A DNA stretch of 64,000 nt from Mobula hypostoma (Eukaryota), in contig NC_086097.1 in the NCBI RefSeq assembly GCF_963921235.1, forward strand, positions 15,004,001 through 15,068,000, given 5' to 3'. Every line of letters starts with the position of its first letter. Positions within the stretch are counted from its first letter, which is position 1. Of the stretch, positions 1 through 64,000 are shown piece after piece. The notes beneath the pieces were generated by a model. The model saw only the letters and a list, made by a program, of their open reading frames with translations. It was not told where the DNA came from and did not search any database. Made by a program: the position numbers and the translations under genes.

Positions 1-72
1 TCCCTCTTTTCCCAGTGATGCTGCTTGACCTGCTGAGTTCCTCCAGTATTCCGTAGGTTACTAGACATCTTT

Positions 73-845
73 AAGATTCAAGATTCAAAAAACTTTATTG
101 TCATTCTAACCATACATCAGCTCTGCAGGGCAGAATGAGACAGCGTTCCTTGGGGCAGTGCAATCATAACATAACAAACGCGATACTAAATAGTAAACAT
201 AACAATAAATAATAAAACACAACAGCCAGATGTCACTTAAATCAGTTATAAGTGTCCAGTGCAAGTTAAAAGTGTCCAAAGCAGAGTCAGGTGGAGCAGC
301 TATTTAGCAGTCTGACTGCCTGTGGGAGGAAGCTGTTTAGTAGCCTTGTGGTTTTAGTTTTGATGCTCCTGTAACGTTTGCCTGATGGCAGAAGAACAAA
401 CAATTCATGGAGAGGGTGTGAGGGGTCTTTAATGATGTACCGTGTCTTCTGGAGGCATCGACTCTGAAAGAGGTCTTGGACAGAAGGTAGGGAGACCCCA
501 ATAACTTTCTCTGCTCCCCTAACCACCCTCTGCAAGGCTTTTTTGTCGACAGCACTGCAGCTGGAGTACCAGGTTGTGATGCAAAAGGTCAGCACACTCT
601 CAACCACGCCTCTGTAGAATGTAGTTAAGATGGGAGTGATGCTTGTTTAAGCTTCCTCAGAAAGTACAATCTCTGCTGGGCCCATTTCACAATCCCAGTG
701 GTATTCCTGGACCAGTTGAGGTTGTCCGAGATCTGCACCCCAAGGAACTTAATGTTTTCCACTCTCTCCACTGTGGAGCCGCTGATGCTGAGGGGTGTGT
801 GCTCAGGCTGAGACCGTCTGAAATCCGACGATCATCTCCTTGGTT
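73..845 (-). mobile_element. Rex1/Babar-type LINE, 3' fragment
   Basis: ORF 287-607 (ESVLTFCITTWYSSC...DPSHPLHELFVLLPSGKRYRSI..TTRLLNSFLPQA) is the typical C-terminus of this clade; short tandem tail AGATTCAAGATTCA. Confidence 0.85.
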
Positions 846-944
846 TTTTTGAGTTCAGCACAAGAGTGTGAGATGTAGGACCTGTTCTTGCACTGTACTA
901 TTTTAAGTTTTAAAACATGTAACAAAATTTTAGAAATGTGACAC

Positions 945-1090
945 AGACAACAGAAAATCTGCAGATGCTGGAAATCAAAATAATACACACAAAATGCTGG
1001 AGGAACTCAGCAGGCCAGGCAGCATCTACGGAAAAGAGCAAACAGCTGATGTTTTGGGCCAAGACCCTTCATCAGGACTGAGAAGGAAAG
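945..1090 (-). mobile_element. Penelope-like terminal-repeat fragment with degenerate hammerhead motif
   Basis: Minus strand 1080-1043 reads CAGTC CTGATGA AGGGTCTTGGCCC AAAACATC; same repeat family as 1769-2207, 32140-32525 and 45230-45600. Confidence 0.75.
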
Positions 1091-1768
1091 GGCATTTTAG
1101 CTTTTTATATATATAAAAAAATACAGCATCCCTGTCTAAAATAGCACAGGAGAGAAAATTTGTATAATACATATATTTAAAAACCTGCCTGTCAGGTAAA
1201 GTAGTACAAATCAGAAAGATGAAACACAAATTTATTTTGCTCTCACACCACAAGCTTAAGGAAATAATCCTTATATAGTTGAAATTGATTTAAGAAATGG
1301 GAATTATAAATCATGAGAATGTTTGTAAGGAATAAACTTTGCTCACATTAAGTTGAGCAATGTTTTGTTTTGGAAGATGAGATATTGTTGCACATTAAAC
1401 ACAAACGTTCCACTTACTGCAAAGAAGATCTAACCTTTTAACAGACCCAGATTTACTTGTTGCTAAATAAAGACTGGCTGAGATCACTGTATTCACAGTG
1501 TCAAATTGCAGCATCAGAATACCTACCATTTTAAGATAGCTGTGCATATGTAAAATTAGCTGGAATGCAAGGTATGTGGGTAGTCAATGGATTAAACAAA
1601 TATATGTGTTAAAGCTGCATGCCACAAAATAATGCAGAAGGCAAATGTAAACATTACTTATTGCTCATCTTATTTTTAAATTGTTAAGCTACAAATAGGC
1701 ACTGAATTCTAGGATTTTAAAAAACCTACCGCAGATAAGCACGTGCACACTGCTGAGACACTGTATTA

Positions 1769-2207
1769 CACATCAAAGTTGCTGGTGAACGCAGCAGGCC
1801 AGGCAGCATCTCTAGGAAGAGGTACAGTCGATGTTTCAGGCCGAGACCCTTCGTCAGGACTAACTGAAGGAAGAGTTAGTAAGAGATTTGAAAGTGGGAG
1901 GGGGAGGGGGAAGAGGGAGATCCAAAATGATAGGAGAAGACAGGAGGGGGAAGGATGGAGCCAAGAGCTGGACAGGTGATTGGCAAAGGGGATATGAGAG
2001 GATCATGGGACATTTCTCCCCGGACCTCCTGTCCTCTCATATCCCCTTTGCCAATCACCTGTCCAGCTCTTGGCTCCATCCCTCCCCCTCCTCGGCCTGA
2101 AACGTCGACTGTATCTCTTCCTAGAGATGCTGCCTGGCCTGCTGTGTTCACCAACAACTTTGATGTGTGTTGCTTGAATTTCCAGCATCTGCAGAATTCC
2201 TCGTGTT
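1769..2207. mobile_element. Fold-back Penelope-like terminal-repeat insertion (nested inverted repeats)
   Basis: Outer arms ~1769-1845/2091-2168, inner arms ~1944-2002/2032-2090; degenerate TSD TGAGACACTGTATTA (1754-1768) / TGAGACACGGTACTA (2208-2222). Confidence 0.8.
1825..1861 (-). ncRNA. Minimal type I hammerhead ribozyme motif (Penelope-associated), near-intact copy
   Basis: Minus strand AGTC CTGACGA AGG-GTCTCGG-CCT GAAA CA TC GACT(G): stem I AGTC/GACT, core CUGANGA and GAAA, stem II AGG/CCT, AUC triplet. Confidence 0.72.
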
Positions 2208-3644
2208 TGAGACACGGTACTAACTTGCAAGGAAACGTTATGTGTACTCTCAGTTCACGAGGCAGACTGGAAGCGCTAAAATCAGATAAAAATACAGGAA
2301 ATGAGCTGTGAGGTTCATTAAAATCTTGCTGAAAATAGGTACTAATGGAAAGAACTGATGAGATAGACATGAGAGGATGAACACAAAACATTTTGTGACC
2401 AAGGTTTTGTGTCATAGTATCACTTTGCTTTCAAATGTTCTTTCATATCCATCTCATCCCTTCATCGACAGAATTTTATCCTTTTTTTAAAAAAAAATCT
2501 AGGATTGGTTTGGTCGTTGCCTCTTTAGCTTTCAAATTTAGTGATACAGTGTGAAGTTGGTCCTTCAAGTCGCAGAACCCCAGCAACCCTGACAACACCG
2601 ATTTACAGTCGGAGAAGGCTGGTTTTAGCACCAGACACTTTTACCCCGGTGAACAATAATGCTGCGATTTCTTCACTGTGGAGTTAACGATAGATTTTCA
2701 TTTAAAGGATTTATGATTAGATTTGTTCATAGAATATAAATTGAGTATCTGATCTTATATTTTCAAAAGGAACAAAAATCATGAACATTGCTTCCAGGAT
2801 ATAACAGATTTTTAATTGAATCAAATCCCAAGAAACTGTAGTGGCCATCTGAAATAGATTACTACTCTGAAATCCCACAAAATTTAAAGTCACTAATTTA
2901 AATCATTTAAATGCACGTAATTGTTCCCATAGATTGAGAAGGTATATAAATTAGTGACTGGAAAAAAATCTTCAGCTAGAAAAAATTGAAAGGTCTTTGA
3001 GCTGAAACACTCACTGCTTCTATTTCCACAGATGCTGTCTGAGAGCAATAAGATAAAAAAGTAACAAAATACATATTTCTTCACATTCTGTTTTGGCTAG
3101 GTAACAAATGTTTAAGGACGAAAACAAATGTACTAGTTTAAATTGGAGTGAGTCTGGAAAAAAGTGTGATTTCACTTTATATCTATCTAAAATAAAATAT
3201 TAACTCAAGCAGCAATAATATTTTCTATGTACTTATCAATTATTTATCTCTTGATAAATTCATAGAAAACCAGTCAATGTTAGTGAAGTCATAATAACCT
3301 TTATTATAAATACTTTTCCTACTGCAAAAACAAAACAAATCTATCTCTCTCTCATTAAACTAATTGATTCTTAATCCGGCTCAACTCGTTAAGCAAATGA
3401 CAGAGGGAGGAACATACAAGGTCTTAAATAAACTGGATTTGAAAAACATTTCTTAACTATTTCATTACTGAACAGATAATTTTAATGTCTAGCCCTTCAT
3501 AATTTTTCCCTAAAAAACTGCAATTATCTTATCACTACGTTATTTTCTCTCCTAATATCCACGAATGCCTTCCATATCACATCTTCATATCCTTCATAGA
3601 CAAACAGGTGCTCATCTTCAACAAATTATCATGGCATAAATAAT

Positions 3645-3830
3645 CGCAAACAACAGGAATTCTGCAGATGCTGGAAATTCAAGCAACACACATCAAAGTT
3701 GCTGGTGAACGCAGCAGGCCAGGCAGCATCTCTAGGAAGAGGTACAGTCTCGGCCTGAAACGTCGACTGTACCTCTTCCTAGAGATGCTGCCTGGCCTGC
3801 TGCGTTCACCAGCAACTTTGATGTGTGTTG
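3645..3830. mobile_element. 186-bp fold-back Penelope-like insertion with 14-bp TSD
   Basis: Perfect 66-bp inverted arms 3684-3749/3765-3830; TSD ATGGCATAAATAAT at 3631-3644 and 3831-3844. Confidence 0.88.
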
Positions 3831-5682
3831 ATGGCATAAATAATGTCAATTTATTTTACAACATTTTACACCAGTGGAGATGGGAGTCTGATTTTAATTT
3901 TCAACCTTCTTCCCGCTTAGAAACATTCATTATTCCCTGTAGTTTAACTTCTCTAATGTGTGCTTATATTTTTGTATGATCACCTATATATGTGTAGTTG
4001 TTCAGTAAATGTAGTACAGCTGATTCTGCAATTTTCCAGAAGCTTCTTAGATTCACGTGGCATAACAATGCTGCAGAAAAACTATTTCATTGGTTGTTGT
4101 GGTGGATGTCTTGTCATCTTTCTAGTTTGAGCTAGTTTTTTTAAACATTGGATGTTCATAACTTTTCTTTGTTTTGCTCTTCACTCTTATTACATTTAAT
4201 AAATAGCCATAACCACCAACTTTTTTGCCTTGTTCTTGATGGCCAAAGAACCTTTGGATCGCAAATGCACCAGGATCCAAAGTCAGCTTTGACAAGATAA
4301 CTAGGCTAGGTGGATGAAACTCAAATGATTTCCCTTTCTGGTACTTCGAGTATACTTAAAATCTGACTGATAATTCAATAGCTTCCGTTTATTAAATGCT
4401 ACACAATGTTGGACATTTTATAAAATAACAAAATTTATGCAAGAAATTCATTTATTTCTAAATGTAACAATGCAATTGTAAGCTACAGAAATACTGTACA
4501 CAATTTACAACCATTTAGAAAGTTTTGTACTCTTAATTTTTCCTGTACTTCTGCTGGCAGACAGTAAGAGTGTAACTAACAGTGAAACTAGGTAGTGTTA
4601 CTTTCCCGACAGTTGAACATGGGAAAAGAAAGTTACGTTTTGTCATTCATCTGGTGCACCTGCAAACTCTTCTTAGCTGGTTTCTGGTGGATTATTGCAG
4701 ATTATCATTGTGACTGCAGTATTGATTCCAAATTACTGCTTTACCTTCAAAGAACTATATAACGCTCAAGTTTATAACTTAAACAATGGTGAAACCACTA
4801 TTCCTTCTAAGCTACGCAGTAACTGCAACGCTCCCACACATATAGCTTTTGTTACCATGCAACTAGAATTTTTTAAAACATCTTAATACAATTTCAAAGT
4901 ACACTAATATAATTTTGAAATCTGTATTAATATAATCAACCTTTAAAACGTTTCAGAGCTTCACCATATTTACATTGCCAGTATTTCAAGTTACAACACT
5001 GTTACAAATTGTAACAATAAACACAGAATAGAAGTTGGTAGCTCACTGTTAATAAAACATTGGCCTGCTGGATGCCAACACTGTCTAGTCAAAACATTTC
5101 ACTTTTGCCATTATGCCTGTCAGTTGGTTTAACTGCTTGACATCGTTTGCTTCTGTTGTGGGTTGTGGTACGTGCTTGTTGTGAAAAATTCTATTTCTGA
5201 CTTTTTTGGTAGGTAATCTTTCCAAAAGAAATCATAATATATAGACATAGAAAACCTACAGCACAATACAGGCCCTTCGGCCCACAACGTTGCAATATAG
5301 CAAGAATTAATTAAAAATTGTTAGATCAACAAAAAAAAACATTTAAAGTGCCGCACTGTTTACAGCTCATGTAAAAATTTCCTGTTCAGGGCAATGGTCA
5401 GTCTGCACAGCTGTAAAAAAAAAGTTAGCGGGATTGTTGGGTGAAGCAGTTCAAAGGGTGTTTTTCTCCTCTATATGCACTGCATTCAACCATGTGCACA
5501 GAAAACGAATATGACGCTACCTATTTGCAATAGGACTGCTAGCAGACGCACAAATTATTCCATGCAGATAGACAATGATGCTCCATATTAGCAGATGAAC
5601 CTTTTAGTTAAAAGGCCACTGTTCCAATATCTGAAAGATTTTAATTGCTTGATTTTTTTTAAATGGGTGCAGTTGCATCATA

Positions 5683-6492
5683 TACTCAGTGGCCACATAA
5701 TTAGACACACCAATATTTTCTACTGCTTGAGCCCATCCACTTCAAGGTTCAATGTCTTTTGCGTTTAGAGATGCTCTCCTGTATACCACTATTGTAATGT
5801 GTGGTTACTTCAGTTCCTGTTACCTCTGACCTCTCTCATTAACAAGGCGTTTTCCCCCACAGAACTACCACTCACTGGATTTTTTTTGTTTTTTTGCATC
5901 ATTATATGTAAACTCTAGAGACTGTTGTGCATGAAAACCCCAAGAGATCAGCAGTTCCTGACACTCAAACCTCAATATCTGGCACCAATAATCATTCCAC
6001 GGTCAAAAATGCCACTTAGTTCACATTTCTTCCCCATTCTGACGTTTGGTCTGAACAAAAACTGAATCTCTTGACCATGTCTGCAGACCTTTAGATATTG
6101 AGTTGCTGTCATATAACTAGCTGTTCAGATGTTTGCATTAACGAGCAGAGCAGGGGTACAGGTATACATAATAAAGTGGCCAAGTGTTTAAGGTGTTCGT
6201 CTAGTGATTCGAAGGTCGCTTGTTCGAGCCCTGGCTGAGGCAGCGCATGTCCTTGAGCAAGGCACTTAACCACACATTGCTCTGCGACGACACCGGTGCC
6301 AAGCTGTATGGGTCCTGTAATGCCCTTCCCTTGGACAACATCGGTGTCGTGGAGAGGGGAGACTTGCAGCATGGGCAACTGCTGTTCTTCCATACAACCT
6401 TGCCCAGGCCTGCACCCTGGAAACCTTCCAAGGCGCAAATCCATGGTCTCATGAGACTAATGGATGCCTATATATAAAGTGGCCACTGAGAG
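5683..6492. mobile_element. Non-autonomous Tc1/mariner-like element, interrupted by a SINE in its right TIR
   Basis: Ends CTCAGTGGCCACATAATTAG ... ATAAAGTGGCCACTGAG with TA nearby on both sides; related remnant near 27088-27170. Confidence 0.72.
6176..6473 (+). mobile_element. tRNA-derived SINE (CORE-like body, RTE-like tail)
   Basis: A box TGGCCAAGTG and B box GTTCGAGCCC; GTCCTTGAGCAAGGCACTTAACC core; tail GTCTCATGAGACTAATGGATGCC; duplication ATAAAGTGGCCA at 6171-6182 and 6474-6485; second copy at ~16403-16682. Confidence 0.8.
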
Positions 6493-6726
6493 TATATCAG
6501 AGCCTCGTTTACTATAAAGTACCATAACTGAAGTTGGAGCTCCCTTTGAAAGCATGACAGATGTCATTACAATCTAATATCAAGAGTTATGAGCAGGCAT
6601 GAAATAATTACAGCTATTTCAAAACTAAAAGTCAACACATGTTAGCAAAGACACTAAAGTCTGCAGGCAAAACTATTGCATAGATAGGATAGCAGATAAA
6701 GGAGGTTTTTAAAAAAAAAGGCAAAC

Positions 6727-6875
6727 CTTAATGTCTTTAGTTGCCTTTAAACCATAACCCTCTTCTGGGAAATAAGTAATTTCAAAACCTTCAGTTGAGG
6801 CTCCACAGTCAGCCGCCCACTGCAGTAGTTCATCAAAGTGGTTTTCTCTGTTCCCATCAAAGATAACCGATAAAC
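6727..6875 (-). CDS. SETD3: SETD3 third coding exon (149 nt, start of SET domain); later exons not found, presumably left of the window
   Basis: (G)LSVIFDGNRENHFDELLQWAADCGASTEGFEITYFPEEGYGLKATKDIK; acceptor tttAG, donor AAG|GTTTGC. Confidence 0.95.
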
Positions 6876-9478
6876 CTAAATTATCACAAATCACAAAGTA
6901 ACTTAAAATCGTAATAGTTAAGCAAAGGGAAAGCTTATTAACGAGGAAAAACAGCGAGATAAAAACAAAACAAAACTCATCTGGTAATAGGCATTTAAAA
7001 AATGCTATAAAAAGGATCACGTAGCTTTGGGTAGACTCACAACTGCACAGTGACAAGTTTGCACAAGAATTACAATATACACAATCCATAAGAATTTGGT
7101 GCATCATATTCAATTAACTGAATGCTGGCACCAAATGGTCATGCTGCATAATCTGATGGGAGAAGCACACCAACTGAGTCGTGAATGGCCAACCCTTTAC
7201 TTTGAGGCTGTCATCGCAGTTCCTAGATTGTTCAGTCTGAGAAAACAGAAGGTCTTGCAGGATGGTTAGAGTTATAATATTTCAAAGAAATTGCCTCTCG
7301 GTCTTCAAGTTCACAAGACCATAGCTCCACTTCTTTAAGCCCAATCAATTCGGTTTAAGAATTTCTTGTGAGACACTATCAAAAGCCTTCTGAAAATACA
7401 AATACAACACATCAACTGGTTAATCCCCATCTAAGGTGTTACATACAACCGCAACGTCCAAAAGGTTGCCAATCATGACTTCCTTTCATAAATCCATGCT
7501 GATTTGCCCTAGTTCTATGATTTTCTAAGTGCAATGTTTATCATTTCCTTAATAATATATTAAACCACATTTTTGCTACACGTCTTGCTTACTATAATTC
7601 CTTACTTTCTCTCTACTTCCTTTCTCCATTCCCATCTTTCAATCTGAGGAAACTGTGCTAGAATTAATGAAATTTTTGAATGATGATAACCCGTACATCT
7701 ACCACAGACCGAGGATACAGGTTATCAGAACCCAGAGAGTTATTACACTGCCATTAATTTCTTCAATAACTTTTTGCTGATTCCTTTATTTTTTAGGTAG
7801 TTTATTCATTCGGCAATTGCAATTTTCTATTATTTGCAGATGTGATGACAGGTTCTGAACATTTACACATTTCTTTTTCTGCCATTTCTACATTTCCACA
7901 ATGCAAAACTTCTTATCTCAGACCTCAGGAGACTCTCATTAACTTCAGCTAATTTTTTCCTCACTTTTTATATACATCTATTCCCCTCCCCCACAAAGCT
8001 TGCCTACTCTTATGTTGTATTTTCCGCATTTCTGCTCAGATGCCTTAATCTGCCATTGTGATTTCTGAGAGTTTGCCAATATTCAGACTTCTTGCTCTTG
8101 TATTTGAAAATTATTTGTTTTATTTAGATGCAAGACTCCCAGTTTAATTTCTAAGTAAATTATATAAAATTAAATGGAATTATGATCATCATTTACTAAG
8201 TGCAGCTTAGTGAATCATCAATTAACACCTTCTTAAACAAGGTTATTCCCTAATTTGTTCCTCAAAATACTGATCCAGAAAATCATCTCTTATAGACGAT
8301 GGTGCATTTTTCCTCTATTGTATCAATATTACTTTGGTTTGTTCAGCCTTTATGTAGATTTTAATCCCCCAAAATACTGTATTACCATTAAATGTTTGAC
8401 TTATACTATGCCCTGCATTGCAACTGTTTGGGGGTCTATGGACAACTCCCACCAAACTTCTCCACCCCTCAAAAATAGATGAAATTTTATATTCATCAGC
8501 CAGAATCACAGCAAACTCTTGCAATTCATGCACTGACTGAAATTTAATTATACAGAATGTTCCTACCCAACCTAACAAAAAGTAGTCAATGAAAGGACAG
8601 AAGCTGGGGGATGTACATTGGAACAAGTGCACTATACTAAAATGTTATTCAACTTACAAACACTTGCCAAGTAAATTCCTAGTCTTGTTCACAAAAAGCA
8701 GTATAGCTCTAATACAGTTATAACCACATTCATCTACCCTCAATCAGCATCAGAATGTTGGTCGAGGTCATGTATGAGGTTATTAAGCAGTACCCAATGC
8801 ACTTGCTAATAACCTTACAGTTGATGCTCATTCTGTGTTCTACCAATATCATTTTGGTCCAAGGATCGTTATAGCCTTGGTCCAAACAGAAATAAACAAA
8901 CCAAATTTCAGAGCTCAGATGAGAGTAATAGCTTTTGAGATCAAGGCAGCATTATTTTTTTAATGTGACATCAGGAATTTCTGTAAAATTAGTGGACCTT
9001 GGTGCTTGGTTGGGGGTTTGGCAAGAGTGAAAAATCACTGACTACAATTGTACCTCATACAAAAGATGGCTGACAAAGCCCATCATCTGTCACCAAAAGA
9101 TTGCTGTGGGAGCTTTTTAATGCTGTGCTTTAGGCCCATTCTTCCTCATCTACTTTACCAATAACCTTCCTTTCATCACATCAGAAGTATGGGTGCTCAT
9201 TAATAACTGCATACGCAAGTCACTATCAGATTTTTTTCTCTACTATAATATTACTAATACTGGATCACTTAACTTTATCCAAGTCTATTCTTTCTATTTT
9301 TGACTTAATAGCTTAGTGACAGAATGCAGGAAATTAAGCATCCAAATGTGTTCCCATTTTCAATCTGTTCCAATTTTAATGTTACTGGTTAGCAATTGAC
9401 AGTGACGTGGGGTCAGCCAGAGTTTGAATACATGCATAGAGAACCCATAACACAAAAAAGAAAATTAGCCACCCATAC

Positions 9479-9571
9479 CTTTTTGCTTTTTACGAATTTT
9501 CTCAATCAAGCTTCGGATCTGCACATATTCTTCCCACTCCTTTCCCGGTGCAGTGGAAGGATTACTACATT
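9479..9571 (-). CDS. SETD3: SETD3 second coding exon (93 nt)
   Basis: (K)CSNPSTAPGKEWEEYVQIRSLIEKIRKKQK(G); acceptor ttttcaAG, donor G|GTATGG; phase consistent with both flanking exons. Confidence 0.96.
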
Positions 9572-9718
9572 CTTGAAAACAATTAAAAAGTGGAAAAAGT
9601 ATATTACAAAGCATATCCTGGTTAACGAAACCACTTAAGTGCTTTACCCTGGAGGATGGCATACTGAATTAACAATTCAGCACTTCATTTTCACATCCAA
9701 TATGAAACTGCCTAAACT

Positions 9719-9995
9719 GGGTGCCATGACAGCATAGTGGTTAGCACAACACTATTACAGCTCAGGGTGTTAGAGCTCAGAGTTTAATTTCAGTATTCTC
9801 TGATTAAAAAAAATTTGTATGTTCTTTCTGTTTATTTGTGAGGATTTCCTCCCAGTCCAAAGATGTACCAGTTAGTAGGTTAATTGGTCATTGCAAATTG
9901 TCCTGTGATTAGACTAGGGTTGAATAGGCGGGCTGCTGGGCAGCGCAGCCCCTTGGGCCGGAAGGGTCTGTTGCGCAATGTGCCGTTAAATCAAT
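9719..9995 (+). mobile_element. V-SINE/HE1-like tRNA-derived SINE
   Basis: TAGTGGTTAGC head; TTTCCTCCCAGTCCAAAGA...TAGGTTAATTGG V-domain. Related copies at ~12888-13115, 13405-13695, 25540-25690 (minus), 29330-29595 and 49555-49792. Confidence 0.72.
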
Positions 9996-11069
9996 CAATC
10001 AATTAATTAATTAATACCTCCCGTGATTGTTGCTTCCTCTCTTCAAGAGCAAGGAGTTTATCCAGCCTCAAACGTCTGTCCATATATTATAAAAATACCC
10101 TTACCGTAGGAATAAACATTCTCAACTTCATTAGAAAACAGTAACCGTTTGTACAGTAAGCTAAATCACAATGGAATTTGAAGGCTGAGAACAAGGCATG
10201 TAATTCATTCAGGAGCTTCACTCGGAAACCAGCTGTGATACACCCGACCTGAAAATGACTTGAGTCAGCAAACAGTTCCAGTATAATAAAGGGTTTCTTC
10301 TTCTCATTAATGTAGCTTGTTTTGACAAACTCAAGGCATGAGAATGAGACTCGATCTTACCTGTCTATGACTGCTCCTGTAGTGATATAGTTAGACCTAC
10401 TCCCTTGCCCCAATCTTGTATCTTCTGTAATGTTACACATAAAATCTCACTCTATAATGTTTTCTAACCATAACATAGTGCAAAACTATTCCTTACAATA
10501 GCTGTCTTTTTTTTTTGCTTTACCAAAAGTCCATAACCCGGGTACCCAAATCTTGCTGCCTTGGAACAGATTTCTCATTTACCCCATCAACGTTTCTCAT
10601 AATTTGTCAAATGTTGTTTTAGCCCATTCTGCCACCTTAAAAAAAAGTCTTGAACTCCCATAAACCTCTGATTTGATCAGTATTTTGGCTAACCAAGATG
10701 CTATTCCTAATTAATAGCCTTTCCTCCACAGACAATTCTTGTCAAGTAAAACAATAGCTCTTGAATCAATGTGGATAACTTCACTCACCCCAACATGAAG
10801 AGTTCCCACAATCTATGTACTCACTTTCAAACACTCGTCTCATTTTCTCGATATTTATTGCTTATTTATTATTATTGTTTGTTTTTTTCCTTTTACTTTT
10901 TCCCTTATCTTTTGCACATTGGTCATTTGTCCATCTTGTGGGTTGTTTTTCATTAATTCCGCAGTGTTTCTTGTATTTACTGCAAATGCCCACAAGAAAA
11001 TGAATCTCAGGGTAGTATTTGGTGACATATATGTACTTTGATAATAAATGTATTTTGAACTTAAGGATC

Positions 11070-11750
11070 AGAGTCAGAGGAGTACAGCACAGAAACAGGC
11101 TCTTTGGCCCATTTGGTCTGTGCTGTACTACTGCCCACTCCCATCAACCTGTACCGGGACCATAGCCCTCCGTACCCCTTTCATCCATGTACCTATCCAA
11201 ACTTCTCATAAACATTGAAATAGAGCTGGCATGCACCACTTGTGCTGACAGCTCGTTCCACACTCTCATGATTCTCCGAGTGATGAAGTTTCCCCTTATA
11301 TTCCCCTTAAACCTTTCACCCCTAACCCATGACCTCTGGTTGTAGTCCCACCCAAACTCAGTGGAGAAAGCCTGCTTGTATTTACTCTATCTTTATCTCT
11401 CATTATTGTGCATGCCTCTATCAAATCTCCTCTCAATCTTCTATTTCTCATGGAAAAGGCTTGAAGGGCCGAATGGCCTACTCCTGCACCTATTTTCTAT
11501 TTTCTTAAGTCCTATCCTGTTCAATCATTCTTTATAACTCAGGTCTTGCAATCCCAGCAACATCCTTGTAAATTTTTTCTCTACTCTTTCAAACTTACTT
11601 ACATTCTTCCTGTAGGTAGGTGACCAAAAGTGCACACAATACTCCAAGTTAGGTCTCACCAATGTCTTCTACAACTTCAACATAACATTCCATCTCCTGT
11701 ACTCAATACATTGACTTATGAAGGCCAATGTCCCAAAAGCTTTCTTTGCG
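11070..11750 (-). mobile_element. CR1 LINE 3' fragment containing a short opposite-orientation CR1 tail (~11461-11503)
   Basis: Antisense similarity to the 3' part of the CR1 at 23897-24848 (e.g. GACCAAAAGTGCACACAATACTCCAAG = LEYCVHFWS). Confidence 0.75.
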
Positions 11751-12503
11751 ATTAGGTGACCGATTCTTTCTAATTCGCCACTGTCCTGAGCAGATTTTCC
11801 ACTGTGTGAAAGAATTTTTTTTTTGTAGATAAAGAGGAATTAAAGAACCACTTATATCCAGTTTCTGTTGCAGTGTATTGTGGTAAATCATCACCTTGCT
11901 CGCTCTATTCTCTTCAAATCAGTCTCCTATAATACTATTCACTCCGAACAATTTCAGGATTATTGAAAACTGCAAAATAGCTAGCTTAAATCAAACCAAT
12001 AAATCTCAATGCTTTGTTAGTACATATGCTGCTCAAACCACCAGAGCATGTGATTGACTCCAGGCGAATTTATAAAGGAATTTGGCAATTGAAAATGGGG
12101 ACCAAAGGTTATAGAAATATTAACAGTTTATTCAACCGAGGACAAGGGTATAATGACTTCAGAATGTGATTAGGAGGTTGGAGTCAAAATGGGTTGGGAG
12201 GTGGGGGGGGGGGCAAGCAAGAGCTAAAGACTTTGCAAGGAATTTGTTTTTTAAAAAAATTAAACTTTGTGAAGCAGATTTTCAAAAGAATATTGCATTT
12301 CCAGGATTAGAAACCACTTTGCAAATGTGATCAGAAACAAAAGGGAAAATACCTACAACTGCAGAGATTTTGAAGATGAAATTGAGCAAGATCTAAAATG
12401 AGTTCTCAATTCAATCATATCAGCTTTTCACCATGTTGTTCAAAGTGCCTGCCTTGTGAGCAAACAAAGGACCTCGCATTAAATATGCGACCAGCATACT
12501 TAC

Positions 12504-12609
12504 TCTGTAACAATTCAGTTATCAGATTCATTACTTCCTTTGTGGAAACAGTGGCTGCAGCCCCACCTCCTCCTGATTTTTGTGTTTTCACTCGACTCTT
12601 CTTGCCCAT
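12504..12609 (-). CDS. SETD3: SETD3 first coding exon (106 nt CDS)
   Basis: Translates MGKKSRVKTQKSGGGGAAATVSTKEVMNLITELLQ, matching the vertebrate SETD3 N-terminus. ATG at 12609; acceptor ttttctgacAG just upstream (exon probably starts 12613); donor A|GTAAGT at 12503. Confidence 0.96.
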
Positions 12610-14180
12610 TTTTCTGTCAGAAAATACAGCAGATCAGAATTGCACATTAATTGAGTCTACACATTAAGAAAGCCAGAGGCCGGCAATTATTAAAAGGCTT
12701 TCAAGTAACAAGTCCCCTCAGCTTTACACCAAACATTGATAACAGACCCAGCAGGGTCGATTGAATTGAATTCCTCATTAGGGAAAAAAAGTATGTTTTG
12801 TGTTTTAAAGTAATTAACATTAAAGGTAAATAAATTTATTGTTGCTTAATTTTTTTTCCCCAATTGGTTCCACAAGATTCTGATCATGGGTGCTGTGGTA
12901 GCGTAGCAGTTGCTGTGACGCTATTACAGCTTGGAGTGTGAAGAGTCCAGTGCCATCTGTAAGGACTTCATACGTTCATCTTGTGAGCAAGTGGGTTTCC
13001 TCCCACATTTCAAATACCTACAGGTTAATAGGTTAATTGATTATTGTAAATTGTCCTGTGATTAGACTAGGGCTAAATTGGTAGGTTGTTGGATGTCGTG
13101 GGTCTTGGGCCAGGAAGGAGGGTGGGAGGGAGGGACAGATAACCTGAAAAATGTTGCTTCTGCTGATAAAAGCCTGAATATTCACTAGAGAATAGATTAT
13201 CCACAAAGATGAAACTCAAGCATCTTTCCTACTGCGGAGCTCAATAGTTAACCTATCGAACCAGTAGGAATCTTATCTCAAAATTGCATTTGTACTTGTA
13301 ATATGAATTAATATGTTCCTAACCCTTTAGAGCTCAAGAGGAAATTGTATAAGGTGTAGGATTAATAGAATTCTGAACGCATCAGTAGAGAATGCAAACT
13401 GATAAGAGTCGCGTTTAGCACAACCCGACTACAGCTTGGGGCATTACAGTTCGGAGTGCAATCTCGTACCCGCGGTAAAGAGTTTTTCCCTTCGCCCCGT
13501 GGAATGCATGAGTTTCCTCTGGGTCCTTTGGTTTCCTCCCACAGTCTCAAGACATACCAGTTGGTAGATTAATTGGTCATTATAAATTGCCCTATGATTA
13601 AGTTAGGGTTAAACTAGAGTTTGTTGGGGATTACTGTCAGCACAGCTCAAAGGGATGGAAACGCCTACTCCGCGCTGTAACTCTAAAATAAAGTAAACTT
13701 TTAAAAAAATCTAAAAAGTATCAGTAGGGAGAAATATTGAACAGTGGCAGAGAAGATAGTGCAAAGTGTCCTTGTGGGTAAAAGAAAAAAGAACGATTAG
13801 AAGCACACTGCATGTTAATAATCAAAAGTAAATTTAAAACAAATGGAACATCTCAAACACAAGCAAAATCATAACTTGCGCTCAGCAACTGCACACTGGG
13901 AAGCTTGGAGCGGTTCTGATTTGGAAGCAGGAATCAATGGGTTGTTAAACAGGCCTCAATGGGACAGGTAAAGAAGCAAAATCTGTAAACTAAATTTGAG
14001 CTGGAGCACAGGACACAACCTATCAAAAGCCAACCTTGTTGATGCTAGTTAATTGTAATTCATGTACAAGTCAGCATGTATAATCTTCTAGGTAGACCAT
14101 ATATCTAACAAAAAAAAAATCACTCACAAAATATTTGTGGATCCAAATACAAAGACTATGACTTTGGATTGTTGAGCTAA

Positions 14181-14660
14181 GGTGGCCAGTGCGATCATGT
14201 TTGCTGTTGTGTGCTGGGGCAGCAGGCTGAGGGTAGCAGACACCAACAGAATCAACAAACTCATTCGTAAGGCCAGAGATGTTGTGGGGATGGAACTGGA
14301 CTCTCTCACGGTGGTGTCTGAAAAGAGGATGCTGTCCAAGTTGCATGCCATCTTGGTCAATGTCTCCCATCCACTACGTAATGTACTGGTTGGGCACAGG
14401 AGTACATTCAGCCAGAGACTCATTCCACCGAGATGCAACACAGAGCGTCATAGGAAGTCATTCCTGCCTCTGGCCATCAAACTTTACAACTCCTCCCTTG
14501 GAGGGTCAGACACCCTGAGCCAATAGGCTGGTTCTGGACTTATTTCCTGGCATAATTTACATATTACTATTTAATTATTTATAGTTTCATTACTATTTAA
14601 TTATTTATGGTGCAACTGTAACCAATTTCCCCTGGGATCAATAAAGTATGACTATGACTA
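14181..14660 (+). mobile_element. Rex1/Babar-type LINE 3' fragment
   Basis: ORF 14182-14526 VASAIMFAVVCWGS...SHPL...RHRKSFLPLAIKLYN; tail AATAAAGTATGACTATGACTA. Confidence 0.82.
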
Positions 14661-16307
14661 ATAAGCCAAGTGAATTCCTTTGTCCATTTATCAGAAAAGA
14701 AACAGATTTGGAGAATTTGGCAAGTTCAGAAGCATCGATATAAAGGGAGGGGGCTACTTACTTGAGCAAGTCTAGTACTTTGTCCAAATGCCTCCTATTC
14801 TTAAAGACACAAAAGAAAATTGGAACAACTTCCAAAAAAAAATCACACTGATGGATAGTGTAATTAGGCACTCTGAACAGGGAAACACTAAATCCAGCAG
14901 TTTAACTGTGCAACAGTAAATCATTCAATCTGTGATCAACTTACACTGCTAAAAATCAAAGGTATTAAATGGACTAAAAAAAACATCTATATTAGCAGTT
15001 CCCAAAGATTAAGGCCAATGCTGTAAATAATAACAGCTTTTACAGCCTAGAGATGGCCTATTTCAGCACAAAGCAGTAACCACCGTGGTTACTGCAGATG
15101 CCCCGGAGGGGAAAGAGAATAATAGTTTTGAAATGAAACTATCTTAGTATAAAAATATTCCCCCCCCCCCAACAATTGTTACATAAAAAGAATTGTTCAG
15201 AGTAGTATTAAAACTAATCTGACAGATCTCTGAGGGCGGAATCCCACTCCGTGCTTGGAGTGGAACCCAAGATTACCATTAATCGTACAACTACTGTTGG
15301 TGGCAGTGTCAGTCAGTGCCACACAGGAAAAGAAAATCATGTTGCTGCTTCAGGACTAACTGTGAAATACACAATACTAGCAATTTTAAATAGATTGTCA
15401 GCAAATTTTGCAATCAAACCAGGAGCAGAATTACGCTATTCAGGCCTTGGAGCCTACCCTGCCATTCGATCATGGCTGATTCATTTTCCCCACTCAACCC
15501 CTTCTCCCTTCAACCTTTGACACACTCACTAATCAAGAATTTTTCAGCTTCTGGTTTAAATATATCAAGTGCTGCAACAAAACTGAATGGGTTCCTATAA
15601 TTTAAGATCAAATGATTTCTTCCAAGTGATAATAAGGTAGAAGGGGCAGAGATTTTCATTTTAAAAATCTACTATATGCTTATCTTAGTGTTTGTGTAAA
15701 TTGGTGAAATAACTGGCCACTGAACTTCCAATCCCAAAAACCAACATGACAATAGCATATAACTTGTATAACATACGTAATGCAATAAAATATACTGGAA
15801 GATGCCTCCAAAATTCTTGAAAGTCTATAAGGAGATACAACCAAATCCACACTAGATTTTGTATGAAGTAGAAAGTTGCAATCTGATGGCATTTGAACCA
15901 GAGGAGCCTAGAGGTACAAGTGTGTGGAGGGACCTTGAGGTCCAAGTCCATACTGCAGCTTCCCCGACAGTTCATGGGTGGCAAAGGTGGCACACGGCAC
16001 GCTTTAGTCAAGGAGATGAGTTCAAGAGTCGGGAAGTTATGTTGCATCTTTATAAAACTCTAGTTAGTATTCTGGCATTTTGGTCACACATTATAGGATG
16101 TTGAGGCTTTGGAGAGGGTGCAGAAGACGCTTAACTGGTGGGCAGACTTGCATTGTTTTCTCTGGTGTGGGGCAGCACGAGGGAAAAATCTAATAAAGGT
16201 TTATATGATCATGAGAGGCAAAGATAGAGCAGACAGCCAGTATCTTTTTCCCGGGGTTGAAATGTCTAATACCAGAGGGCATACATTTAAATTGAGATGG
16301 GGCAAAT

Positions 16308-16315
<8 letters not shown>

Positions 16316-16348
<33 letters not shown>

Positions 16349-16361
16349 ACACACACACACA
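16316..16361. repeat. (CA)n microsatellite
   Basis: CA run with one TA interruption. Confidence 0.95.
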
Positions 16362-16402
16362 AATGCCTACATTAATTGCAAGCATAATTCTCCCACTGTG
16401 TT

Positions 16403-16682
16403 GGCGCGTGGCCAGGTGGTTAAGGTGTTGGTCTAGTGATTTGAAGATCGAGCCTCAGCTGAGGCAGCGTGTGTGTCCTTGAGCAAGACACTTAACCACA
16501 CATTGCTCTGCGACGACACCAGTGCTAAGCTGTATCGGCCCTAGTGCCCCTCCCTTGGACAACATTGGTGGTGTGGAGAGGGGAGACTTGCAGCATGGGC
16601 AACTGCCGGTCTTCCATACAACCTTGCCCAGGCCTGCGCCCTGGAAACCTTCCAAGGCGCAAATCATGGTCTCATGAGACTA
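16403..16682 (+). mobile_element. Second copy of the tRNA/CORE-like SINE
   Basis: Colinear with 6176-6473. Confidence 0.85.
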
Positions 16683-19600
16683 TACTATACTTAATTCTTA
16701 ATTCCCCCATCCACAAGTTTTGGATATTTAAGCAGATGAACAACAATCAAAGTTGCAAAGTCCAACCACCCTGCCCAAGATTGCTTCCAAAGTTCTTTAG
16801 TTCCACTATTACACAAGTTTTCTATTCTCTCAAAATTGCTTGCTTTTGCCGGATTAAATGCCTTACTGATTTAGATAACGAATTAAATCCTTTCACAAAC
16901 TATTAACAGCATCTTCCTTGGTTGCCGTACTCACTTTGGTACTTTGTAACTATTCTCTGGTACTATATATACAGGGAAGATCAAGAAATTTAAATTATAT
17001 CCAAACACAAGAATTTTTCCGTCAGTAATTATGTGCTTGGATCTGATCATAAACTTTAATTGCTTAAATTTACTTGTAGCATACAATGTATTGCAAATCA
17101 GAAAAGAAATCTTGACAGCCAGAGAAAAACGCTGAATCATTTGCAGGCCACAGCAAATCTTGGCACCTCAATCAAAACTTACATTTTTAAAGATGATTGA
17201 GAGTTGGAGTCACTGAAGAGCAAAAATCTGGGCTGTTACTCCAGTGTTAGAGAAGAAGTCATGCACTACTAAATATAGTTTTGATGTGGAAAGGACTTTT
17301 CCAATAGAAGGAGCGTCTAGGACCAGAGGGCACAACCTCAGAATACAAGGACATCATTTTAGAACATAGATGAGGAGGAATTTCTTCAGCTAGAAGGCAG
17401 AGAATCTGTACAATTCTGTCCAAATGGCTGCGGAGGCCAAGTCATTGGGTATATTTAAAGCAGAGGTTCCTGATTAGTAAGGGAATCAAAGATTAAGGGA
17501 AGGACAATAAATGGCCAAATTTGCTCATGTGTCTTATGGTCATATGTTTTCTTTCCAATGAGAGGTTTCATGGAGGCTCAATATTCATTTTCAGGAGAAT
17601 ATGAAGCTCCAAAAGCATCATTTCAAAAACTGGGGGTGTTACTCCTATTGTTCCAGCAAGCACTTACCTCCAACCAATATCCAACAGGAGATCTGATCAT
17701 GACCAGATTTCTCTTTGTGAGAACTTGCTTGGGCACAAATTGACTGTTGCAGCAGTGCTTTGGAAGTAGTTTACTGACTTTTTTGTTTGAAGTCCAGAGG
17801 TTACAAAGATACCATACAAATTTAAACATTCATATGTGCATTTGCTTAGAGGCTGAGGTCCAAGCTATCAACTTCATTGAAGCATGCCAAAGTAAGGGCC
17901 TTGCACTGAACATCCATGGACTTCTTGTAGAGCCAGAAAAATGGTGAATAGAATTTAAACTGCATTTCAGAAAAAAATATTTGAGAGGAAGTACCATACA
18001 TATATACAGAAAGGTGCTGGAAGAGGGCCAGTAATATCATAAAGGATCCCATCCACCCTGCACATAGACTGTTTGTCCTTCTCCTATCAAGGAAAAGGAT
18101 CTGTAGCATCCATGACAGGAACACCAGACTGAAAAAGAGTTACTTTCTCCAAGCAGTAAGGGCGAACAACAACTCCACCTACTAACGCCATCACCACTCT
18201 ATTATTTTCCAGCATCACCGTATGTATAGCCTAGCATCATTTTATTGACATACAATCAACGTATACAAGCTATCTTATGTATTTACATTTGTGTGTCTTA
18301 TTATTATTGTATCCTTTATCTTTTGTGGGTTTTTGAGCTGCATCGGATCTGGAGTAACAATTATTTCGTTCTCCTTTACACTTGTGTACAGGAAATGACA
18401 TTAAACAATCTTGAAAATAGCTTATCAGATTGCCCAACAAGAACCCACACCCTTGCCAAGCATCACCTATTTCACCTTGGGTAGAAGTTAAAAATCCAGT
18501 ATGGATCTCATCTCTCACCTTTGATCCCAAGAACTGAACAGGAAGCTGGATATTTTTGATCTCAAAGAACTGCTGAAGATTGTATAGAGCTCTGGTCACA
18601 TTACATAAGGATATGACTGAACCAGAGGACACAGCACAGATTTACAACAATACTGCCAGTTAGAGAAGTTGAGTCATGTCAAAAAAATTGATTGAATTGG
18701 GGCCTTTTCTTTTAGAAAAGAGGAAGTGGAAAGTTATTTAACTGAGATGGATAAAGTTACGACAGTTACAGGATGAATTTCCTTTAACGGAGGATCACCA
18801 TCAAGAGTACAGTTCTAAAGCAATTGAAGAGTGAAGCAGAGTTGAGGAATTGCTTTTCTAAAACCAAAGGTGTAGTGACTAAGCATGACAGGATGGTGAA
18901 AGAAAAATCCTCAACACATTTAAAAAGTACTTCATTCACCATCACCCACAAAGCTATAAACTGAGGCACAGTCAATTTTGTCCAAATAGTTTGACTGGTG
19001 TGATTATAATAGATTACCTCGTGATGACTCCTTCTGTGACATACATTTCAATAGTTCCCTGGCTTCCTTTTTATGACCATCTTTAAAGGGGATGATTTGA
19101 TCAAATGGATTTTGATCATCCCATGCAGCGATTGCCTATTATTTTGTCAAGAAAATTACAACCTTGCAAAATACTTTCAGACATTTTTGTAGTTAAAACT
19201 ATTACTCAAGTACAAAATTCTGTCTCACTGTTTGATCATGCACAAGCTCGGGCAGTACAATTAGGTTGAAACAAGACAATGTCAGACTTTCCAGTGGAAT
19301 GTGGAAACCTATTTTAAAGCACAATTTTCCCCAGGCACAGAAAAGACAATAACTTGCTGCTGGATATGGCTACGCTTGTATTGTGGGATAAACTTTAATA
19401 AAACTGTGGGAAAGAAATGAATGCTTACTGTATATTAGTGATGATAATATGCTGAAGTTAGCAGGAATATTCATTCCTGAAAGATAGAAAGAAAATAATC
19501 TCTGTAAATTAACAGTTGAGTCTTAAAAAGCTGCAAGTGTTGCTTTTCAGTACACCTGGAGTGTTCTATTGTGGAGAGTATGTTCAAACATGTTCAATAT

Positions 19601-20094
19601 TTCTTCAAAGACACTTCAACTTCTGCTTCAATTTAACACTGTGCAGGAAAGTTTTAAGCTTGCTTCCCCAAAGTTGGTCTGTGGACCCCAGGTTGGGAAT
19701 CCCTAGCTGGTAAGGTAGCTGATGAAAGATCAGTGACATTAGGGCACTACATATTACAAAAATCACCAAATATTCCAAGGTTCAAGATTGTTTATTGTCA
19801 TTCTTCAGTACACAAGTCTGCAGATGAATGAAATGATTCAGATCCAATGCAGGATTGAAAAAAAATATAAGCAAATCATATAAAACTTAATGTACAACTA
19901 ACTGTTGAGTGTGGCTGGATATACACAAGATTAGCTTATATACATGGACTTATTGTATGTCAATATACTGCAGGAGTATCTGAACACAAGATGACTGACA
20001 GGAATTGATAAAGTGGCAAAGACCACAAGACTAACAGACAACAGCAGAATTAGGCCATTCCACCATGAGTGATTTATTATCCCTCTTAACCCCA

Positions 20095-20800
20095 TTCAGA
20101 ATCAGAATCAGATTTATTATCACTGGCAAGTGATGTGGCATTTCGTTAACTTAGCAGCAGCAGTCCAATGTAATACATAATAGGGAAAAAAATAAATGAA
20201 AGAAAAATAACAATAAATTACAGTATATGTATATTGAATAGATTAAAAAATAACATGCAAAAACAAATATTGCATATTAAAAAGTGAGGTAGTGTCCAAG
20301 GGTTCAATGGCCATTTAGGAAACAAATGGCAGAGGGAAAGAAGCTGTTCCTGAATCGCTGAGTGTGTGCCTTCAGGCTTCTGTACCTCCTAACTTACGTT
20401 AACAGTGAGAAAAGGCCCTGTCCTGGGTGCTGGAGGTCCATAATATACGATGCTGCCTTTTTGAGACACAGCTTCCTGAAGATGTTCTTGGTACTTTGTA
20501 GGTGAGTCCCCAAGATGGAGCTGACTAGATTTACAACCCTCCGCAGCTTCTTTCAGTCCTGTGCAGTAGCCCCTCCATACCAGACAGCGATGCAGCCTGT
20601 CAGAATGCTCTCCATGGTACAACTGTAGAGGTTTTTGAGTGTATTTGTTGACATGTCAAATCTCTTCAAACTCCTAACGAAGTATAGTCACTGTCTTGCC
20701 TTCTTTATAACTACATCGATCTGTTGGAACCAGGTTAGATCCGCAGAGATCTTGACACCCAGGAACTTGAAACTGCTCACTTTCTCCACTTTTGATCCCC
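20095..20800 (-). mobile_element. Rex1/Babar-type LINE 3' fragment
   Basis: Antisense YSCTMESILTGCIAVWYG motif; AGAATCAGAATCAG tail; colinear with 58140-58810. Confidence 0.8.
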
Positions 20801-22354
20801 ATAACCTTTTCGCCATAACATATGACGCCTATCTATATGTGCCATGATGTTCAGGATTTGCTGATGATCACTTTCTGATCCTACACATTTCAGGAGCATC
20901 TTAACCACATTTGCATTTCTTTTCAAATGTAGTCCTGAACACAAACACCCGCCACCCAGGCTGTGCTCTCTTACCAATGCTGCCATTGGGCAGGGGGTAC
21001 AGGAGTCTTGGCCCACACCAACAGGTTCAGGAATAGTTATTACCCTTCATCCATCAGGTTCCTGAAGCAGCGTGGATAACTTCAATCAACACTGAACTGA
21101 TTCCACAACCTATGGACTCACTTTCACAGACTCCACAACTCGACTTCTCAGTATCATTTACATATTTATCTTTGGGTTTTTTTCTGTATTTGTAGATTAT
21201 CTTCTTTTGCACAGTGGTTGTTTGTCTTTGTGTGTTTCCCCCCCCCCCCCCATTCATGATATTGTATTTCTTTAATCTACTACAAATGCCCACAAGAAAA
21301 TGAATCTCAGGGTGGTATGTGGTAACATACGTATTTTGATAATAAATTTACTTTGAACAATCTCCTGCCAAACAAGGAAAAGCAGATTAATGGAGAGATG
21401 AACAACCTTCTGGAGGAACTCATCGGGCTGAGCACTGGGGGAGGGGCTGCGGGTGGTGAGGGACAGAGGAATTGTCAGTGCTACCGGGATACAACACTAG
21501 AGGTTATAGCTTTACTTCTGGTCAAGATGGTGCCAGTGTGCAACGCTCCCACTTTGCTGTCTCCGAGATTCCAGGAAGACAGCGCCCACTTGAATGGTCT
21601 CAATGCGAAGATACTTCAAGACGGGGCGCGAGCCAATGTTCGACTCCATTTCACCGGTTAAGATGTCCATTCATCACCAATTAGAGTATCGAAGAAGATT
21701 GAGACAGCAAGGCAAATATGGAAAGCGAGCGAGAGTTCAACGCAGACTACTTGCCCTCTAATCGCTGCCGGAGAGGGAGTCTGTGAGCAGCCTGTTGCTT
21801 TGTGGCTCACTGTGGCAGGCAGGTAGGCCTCTCTGCACTCATGTGGTCCCTCACTTTCAATGTTGGAGATACCGTCGCATGGTAATGTAGTTCTGCGTTT
21901 ATGGATTGGACTATTGCGTTTATAGACCGTGGACTTTTTCAGCCTTATGGTTTTTATATACTGTGTTTTTTAATAATTGCCTGTTCCTTTCCTGTTTTTC
22001 TGAGGGGAGGGTGCTCGGGGGTTGATGTTCTGTTGGTTCTTTTGCGCAGGGGAGAGAGTATTGGGTGTTGATGATTGTGATACCATTCTTCTTGTATGGG
22101 GGGGGGTGGGAGTAGGTTTGATGTTCTGCTCTGAATGACCTTCCTGTTCTGTCTTTGTTTCATGGCCATCTGCAGAAGACAAATTTCAAGTTGTATATGG
22201 ATACATGCTTTGATGATAAATGAACCTTTGAATTGGAAGAGGAAATCGGAAAGTTTAATGAAAATGTGCAGGATAAGTAGTTTTATTTTTGAACAGAAGA
22301 GTTGTGTGGGCCTGGAAACATGAAAAGTGGCAGTGGTATCCGACACAATTGTGG

Positions 22355-22680
22355 CATTAAGAGAGGCATAACCTTGTCATCGGGTTTGGAGGCTTGTCTG
22401 CCTCAACCCAGAGAACTATGTTGGTTAGGGTCTTGTGCTCTGACTCTTGGTAGGGTCACCCATGCCAAACAGGTCAAAGGGTAGAGGCCAGACTAAGGGT
22501 GGTCCACCAAATTTGGGGCTTCAGCTCAGGGCTAACAACCCAGACTGGTCAAAAAAAGAAAAAAGAAATTGTTACAGAAACAGCAACAAAGAATCCTTCT
22601 GTGTGCAACCAAGGACAGACAAGAGATGGAGGACTTTCATGGCTGTTCTAAACGCCAGTGGCATAATAGGCAGTAATGCA
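22355..22680 (+). mobile_element. Short RTE-LINE-derived non-autonomous element
   Basis: 5' ACCTTGTCATCGGGTTTGGAGGCTTG and 3' ATGGAGGACTTTCATGGCTG...GGCAGTAA resemble RTE termini. Confidence 0.45.
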
Positions 22681-23459
22681 ATAATGAAAAGGTAGGCATG
22701 GGAACATGCAGGGAGTTGGGGGGGGGAGTGGGGGCATGGATTATGTGCCGGAGATTTAGTATAATTTAGCATCATGATTAGCACTGACATCATGTGCTGA
22801 AGGGCCTGTACCTGTGTGGTATTGTTTTAGGTTCTTAAGATTATCCTATGCATGTGTCCGAGGCAAAGCAAAAAGTATGACAATAAATGGTTAAGGTGCA
22901 GTTTAAGATTTACGCAGCACATTCAGCTTTCATGACCTGTTTATAAAATCCACAACCATGAAGGAATGTTTGGCAAGCTAGTTTGGTTTGGAGATTGAGA
23001 AAAACAGAACTGCATTTCATTATGTCACAATGATGCATTTTGTTTTCACTTGCACCATTCTGTTGCAAGATTAAAAAAAGTGCCCAATAATCTTTAAAAT
23101 GGAAAGCAACCCTCCTCAAAAAGTTTCTTATTTCAATCGCATTTCTTTATTCTTGTACCAGCTCCCTTGGCTACTGAGCAGCAGCTACTTCACAGCATGG
23201 TAATAAAAGCAAAGTATTACAGATAATGGAAACCTTAAAGCACAAATACACAAATCCTGAGCAGGTCAGGCAATATCGTTGGACAGATCAGGACAATTCC
23301 TCCATCTGCAAATGCCCAACAACTACAATGCCAGCAATATTTGTTCTATTTTTATGTTAACGATTTTACTTTGAAGAAACCTTTTCATTAATCTTCTGCT
23401 TTACTTCTCCTTTTGTACTCCTGCTTGTTACTATAATAGTGTACCGACATTTCCTCTGC

Positions 23460-25125
23460 ACAGAAAGGGTAGAACGAGAGAACACACACTGGTCCTCATC
23501 AAGGGATCAGTAGTGGAAAGAATGTGCAATTTCCAGTTTCTTTGTGTCAACATATCTGTGGATCCATCCCAAACCCAACATATCGATGTAGCTACAAACA
23601 AGGCTCGACAGTGGCTATATCTCATTAGGAGTCTGAGAAGAATTGGTACGTCACCAAAGACACTCACAAATTTCTACAGCTGTACCATGGAGAGCATTCT
23701 AACTGGCTGCATCACCGTCTGGTTGGGGGGTGGGGGCTACTGCACAGGATCAAAATGAGCTGCAGAGAGTTGCAAACTCAGTCAGCTCCATCATGGGCAC
23801 TAGCCTCCATAGTATCCAAGACATCTTCAATGAACGTTGCCTCAAAAAGGTGGTATCCATCATTAAGGACCACCCCACCCCACCATCACCCAGGTTATTA
23901 AATGCAGCATCTCCAAGTTTGCGGATGACACGAAGCTAGGTGGCAGTGTTAGCTGTGAGGAGGATGCTAAGAGGATGCAGAGTGACTTGGATAGGTTGGG
24001 TGAGTGGGCAAATTCATGGCAGATGCAATTTAATGTGGATAAATGTGAAGTTATCCACTTTGGTGGCAAAAATAGGAAAACAGATTATTATCTGAATGGT
24101 GGCCAATTAGGAAAAGGGGAGGTGCTACGAGACCTGGGTGTCATTATACACCAGTCATTGAAAGTGGGCATGCAGGTACAGCAGGCGGTGAAAAAGGCGA
24201 ATGGTATGCTGGCATTTATAGCGAGAGGATTCGAGTACAGGAGCAGGGAGGTACTACTGCAGTTGTACAAGGCCTTGGTGAGACCACACCTGGAGTATTG
24301 TGTGCAGTTTTGGTCCCCTAATCTGAGGAAAGACATCCTTGCCATAGAGGGAGTACAAAGAAGGTTCACCAGATTGATTCCTGGGATGGCAGGACTTTCA
24401 TATGAAGAAAGACTGGATGAACTGGGCTTGTACTCGTTGGAATTTAGAAGATTGAGGGGGGATCTGATTGAAACGTATAAAATCCTAAAGGGATTGGACA
24501 GGCTAGATGCAGGAAGATTGTTCCCGATGTTGGGGAAGTCCAGAACGAGGGGTCACAGTTTGAGGATAGAGGGGAAGCCTTTTAGGACCGAGATTAGGAA
24601 AAACTTCTTTACACAGAGAGTGGTGAATCTGTGGAATTCTCTGCCACAGGAAACAGTTGAGGCCAGTTCATTGGCTATATTTAAGAGGGAGTTAGATATG
24701 GCCCTTGTGGCTACGGGGATCAGTGGGTATGGAGGGAAGGCTGGGGCGGGGTTCTGAGTTGGATGATCAGCCATGATCATAATAAATGGCGGTGCAGGCT
24801 CGAAGGGCCGAATGGCCTACTCCTGCACCTATTTTCTATGTTTCTATGTTATGCCCTGTCCTCATCACTACCATCTGGTAGGAGATACAGAAGCCTGAAG
24901 GCACACACTCAACAATTCAGGAACAGCTCCTTCCCCTCTGCCATCCGGTTTCTGAATGGACACTGAACCCATGAACTCTACCTCACTACTTTATTTCTAT
25001 TTTGCACTACTAATTTAATTATTGCATACATTTATTGTAATTCACTTTTGTTCTACTGTAGTGTACTGCTGCCGCAAAGACAACAAATTTCACAATGTGC
25101 CAGTGACATTAAACCAGATTCTGAG
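23460..25125 (+). mobile_element. Rex1/Babar-type LINE 3' fragment split by a CR1 insertion
   Basis: KARQWLYLIRSLRR...FYSCTMESILTGCITVW before 23896; resumes ALSSSLPSGRRYRSLKAHT after 24848. Confidence 0.85.
23897..24848 (+). mobile_element. Young 5'-truncated CR1 LINE (RT C-terminus and 3' UTR)
   Basis: ISKFADDTKLGG...WQMQFNVDKCEVIHFG...LYKALVRPHLEYCVQFWSP open to stop 24757; (TTTCTATG)n tail. Confidence 0.93.
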
Positions 25126-27446
25126 TAGGTCACCTAGCTCCTCAAGCCTGCCCTGCCATTCAACACAATTAAGACTAATCCGCCTCAGGACTCAGCTCTT
25201 CTTCCATTGCCAGTTCCCTCAGGCTTCTCAAACCACTGATCTTTCAAAAATAAAATCTATTAGCCTTCTCCATAAATAGTCCCATTCAATACCTCTAATG
25301 ACCTAGCCTTCACAACATCCCAGTGCAGATAACATGAAAAGAAACATTAGATATTTTTGTCACATGTACACGGAACCTTTTTTGCCCGACGCCGGCCCCC
25401 TAGGCCTGAGTCGGCGTCGTAGTAATAGTAGTACATGGAACATACAGAGAAGTGCATCATTTACGTCAAATCAAATCAGTGAGGATTGTGACAGGCGGCC
25501 CACAAGCATCACCACACTTCCGGCAGCAACAGAGCAAGTCCACAACTTACTAACCCTAACAGTAAGTCTTTGGAATGTGGGAGGAAACTGGAGCATTTTG
25601 AGAAAACCCACGCTGTAACGGGGGAAAAGTACAAACTCCAGAAGGAACTGAACCCTGATCTCACGAAGCATTGCACTGACCTCCAGCAAATATGCCGCCT
25701 CAGAGAACCACCATCCTCTGAGACAACTCAAACAATACTCATTCAGCTGGACTTTGGCTACTTTCCAAAAAGAATTAGCATTGAGGCTTGGGCAACGCTG
25801 GTAATGAAAGCACATTACCAGGCCTTAACTGCACTTGGTGCTGAGCCATCTTCATAAATTCTTTAGCCAAAGGGCAGCAAATCCATGGAATTCATTGCCA
25901 CAGGTGGTTGTGGAAGCCACACCATTGAGTATATTTAAAGCTGAAGCTGACAGGTTCTTGATTATTCAGATCATCAAAACTTATGTGGAGAAGGCAGGAG
26001 AATGAGGATAAGCAGGATAATAAATCAGACATGATGGAATGGCGGAGTATACCCGATGGGCCGAGTGGCCTAATTCTGCTCCTGTGTCTTATGACCTAAT
26101 TGCCAAGTCCTTGGAGAAAATACTTACATGCTGCTATTGTGTAGGGAGTTCCAGGATTAGACCCAGTTTACAATTAAAGGCTAAATTGGTATTCTGTGCA
26201 GCTTGAGTGGAATTTACCAGTGGTAGAGCTCCTGTATGCAGGCTGCTCCAGTTCTCCTTGTCAGTAAAGGTTAAGAATTTGAGAGATGCTGTCCAAGTAC
26301 TCTACAAGAATAAATGAAGTTTACTGGTTTGATGGTAAACATAATACCGTGTGCCAAGGTATAAGAAATTAATACACAAAGTAGTAGAAAGAAATAGGCT
26401 GTTTTGTTCTGGATGGTGATGAACATCTAGACCAGCTGAATTTCTGGTCAATGGCAAACACCAAGATCCTGATGATAGGGTTCCTCATGAAAATATTACA
26501 ATGAAACATCAAGGGTTAGTGGTTCAACTTCCTCTTGTTACACATTGCCTTTGCTTGGGACTGGTATGTCATGAATGCCACTCATTAGCCTTTACGTCAA
26601 TATTGCCTGTGGATTGCTTCATTTATTGAACAAAGAACAGTTGAGGAGTTTCAAAATAAATTGTAAACACAAGAGATTTCTGCAGATGCAAGTCAGAGCA
26701 ACAAACCCAAAATGCTGGAGCAACCCAGCAGTTCAGGCAGCAGCTCTTGGGGGAATGAACAATTGCTGTTTTCGACCAAGACCTTTCATCAGGACTCAGA
26801 AGCAACTGAGTATTGTGCAATGATCAAAGTACATTTTTGACTACTGGATGGAAAGAAGCACACATTCCTTAAATGAATAAAGCAAAGCTATGGCATTACT
26901 GAATGGGGGAGCAAGTCGGAGACTGATCTACTAATCCTGCTTCCCATTTCCTTGTGCTTGTACTTATTCCAGTGTCTGTTAATTTTTTCAGGAATGAGTG
27001 ATTGGAACAGTAGATTTGTTCACATCAAGCTCCTGCAAACAGCTGATAATCACCAGGTAATCTGTTTGGACAGAAATTATGGATCGATATACACTCACTG
27101 GCCACTTCACACTGGTTCATTAATGCAAATACCTAATCAGACAAGCATGCGGCAGAAATTGAATGCATAGAAGGTCAAAGTAAATTTATTGCCCAAGGAC
27201 ATACATGTCACCAAATATAACCCCAAGATTTGTTTTGTTGCAGGAATACTTGGTAAATCCAAGAATCATTGCAAGCTAATTTCCAAGCTCAGCGAACACC
27301 ACAACATCAATAGACAATAGATACAGGAGTAGGCCATTCGGCCCTTCGAGCCAGCACAAACATAATAGGATCAATGAAAGACCACACCCAACAGGGCAGA
27401 CAAGCAACCAATGTGCAAGAGACCCAACAAATTGTGCAAACACAAA

Positions 27447-27935
27447 ATGACATGACCATGGTGGGTCTCATCAGCAAGAACGATGAGTCAGCATACAGAG
27501 AGGTGCAGCGGCTAACGGACTGGTGCAGAGCCAACAACCTGTCTCTGATTGTGAACAAAACAAAAGAGATGGTTGTTGACTTCAGGAGGACATGGAGCAA
27601 CCACTCTCCGCTGAACATCGACGACTCCTCTGTAGAGATTGCTAAGAGCAACGAATTTCTTGGTGTTCACCTGGCGGAGAATCTCAACTGGTCCCTCAAC
27701 ACCAGCTCCATAGCAAAAAAGCCCAGCAGCCTCTCTACTTTCTGCGAAGGCTGAGAAAAGTCCATCTCCCTCCCCCCCATCCACACCACAATTTAGAGGT
27801 TGTATTGAGAGCATCCTGAGCAGCTGCATCACTGCCTGGTTCGGGAATTGCACCATCTCAGATCGCAAGGCCCTGCAGCGGATAGTGAGGTCAGCTGAGA
27901 AGATCATCGGGGTCTCTCTTCCTGCCATTAGAGAC
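27447..27935 (+). mobile_element. Rex1/Babar-type LINE RT fragment
   Basis: DMTMVGLISKNDESAYREVQRLTDWCRANNLSLIVNKTKEMVVDFRR. Confidence 0.82.
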
Positions 27936-27937
27936 AG

Positions 27938-28116
27938 GCCACAAAGATGTGCTACCCGGCCGCCAGGAAACAATACGAGTCAGCTGCACCTTTCCTCATT
28001 CCCTGTCACGCACTGTTGAATGTGAACACCACCCCCCCCCACCCCCGTCGGCCAGTCCACAAGAATATTGTCAAGATTAAACCGGTCCACAGTGCAAAAA
28101 AGGTTGGGGGCCCCTG
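27938..28116. mobile_element. Internally deleted hAT (Charlie-like) MITE, one TIR missing
   Basis: Reverse complement of both terminal regions of the 55677-56922 element; ends AGGTTGGGGGCCCCTG. Confidence 0.75.
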
Positions 28117-28124
28117 ATATAGAG

Positions 28125-28580
28125 TACGCTCAAATCAGTGTGAGTTCTTCAGTCTGATGGCCTGGTGGAAGAAGCTGTCGTGGAGCCTGTTGGTCCTGGC
28201 TTTTATGCTGTGATACCATTTCCCAGATGGCAGCAGCTGGAGTAGATTGCGGTTGGGATGACTTGGGTCCCCAATGATCCTACGGGCCCCTTTTACACAC
28301 CTGTCCTTGTATCCCTGTCCTTGTACACACTTGTCCCTGAATCATGGGAAGTTCACAACTACAGATGCGCTGGGCTGTCCGCACCACTCTCTGCAGACTC
28401 CTGCGATTAAGGGAGGTATAGTGCCCATACCAGGCAGTGATGCAGCCAGTCAGGATGCTCTCAATTGTGCCCCTGTAGAAAGTTCTTAGGATTTGGGGGC
28501 CCATACCAATCTTCCTCAACCGTCTGAGGTGAAAGAGGCGCTGTTGTGCCTTTTTCACCACACAGCTGGTGCGTACAGCT
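28125..28580 (-). mobile_element. Rex1/Babar-type LINE fragment
   Basis: KKAQQRLFHLRRLRK...FYRGTIESILTGCITAWYG (ORF 28280-28600). Confidence 0.85.
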
Positions 28581-31500
28581 GTCACACCAACTATTGACAT
28601 GATTTTGTTGTTTGTTGTTTACTGCTCTTTATAGTAATCTTTTTCATATTTAAAAGTTTTCCATTTCATCATTTTTGCAAGCATCTTCGCTTTAGAGATG
28701 TTTTTTTTACGTGTCTAAGACTTTTGTTTCGTACTATATCTACTTTTCGTAATTCTTTTAGCCACCTTGCAACTCAATTGCCTTTGCTCATTATGACTGT
28801 AGCAGTACCTTCTTCCTTATAAGAAACGGATTCAAAAATTCTGTAAGCATTCTTGAAGAGCTAGTCAACTTTTACTATCATGTACCGTGTCCTATGACGT
28901 GGGCGTCATGGTCTTTCCATGACCACAATTTCTACAGAAGTGGTTTGCCATTGCCTTCTTCTGGGCAGAGTCTTTACAAGACGGATGACCCCAGCTATTA
29001 TCAATACTCTTCAGAGATTGTCTGCCTGGCATCAGTGGTTACATAACCAGGTCTTGCGATATGCACCAACTACTCATATGACCATCCATCATCTGCTCTC
29101 ATGGTTTAACATGACCCTGATCGGGGGCTAAACAGGTGCTACACCTTGCCCAAGGGTGACCTGCAGGCTAGCGGAGGGAAGGAGTACCTTACACCTCCTT
29201 TGGTAGAGACGCATCTCCACTCCACCAGCCTGTCCCTAATAAGCTCCATCCTTACTGGTGCTACCTTTTTACTATTTACGTGCTTGCTGTGGAGCACAAA
29301 AAGTTTTGAAAAACAATAACAGGAATATTGGGGTACCACCGTAACATAGTGGTTTGTGTGACAATATTATAGTTTGGGAGAAAAGTTCAGAATTCAACTC
29401 CAATGTCATCCATACGTTCTTCCTATGAGAGCATGGGTTTCCACCAGGTGGTCTGGTTTCCTACCACAGTCCAAAGATGGACCAGTTAGTAGGTTAACTA
29501 GTAAACTGTGCTGTAAATAGACTAGGTTAAATAGCTGGACTGTGGTTCATTGGGCTAGAAGGGCCTGTTCCACATTGTACTCTAAATAAATAAAATATGT
29601 GGAGGCCAAGTCATTGGGTATATTTATTGGCAAGGTTGATAGACCTTTAATTAGTCAGGGCATGAAAGGGTTACGGGGAAAAGGCAAGAGATTCGGGCTG
29701 AGAGGGAAATGGATCATCCACGATGAAATGGCAGAGCAGAATTGATGGGCCAAGTGGCCTAATTCTCCTCCTACTGTATATCTTATGGTCTTGTACAGTC
29801 ATAATTAGTGTACATCTTGTATATAGACATACCAAAGATAAAATTCTTTAAAAAAAACGTCACCAATACTAGGAAGTGAAAACGTATTTGGAATGCAGGA
29901 TTAACACACACAGATCTTAATCTCTTTTACTTGAATTCAGTCTTTCCCGGCTATTCCTACTTGCTCCATCGAACTGGTTTTTAAAATTCTATCTCAGTGA
30001 CCCAATCACTGATTTTGTGTTGATGGAGCTATTCCTCCTGAACGATAAATCTATCCTCGTTCACAGTCTGTGGTCGCTCCCATTGCTTATCCAAGCTGTG
30101 ATTCTCATCAAATACCATTACATTTTTGATTTTGTAACCAAATTCTAACCCACTTCAATGTCAAAATGAAATCATTTAAAATGCCCAAACAGTAAAAGTG
30201 CCCCAGTTTCTTTTTGCTCCAAAACCTGCTAGATCTGTTGTAAACTAGAGTTAGAAAAGAAATTGATCAATAGCAAGATGGGAGGTCTGGCTGATATCAA
30301 CGAGACTGCAGTACAACATTCTGCTTGTCAGTGGTGCTTCAGTTGGCGGCATTTTAACCTTTGAATCAGTGGGTTATGAGCTGAATTCCCACTCCAGCAA
30401 GCGGATTATAAAAAAATATCTGGACTGAACACTAATCCCTCCCCAAGTGTCGGTCAGAAGGGCCTTCTTCCATCTAAGACTTTCCACCTATTCTCCAAAT
30501 CAGAGACAGATGTCAAGTAAAAGAGTCAAATGGATCAACTGTAAATGATAGCAGGGTGGAAGCTGGTAGCAGAGGTAAAACTACTTTAAAAATTCTCTAC
30601 GAGTGCAGGAAGCAGCACCAATTCATTCAGCAATGTAACAGAAAAATAGCAAGCTGAGAGGTAGCACCATGCTGTGTGTACAATGAACAGCCAGGCATGC
30701 AAGTTGCTTCAGGCTGAGGGAAAACAGGTAGAATTTGAGAAGGTGTTAGCATCAAAGGCGTGGTGATACTTGCATCGTTTGCATTAACAACCAACATACC
30801 CGAGGAAGTGCCCCCAGCACTTCTTGAGTGTATTGGTTGTTAACACAAATGATTCATTTTATTACGTTTCAATGTACATGTGTAAAACTGTCAGAGGAAA
30901 GCAGCATCCATCACAGATCCTCACCACCCACGTCATGCTCTCATTTTGCTGCTGCCATCGGGTCGAAAGTACAAGAGCCTCAGGACTCACACCAGCAGGT
31001 TCAAGAACAATTACTACCACTCAACCATCAGGCTCTTGAACAAAAGGGGATAACTTCACTAGCCCCATCATTGATATGCTTTAACAACCACTTTAAGGAC
31101 TCTTTATCTCATTATCTCTTGCTCTCATTATTTATTGCTATTTGTTTATATTTGGATTGGCACAATTTGCTGTCTTCTGCACTCTGGTTAATCTATCATT
31201 GATCTATAGTTACTATTCTATAGATTTGCTGAGTATGCTCACAAGGAAATGAATCTCAGGGTTGTATATGGTGACATTGATGAAATGTGAGATACATAAA
31301 TATAGATAGAGAGAGAGAGAAAAGAAAGAATAAAGTTAATGCTTTAAAGTCAATGATTCTTCATTGGAACGTTGACTTTAGTAAAATTTACTTTGAACTC
31401 TGAAATAAACCTGAATCTAATGCAGGGACCAAGTGAAGACAATGGTGGGCTTCTGTCTAAGGAGAAGTTCTTCAAACCATCATGGTGTGTCTGGAGGTAT

Positions 31501-32139
31501 AAAAGGTATGAATAACCATGGTGAAGATAAGCTGGAAGGAACTAGGAAACTGGAAATAGTCAAAGTGGTGGAAGGTATCAGAGGTATCATGGAAGGGTCT
31601 GCATAATGAAAGAAAAACAGAAACTCAAGGTAGGAAAAACTTATTCTTTGAGGTAAGAACAAGCTAAACCAATGGATTTGCCAGAATACTTCCACTTTTA
31701 GACTTTGGCAAGTGAATAGAAGATGGATGCAAACGATTCAGATACTATGAGACAGTAGGCTGGTGGAAGACAATCTCCTATGGAAATGAGTACTATGACT
31801 TTTTGGGAGAATTTGGCTTGGGGTGACACGACCCAGTGGGAAATATGAGGAGGTGACTGAGAAATGACACTCAAGGTACGGAAGGGTCAGTTTGTCAAAT
31901 CACATCACCTCCCAGTCAGAAGAATCCAGAACAACATGAGGATTGGTCATGAGTGAGAACAGTATTGCACACTCAGAGAGTTCACGACTTTTAACATCTC
32001 GATTTTGCAGCAACAAATTTTCAGTTTCTTTATGAGCAATTAAGATCATCTAGGCATGAAATTAAAACATTGCATTTGCAGAAGTTCCCCACCATCTATC
32101 TGAGGAACATCACCAAAACCAAGCAAATCCTGTTTTAAG

Positions 32140-32525
32140 CAACACACACAGAACACTGGAGGAACTTAGCAGCATTTATGGAAATGAATAAACTATCAAC
32201 GTTTCGGACCGAGACCTTTCTTCAGGACTGGAAAGGAAGGGGGAAGATACCAGAGTGAAAAGGTGGGGAGCAGAGAATGACGATAGCTGGAAGGTGGTAG
32301 GTGAAGCCAGGTGGGTAAAAAGGTCAAGGTCTGGAGAAGAAAGAATCTGATAGGAAAGGACAGTGGACTATAGGAGAAAGGGAAGGAGGGCAGGACCCAA
32401 GGGCAAGTAGCAGGCAGGTGACAAGAAGTAAAAGGTCGGGGAGGGGGAGGGGAACAGAGGGAATTGATCACTGGAAGGAGAAATCGATATTAATCCCACC
32501 AGGTTGGAGGTTGCCCAGACAGGAT
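32140..32525 (-). mobile_element. Penelope-like 3'/terminal-repeat fragment with hammerhead-like motif at 32193-32230
   Basis: Minus strand CAGTC CTGAAGA AAGGTCTCGGTCC GAAACGTT GATAG; colinear with 45170-45600. Confidence 0.75.
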
Positions 32526-33829
32526 TCTTGACTTCTTACCTACATAACTGCATGCAGTTTAAAAACTCTAAACCAGAATACCTCTGGCTGTGGTAACTTT
32601 TTCTATATAACGCTAGTATGATGTTCTGAAGGACCACTGACCTAATGCATTTACTTTATATGTTCTCTCCCTCTCTCTCTCGATATCTAAGCTAACAATT
32701 GTCTCCAGCATTTTCATTGTTATTTCAGATTTCCACCTTTGGCAGGTTTCAGCTGTCAATGAAAAGTCATCAATAAGAATTTGACAAAGTAAAGAGCCAA
32801 CATCGATGTAATAGGTCACCAGGTTGCCAAAAACAGTACCGAATCATCTGAGATTCCAAAATTAGTTAAGAGCGACAACGTAGGAAAGTTTTGCAAAAGA
32901 AAAATCTAAGCAAGCAGTCTGTAGATGTGTTTAGATCATCCCCCCAAGCACTAGAATTAAAATTTGCAAGTGCACATATACAATGTTCACTGACGTCAAG
33001 AATGTATACATCCACAAATGCCCCTAATGGCAATGAAAAACGCTCAGAGATTTTAAATGTCATACCTACTACGTATACCAACTAAGAAGTCATTCAGTCA
33101 CTGCAGAAAGACAGCATTGTACTGTTGCCAGCATCATAAAATTATACAGTAACTTCAAAACCAATGAACATTTACAGATGTCTTTTCAAATTAATAGCAA
33201 CGAAAGCAAATTATTTTCAATAACGACTTGCGGTGTAAATTTGCTATTCCTATTTACCTGCAGTTCAGTAGGAGCTCATTAAATATGAACCAGTCTGGGA
33301 TAACAAGGCAATATATTAAATTCAACTGCAACTTTCTGCTTCCCCATGCGTGCAGAACACTTGAGTGCCACAACCCATTCATAGTCTGGTTTGACTACCT
33401 ACTTTCAAAACGATTAAACGGTGAATATTTTCTTAAGTATTCACTAAGAGATGCCAATATGAGGTCTGGCCATGATTAAACCTGTTTTGCTCCAGATCGT
33501 ACTTTGGTATTGAATCAACTCTCAGTTTAAACTATTCCAGTCGCACACCAAAGAAAGGGTTAAGGCTCGCAGAAAGAGCTCTGCAGGCCCTGCCCCATCA
33601 CTCACTCATGCTCTACCACCTTATGCCCATATATAAGAACAGTATGCATTGAGAACTAAGCGCACTCCACACAGGCAGAAATTAATCACAACGAAGCAAT
33701 GCTTAATGAAGAAAAATCTGAAATAACCTACAAACCGCAGCTCTTGATGATTCTGCAATAAGAATGGAAAAACACCCCAGCAGTCAACCTTTAGTGCTGT
33801 TCCTCAGCCTAACTTGATAGTTGCCCAAG

Positions 33830-34450
33830 TCCCGCCTCCTATCCGTGCAGCGCTTTCATCCTCCTCATTTCCATTGGTTGTAGGTAACCGTCAATCATTC
33901 TCTCGACCGTCTGTCCAATTTGAATGGTCAACCCTAACGTCATCATAGAGCTCCGCCCCTTCCCCATGTTCTCCGACCCCGCCCCTTTGAAACCTGGTGG
34001 ATCGCAGCGAGTTGGGGTGATGACGACTGCCGTTGCTGAAAGCGGACGCGTGATAGGCCGAAGCCGCTTGTCAGTTGTGTGATGTCACAGTCGGAACTGC
34101 TGCTGCCTCCATGTGCGCGTGCGTGGTCGGGAGGTTGTCTGCGTGGGGGTGGTTTATTCAAAATGGCGGCGCCCTGTCCGACTCGTTGGGGAAGTTAGTC
34201 AGCCGGAGTGAAAGTATCGGTAGTTTGGTCGTTTGATCCGCTACATTCGTCGGTTATTTCCGCCCACGGTGTTTGAATTGCCCCGCGGACTTTAAGGAAT
34301 TGATTGGGGAGCTGTGTTTGTGCAGGCCGAGCCTGGTGAAGTGGAGGCCGTGCCTCAGCGCTGTCTCAGGTAAAGGGCGCCGATACTGCCGGGGCCTCGG
34401 GAGCTTGGCCTCCACCGGGCCCTTTGGGAGAGGGAGAGGAAGCCTTTCTC
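33830..34450. promoter_or_regulatory. CpG-island-like bidirectional promoter shared by SETD3 and CCNK
   Basis: Clearest CpG-rich non-repeat segment, lying between the divergent genes. GC boxes (33831-33840, 33951-33960, 33977-33985), ATTGG 33873-33877 and CCAAT 33915-33919, CGTCAATCA 33889-33897, CRE/ATF-like ACGTCATCA 33937-33945, YY1-type AAAATGGCGGC 34160-34170; no obvious TATA box. Confidence 0.82.
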
Positions 34451-36357
34451 AGTTTAATTAAATGCCATATGCGTACATCGTGCCTTCTCACCTACTTGTT
34501 GAATTAGTTTGCGAGTGGGTGTTGTGTTTCTGAAGCCAGGGTTTTCAATCTAAACAAAGAAAACTTCTAAGGTATGAGACAACAGAGACTGCTGATGTTG
34601 GAATCTGGATGCAGGGTTTCGACTCGAAACGTCAACAGTTCCTTTCCTTCCACAGATGCTGCTCCAGCAGATTGTTACTGAGGTATGAGGTGCAGACGGG
34701 CTCTTGTAGATTGGTGAAGTATGTCGTTGGGCAGGCAATTGCTAACATTTAAAAAGTGATTAAATAATTTGTAATGCTGTGTTTCCTTAAGGCACAAAAT
34801 CGCTGGGAGAAAATAGCACAAAAATGAAATGCACGGTAGGATCAAGATTAAGCGGTTTTCCATGGGTTGGGGAATCAGGAATAGAGGGCATAGATATAAG
34901 GTAGTGGAAAAGATTTAATGGAACTTGAGGGAGTTACATAGGTTAATATGTATGTGGAATGAGTTGCTAAAGGAAATGGTGAAGTATGGGCATGGATGGG
35001 AGTACTGGTAAATAGGTCTTGGAAGGGAATATTGCTTAGCATAGACTAGTTGGGCAGAAGGGCCTATTTGTGTGTTTTATCACTATAAAGAGCATTAAAT
35101 ACAAGATGAAACACTGTAATATTACTAGGGATAGCAGTTAATCTGAGGATTGGGAATGACTTAGAATTCTGTAAAAGATGTCTAACAAATTGATAAAGTA
35201 AATAAAGTGTTCCATATTATAAAATATAAGAGTAAGCTAGCAAGGAACAAAAATATATTGAGACTGTCTTAATGCAAAAAAAAAAATCAGTCTGTTATGG
35301 ATGGATGGGAGAGTTTTAATAAAAAGTATTTGATCTGAAATACTAACACTCTTTCCACAGATACTGTCTGACCTGTGTGTTTCCAGCATGGTTATATTTC
35401 AGATTTATGCTATCAGCAATCTTTAAACTTTTACATTTGATGTGGAAATTATGAAGGAATTAATTGACTACTTTGTGTTGACCTTCATGAAAGAAGGCAC
35501 AAAGAAGTCTCTCAATTTTAAAGAAAAAAGCTGATGTCCCGGGATGCTGATAATTTGAATCCAGAGTGTTTAATTAGTGACTACAAAGACAGTGGTTGCT
35601 CTGTTATCTTACAGAATTCTTTACATTCTGTAAAGGTTCACCCAAGTTAGAAGGTAGAAAATTTGATCCCAGTATTTCAGAAAGGGAGAAGGAAAAAAGT
35701 CTTTGACAATTCCCAGAATAGAGCACGTAAGTTATAGGTATTATCAAGAATTGGTCCATACCAGAATAATATCAGACTAGTAATAAACAGATTGTAAGTT
35801 GTAACAGCAGGGATGAGTTCTTGTATTAACACTTTGGCTGAGGGCAGCAAATGTAATAATTCAGCATCTGTTGGTAAAACAAAATTGGATAATTGTGTGC
35901 TATTGAGAATGTAGAGTCTTCAAAGGAATATCGATGAGCTGAGTGAAGGGCAATGTTGCAGGTGTGAAGCAGCATGGGAAATTTTGAGCTTATCCAGTTT
36001 TCTGGAACAAAAATGCTGAGTATTTTAAAATGTGAGATTGTGAAGTGCTAATTCAAAGGAGGCCAGGTGTCTGCATGAAATCGGACATGCATGTGCAATT
36101 GTCTGTTAGGAATGGAAATTTAAGTCTTGATTGCAAGAGTATGGATGCAATACAGAATTGTGTATGATGTGAAATATAAAAAAAGACTACACATGCTGGA
36201 AATCTGAAGTAAACAGGTCAGGATGTGGTTTATTTTTATTTTGTGTATAATTTTGGTTTCCTTGCTCCAAAAGGGAAGACTTGTTATAAGGGGAAAGGCT
36301 GGACTAGATGCTCTGTTGATAGGTTTGTCATATGTGGGATGATTATGTTTGACCTCT

Positions 36358-36885
36358 ATTCAAGATTGTTTAATGTCATTTCCAGTTCACAAGTGTAAAG
36401 GAAAATGAAATAATTGTTACTCTAGATACAATGCAGCACACAAATATACACGATAAATAGTACAATAATTTAACAATTACCAGAAATATAAATATATAAA
36501 TTAGTTTGTCTACATTGATTTTATGTCCTTAATGTGACGTGAGGCACTGGAGTTTTTATACATAAGTTGACTGACAAGAAATGGAGTCATGGTGATGGGG
36601 TGGGTCAGTGGATTGATGTGTTCATCAGGCTAACTGCTTGGGGAAAGTAACTGTTTTTAAGTCTGGTGGTGCTGGCAGGGTTGCTATGTGACCTACCTGA
36701 TGGTAATGAGATAAACAGTCCATGAGCAGGATGGGTGGGATTCCTCATTATTTTGCTGACCTTTTCCTGGCGCCTTTCTGTAAACGTGTTTTTGGTGGGA
36801 GGGGCTGGTGCTAGTGATATGTTGAGCATTTTTGACTACCCATTGTAGAGTCCTCCTGTTCATCACGCTGTAATTTCCATACTAT
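36358..36885 (-). mobile_element. Rex1/Babar-type LINE 3' fragment
   Basis: NPTHPAHGLFISLPSGRS...TTRLKNSYFPQAV; same subfamily as 18005-18415 (plus). Confidence 0.78.
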
Positions 36886-39800
36886 TCTGTAGCACTTAGA
36901 AGAATAAAGAATACCCCATCAGAATGCAGAATTTTTTTAAAAGAACTTGACAAGAAAAATGAAGGATGATTTTTTTTCCCCCCCCCATTGATTATGGAGT
37001 CTAGATTTCAGGGACTTATGGACTACACAAGGACTGAAGTGAGAATTCTCTGCATTCAAAAGTTGTTGAAGCTGGGCACTTGTTGTTGAAGCTTATCTTG
37101 CATTGAAGCTGTATTTATTTCTAGTTTCATAAGAAAAGTTGGGACAGGTGCTAGGTTTGGAGGGACTCTTTATTTTGACTGGTTGACTGACACATTTTTA
37201 AGTCAATTTCAATAATGTTGGAGCTACCAATGGTCGCAATTAGCAAATTTTAATTTGCTTTCAAAAAATGAAAGTAAGCAACTGTACATGCTGGAAGTGT
37301 GCAATTAAAATAAAACAAAATTCTTTACAACCTCAACCAATCTGATGACATCTATTTGAAGGTCAACTATCAGATCCAAATATTGGCAGACCATTGGAGG
37401 AGTTTACTGAATCTTTGATATTTGCTTGGATAGACAAGCTGTTTTTTAGTGTCATAGCTCATGTAAACCTCTAACAGTACAAAGTCTCTGGGGCACTACT
37501 ATGAATGGGCATATTTTCAGTTTTTAAGAAATATGGGTGATTAGAAATTCATGACTATTATTTGGCTTATCAAGAGCTATGCACAACAAGCAACTGGATA
37601 AAGCTTCAAATTGTAAAGGGAATTGTCAATTCAAACTCTGTCCAGATGAGCTGTGTATCTCATTCAGGAGAACCCATGCCAGTCCTCATTGAAAGGGTGC
37701 ATAGCTTCAAATTCCTGACGTCAACTTTTCAGATGATCTGTCATGGGCCCAATACACTGATGCAGTCATGTTAGAGGCACTCCAACAGTTTTGCTTCATT
37801 AGGAGTTCGAGGAGATCCCTGCGTTCAAGTTCCTAGGTGTGACTATCACCAGTTGACTGTCCAGATCGAACCATGTTGATATCGCGGCCAAGGAAGTTCA
37901 CCAATGCTTTTACGTCCTCAGGAAGCCAAAGAAATTCGACATGCCCCTCTTGATTCTTGCCAATTTATCAATTCACCATAGAAACAATCTGTCTGAGTGC
38001 ATAAATGCTTGGTATGGCAACTGTACTGTATGCAAATGACTGCAAGAACACTGTAGAGAGAGTTATGGACACAGCTCAGCACATCACGGGAACCAGCTTG
38101 TCTTCTCAGTGCCTCAGTACAGCAGTCAGCATAATCAAAGATCCCACATGGCCCAGATCTTCTCTTCTCTTCACTCTCCCATTGGGCAGAAGATACGAAA
38201 GCCTGAAGAAGAGCTTTTATCCCTCAGATTCTTAAATAGACCTCTTGTACGATAAGATCTCACAATCTCCGTACCTCATTATGATTTTGTATTTTATCGT
38301 TCATCTACATTGCATTGTTTTCCATAGCTTTTACATTTTTTTCTGCATTGTTATTGTTTTACCTTCTGGCTCAATGTACTCTGTGATGATTTGATCTGTA
38401 TGAACAGTGAACCAATACCCATATTTGATGTGTCACCAAAGACACCTGCAAGTCTCCACAGTTGCATTACAGCCTGGTGTGGAGGCTGCAATGCACAGGG
38501 TCACAGGAGGGTTGTTAACACAACCAACTCTATCATGAGTACAGCTGTCCCCATTGTGATATTGAGGTGGTGCCCCAAGAAAGCAGCATCCATCGTTAAG
38601 GACCCATAGCATCCAGGATATCGCTACCATTAGATAGATGTAAAGGAACCTGGAAAGCCACACTCAATTGAAAACAGCTTCTTCTCCTCTGCCATCAGAT
38701 TTCCAAATTATTTCTAATTGCCACCTCATTATTCCTGGAACTATTTATTTATTTTTAAATTTTTTGTATTTTTTGCATTGTACGGCTACAAAATAAAAAA
38801 TTTCACTTAATACATGAGTGACTGACCAACGTATCAAAAAATCCATGTGCCAAGTCATAAAACAACAAAGCTTCAGAAGCAGGTGATATCTCTGCTGACA
38901 ATTACGATCAGGTTGTGAAGACCTTCAGTCATGAATGCATAATCCCATTGTCCACATCTGGAAAGTGACAATACCAGAGATCCTAAAATCATGGCTGTCT
39001 TCAAGAAGAACAACCAATTAATCTATGATAACTACAGAGACACTTTCCCACTGCCTGCTGTGAGGGAAGTCATCACCAGGTCCTCCTCAACTGCCTCATC
39101 CCCCAGTCACTGAAGACCTGCTCCCTGAATTTTACTCATTGAGAGCCAAGGACATGATGTATACCATACTGCAACTTCAACGCAAGTACATAGAGGAGCA
39201 GCTTACCGTGGCCATTTTAATTTCACTAAAACCTTTCGCTGTGCCTACTGAAAGGAAATGAACTGTACCCTCCTCATATTTAGCTGCTCACAGAAATTCA
39301 CCTCTTTCCTGTAATGGCATAAAAGCCAGGATCCTAACAGCAGGTCCACAACAGATGCAGCAGTGGTGGAGCTAATTTACAAAACTCTCACCTATGTTGC
39401 TTAGACTCCAAAAACAAAATCACTTCAGCCCCAGTTGTTGAACTGCAGTATCTGCAGTATGCTTGCATTTAAATGTGATTTGCATGTCTCAACCCCATAT
39501 TTCCAAAATCGAAACTTTGTTTAAAGCTTTAAGAGAAAATACCATTGGACCAAGGAAAGGATTGAAACTTCCTTGAAAAAAAAATGCATTGAGCCATTGA
39601 CTCCTGGATAAATATGACAGTAATAGGAATCCCTCCCTGTCCAATGAGTGCTCAAAATGTCAAAATAATCATCATGCAGAAATCTCAACTTCGTGCATTG
39701 GGAGCACATAGAAGCCCAATGTGAATGACTGAATTGGGGCACTATCTCAAAATTTACCATCATCAGTCACATCAGAACTCCTGCCCATTTGTGGTAGCGA

Positions 39801-40628
39801 CTGTTCTTCCTTTCTGGGCCTCATTGTTCAACCCATTAAACCTTTGCACACTGGTTGAACAAAAGACAAATGATCTTTCATTGATTCTATTATGGATTTA
39901 TTCTGTATGCCCACAAGAAAATGAATCTCAGAGTTGTACATGGTGACGTATGTACTTTGATAATAAATTTGCTTTGAACTTTGAACTGGAGTACATCCAA
40001 ACAACTCAGTCCCAAGGGGTTAGCTAAGAAGACTTAAGATAGTATTTCATTTTTATGAGGGATCAACCTTTTGCCATGAAAAGAATAATAAATCAGCCAT
40101 GATTGAAAGGTGGAAAAGACTCAATGGGCCAAATGGCCTATTTGTGCTTCTATCTCTTTTGGTCTTAACACTTCAAGTCTCCTTCTCCCCACCAATCTGT
40201 CACTTCTTAGCCCTGTGTAATAACATTACAGCTTTTTTCTTGTCAACTTTTCTTACTCATACCAACAAGGTGAGGGGAATAGGCTTTCAGAGCTTGAGAT
40301 CAAGGTGGGCTTGGATTTATTACAACCACTGCCTATTTTAGTACTGCTGCATAAACAAGTTTACATCTGACCTTTGTATTTGTCACAATCAGTACCCATA
40401 CCAGGCGTTGTGAACAAGTATTAATGACCACAAAAGCATAAGTGTTAAATAGTTATGAAAATCATCTGTAAGAAAAATTTAATTTGGATGAGTACAGAAT
40501 GTTTTGCAATAGTGTTTTTGACATTTCGATAATTCAAAGATAAAATCTTTTCAGTAAAGCTAGCAGAAGTGAAACAATTACAGATAACTTATCTTTTAAG
40601 CAACTGTTTACTTTTTGACTCCAGGTAA

Positions 40629-40825
40629 ATGAAGGAAAACAAAGAGAACTCCACCCTGACTGCAGCGCTGGCAAACGTGGACGTTAGGAAGCCATGCTGG
40701 TATTGGGATAAGAAGGATCTGGCACACACTCCATCCCAGTTGGAAGGACTTGATCCAGCAACAGAGGCGCGCTATCGTCGAGAGGGTGCCAGGTTTATAT
40801 TTGATGTGGGAACTCGTCTAGGGTT
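40629..40825 (+). CDS. CCNK: Cyclin K first coding exon (197 nt CDS)
   Basis: [65 protein letters not shown](L); ends at U12-type donor GTATCCTTT. Confidence 0.97.
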
Positions 40826-41913
40826 GTATCCTTTTGAATGTCCTTTTAATGCTATGTCATTGAATATAAAGATGTCAAACAGGACTGAAAGATCTCAGTA
40901 ATGAAGAAGAAAAGGTTCTGAAAGGGTAGGCAAGCCATTTGTGGTCTGAAATGCCATTTACTCCATAATTTATGTTGAACTCGAAGTTATTTAGTGTATT
41001 GTCTAGTTACTAGGTTTTATCTCCAGGCTAATGATAAACCCAGTCAAGTCTAAAAGTCCATGTCCAGTAAAGCTCTAAGAAGTTATAAAGAAAGATTGAG
41101 CAGGTTAGGACTTTATTCCTTGGAGCGTTGAAGTTTGGGGTGAGATTTGCTAGAGGTATACAAAATTATGAGAGGGTTGGATCAGGTAAATGCAAGCAGG
41201 CGTTTTGCACTGAGGGACTACAACTAGAGGTCATGTCTTCAGGGTGAAAGGTTTAAGGGAAGCTTGAAAGGAAACTTCACTCAGATAGATGTGAGCATGT
41301 GGAACAAGCTGGCAGCATAAGTGGTGCATTCGAGCTCGATTTCAACATTTAAGAGAAGTTTGGATAAGTACATGGATGGGAGAAGTATGAAAGGCAAGGG
41401 TCGCAGTGCAGGTCGATAGGAGTAGGCAGTCTAAATGGTTCAGCGCAAACTAAATGGAGCTATTCTGTGCTGTACTTTTCAATGACTACTAACTATTGCA
41501 GCTTTCATCTAATTATTAATCATAGACTCGTACAACATAAAATAGACTCTGAGGGTTGAACTCATCCATACAGCCATGACCCTATCTATACTAATTTACC
41601 CTATCATTATTATTGTTTACTTGGCTAATCAGTGTTACATTCACTGCTCTTTTTAACTTCTGTTTTAATATTCCCAATCGAAATTCAGAAATGTATAATG
41701 AATTATTTCACACTTATCCCACTCTAGAAATAAATTAAAATTTGCTGTTTTGTCCTAATAATCCCTCTTGTGAGCTGCATGCTTTGTCTGGTGTCTTTAG
41801 TCATCCTTAATTATCCTTACATGTTAATGTTGTGGCATGTGCACACTATAAACACGAGATTCTGCAGATGCTGGAAATCAGAGCAACACACAAAATGCTG
41901 GAGGAACTCAGTC

Positions 41914-44410
41914 AAAGTTCAAAATAAACGTATTATCAAAGGGCATATACGTTGCCACATACAACCTTGAGATTTAATTTCTTGCAGACATACTCAGCAA
42001 CTCCATAATAAAATAATAGCCATAATAGAATCAATGAAAGACTGCACCAACTGGACATTTAATTAGTGTGCAAAAGACAACAAACTGTACAAATACAAAA
42101 AGAAAGAAATAATGTTAATAAATAATAAATATTGAGAATATGAGATGAAGAATTCGTGAAAGTGGGTCCATAGGTTTTGGGAACATTTAAGTGATGTGGC
42201 AAATGAAGTTATCCCCTTTGGTTCAAGAACCTGGTGGTCCAGGGGTAGTAACTGTTCCTGAGCCTGATGGTGTGAGTCCTGAGACTCCTGTACATTCTTC
42301 CTGACATAACCTACGTGACGGGGGCCCCTCATGATGGCTACTGCTTTCCTGCAACAATGCTCAGTAATGAGGAGGGCTTACCCTGTGATGGACTGGGCTG
42401 TATCCACTACTTTTTTTTTTAAGATATCGCGTTCAAGGGCATTGGTGTTTCCATACGAGGTCATGATGCAACTAATCAATGCACTCTCCATCACACATCT
42501 ATAGAAGTTTGTCAAAGTTTTAGATGCCATGCTGAATCTTTGCAAACTCGTGAGGAAGTAAGGGTGTGTGCTTTTTTTCATAATTGCATTTGCAAGACAA
42601 GCCCTCTGAAATTATAACATTGAGGAATTTAAAGTTGCTGACTCTCCCCACCTCTGATCCTACAATGAGGACTGGCTCATGGACCTCTGGTTTCCTCCTC
42701 CTGAAGTCAATGATCAGCTCCTTGGTCTTGCTGATATTGAATAAGGAGTTGTTATCACACCCGGTGTTAGGTAAATTGAAGGGATTAAAGGCAGATAAAT
42801 CCCCAGGGCCAGATGGTCTGCATCCCAGAGTGCTTAAGGAAGTAGCCCAAGAAATAGTGGATGCATTAGTGATAATTTTTCAAAACTCTTTAGATTCTGG
42901 ACTAGTTCCTGAGGATTGGAGAGTGGCTAATGTAACCCCACTTTTTAAAAAAGAAGGGAGAGAGAAACCAGGGAATTATAGACCGGTTAGCCTAACATCG
43001 GTGGTGGGGAAAATGCTAGAGTCAGTTATCAAAAATGTGATAACAGCACATTTGGAAAGCGGTGAAATCATCGGACAAAGTCAGCATGGATTTGTGAAAG
43101 GAAAATCATGTCTGACGAATCTCAGAATTTTTTGGGGATGTAACTAGTAGAGTGGATAGGGGAGAACCAGTGGATGTGGTATATTTGGATTTTCAAAAGG
43201 CTTTTGACAAGGTCCCACACAGGAGATTAGTGTGCAAACTTAAAGCACACGGTATTGGGGGTAAGGTATTGATGTGGATAGAGAATTGGTTGGCAGACAG
43301 GAAGCAAAGAGTGGGAATAAACGGGACCTTTTCAGAATGGCAGGCAGTGACTAGTGGGGTACCGCAAGGCTCGGTGCTGGGACCCCAGTTGTTTACAATA
43401 TATATTAATGACTGGGATGAGGGAATTAAATGCAGCATCTCCAAGTTTGCAGATGACACGAAGCTGGGTGGCAGTGTTAGCTGTGAGGAGGATGCTAAGG
43501 GGATGCAGGGTGACTTGGATAGGTTAGATGAGTGGGCAAATACATGGCAGATGCAACTTAATGTGGATAAATGTGAGGTTATCCACTTTGGTGGCAAAAA
43601 CAGGAAAACAGATTATTATCTGAATGGTGGCCAATTAGGAAAAGGGGAGGTGCTACGAGACCTGGGTGTCATTATACACCAGTCATTGAAAGTGGACATG
43701 CAGGTACAGCAGGCGGTGAAAAAGGCGAATGGTATGCTGGCATTCATAGCAGGAGGATTCGAGTACAGGAGCAGGGAGCTACTACTGCAGTTGTACAAGG
43801 CCTTGGTGAGACCACACCTGGAGTATTGTGTGCAGTTTTGGTCCCCTAATCTGAGGAAAGACATCCTTGCCATAGAGGGAGTACAAAGAAGGTTCACCAG
43901 ATTGATTCCTGGGATGGCAGGACTTTCATATAATGAAAGACTGGATCAACTAGGCTTATACTCGTTGGAATTTAGAAGATTGAGGGGGGATCTGATTGAA
44001 ACGTATAAGATCCTAAAGGGATTGGACAGGCTAGATGCAGGAAGATTGTTCCCGATGTTGGGGAAGTCCGGAACGAGGGATCACAGTTTGAGGATAAAGG
44101 GGAAGCCTTTTAGGACTGAGATGAGGAAAAACTTCTTCACACAGAGAGTGGTGAATCTGTGGAATTCTCTGCCACAGGAAACAGTTGAGGCCAGTTCATT
44201 GGCTATACTTAAGAGGGAGTTAGATATGGCCCTTGTGGCTAAAGGGATCGGGGGTATGGAGGGAAGGCAGGTACAGGGTTCTGAGTTGGATGATCAGCCA
44301 TGATCATACTGAATGGCGGTGCAGGCTCGAAGTGCCGAATGGCCTACTCCTGCACCTATTTTCTATGTTTCTACCACTCGGCCAGATTTTCAATGTCCCT
44401 CCTATATGCT
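41914..44410 (-). mobile_element. Rex1/Babar-type LINE fragment split by CR1
   Basis: KTLTNFYRCVMESALISCIMTSYG (42378-42581); sequence resumes after the CR1 tail (CCACTCGGCCAG..., cf. 58910-58945). Confidence 0.78.
42762..44372 (+). mobile_element. Young 5'-truncated CR1 LINE, RT domain with one frameshift near 43130
   Basis: KSPGPDGLHPRVLKE...NYRPVSLTSVVGK...YLDFQKAFDKVPH...GVPQGSVLGP..F...FADDTKLGG; TTTCTATGTTTCTA tail. Confidence 0.94.
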
Positions 44411-45600
44411 GCTTGCTGGAATAAGTGCCATGAGGGAGATTAGTGAGGGGGGATGAATGGACAAGGAAATCAGAGGGAGTGAACCTGCAGAAAGCAGAGA
44501 GTGGGGGGTTAGTAAACGGGGCCTTCGGGTATCTCCACATGGTGGGGGGGGCTGAATCTTTGAGAGTGTGAGGGAGGTAAAGATGTGTTTGGTAGGGTTC
44601 CTTTGAAAATGGCGTAAGTTATGGAGCAAGATATCTTGCATGCGTGGAACTCTATCCCTGTTAAAGCAGTGAGAAGATAGAGTGAACGTGGCTGTCCAGG
44701 AAATATCCTGTTGGAGATACGGGTCAAGGTAGCGTCAATGGTGGTGGAAGGGAAACCACATCCTTTGAAGGAGGAGGACATCTCTGATGTCCTGAAAAGG
44801 AACAGGGCCAGCAGAGAGGAAGGAACTGAGAAAGGCAATAGCTTTCTTAGAGGAGGCAGAGTGGGAAGAGTTTTAGTCAAGATCGTCATGAGAATCAGTA
44901 GGTTTATAAAAGATGTTGATAGTTATATCCTGAGAGATATATAGAAAGGGGAGAGAGGAGTCAGAAATGGATTTCATTAACTTTACCTCCAACTTTCATC
45001 CTGTCTTTAAAATCACTTGGTCCATTTGTCAAGCACCTTTCTTCATCTGCAAAAAACACACTTTCCCATGGGCGAACATTTCAATTCCAATTCCCATTCC
45101 CATTTCGACATGTCGGTCCATGGCCTCCTTTACTACCGCTCTCAGTTTGGAGGAGCAATACTTCATATCCCATCTGGGTAGCCTCCAGCCAGATGGCATG
45201 AACATCAATTTCTCCAACTTCTGGTAATTTTTCTCCTCCCTCACTCTGGCCCTCCTCTTAACTCTTCACCTCACCCTGCCTATCACCTCCCCCTGGTACC
45301 CCTCCTCCTTCCCTTTCTCCTATGGTCTACTCTCCTCTCTTACCAGATTCCTCCTTCTCCAGTCCTTTACCTTTGGTACTTACCAACTTCCAGATTCTTA
45401 TTTCTTTCCTTTTCCCCCACCAGGCTGGCTTCACCTATCACCTTCGCACTTGTAATCCATCTCCTCCCCTACCTTCTTATTCGAGCATCTTCCATCTTCC
45501 TTTCCAGTCCTAATGAAGGGTCTCAGTCTGAAACATTGACTGTTTATTCCTTTCCATAAATATTGCCTGATCTGAGTTCATCCAGCATTTTGCATGTATA
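44411..45600. mobile_element. Rearranged Penelope-like retroelement (minus ORF remnant ~44411-44966, plus remnant and terminal repeat ~44967-45600)
   Basis: DFINFTSNFHPVFKITWSI (RT-like) and LEEQYFISHLGSLQPDGMNINFSNF (C-terminus typical of the GIY-YIG region); degenerate hammerhead CAGTC CTAATGA AGGGTCTCAGTCT GAAACATT GACTG at 45505-45542; inverted terminal-repeat piece at 41851-41912. Confidence 0.75.
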
Positions 45601-47351
45601 TGCACACTTTTTACCAAGGATAACATTTTACTTAACTTTAAAAAGTGTACTTACTTGCCTTTCTTCCACCCTTCCTGTTTTCAGCTGAAACTCCTGCGTC
45701 ACTGTTGTTTTTGGCTCAATGTTCACAAAGTATGGGATAGCTGTGTATTTTGAGCTGTATTTTGAGATATTGTATCACTTCTTTTTGCTTTCATCTGATT
45801 TTAATTCTTAAAGTTCAATTTTGAATTCAGTGGGTTTACAGAAGAATTCTTCAGTTCAATCTGGAATTCAAGCAACATTCGTATGTTTGACTCAAGACCA
45901 AGAAAATTAATCTCAAAGTGCATGGTGTTGTACCTAAAATGTTAACTCTGCTTCCATCCTCACAACTCGTGTCTAGCACATCTTTAGCATTTTCTGTTTG
46001 TATCATCCAATGGAATTAACTACAGTTTGAAACTTTCTAGTTCAGCATTCTGTGCACCAGTAAATATTGAATCTGTAACATAGATGTATACTAATTAGCT
46101 AATACTAACGAAGGTCTAAAAATAATTAAGATCTGTACTATTCAGTAACTATTTAACCTACCCGTGCAACTTTTTTGGTCTCAGCTGACAGTAAATGACT
46201 TACGGGAAGCCTGGGTTATGGACAATTCTCTGAACCCTCTAGCTTCCAGATTCTACAACTGTTGCTTTATACTTAAAAAGAGCAGTTCTCCTGCTCAGAG
46301 GAAGATGATTAGGGGCATTACTGTCAGTTTCTGTGGTCCTGCACTAGCCAGGTCCCAGGTGTGCTGAGCTAGATAGATTCAACGTGTCTCAGCAAAGACT
46401 GCTTTAATCTTTACCAACAAAGCTGATGGATGTTAGTTCTCCAAGCCCACATGCCATTTTTAAAGTATACGTTTGTCCTTGATTTCGCATCATAGTTTTA
46501 GGTTAACCTATTTTGAAGTACGTAAACTTTTGACTGATTCTGAACTGGTGTCATAAAGAGTTTCAAAATCTTTATGGACGAAAGGAATTTGTATAAATTT
46601 CTTGAAGATTTAGAAGTGTTTAACCTGTTGATAGTTCTCATCTATAATAATAAGTGGTTAGGTTCCATTATTTGGGATTCTGATTGGATATTTGGATAGA
46701 GCAAATAAATAAGCATGTTGCATGTATTTTCTTTTTGCAAATTAATATTCCAGATAATTTAGTCCATGAAAATGTGTTTCTACCTAGAGATACAGGCAAA
46801 GACTACTAATTAGGATGTACAGTAAAGCTCTGACATTCTAGCATGCTTGGAACTGTAGTGCTGGCCCAGCAGATTTTCCAGGCAATTGGATCTTATTCCT
46901 ACTAATACTGCAACACATTTAAATTCTTTTAGATGGTGCACAGTATTATAAATTTTCCAGTGAGCCACATAGGTTGAAAGGGGGCTTAGGAACCAGAGCC
47001 CCGATGAAATGAAGGAGAATGTGGCAAACATCATCTCGTGTTTCTGCTACTGAACCATCTGAATGGTCCAACAGTGGCTAATTACAGCTTTACTACACTG
47101 TGTCACATCGCCATGCCAACAGTGTACTCAGTTTAAAATGGCGCTCTTGGAAGAGTTAGGAATTCTGAACAGCACACCAATTGCAATGACTAAATTGCTA
47201 AATTGCTAAAAAGCATAGTCTAGGAATCAAATGAGATCTTCCTAATATGAAGAAGTACTTAGGCTGGAGGTGAGTGTTATCCAACTTAAGCTTTGACTAC
47301 AATTTTGTTGGAAACCATTACTGAATGTTTTTCCTTAACCAAAGCTGTAAG

Positions 47352-47433
47352 ACATTATGACACACTGGCTACTGGAATCATCTACTTTCATCGTTTTTAC
47401 ATGTTTCATTCCTTCAAACAATTTCCCAGATAT
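47352..47433 (+). CDS. CCNK: Cyclin K coding exon 2 (82 nt)
   Basis: [27 protein letters not shown]; donor GTAAGT at 47434. Confidence 0.97.
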
Positions 47434-47595
47434 GTAAGTACTGAACAGACCTGCTGTATAAAGTTAAACAGCTTTCAACGTTGTGATTGAAGTATCAGTA
47501 TACTGTTCTGGTGTATTTTATTTATACCAGGGGTTCCTAACCCTTTTTGTATGCCGTGGACCAATACCATTAAGCGAGGGATCTGTGGACCCCTG

Positions 47596-49110
47596 AATTG
47601 GATTGAATTGACTTTATTTCTTACATCCTTCACACACATGAGTAAAAATCCCTACGTTACGCCTCTGTCTAAATGTGCAATCTATAGTAATTTGTAATAA
47701 ATAGTATGTACAACAGGACAGTCAATATAACATAGAAATACAATTGTATCAGTGTGAATTAATGAATCTGATAGCGTCGTGGAAGAAGCTGTCCTGGAGC
47801 CTGTTGGTCCTGGCTTTAATGCTGCGGTAACAGTTTCCTGGATGGTAGCAGCTGGAACAGTTAGTGGTTGAGGTGACTCGAGTCCCCAATGATCCTTCAT
47901 GCCTTTTTTATGCACCTGTCTCTGTAAGTATCCTGAATAGTGGGATGTTCATATTTACAGATGCCCTGAACTGTCTGCACCACTCTGCAGAGTCCTGTGA
48001 TTAAGAGAGGTACAGTTTCCATACCGGGCAGTGATTCAGCCAGTCAGAATGCTCTCAAATGTGCCCCTGTAGAAAGTTCTTAGGATTTGGGGATCATGCC
48101 AGACTACTTCAATCATCTGAGGTGAAAGAGGTGCTGCTGTGCCTTTTTCACCATACAGCTGGTACGTACAGACCAAGTGAGATTCTCACTGATGTGTATG
48201 CCGTGGAACTTAAAGCTGTTCACCCTCTCAACCCCAGATCCATTGATATTAATAGGTGTTAGCCTGTCTCCATTCCTCCTGTAGTCCACAACCAGCTCCT
48301 TTGTTTTTACGACATTGAGGGAGAGGCTGTTCTCTTGACACCACTGTGTAGGGTGATGACTTCCTCTCTGTGGACTGCCTCGTTATTATTTGATATAAGG
48401 CCAATCAATGTAGTATTGTCAGCAAATTTAATTAGCAGATTGGAGCTGTAGGTGCTGACACCGTCATGGGTATACAGAGAATAAAAGAGGGAGCTTAGCA
48501 CACAGCCATGAGGGGCACCTGTATTGAGAGTCAGAGGGGCAGAGGTGAGGGAGTCCACTCTTACCACCTGCCAGCGATCTGACAGGAAGTCCGGGATCCA
48601 GCTGCACAAGGCAGGGTGAAGACCAAGGTCTCTGAGCTTCTTGTCAAGCCTAGAGGGAATTATGGTGTTGAATGCTGAACTGTAGTCCAAGAACAGCATT
48701 CTCACACAAGCATCCTTCTCCAGATGTGTAAAGATGGTGTGTAGAGCTGTGGCTATTGCGTCATCTGTTGATCAATTGTGTTGGTAGGTGAAATATAGGG
48801 GGTCCAGTGTGGGTGGTAGCGAGCTGCAGATGTAGTCCTTGACCAGCCTCTCAAAGCATTTGCTTATTACTGAGGTGAGTGTAACAGGGCGGCAGAAGTT
48901 CAGACATGTTACCTTGGTCTTAGGTACAGGAACAATGGTGGGTGTTTTGAAGGAGGGTACCCTACACTGGGAGAGGGAGGGATTAAAAATGTCTGTAAAC
49001 ACATCTGCCAGTTGTGCCGTGCACATCCCGAGTACCCAACCTGGGGTGCCGTCCGGTCCCGCAGCCTTGTCCACTCGTTGGAAACACCTGTGTACTTCAG
49101 CCTCAGATGA
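47596..49110 (-). mobile_element. Rex1/Babar-type LINE, decayed RT
   Basis: KAAGPDG...[33 protein letters not shown]...[21 protein letters not shown]; tail TGAATTGGATTGAATTGA. Confidence 0.9.
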
Positions 49111-50814
49111 TTTAGACTAACTGATTTTCTGTCACATGGATTTCAACAAATTGACAAATTGCTTTTGTCGCCTTTAAATGCATAGTATGTTTGAGTAATA
49201 GGAAACTAAGGATGCTAATATTGCTAATGTTTGCATCATAACTATTCCATTGGTAATAGAATCCTGCCAAACAGCTAATTCTGCGCCACATTGGATAGTT
49301 TTGTGGTGGCTTAGCAAGGAACTTCACCCTCTGTTAGGGAGTGCCTCCATCTGGATGAGCCACATGCTCCAGGCTTCATGTGAACCAACAAATTCATTAC
49401 ATCCTAGTGTTTATAACAATAAATTAATCTGAATCTGAAATCTAACACTGAATGAAAGCAGATTATCGGTGGCAGTGTGTGCCAGAAATTGTTCTTTCTG
49501 GCTTAAATGAAATGCATCAACAGTAGACCTCCTCCTTTCACTCTTTCTTTAAAATGAGGTGGCACAGTTTCATAATAGTACAACATTTTTACATGCCAGC
49601 GACTGGGGTTCAATTCCCACTGCTGTCTGTGAGGAGTTTGCATGTTCTCCTCCAAACTGCATGGGTGTTGTCTGGGTGTTCCTTGTTTCTTTCCCCATTC
49701 CAAAGATGTACAGACGGGCTAGTGGATTAATTGGCCACATAACTGTAATTGGGCGGCACATACAAGGCCTATTACTATGCTGTATCTCTAAATCCATGGA
49801 CCCTTTGCTTAGTGGTTTTTGTCTGTCATAAGAAAGGGTTGGGAACCCCTACATTAAATCAGTAAGAGCTGGTGCTCTTGAATTGTGAAAATATAATAGC
49901 AGAAGTTTTTAAGTTTTTAATAAGTTTTTAAGAAAAGTGAGAGAGGAGAAGAGGGGAATAATAGACCTGTTTGTCAGACTTCAATGGCAGAGAAAATACT
50001 GTAATCTATTTTTAAGGAGGTTATAACAGGACTTTTAAAATATAATAGGAGTAGCCCCATTCAACCTGGATTTATGAAATGGATTTTGTGCTTAGCAAAT
50101 CTGTCAGAACTTTGTGATAAGGACAAATGATGTGGTGTGTTTCGACTTTTGGAGGGTTTTAGTAATAGCAAAGTGAAACATAATTAGCCTGCATAATATT
50201 GGTGATAGTACACTAGTTTTGATTAAGAATTAAAGAATAGAAAGCAGGAGGATTATCATTGGGTGGGTGGTAGTGTGATGGAGTTTTCATAATTTGTGTC
50301 AGAGATTTGGATGAAGGAATTAAATGTAATAAATGCAGACTTGCTACTGATTTCTGGTCAAGATGGTGCCGAGCTGCAATCTCTATTGAAATCATGGCTC
50401 AGATTTGTTTTAATGTTCGTAGCGATGGTTTTGGGGAGTTAAACGTCATGTTGGGGTTTGGGGACAGATATGGATGAGTTAGGGGTCAGGCCAGAGCCTA
50501 GGCATCCACTCTGCGCTTGAAAGCCAGTGACGTGCACAGGCAATGAAAGACATCCATAGATGTTGAGCTGTTCCAGGACGATGAGACAAGGGATCAAATG
50601 TCCGTGTGAGTTTTGGGTCCCGTCATCAGTTACTCCAGGTGTCAATACTGAAGACTGGAGCCCAAGAGCCAGTTGGAAGTCATGAGTCCTGTCCTGGAGT
50701 TGGATGTTTGTACTTGTATGTGGGTGATTGGGAGAGAAGAAAGGGGCTTGTTTTCCTGTTGCTTATGGTGTTCAGTTTGTGTTCTGTGTTGTTCTTCTGA
50801 GCATTGTGGACATG

Positions 50815-51072
50815 CTGGTGGTGTAGTGGCATCAGTGCTGGACTGCGGGACGAAAGGTCCCGAGTTCAAATCCGACTGGCTCCCCTGCACGCTTTCCATC
50901 CGTGCTGGGTTATGAGCTGGTGATCTCTTTGGAAACTCACCCAGCAGAAGGCAATGGCAAACTACTGCTGTAACTTGCCTCGTACGCGTTTCCCCACTAC
51001 GTCAGAGAGGTGTGGAGGGAAATCATCAGCTAACCGGAGAAACTCCAGATGCGACGTACCTTTCCTTTTTCC
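50815..51072 (+). mobile_element. tRNA-derived SINE nested in another repeat
   Basis: TGGTGTAGTGG A box, GAGTTCAAATCC B box, TACCTTTCCTTTT tail. Confidence 0.65.
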
Positions 51073-51373
51073 TATGTTAGCCCAGAAATGTGTGGTGACA
51101 CTTGCGGGCTGCCCCTAGCGCATTCTTAACTCTGTTGCTTGTTCACATAAACAGTGCATTTCACTGTATGCTTCCACGTACACGCGATAAATAAATCTTA
51201 ATCTAAATAAAAAACTCGGTGATAGTGTTAGTTATGATAAGGCTTCAAAGTTGGGTAGAGTGAATCGATGAAGACATGGCAGTTGAAGCACAATGTGGAA
51301 AATGTGAGGTCATGCACTTTGACAAAGCAGAGTATTTCTGAAATTTGAATCAGGTTTATTATCACTGACATAA

Positions 51374-51440
51374 CAGTACTGTGCAAAAGTTTTAGGCATG
51401 TATCTATAGCTAGGATGCCTAAGACTCTTCCACAGTACTG
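51374..51440. mobile_element. 67-bp Tc1-type mini-MITE hairpin
   Basis: CAGTACTGTGCAAAAGTTTTAGGCAT ... ATGCCTAAGACTCTTCCACAGTACTG imperfect TIRs. Confidence 0.7.
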
Positions 51441-53357
51441 AGTTTGTCAACGTGAAGTGGACAGTGAGTTTGTAAATTGGTGGGAGCAAAGGATGTTGGG
51501 AAAGCTGAGGGTGAAGTGCCTCAGGAGAGATTGGGACAAGTGGCAGAGAAGGAGTGCCAGGGACAGTGGGTGGCATAGGTGCAGACACACCCATCCCTGG
51601 GACACTAGGCAAGTTCATTTGATTCCGAACCATTAGTTTATTGATCATTACAGAATGTCTCACAGGTGCTTCTCTCTCCATCCGCTCTCCCTTCTCCCAA
51701 GCATGATTTCCCTCTCTCTGCCCCTTCCCACTCTGTCCTCAATCGAGACCCATATGAAAGTCTGGTTTATTAAAGGTTCAAAGGTCCAATTTAATGTCAG
51801 AGAAATGTATACAATATACATCCTGAAATGCTTTTTCTCCACTCACATATGTCATGAAATTTGTTGTTTTGTGACAGCAGTACAATGTATAAAAATTAGT
51901 ATAGGTTATAATAAGAAATATAAAAATAAATATAAACTAAATGTCATGTAAAGAGAGCAAAATAATAAGGTGTTTAGAATCTTACTGTAGAGGGGAGGAA
52001 GCCGTTCCTAAAAGTTGAGAGTGTGTCTTCAGGCTCCTGTACCACCTCTCTGATGGTGAGGGTCCTTAATGATGGAGGCTTCCTTCTTGAGGCACTGCCT
52101 TTTGGAGATATCCTCATCGGTCAGGAGACTGAAGCCCATGATGGAGTCTACAACCATCTGCAGCTTTTTTCAATCCTGCACGTTGGAGCATCCATACCAG
52201 AAAGAATGCTCTCTATCAAAATTGGTGTATCTGTCCAAATTTGCTTGAGGATTTGATGACATACCATATCTTCTAACTAAGTATAGCCATTAGCGTGCCT
52301 CCTTTGTGAGTGCATTGATATATTTGGTCCTCTGAGATATTAACACCTGGGAACCTGAAGCTGCTGACCTTTCAATTAAGATGTGTGTTCTCCTGACTTC
52401 CCCTTTATAAAGTCCACAATCGATTCCTTGGTTTTACTGACATTGGATACAAAGTTGTTGTTGAGACATCAATCAACAAGCTGACCTACCTGATTCCTTT
52501 ACATCTCTTCGTCACCATCTGAGATTCTGCCAGCAACGTTTGTGTCATCAGCGAATTTATAGCTGCATCTAACCACACAGTCATGACTGTAAAGAGTAGA
52601 GTAGTGAGCTAAGCACGCATCCTTGAAAAGCCTGTGTTGATTATCAATGAGAAGATGTTATTCCTCAGTGGTTAGAGATTGAAAGCCATTGGTGATTGTG
52701 TTCAAAAAGACCTGGATACAGGAGAATATAAATTACTTTGGAAAATCTGCCATGAGCCCAGCCCATAAGTGCAATTACGAAGAAAGCACAGCAGCGCCTC
52801 TGCTTCTTTAGGAGTCTGTGGAGATTTGGCATGACATCTAAAATTTTGACAAATTTCTATGGATGTGTAGTGAAGAGTATATAGACTGGCTTCATAAAGA
52901 CCTGGTATGGAAACACCAATGCCCTTGAACAGAAATCTAACAAAAAGTAATGGCTACAGCCCAGTCCTCACGGGCAAAGCCCTGCCCGCCACGAAACACC
53001 GTTGAGGAAAGCAGTATTCACCAACAGGGACTCCACCACCCAGGTCATGCTCTGTTCTCACTGCTGTCATCAGGAAGAAGGCACAGGAGCTTCAGGACTC
53101 ACATCAGGAACAGTTATTACCCCTCAGCCATTAGGCTCTTGAAACAAAGGTGAGGACGTGTTCGGCACAGTTTTGTGGACTGAAAGCCCTGTATTGTGCT
53201 ATGGTTTTTCTATGTTTTCTATGATTGAAAGAACAGGTATTGTGGTGCCATGCAGATATTATACAGTATCTAGAAAAGTATACATTGAGATTCATCTAAT
53301 CCTCTTAGATTTCAAAAAAAACTTCTGATTCTGTAGTCAAAAACAATATTGTTAATT

Positions 53358-54540
53358 AACCATATAACCATATAACAATTACAGCACGGAAACAGGCCAT
53401 CTTAGCCTTTCTCGTCCATGCCAAACTCTTACTCTCACCTAGTCCCACCGACCTGCACTCGGCCCATAACCCTCCAGTCCTTTCCTGTCCATATGTCTAT
53501 CCAATTTAACTTTAAACGACAACATCGAACCTGCCTCAACCACTTCTGCTGGAAGCTTGTTCCACACAGCTACCACTCTCTGATTAAAGAAGTTCCCCTC
53601 ATGTTACCCCTAAACTTTTGTCCTTTAACTCTCAACTCATGTCCTCTTGTTTAAATCTTCCCCACTCTCAATGGAAAAAGCCTATCCACGTCAACTCTGT
53701 CAATCCCCCTCATAATTTTAAACACCTCTATCAAGTCCCCCCTCAACCTTCTACGCTCCACAGAATAAAGACCTAACTTGTTCAACCATTCTCTGTAATT
53801 TAGGAGATGAAACCCAGGCAACATTTCAGTAAACCTCCTCTGTACTCTCTCAATTTTATTGACATCTTTCCTATAATTCGGTGACCAGAACTATACACAA
53901 TACTCCAAATTTGGCCTTACCAATGCCTTGTACAATTTTAATATTACATCCCAACTCCTATTCTCAATGCTCTGATTAATAAAGGCCAGCATACCAAAAG
54001 CTTTCTTCGCTACCCTATCCACATGAGATTCCACCTTCAGGGAACTATGCACCATTATTCCTAGATCCCTCTGTTCTATAGCATTCTTCAATGCCATTTA
54101 CCATGCATGTCCTATTTTGATTAGTCCTACCAAAATGTAGCACTTCACATTTTTCAGCATTAAACTCCGTCTGCCATCTTTCAGCCCACTCTTCTAACTG
54201 GCCTAAATCTCTCTGCAAGTTTTGAAAACCTACCTCATCATCCACAATGCCATCTATCTTAGTATAATCTGCATATTTACTAATCCAATTTACCACCCCA
54301 TCATCCAGATCATTAATATATATGACAAATAACATTGGACCCAGTACAGATCCCTGAGGCACACCGCTGCACACCGCTACACACCGTCCTCCAATCTTAC
54401 ACACAATTATCCACCACTACTCTCTGGCATCTCCCATTTAGCCACTGCTGAATCCATTTTACTACTTCGATATTAATGCCTAACGATTGAACCTTCCGTG
54501 TGGAACCTTGTAAAAGGCCTTACTGAAGTCCATATAGACA
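53358..54540 (-). mobile_element. CR1 LINE 3' fragment (different subfamily)
   Basis: GVPQGSVLGPMLFVIYINDLD...YADYTKI...LYKALVRPNLEYCV; tail appears as AACCATATAACCATAT on the plus strand. Confidence 0.9.
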
Positions 54541-55676
54541 ATTATTCAGGTAGAATATTGTTTTTTTTATAGAAATAAGAAGCTTGTATGGGAATTGCAT
54601 AAACAAGTGGCTTAAATCTGCAGGGTCAAATCAACCATCTTCGAAAATCCCACATTCTTATCAAACTAATAGTGTATCAAATCACAAACCAAGTAGACCT
54701 TTAATCTTTTCTTGGCTTGATCTTCTATGTTTACATGTTGTCTGCATGGTATTTAGTATGGTGAGAAGAACTGTACAAGTTTACTGTGAATTGTGTTGCT
54801 TTTTGAAAGTACTGTCTGTTTTTGTTTCTTTTGTTATTACAATGGAAGATATTATTCCCCCTCCTACTCCTGTACTGTACCCTGTAGAGTGTAGACGAAG
54901 CCAGATTAGGTTCAGACTAACCTGGGTTTGCATCTAGCTGTTTGTTTTATGTACTTTTGCTTCATGAGACTCCTGTTGCAGCTTTAAAGTGTGATTAAAC
55001 AGTGGGGATAGTTAATAGCCTTGGAGTAGACAAGTGGGCAAATGAAATACATGCAAAGATATGACAAGTGATACATTTTGGCCAAATGAATAAGAGATTA
55101 TATTGACTGCTGACAGAATTCTTCAGGGTGTGCAGTAACAAAGGGCCTGAGTCTATATGGCATAAATCATTAGTTAAGCATGTTGAGTGACATGTTGCTC
55201 AATTAGTAAAGTGTGATCTTCAAATTCATAAAATGAGGTAAAAAGTACAAAAACAGCAAAGTTATGTGGAACCTTTATAATACTGAGTACACCACCTTTA
55301 GAGTTTTGCATCCTTTTTCCATTAGCCAGAAGAGGGTGTAGATTAAAAAAATATTAAAAAAGCTCCTATAATAGAGTTGATCGGCGTCCACCTTGGAGCA
55401 AAGTTTGAGATGAAATTTATTACTGGTTTTGATAGGGGAAAGGTAGAGTGTAGCAGATGATCCAAGGTCCTCTGGACACATTTTATAATTTTATGCAGGA
55501 TGTGAGGTGGTGCGAGTCGTTTTGATTTAGAATTCACTACCTGTAGGAGTGTGGCAAGAACCAGTACCTTCGAAAGGGAATTGAATAGGCACCTGAACTT
55601 GCACATGTACTTGGGGAAGGAGCAGGGAGATGGGATTGTTCTACTATGACCTAGAATGTACTGGATAGGTCTAGTG

Positions 55677-56922
55677 CAGGGGTCCCCAACCTTTTTTGCA
55701 CTGCGGACTGGTTTAATATTGACAATATTCTTGCGGACCGGCCGACCGGGGGCGGGGGGGGTGCGGTTGGGGAGATAGGGTTGCCACCGGACAAGAGTAG
55801 CAGTCAAATACGTTGTGTTTACCCTGAGGAAAGACTACAATGACCATGAAGCCTTGCGCGGGCACCGGTGCGCATGCATAACCAGCGTACGCGTGCGTCT
55901 GCCGATTTTTTTCCCTGAAAATCGTTTTTGGAGATTCTGTTCGGGGCGGGGAGGTGGGGGTGTTGATCACAACCGGAATATAGGTGATATGTGGCTAATA
56001 CACTCAGTTTGTTTCTAAAAGGATTTATCTAACGAATTTAATATTAAACACACAGCGCATATTTTCCTCGCATGAATACAGTGATAATTCAATTATCAGG
56101 GGAGGACAGGGGAGCTTGAAGTAAGTGTTGAAAGAACTTCCAGTAGAAGTGGCAGAAACAGGTTCAATATTATCATTTAAAGAAAAATTGGATAGGTATA
56201 TGGACAGGAAAGGAATGGAGGGTTATGGACTGAGAGCAGGTCGGTGGGACTAGGTGAGAATAGCGTTCGGCACGGACTAGAAGGGCAGAGGTGGCCTGTT
56301 TCTGTGCTGTAATTGTTATATGGTTATATACGTCAATAGCATCATAACATTTTAAGTAACGTTTGGATATTAAACACACCGCATATTTTCCCCCTATGAA
56401 CATATAAAATCATTGCAACACACCTATATCGCTGAATCAGTGGGAGCCCTGGGCTTGTTTCCCTGCAACAAGACGGTCCTATCGAGGGGTGATGGGAGAC
56501 AGCGATACTCAAAGGGGCTTCCTTATGTCCAGTCTATTCCACAATTTAGTTTTCGTTGCATTCATTGCAGAAAACTCCGCTTCGCAGAAATATGTTGGAA
56601 GCAACGTTTTCGGTGCTTTTGTGGCTATCTTAGGATATTCAGCCTTGACTTTGATCCAGAATGCTGGCAGAGATGTTATGTCAAACATACTTTTCAGCCC
56701 GCCATCATTTGCAAGCTCAAGGAGTTGATCTCCTTCCCGCGCTGACATGGATGACGCGTGGATAATGACCTCGCATGCGTAATGGCTCAACAGTGGCCAT
56801 GACAAGGAATGAGGAAAGGTGCAGCTGACTCATATCGCCAAATCATGTCGTTTCCTCATGGCCCGGTAGCGCATGCTTTGCGGCCCAGTACCGGTCCGCA
56901 GCATGGTGGTTGGGGACCGCTG
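55677..56922 (-). mobile_element. Non-autonomous hAT (Charlie/Buster-like) DNA transposon with transposase C-terminal remnant
   Basis: TIRs CAGGGGTCCCCAACC / GGTTGGGGACCGCTG; perfect 8-bp TSD GTCTAGTG (55669-55676, 56923-56930); minus-strand SLPAFWIKVKAEYPKIATKA...TYFCEAEFSAM..TKTKLWNRLD resembles the hAT dimerisation domain. Confidence 0.92.
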
Positions 56923-57747
56923 GTCTAGTGGCCTTCCTCAATATATCATAATTCTATGATTCTTGTGATGAAAAATGCTTTAACAAAGAACAGATGTGAC
57001 ATCCCATATTAAACACTGTTTTAAGCTATAAAAATCAACTTTCAAGTTGAACTTCCACTTCATAGTTTGCAACCTCCCTAGTTGATATACTGTAATGATT
57101 TGATGCTGAGATTAGGATAAATATTAGGACAATGTTGTTTGTGTATTTTAAAACAAATCTTAGTTTGAATTTCTGATGACTGCTCTGGAGTATCTTGTCC
57201 CTTATGCAAATATAATTATACTATATTTGGATCTCAGCAGTTTAAATTTGTTCTTCTAATACTGCCAAGCTCTTTCTTTATTAGCACAAAACATGGTGGT
57301 TGAAGTATTGTCCACATTATCAGATTTTGTAGTTTGCAAGTGAATTTTCCCGTTGAACTGAATGATAAAAGCAAATTCCAAGTAATGACACCGGATAGAC
57401 TAAGCACTATGCCATGAGGAGGAAATCCTCTATTCATTTCTCTAGTTTTTAGAGGGCTGATGTAGAGCAACATTCATAAGCAGCTACTCATTCAGCTAAA
57501 GCAATAACATGCCAAAAAAAATAAGGAAACACATGGTATTCAAAGTCTCTGGTTTGAATTTTAAAAGAGGTCTCTCAAAGGGTGGTGTAGTGTTTTCATC
57601 ACATACACATGGCTGGCTCCTGTTGATATGATGTCATGTCATTGAAATTATTTACAAGTTATTATAGTGTTGGTATCAGAGGTTTTTGCTCACCACAGCA
57701 GGTGTGGTATACCAGTATATTCCTAACTTGTCTTTTCATTAATGTAG

Positions 57748-57879
57748 GTCACAGGAGGCTGTTGCCTCTTTCTGGCTGGAAAAGTAGAAGAAACTCCTAA
57801 AAAGTGTAAAGATATCATAAAAACTGCTCGAAGCTTGCTGAATGATGTGCAGTTTTCCCAATTTGGAGATGACCCCAAG
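57748..57879 (+). CDS. CCNK: Cyclin K coding exon 3 (132 nt)
   Basis: [44 protein letters not shown]; acceptor tgtAG, donor AAG|GTTGGT. Confidence 0.97.
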
Positions 57880-58139
57880 GTTGGTATTAATTTTTATTGT
57901 ATTTTAAGGATATCTGCATTCCCCTGTGAACAAAAAGATCTTCTCATCACAAAAATCTTTTGTGTTACTTTTCTGTGGTGGTATTGCATTGTGTTACATG
58001 TTATTTTTCCTCTATCCTCCCCTACGTGTGTTAAGAGCTGGGGAAAAATATTGCCTTGGTTTTGATTGATTAATATGGTTTCCTAGTTTGAAGAATGTGA
58101 ACTTTATTTTTGTTTTCAGCAATAGACCAGTTTCTTTAG

Positions 58140-59390
58140 TTCTGATTAGGTTTAATACCATCAGCATATGAAGTGAAACTTTTTAACTTAGCTGCAGCAG
58201 TACATTGCAATACATGATAAATATAGGAACAAAACAATTACATCAAGTATATATGCAAATTAAATAGTTAAATTAAAAATGTTGTGAAAACAGAAGTAAC
58301 ATTTTTTTTAAATGTGAGATAGTGTTCATGGGTTCAGTGTCCATTCAGAAATCGGATGGCAGAGGAGAAGAAGCTGTTCCTGAATCACTGAGTGTGTGCC
58401 TTTAAGCTTCTGTACCTCCTTCCTGATGGTACCAATGGGAAAAAGGCTTATTCTGGGTGATGGGGGCCCTTAATAATGGACGCCACCTTTCTGAGGCACC
58501 GCTCCTTGAAGATGTCTTGGATACTATGGAGGCTAGTAACCATGATGGAACTGACTAATTTTGCAACTTTCTGTAGCTTCTTTGGATCCTATGCAATACC
58601 GGACAGTGATGCAGCCTGTCAAAATGCTGTCCACAGTACATCCGTAGAAGTTTTCGGGTGTTTCAGGTGACAAATGAAATGTCCTCGAGCTCCTAATGAA
58701 ATATAGCCATTGTCTTACTCTCTTTGTAGCTGCATCGATATGTTGGGACCAGTTGAGATCCTCAGATATTTACACCCAGGAACTTGAAACTGCTCACTCT
58801 CTCCACCTGTGATCCATCTATGAAGATTGATTCCTTTGTCTTACCCTTTCTGAAGTGCACAATCAGCTCTTTGGTCTTACTGACGTTGAGGGCAAGGTTG
58901 TTGCTGCGACACCACTCAGCTGGATGGTATATCTCCCTCCTGTACACCTCCCCGTCTCCATCTGAGATTCTGCCGACAATGATTGTATCATCAGCAAATT
59001 TAGAGATGGCTTTTGAGCTGTGCCTAGCCACAAAGTCATGGAAATAGAGAAAGTAGAGTATTGGGCTAAGCTACATCCCTGAGGTGTGCCATTGTTGATC
59101 GTCATTGAGGAGTAGGCGTTAATGCTTTTCTGGTTAGGAAGTCGAGGATCCAATTACAGAGACCCAGGTCCTGTTGCTTTTCGATAAGCGCTGTAGGAAT
59201 GATGGTGTTTAAACGCTAACCTATAACCAATGAACAGTATCCTGACATAGGTGTTTGTACTGTCCAGGTGATCTAAGGCTGCACGAAGAGCTTTGGAGAT
59301 TGTGTCCACGTAGACCTATTTTGTCCGTAATCAAATTGCAGTGTGTCCAGGTTCTTGCTGAGGCCAATCTCTCAAAGCATTTCATCACCA
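58140..59390 (-). mobile_element. Rex1/Babar-type LINE fragment
   Basis: ISKFADDTIIVGRISDGD...WCRSNNLALNVSKTKELIVHFRK...FKFLGVNI. Confidence 0.87.
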
Positions 59391-60292
59391 TACTTGTAGT
59401 ATTTACATGAACCTGTAGTGATATTGTACATAAAATTCAGTACAGAGCCCCAATGCTGTTTTAGTCTGATCTGTAAACTGCTGCTCTTTCATTTTCTATG
59501 TATCAAGAGTAGGAAGGCATAATAGATAGAAAGAATTAGGAGGAGGAAACCATTGTCATAAAAGTCATCTTTAAAATCCTTGATACGTCATATCTATGTG
59601 ATTTAGGTCTTGGTAGTTGCACTGTTCTGCAATCACTTGCACTCTTCTTGGGCAGACCCTTGGGGTTGTGAATGACTTGCTTCCACTCCGGTTTTGTGAG
59701 TTCTGAGAACTACATACTCCCCCATTTGTGGGGCAGATGATGTGGGATCAGTTGGGTGGGTAGTTTGCGAAGTTGTCCACTCTTTTGCTCTCTGAGTGTT
59801 CTTGTTCTTGAGATCCTTGTGTTCCATCTGGAATGCTTCTTCACTTTAAGTGGTCATGGGCCAGAGAAAGGCAAAGCAGTAGCACTAATAAAACAAGCTT
59901 CAATATGCCAGTTAATTAATGTAACTTTCCTTTATCTCTGTGTTGGTTCAGCTGCATGTGCACCAGCAAGACGATAACTATTTTCTTTGTCCAGTAATTG
60001 GGTCCTACATTGGAGCAATTTAATCTGAGAGTTTGCTCTAAAAGAGCTTCTAGACAACTGAGCAGTATTTTCCACTGAATCTAATCTAAACTTTGATACT
60101 GAAATGTTTAGTTGGGTCACAGAACATCAGTGATATACAAAAAATAGTGATACTATTTCAGGTAAATGATTTTAATTGTTATTACACTACATTCGGTTTC
60201 GAAAAATTGGGTTATCTGAGCCAGATGGAAATTTGAGCTTACTGTCCTCTTTGCACATGTTTTTAAAAATATTTTCCTTGTTTTTGAATTAG

Positions 60293-60398
60293 GAGGAAGT
60301 CATGGTTCTGGAGAGAATACTACTACAGACAATTAAATTTGACTTGCAGGTCGAACATCCCTATCAATTCTTGCTTAAGTATGCTAAGCAACTAAAAG
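60293..60398 (+). CDS. CCNK: Cyclin K coding exon 4 (106 nt; absent from the ORF track)
   Basis: [35 protein letters not shown](G); acceptor ttAG, donor G|GTACTG. Confidence 0.97.
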
Positions 60399-62134
60399 GT
60401 ACTGGAATTGCATGTTTATGCTGAGAATGTGCAGTCTTAATTTTCTTTCACTTCTGTTTGCTGCTTTAACACTGCATGGCTTAGCAACGTGAGCACATAT
60501 TTCAAGCAAAACAACTCAGGTGGTTACATGTTTCAAATACGTATACCAAAAATAAGGACTGAGAAAAGGCTTTTGATGTTAAGCGTTAATAGCAATTAAA
60601 AATAAAGAGATGCAAAATTCACTTGAGAGCTCAATTTTTACCATATGGTTGCAAGGTTATTATGTGCTTAAAGTTTATAATGTGGTAAACTACAACATTT
60701 GAGAAATAAATTGACCATCTGGATCCTTATAATGAGATTGTAGTCTTGAAATCAATGTGCTGACTTTTCATTGTATGGGTTTGTTTGATTTGCGCATGGT
60801 GATGCTGAAGACCAGCCTGTTTTGTGTGATCTGTGAGATGTTCACTCTGAAAACAATGGCTTCCTTGGTTACTACTCAATATCTGAATATGTGTTAGTAA
60901 TATGGGAGGCTAAACTCTTAATTCCTGATGGATGAGGTCACATCCTTTTATTGACCTAGCAGCTGTCAATGTCTTGTAAATGCACTCACCAATATGATGT
61001 CGAGGCACAGAAATCAAAGTAGTTCGGATTTGATCCCAAGTTCACATTTTATGGACTTAGTGCGATGCTGCAATGCTGGGATAGATGGGCTTCTGTCATA
61101 AGGCTGGAGTAGATAGTGGTGGGTTTAAACTGCGAGGATACTGATGGATCTCTGTTGGCTTTATGATGGCTACCTCTGGATGGAAAAACTTTCCACAACC
61201 TTCTGTGTTACAAGTTCACCACCTTCTGCATGAAGAAATTCCTACACACTTTAGTTTTAAACGTCTGCCCCTTTTATTGTATGCATATTCCTTTATTTGA
61301 CACTCTCCAAAAAGAAAATATCTCAATCTATCCTGCCATACCCCTGCAGAACATATTTCTGTAAGATCACCCCCTATTCTTCTGAAATTATGAATTTATG
61401 AGATTTGTATTTGGTACATGGCAATTAGAAACTACATTCGTCTCCTGTTTGGTTTCATCCATCCAACATGGAGTTGGTTGTCCTGCAGATATTTGATTGC
61501 ATTTTCATTTAAAATAGCTTGTCCCTGTTTTCACAGTACCTCCTCTTAAGGTTTGATTCTTGCTGGGGTATATTTCACAGGGCGTTCACATTTGTTTTTG
61601 TTTACCAAATGCATAGTTTTGTTTGGCTGTGACACCATATAGCCAGACACCAGTTATTCACATCAAAATTAATTGAAACATATAAAATTCTTAGAATTTG
61701 ATTAAACAGATGGTCAGAACAGCTTCTGCTACTTGAAAGGTATGGATCACATACCAAGGATACAAAAGCAGTTTTCTGTATTACACACGTGTATTCCTGG
61801 CTTTGATATTAAACCAATGTGGTGCATTTACATGTGTGCAGTGTTTTGGGGGCATTTGCGGGATCTGGACTTGAAGCATGAACTGCTACAGTATATTATG
61901 TAAAATACATGTTATGCACAGTCTTAACAATCGTATGTAACCTGTTTGAGTTATATGAAGGAAGTGTCCAGTTTAGAGTCTCAGAGCCACATGTGACCAC
62001 AGAGTTCTAACAATCTTGCTTTGGAAGCCACAGTATGACGAAAGGGGTTGGGGTTCCATTCTGTTTTTTTGTGGTATTGTTTACTCATTTGCTCTATTTG
62101 AATTTTCTGGCATTGAAGATAATGGTGCCCAAGG

Positions 62135-62708
62135 AAGATGGTGTAATGCTGAGCCTTTCTACGGCATTGGTTAGATTGCACTTGGAGTATTGTGAGCAGT
62201 TTTGGGCCCCGTATCTCAGAAAGGATTTGCTGCTGGTATTGGAGAGGTTCATGAGAATGATCCTGGGAATTAAAATATTAACATTTGAGGAGTGTTTGAT
62301 GGCTGTGCCTATACTCATTCAGGTTGAGAAGAATAAGGGGCAATCTCATTGAAATTTGTCAAGTATTGAAAAGCCTTAATAGAGTGGATAAGTAGAGGTT
62401 ATTTCCTATAGTGGGGAAGTCTAGGACCAGAGGGCACAGTTTTAGGATAGAAGGACATCCATTAAGAATGAACATGAAGAATTTCTTGAGGCAGAGGGTG
62501 GTAAATCTGTGGATTTCATTGCAATAGATATCTGGTGGCCAAGTCATAGGGTATATAGGTTCTTGATTAGTGAGGGTGTCAATGTCAAAGGTTACGGGGA
62601 GAAAGCTGGAGAATGGGATTGAGGGGATAATAGATCAGCCACGATGAAATGATGGAAAAGACTTAAAAGTGCCAAATGACCTAATTCTACCACTTTGCTT
62701 TATGGTCA
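62135..62708 (+). mobile_element. Old CR1 LINE 3' fragment
   Basis: ALVRLHLEYCEQFWAPYLRKD; decayed 3' UTR. Confidence 0.8.
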
Positions 62709-63062
62709 TGACACCACAAACTTGGTTAATAAGAATAAAGATTTGAAACTTATGGATATGCCTGGGGGCTACGTGAGTACTGAGTCATGGATATGGACAC
62801 TTCAGATCAATCAAGGGCCATGTTCAGAAGCCTAGATAAAGTGAAACTTAATGTAAATTAATGACTTGTAAAGGGGAAGAACTTCCTGAGATGTATGTTT
62901 TTCAAAGTTGATGTGGTAGTAACAGGGATGGTTGCACTAAAGTACTAATTTATTTTGCAGTAGCTAAACTCTAAGCTTAAATCTAACTTATTTTCTTCTT
63001 GATTCATAGGTTTTGAGCTTAGAGGTTACACATAATGTTAGTCCAATTTTCTCTTTCTGCAG

Positions 63063-63120
63063 GTGATAAAAACAAACTTCAAAAGCTGGTGCAAATGGCC
63101 TGGACCTTTGTAAATGACAG
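63063..63120 (+). CDS. CCNK: Cyclin K coding exon 5 (58 nt; absent from the ORF track)
   Basis: (G)[18 protein letters not shown](S); acceptor ctttctgcAG, donor AG|GTAAGC. Confidence 0.97.
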
Positions 63121-63273
63121 GTAAGCAATCTTTTGAAGTGTACTGTTCTTAACATAGCCATGAAAGGCGATCATACGTTAATAGGATAAATTCATTATGT
63201 TGGTTTTGGATTTGTTTTTCATATGCTGCTTTGCAATAGCTCCTTTAACAGTGTGTTAATTTTTTTCTTTCAG

Positions 63274-63443
63274 TTTGTGCACTATGCTATGTCTTCAGTG
63301 GGAGCCTGAGATTATTGCAGTGGCTGTGATGTACCTAGCTGGCAGGCTGTGTAAATTTGAGATCCAGGAGTGGTCGGCCAAGCCAATTTACAGGCGATGG
63401 TGGGAGCAGTTTGTACAGGATGTGCCTGTTGAATTACTGGAAG
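63274..63443 (+). CDS. CCNK: Cyclin K coding exon 6 (170 nt); gene continues beyond the window
   Basis: [56 protein letters not shown]; acceptor ttctttcAG, donor G|GTACAG. Confidence 0.97.
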
Positions 63444-64000
63444 GTACAGTTTACAGTCACAAGATCACAAAGTTATCATGTGGAAGGAGGTCTTGCAGCC
63501 CATTGTGTCTCAGCTAATTTTTGCACAAAGACAATCCTTTTAGTTCCACTCCAGATGCTGTCCCAGTAGCTCTCCAAAGATTTTTATGTTTTTATTTAGT
63601 CTAAAAGCACTAAGAAAATGGTATCATTTTTTTAAAGTAAAGCATGTGTCTAAGCTAAGATAAGATGTATTTTAACCTATGTGTAATTTAACCAGTAAAG
63701 TTCAAAGTAGATCTTGTGTTATTCTAGAGCACAAGTGGTTATTTTTCTAAATATTTTGTTGTAGCAAAAAATAAGGACACCATAAATTAACTAACTAAAT
63801 CAATAAAAACTAAGATAAAAATGTGAATTCCTAATGTTCCTTGATAGTTTAGTTATTGAGATAGCATTAATTCTTGGAAACAAACTTTTGCTATTTTTTT
63901 TAATAAGTGACTAACTAGCCCTTTGTGCAAGAATTGGAGTCCATGGGATTAACCAACTGAGTTTAGTCATATCTTCAGTTTTGCTAAACATTAAACAAAA

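What the first reader, a model, noticed from the sequence alone, without database searches (positions are those of the whole stretch)
1825..1861. Recurrent minimal hammerhead ribozyme motif in Penelope-like terminal repeats
Seen: one repeat family carries the consensus CAGTC-CTGANGA-AGG(G)TCTCGGCC(T/C)-GAAA-CG-TC-GACTG. Copies are at 1043-1080(-), 1825-1861(-), 26761-26797(-), 32193-32230(-) and 45505-45542(+), with 3' halves at ~2091-2111(+) and 3750-3769(+). This folds as a type I hammerhead: stem I CAGTC/GACTG, core CUGANGA and GAAA, short stem II, stem III reduced to the palindrome ACGT, cleavage after GUC. Established: Penelope-like elements carry minimal hammerheads thought to cleave as dimers. 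Inference: this genome holds a high-copy dispersed family of self-cleaving motifs that gene annotation would miss.
Basis: partly seen in the sequence, partly recalled or inferred. Interest (0 to 1): 0.72.

Follow-up and report, generated by a model that had tools for sequence, protein, structure and literature searches.

The report
Hammerhead ribozyme of fish Penelope retroelement
The motif is a decayed copy of the tiny hammerhead RNA motif found at both ends of a very abundant Penelope-like jumping gene in this genome (likely a shark or ray); such motifs are already described and are predicted to self-cleave only weakly, and the one unusual point is an older subfamily that spread with a changed catalytic base (A6C).

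Summary
The motif is real and is a minimal type I hammerhead in the pseudo-LTR (pLTR) of a Penelope-like element (PLE). Three of 20 fetched long copies have an unbroken 1,042-aa RT + Cys-linker + GIY-YIG frame with the motif on both sides, about 3.5 kb apart. The linker is Neptune-type. One 31-mer variant has 6,207 exact genomic matches, control 0. The architecture matches Cervera & De la Peña 2014, so this is a new member of a known kind; the scan noted the same kind in other shark-type genomes.

Copies decay neutrally. The motif is constant between subfamilies while the adjacent flanks change.

Extra: an older ORF-bearing subfamily mostly carries CUGCYGA (A6C; 43 of 100 listed older-type matches), a change reported to cut Mg2+ cleavage more than 10,000-fold in another hammerhead. 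Only 255 of 113,318 young 3' flanks begin at the cleavage site. Cleavage itself is untested.

The parts
1825..1861 (-). Minimal type I hammerhead motif, young subfamily: stem I 5' 1861-1858, core CUGACGA 1857-1851, unpaired A 1850, stem II/loop 1849-1838, GAAA 1837-1834, C-A-U-C 1833-1830, predicted cleavage between 1830 and 1829, stem I 3' 1829-1825. Position 16.2 decayed (ACAU).
1766..2207 (.). Inverted, 5'-truncated PLE insertion: minus arm 2012-1770 (pLTR -176..+60 from the cleavage site), plus arm 2013-2091 (-193..-106) joined to 2091-2209 (-15..+103, with tail)
   Evidence: blastn to natural copy L063, 85-92% identity
1754..1765 (+). Left target-site duplication (11 of 12 bases match 2208-2219)
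   Evidence: sequence
2208..2219 (+). Right target-site duplication
   Evidence: sequence
2091..2111 (+). 3' half of the hammerhead in the plus arm; 5' half removed by an internal deletion
3645..3830 (.). Short palindromic PLE insertion: minus arm 3749-3641 (+1..+109), plus arm 3747-3830 (-17..+66), joined at a 3-base microhomology; holds the 3' half 3750-3769
3631..3644 (+). Left 14-bp target-site duplication (identical to 3831-3844)
   Evidence: sequence
3831..3844 (+). Right 14-bp target-site duplication
   Evidence: sequence
941..1088 (-). Older truncated copy with decayed hammerhead 1043-1080 (G12 lost) and tail
   Evidence: 78% to L063
26665..26797 (-). Older truncated copy with decayed hammerhead 26761-26797
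   Evidence: 71%
32174..32525 (-). Older copy: end of the endonuclease region (32520-32478), pLTR and hammerhead 32193-32230
45050..45599 (+). Older copy: C-terminal endonuclease remnant 45050-45206, pLTR, hammerhead 45505-45542 (G5A)
   Evidence: tblastn E 6e-13; blastn 77% and 71%
44421..44986 (-). Inverted arm of RT-thumb sequence next to the 45 kb copy
   Evidence: tblastn E 1e-9
41851..41911 (-).

Best explanation
The motif is the minimal type I hammerhead that sits in both pseudo-LTRs of an abundant, recently active Penelope-like retrotransposon with a Neptune-type linker, and the window copies are decayed, truncated ends of that element. Shown: full copies are partial tandems with a repeat period of about 3,514 nt, hammerhead - 60 nt - ATG - RT - CX4CXXC linker - GIY-YIG - pLTR - hammerhead - tail; inserted arms end about 60-66 or 103-109 nt past the predicted cleavage site; many insertions are 5'-truncated and inverted, with 12-14 bp target duplications. 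Inferred from published PLE work: a transcript spanning both repeats would bring two motifs together, the ACGU palindromes would pair to form helix III, and cleavage after GUC would release a unit-length RNA; this is likely slow and protein-assisted, because the lone young motif is predicted to fold into an inactive hairpin. Inferred from junction counts: reverse transcription likely starts inside the tail and usually copies straight through an uncleaved (or religated) motif, which explains why hundreds of thousands of short dead copies carry it.
For: Motif in both direct repeats around an unbroken frame with YIDD and YIGET in L061, L062, L063 (3 of 20 long copies fetched; L069 and L077 have both motifs and an interrupted frame); units 3,514-3,519 nt and 98.9-99.1% identical; RVT_1 and GIY-YIG matches, both below Pfam cut-off for the full protein, GIY-YIG above cut-off in L003; motifs KPADKG, YIDD, CKRNKCYTC, GVIYCVRCSRCGLLYIGET, RFAEH, HFN. 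Same layout as the published consensus: CUGANGA-H, G10.1, GAAA-N-N-U-H, 4-5 bp helix I (PMC4209133). Position 7, the free core position, is the most variable in the core (0.46) while non-CpG core columns are 0.86-0.99 and columns just outside stem I fall to 0.41-0.66 in 109 copies. In contigs of three other coded organisms homology often stops exactly at the stem I borders (loose ends at 2579 and 2615). Monomer minimum-energy fold pairs core GACG with CGUC, 4 kcal/mol below the open core; the double-hammerhead form is about 10 kcal/mol above two folded monomers. Protein-assisted cleavage and two internal RT starts were shown for an Anolis PLE (PMC11167929).
Against: No cleavage assay and no usable RNA data. 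No compensatory double changes in stems I or II beyond CpG-type noise, so the fold rests on likeness to the published consensus, not on covariation here. No Rfam hammerhead match. A downstream block (+17..+43) is as conserved as the core, so conservation alone does not single out catalysis. An older subfamily spread with A6C. Clade placement as Neptune rests on the linker motif, not on a tree with named references.
Confidence: 0.88

Rival explanations
1. The motif descends from a hammerhead but no longer needs to cleave in this family; it is kept as a folded RNA or DNA element (protein binding, template or promoter signal).
For: A6C is the majority state of an older ORF-bearing burst; G10.1-C11.1 became G-U in the youngest subfamily; 255 of 113,318 young 3' flanks begin at the cleavage site; in Anolis, core mutants did not affect insertion in vitro and no reads ended at the site (PMC11167929).
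Against: All other core positions and the NUH triplet are unchanged between subfamilies whose proteins differ by 25-30% while position 7 varies freely; the youngest, most intact subfamily has the canonical core; the Anolis motif does cleave with protein. This rival keeps the identification and changes only the function.
Confidence: 0.3
2. The short copies are a separate non-autonomous family (retrozyme or SINE-like) that amplifies by itself.
For: Most copies are 100-450 nt; 3,382 short palindromic insertions match one pattern; animal retrozymes are proposed to derive from PLE pLTRs (10.64898/2026.07.22.740005).
Against: 5' ends are scattered and coverage falls smoothly from the 3' end into the ORF; inversion junctions differ from copy to copy; short copies share sequence variants with full elements; no head-to-tail arrays were seen in the loci held.
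Confidence: 0.06
3. The hammerhead likeness is chance in a repeat end.
For: No Rfam match; folding energy no better than shuffles (z 0.47 for the intact motif); no covariation.
Against: All 11 core bases, the H spacer, G10.1, palindromic 15.2-16.2 and both stems occur at the place where PLEs are known to carry hammerheads; 25 descriptor hits against 0 in shuffles.
Confidence: 0.02

Closest known systems
Minimal hammerheads (min-HHR) of metazoan Penelope-like elements (Cervera & De la Peña 2014, PMC4209133)
   Same: Type I; no real helix III (C-G-U-C after GAAA); unpaired base after CUGANGA; 4-5 bp helix I; in both pLTRs; most copies dispersed and single. The Acropora Neptune entry has the same CUGACGAA-GGG...GAAA-CGUC layout.
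   Different: Helix II is short (4 bp, two wobbles in the youngest form). The list of motifs in Fig. S3 as read has no cartilaginous fish. Copy number is higher than the 4,000-9,000 given for coelacanth and Xenopus. The core variant they describe is U3-A8, not A6C.
Neptune-clade endonuclease-positive PLEs (features as in Craig et al. 2021, PMC8557442)
   Same: Single ORF, RT then CX2-5CxxC linker then GIY-YIG with CCHH; pLTR by partial tandem; inverted 5'-truncated arms; tail at one end.
   Different: Not placed by tree against named references; tail about 40-45 nt.
Poseidon element of Anolis carolinensis (Frangieh et al. 2024, PMC11167929)
   Same: Hammerhead at the pLTR-ORF junction; two 3' end classes that bound the tail.
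   Different: Other clade (no Cys linker); there the ORF starts inside the hammerhead, here the ATG is 61 nt past the cleavage site.
A6C hammerhead of phage Bcep176 (PMC3088659, PMC7151607)
   Same: Core CUGCNGA.
   Different: A single monomeric phage ribozyme; here the change is the majority state of a retroelement subfamily with a minimal motif, and no activity is measured.
Non-LTR retrozymes of animals (10.64898/2026.07.22.740005)
   Same: Type I hammerhead related to PLE pLTRs; reported in one chondrichthyan.
   Different: Defined as tandem repeats without ORF; the copies here are dispersed truncations of an autonomous element.

Membership tests
PLE minimal hammerhead | Core CUGANGA ... 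GAAA-N-N-U-H | tested here: met
   Intact in full-length copies and in 41 of 109 sampled copies; all 11 core bases present at 1825-1861
PLE minimal hammerhead | Helix I 4-5 bp and helix II closing the core, unpaired base between 9 and 10.1 | tested here: met
   5-bp and 4-bp stems and A spacer
PLE minimal hammerhead | G10.1-C11.1 pair | tested here: inconclusive
   G-C in 44 and G-U in 38 of 100 copies with both letters; G-U is the state of the youngest subfamily; G-U also occurs in published entries
PLE minimal hammerhead | Palindromic 15.2-16.2 (ACGU) | tested here: met
   Met in the family's intact copies; not met in the named copy 1825-1861 (ACAU)
PLE minimal hammerhead | Located in both pLTRs of a PLE | tested here: met
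   L061, L062, L063, L069, L077 of 20 regions
PLE minimal hammerhead | Covariation in stems among family members | tested here: not met
   One-sided wobble changes only; double changes 0-1 per pair except CpG-type ones (4 at 10.1-11.1, 5 at 15.2-16.2) in 109 copies. The family is too uniform for this test; not a bar to membership.
PLE minimal hammerhead | Self-cleavage as dimer or with protein | not testable with these tools
   No assay; folding energies only
Endonuclease-positive PLE, Neptune type | RT followed by C-terminal GIY-YIG with CCHH motif in one ORF | tested here: met
Endonuclease-positive PLE, Neptune type | CX2-5CxxC linker between RT and endonuclease | tested here: met
   CKRNKCYTC at residue about 909; definition from PMC8557442 passages
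Endonuclease-positive PLE, Neptune type | Partial tandem pLTR, inverted truncated arms, tail | tested here: met
Endonuclease-positive PLE, Neptune type | RT phylogeny with named Neptune elements | not tested
   No clade-named reference sequences were held
Rfam hammerhead families | Covariance-model match | tested here: not met
   No hit in the window at E<=1 or in L063:2450-2800 at E<=10
Non-LTR retrozyme | Tandem ORF-less units each with a hammerhead | tested here: inconclusive
   None seen in the window or the 1.064 Mb sample; no genome-wide tandem search was run

The most novel reading that the evidence does not exclude
A whole burst of this retrotransposon, likely tens of thousands of copies with RT-endonuclease remnants, was driven by master elements whose hammerhead core read CUGCYGA (A6C). 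In other hammerheads that change nearly abolishes cleavage in Mg2+ but spares it in Mn2+. This genome would then hold a natural experiment showing that canonical hammerhead cleavage is dispensable for PLE retrotransposition in vivo, or that it is rescued by Mn2+ or the element's protein; A6C also removes the predicted inactive hairpin of the monomer.
Probability: 0.4. Interest if true: 0.52.

Novelty: new member of a known kind. Interest (0 to 1): 0.27.

Why it matters
As a kind it is known since 2014 and adds little: one more animal group with PLE hammerheads, at unusually high copy number. Its use is as test material for an open question, what the PLE hammerhead does in vivo. The genome offers near-identical intact elements (99%), more than 100,000 young insertion junctions, and side-by-side subfamilies with canonical and A6C cores. 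For annotation, the inverted insertions give false microRNA-precursor hits while the hammerhead itself is invisible to Rfam.

Tried and rejected
1) Rfam: no hammerhead family in the window or an intact copy; 37 weak hits in the window, nearly all microRNA models on the inverted arms, all below gathering score. 2) Covariation in stems: none beyond wobble and CpG changes. 3) Fossil of cleavage in insertion junctions: apparent 5' ends at +1, +3 and -2 from the site numbered 255, 129 and 89 among 113,318 matching flanks. The 2-3-fold excess shrinks after hand-removal of about 16 of 100 listed matches that start with A and about 10 of 100 that are single-base deletions, only three positions were compared, and microhomology with stem I confounds it: inconclusive. 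The local sample showed no pile-up at +1 (2 of 70). 4) Loss of C17 as a religation scar: among the first 100 of 249 single-base-shorter copies, about 10 lack C17, about 11 lack G+1, about 9 lack T+4, 3-6 each lack other bases, about 40 are in the A run (hand count): rejected. 5) One clade for A6C copies: rejected by the tree test (19 older C6 rows, p-AU 0.0001; 32 of 66 rows kept for having 200 nt of shared upstream sequence; only 4 of 29 inner branches well supported); C6 is the majority state of a star-like group, with sporadic C6 in young copies. 6) Selection on single copies: 0 of 270 non-CpG core bases differ in 30 young copies against 15 of 656 and 2 of 300 in flanks; base composition differs between these sets, so not used. 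7) Expression: no RNA holder listed; runs laid were contigs guessed to be RNA and cannot show ends or level. 8) Separate SINE/retrozyme family: rejected, see rivals. 9) Literature on cartilaginous fish: 'hammerhead ribozyme'+'elasmobranch' 0 papers; +'shark'+'retrotransposon' 3 papers, none on this by listing, one checked by passages; 'Penelope'+'shark'+'transposable element'+'Chondrichthyes' 4 papers, listing only.

Full report
Observation. The repeat is at all seven stated places. On the minus strand 1861-1825 reads stem I AGUC, core CUGACGA, an unpaired A, stem II GGGU/GCCU around CUCG, GAAA, then C-A-U-C and GACUG. The core is complete but the helix III palindrome is ACAU, a CpG-type decay of ACGU. 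The other four full copies are worse: G12 lost (1043), U16.1 lost (26761), stem mismatches (32193), G5A (45505). A strict descriptor found 25 motifs in 1.064 Mb (the window plus five 200-kb stretches), none in the window, and 0 in each of 10 shuffles; 24 of the 25 belong to this family. Rfam has no hammerhead hit in the window or on an intact copy.

Abundance. The genome has 3.48 Gb. One 31-nt variant matches exactly 6,207 times, control 0. A 22-nt pattern for the flank just past the cleavage site in young subfamilies matches 113,318 times (both arms of an inverted insertion count). A profile of the downstream flank alone found 175 hits in the 1.064 Mb sample, which extrapolates roughly to several hundred thousand copies. 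The best named protein relative is from the shark Chiloscyllium punctatum, 72% identical over 77% of the region searched, so the host is likely a cartilaginous fish; this is inference.

The element. Sequence upstream of the motif translates to RT thumb, a Cys linker and a GIY-YIG domain. Of 20 regions fetched around long frames, three (L061, L062, L063) have an unbroken 1,043-codon frame with YIDD and YIGET and the motif on both sides; two more (L069, L077) have both motifs and an interrupted frame; most others have the 3' motif, often with an inverted partner. The repeat period is 3,514-3,519 nt and four units are 98.9-99.1% identical, so the family was active recently. The ATG lies 61 nt past the predicted cleavage site. 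The linker CKRNKCYTC fits the CX2-5CxxC motif that separates Neptune (and Nematis) from Penelope/Poseidon (PMC8557442, 12 of 28 passages seen). No tree with named references was made.

The window insertions. 1766-2207 is an inverted insertion with a 12-bp target duplication (11 of 12): a minus arm from -176 to +60 and a plus arm from -193 to +103 with an internal deletion that leaves the 3' half at 2091-2111. 3645-3830 is a short palindrome with an exact 14-bp duplication and arms +1..+109 and -17..+66. One pattern finds 3,382 such short palindromes, with junctions that differ from copy to copy. Arms end either about 60-66 or 103-109 nt past the site, which matches the optional tail of PLEs and the two internal RT starts shown for an Anolis element (PMC11167929, parts 1-2 of 4 read). 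The long hairpin at 1942-2092 is the overlap of the two arms and explains the microRNA hits.

Conservation. Of 175 flank hits, 159 began near the motif and 109 spanned it as judged on non-core positions. Non-CpG core columns are 0.86-0.99 constant, G12 0.75 (CpG in part of the family), position 7 only 0.46; columns just outside stem I drop to 0.41-0.66. In 79 older copies the mismatch rate is 11.3% in the core, 10.4% in a downstream block (used for anchoring, so biased), and 39-43% beside stem I. So single copies decay neutrally, and the motif is an island that stayed fixed while subfamilies diverged. Part of the stems was used to select copies, which inflates their constancy. The same borders appear as loose ends in contigs of three other coded organisms. 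Stem changes are one-sided (C-G to U-G in stem I, G-C to G-U at 10.1-11.1); there is no compensatory covariation. 41 of 109 copies keep all core bases.

Mechanism. Published work found no cleavage by a single minimal motif and low cleavage by dimers and trimers (PMC4209133, parts 1-2 of 4 and supplement file 2 parts 1-2 of 3 read), and protein-assisted cleavage that was not needed for insertion in vitro (PMC11167929). My folding agrees with weak activity: the young monomer pairs core GACG with CGUC (-11.0 against -7.0 kcal/mol for the open core), and the double hammerhead (-11.5) lies above two folded monomers (-22.0); such models ignore tertiary contacts. I commit to slow, assisted, dimer-type cleavage of transcripts that span both repeats, while the template for most insertions is uncleaved or religated. 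Junction counts fit the second part: 255 apparent 5' ends at +1 against 129 at +3 and 89 at -2, out of 113,318; even after allowing for the roughly one in three to four of such junctions that the patterns can catch, that is about 1% or less. The modest excess at +1 is confounded and not claimed. A C17-deletion scar was looked for and rejected.

A6C subfamily. 11 of the 109 sampled copies have C at position 6. An exact 35-nt C6 pattern matches 113 times. Among the first 100 listed of 3,162 older-type matches with position 6 free, 53 have A, 43 C, 2 G and 2 T (hand count), so C is inherited, not noise. Many C6 loci carry RT-endonuclease remnants about 70-75% identical to the young protein. In a flank-only tree of 32 of 66 copies, 19 of 21 C6 rows fall outside the young clade, most in a star-like older group; strict monophyly is rejected (p-AU 0.0001) and support is weak. 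In a type II hammerhead A6C cut the rate in Mg2+ more than 10,000-fold relative to Mn2+ (PMC7151607, passages), and the natural phage A6C ribozyme is slow (PMC3088659, passages). C6 also removes the predicted inactive hairpin. Whether these motifs cleave is unknown. A search for 'hammerhead'+'A6C' gave 8 papers, none on retroelements by listing.

Comparison and novelty. The motif meets the sequence and position features of the PLE minimal hammerhead; activity could not be tested. The 2014 list as read has no cartilaginous fish, a 2026 preprint reports retrozymes in one chondrichthyan (part 1 of 5 and passages read; its supplements were not seen and may list such motifs), and my searches found no paper on this family. 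Subscription papers and Repbase/Dfam were not searchable. Earlier notes of this scan report the same kind in other shark-type genomes; they are unchecked and did not set my score.

Verdict. Real, correctly identified, new member of a known kind; the named copy is likely inert. Interest 0.27. The boldest reading still open is the A6C burst as a natural test of whether cleavage matters (probability 0.4, interest 0.52).

Noticed in passing
window 1942-2092 and 3711-3803: Inverted arms of PLE insertions form long hairpins that give many sub-threshold Rfam microRNA-precursor hits (best E 5e-17, below gathering score); a source of false microRNA annotation.
   Followed up: yes
L196-L255; sample copies such as C9 101138, C12 184035: Older subfamily with A6C core; part of it also has the stem II loop UUCG instead of CUCG, which is rare with A6 in the list.
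   Followed up: partly
L063 2627-2653 (+17..+43 past the cleavage site) and the tail to +109: A block downstream of the hammerhead is as constant as the core across subfamilies and the tail is predicted to form a stem-loop; candidate protein-binding or RT-initiation element.
   Followed up: partly
C9 sample, minus strand, descriptor hit 17: One descriptor hit outside this family (8-bp helix II, 21-nt insert); may be another PLE family's hammerhead or chance.
   Followed up: no
window 30528-30637 and 31493-31820 (-): Weak RT-like remnants (33-42% identity to the young protein), probably a more distant PLE or LINE copy.
   Followed up: no
window 23892-24191 / 43420-43719; 24725-24846 / 44252-44373; 6318-6441 / 16542-16665: Other young repeat families (94-96% identical pairs), and many short shared 3'-end-like repeats (families D3, D4, D8, D16), unrelated to this finding.
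   Followed up: no
   Followed up: partly
L062 about 2626-2636: The 5' repeat of this intact element has a small insertion/replacement between hammerhead and ATG that its 3' repeat lacks.
   Followed up: no
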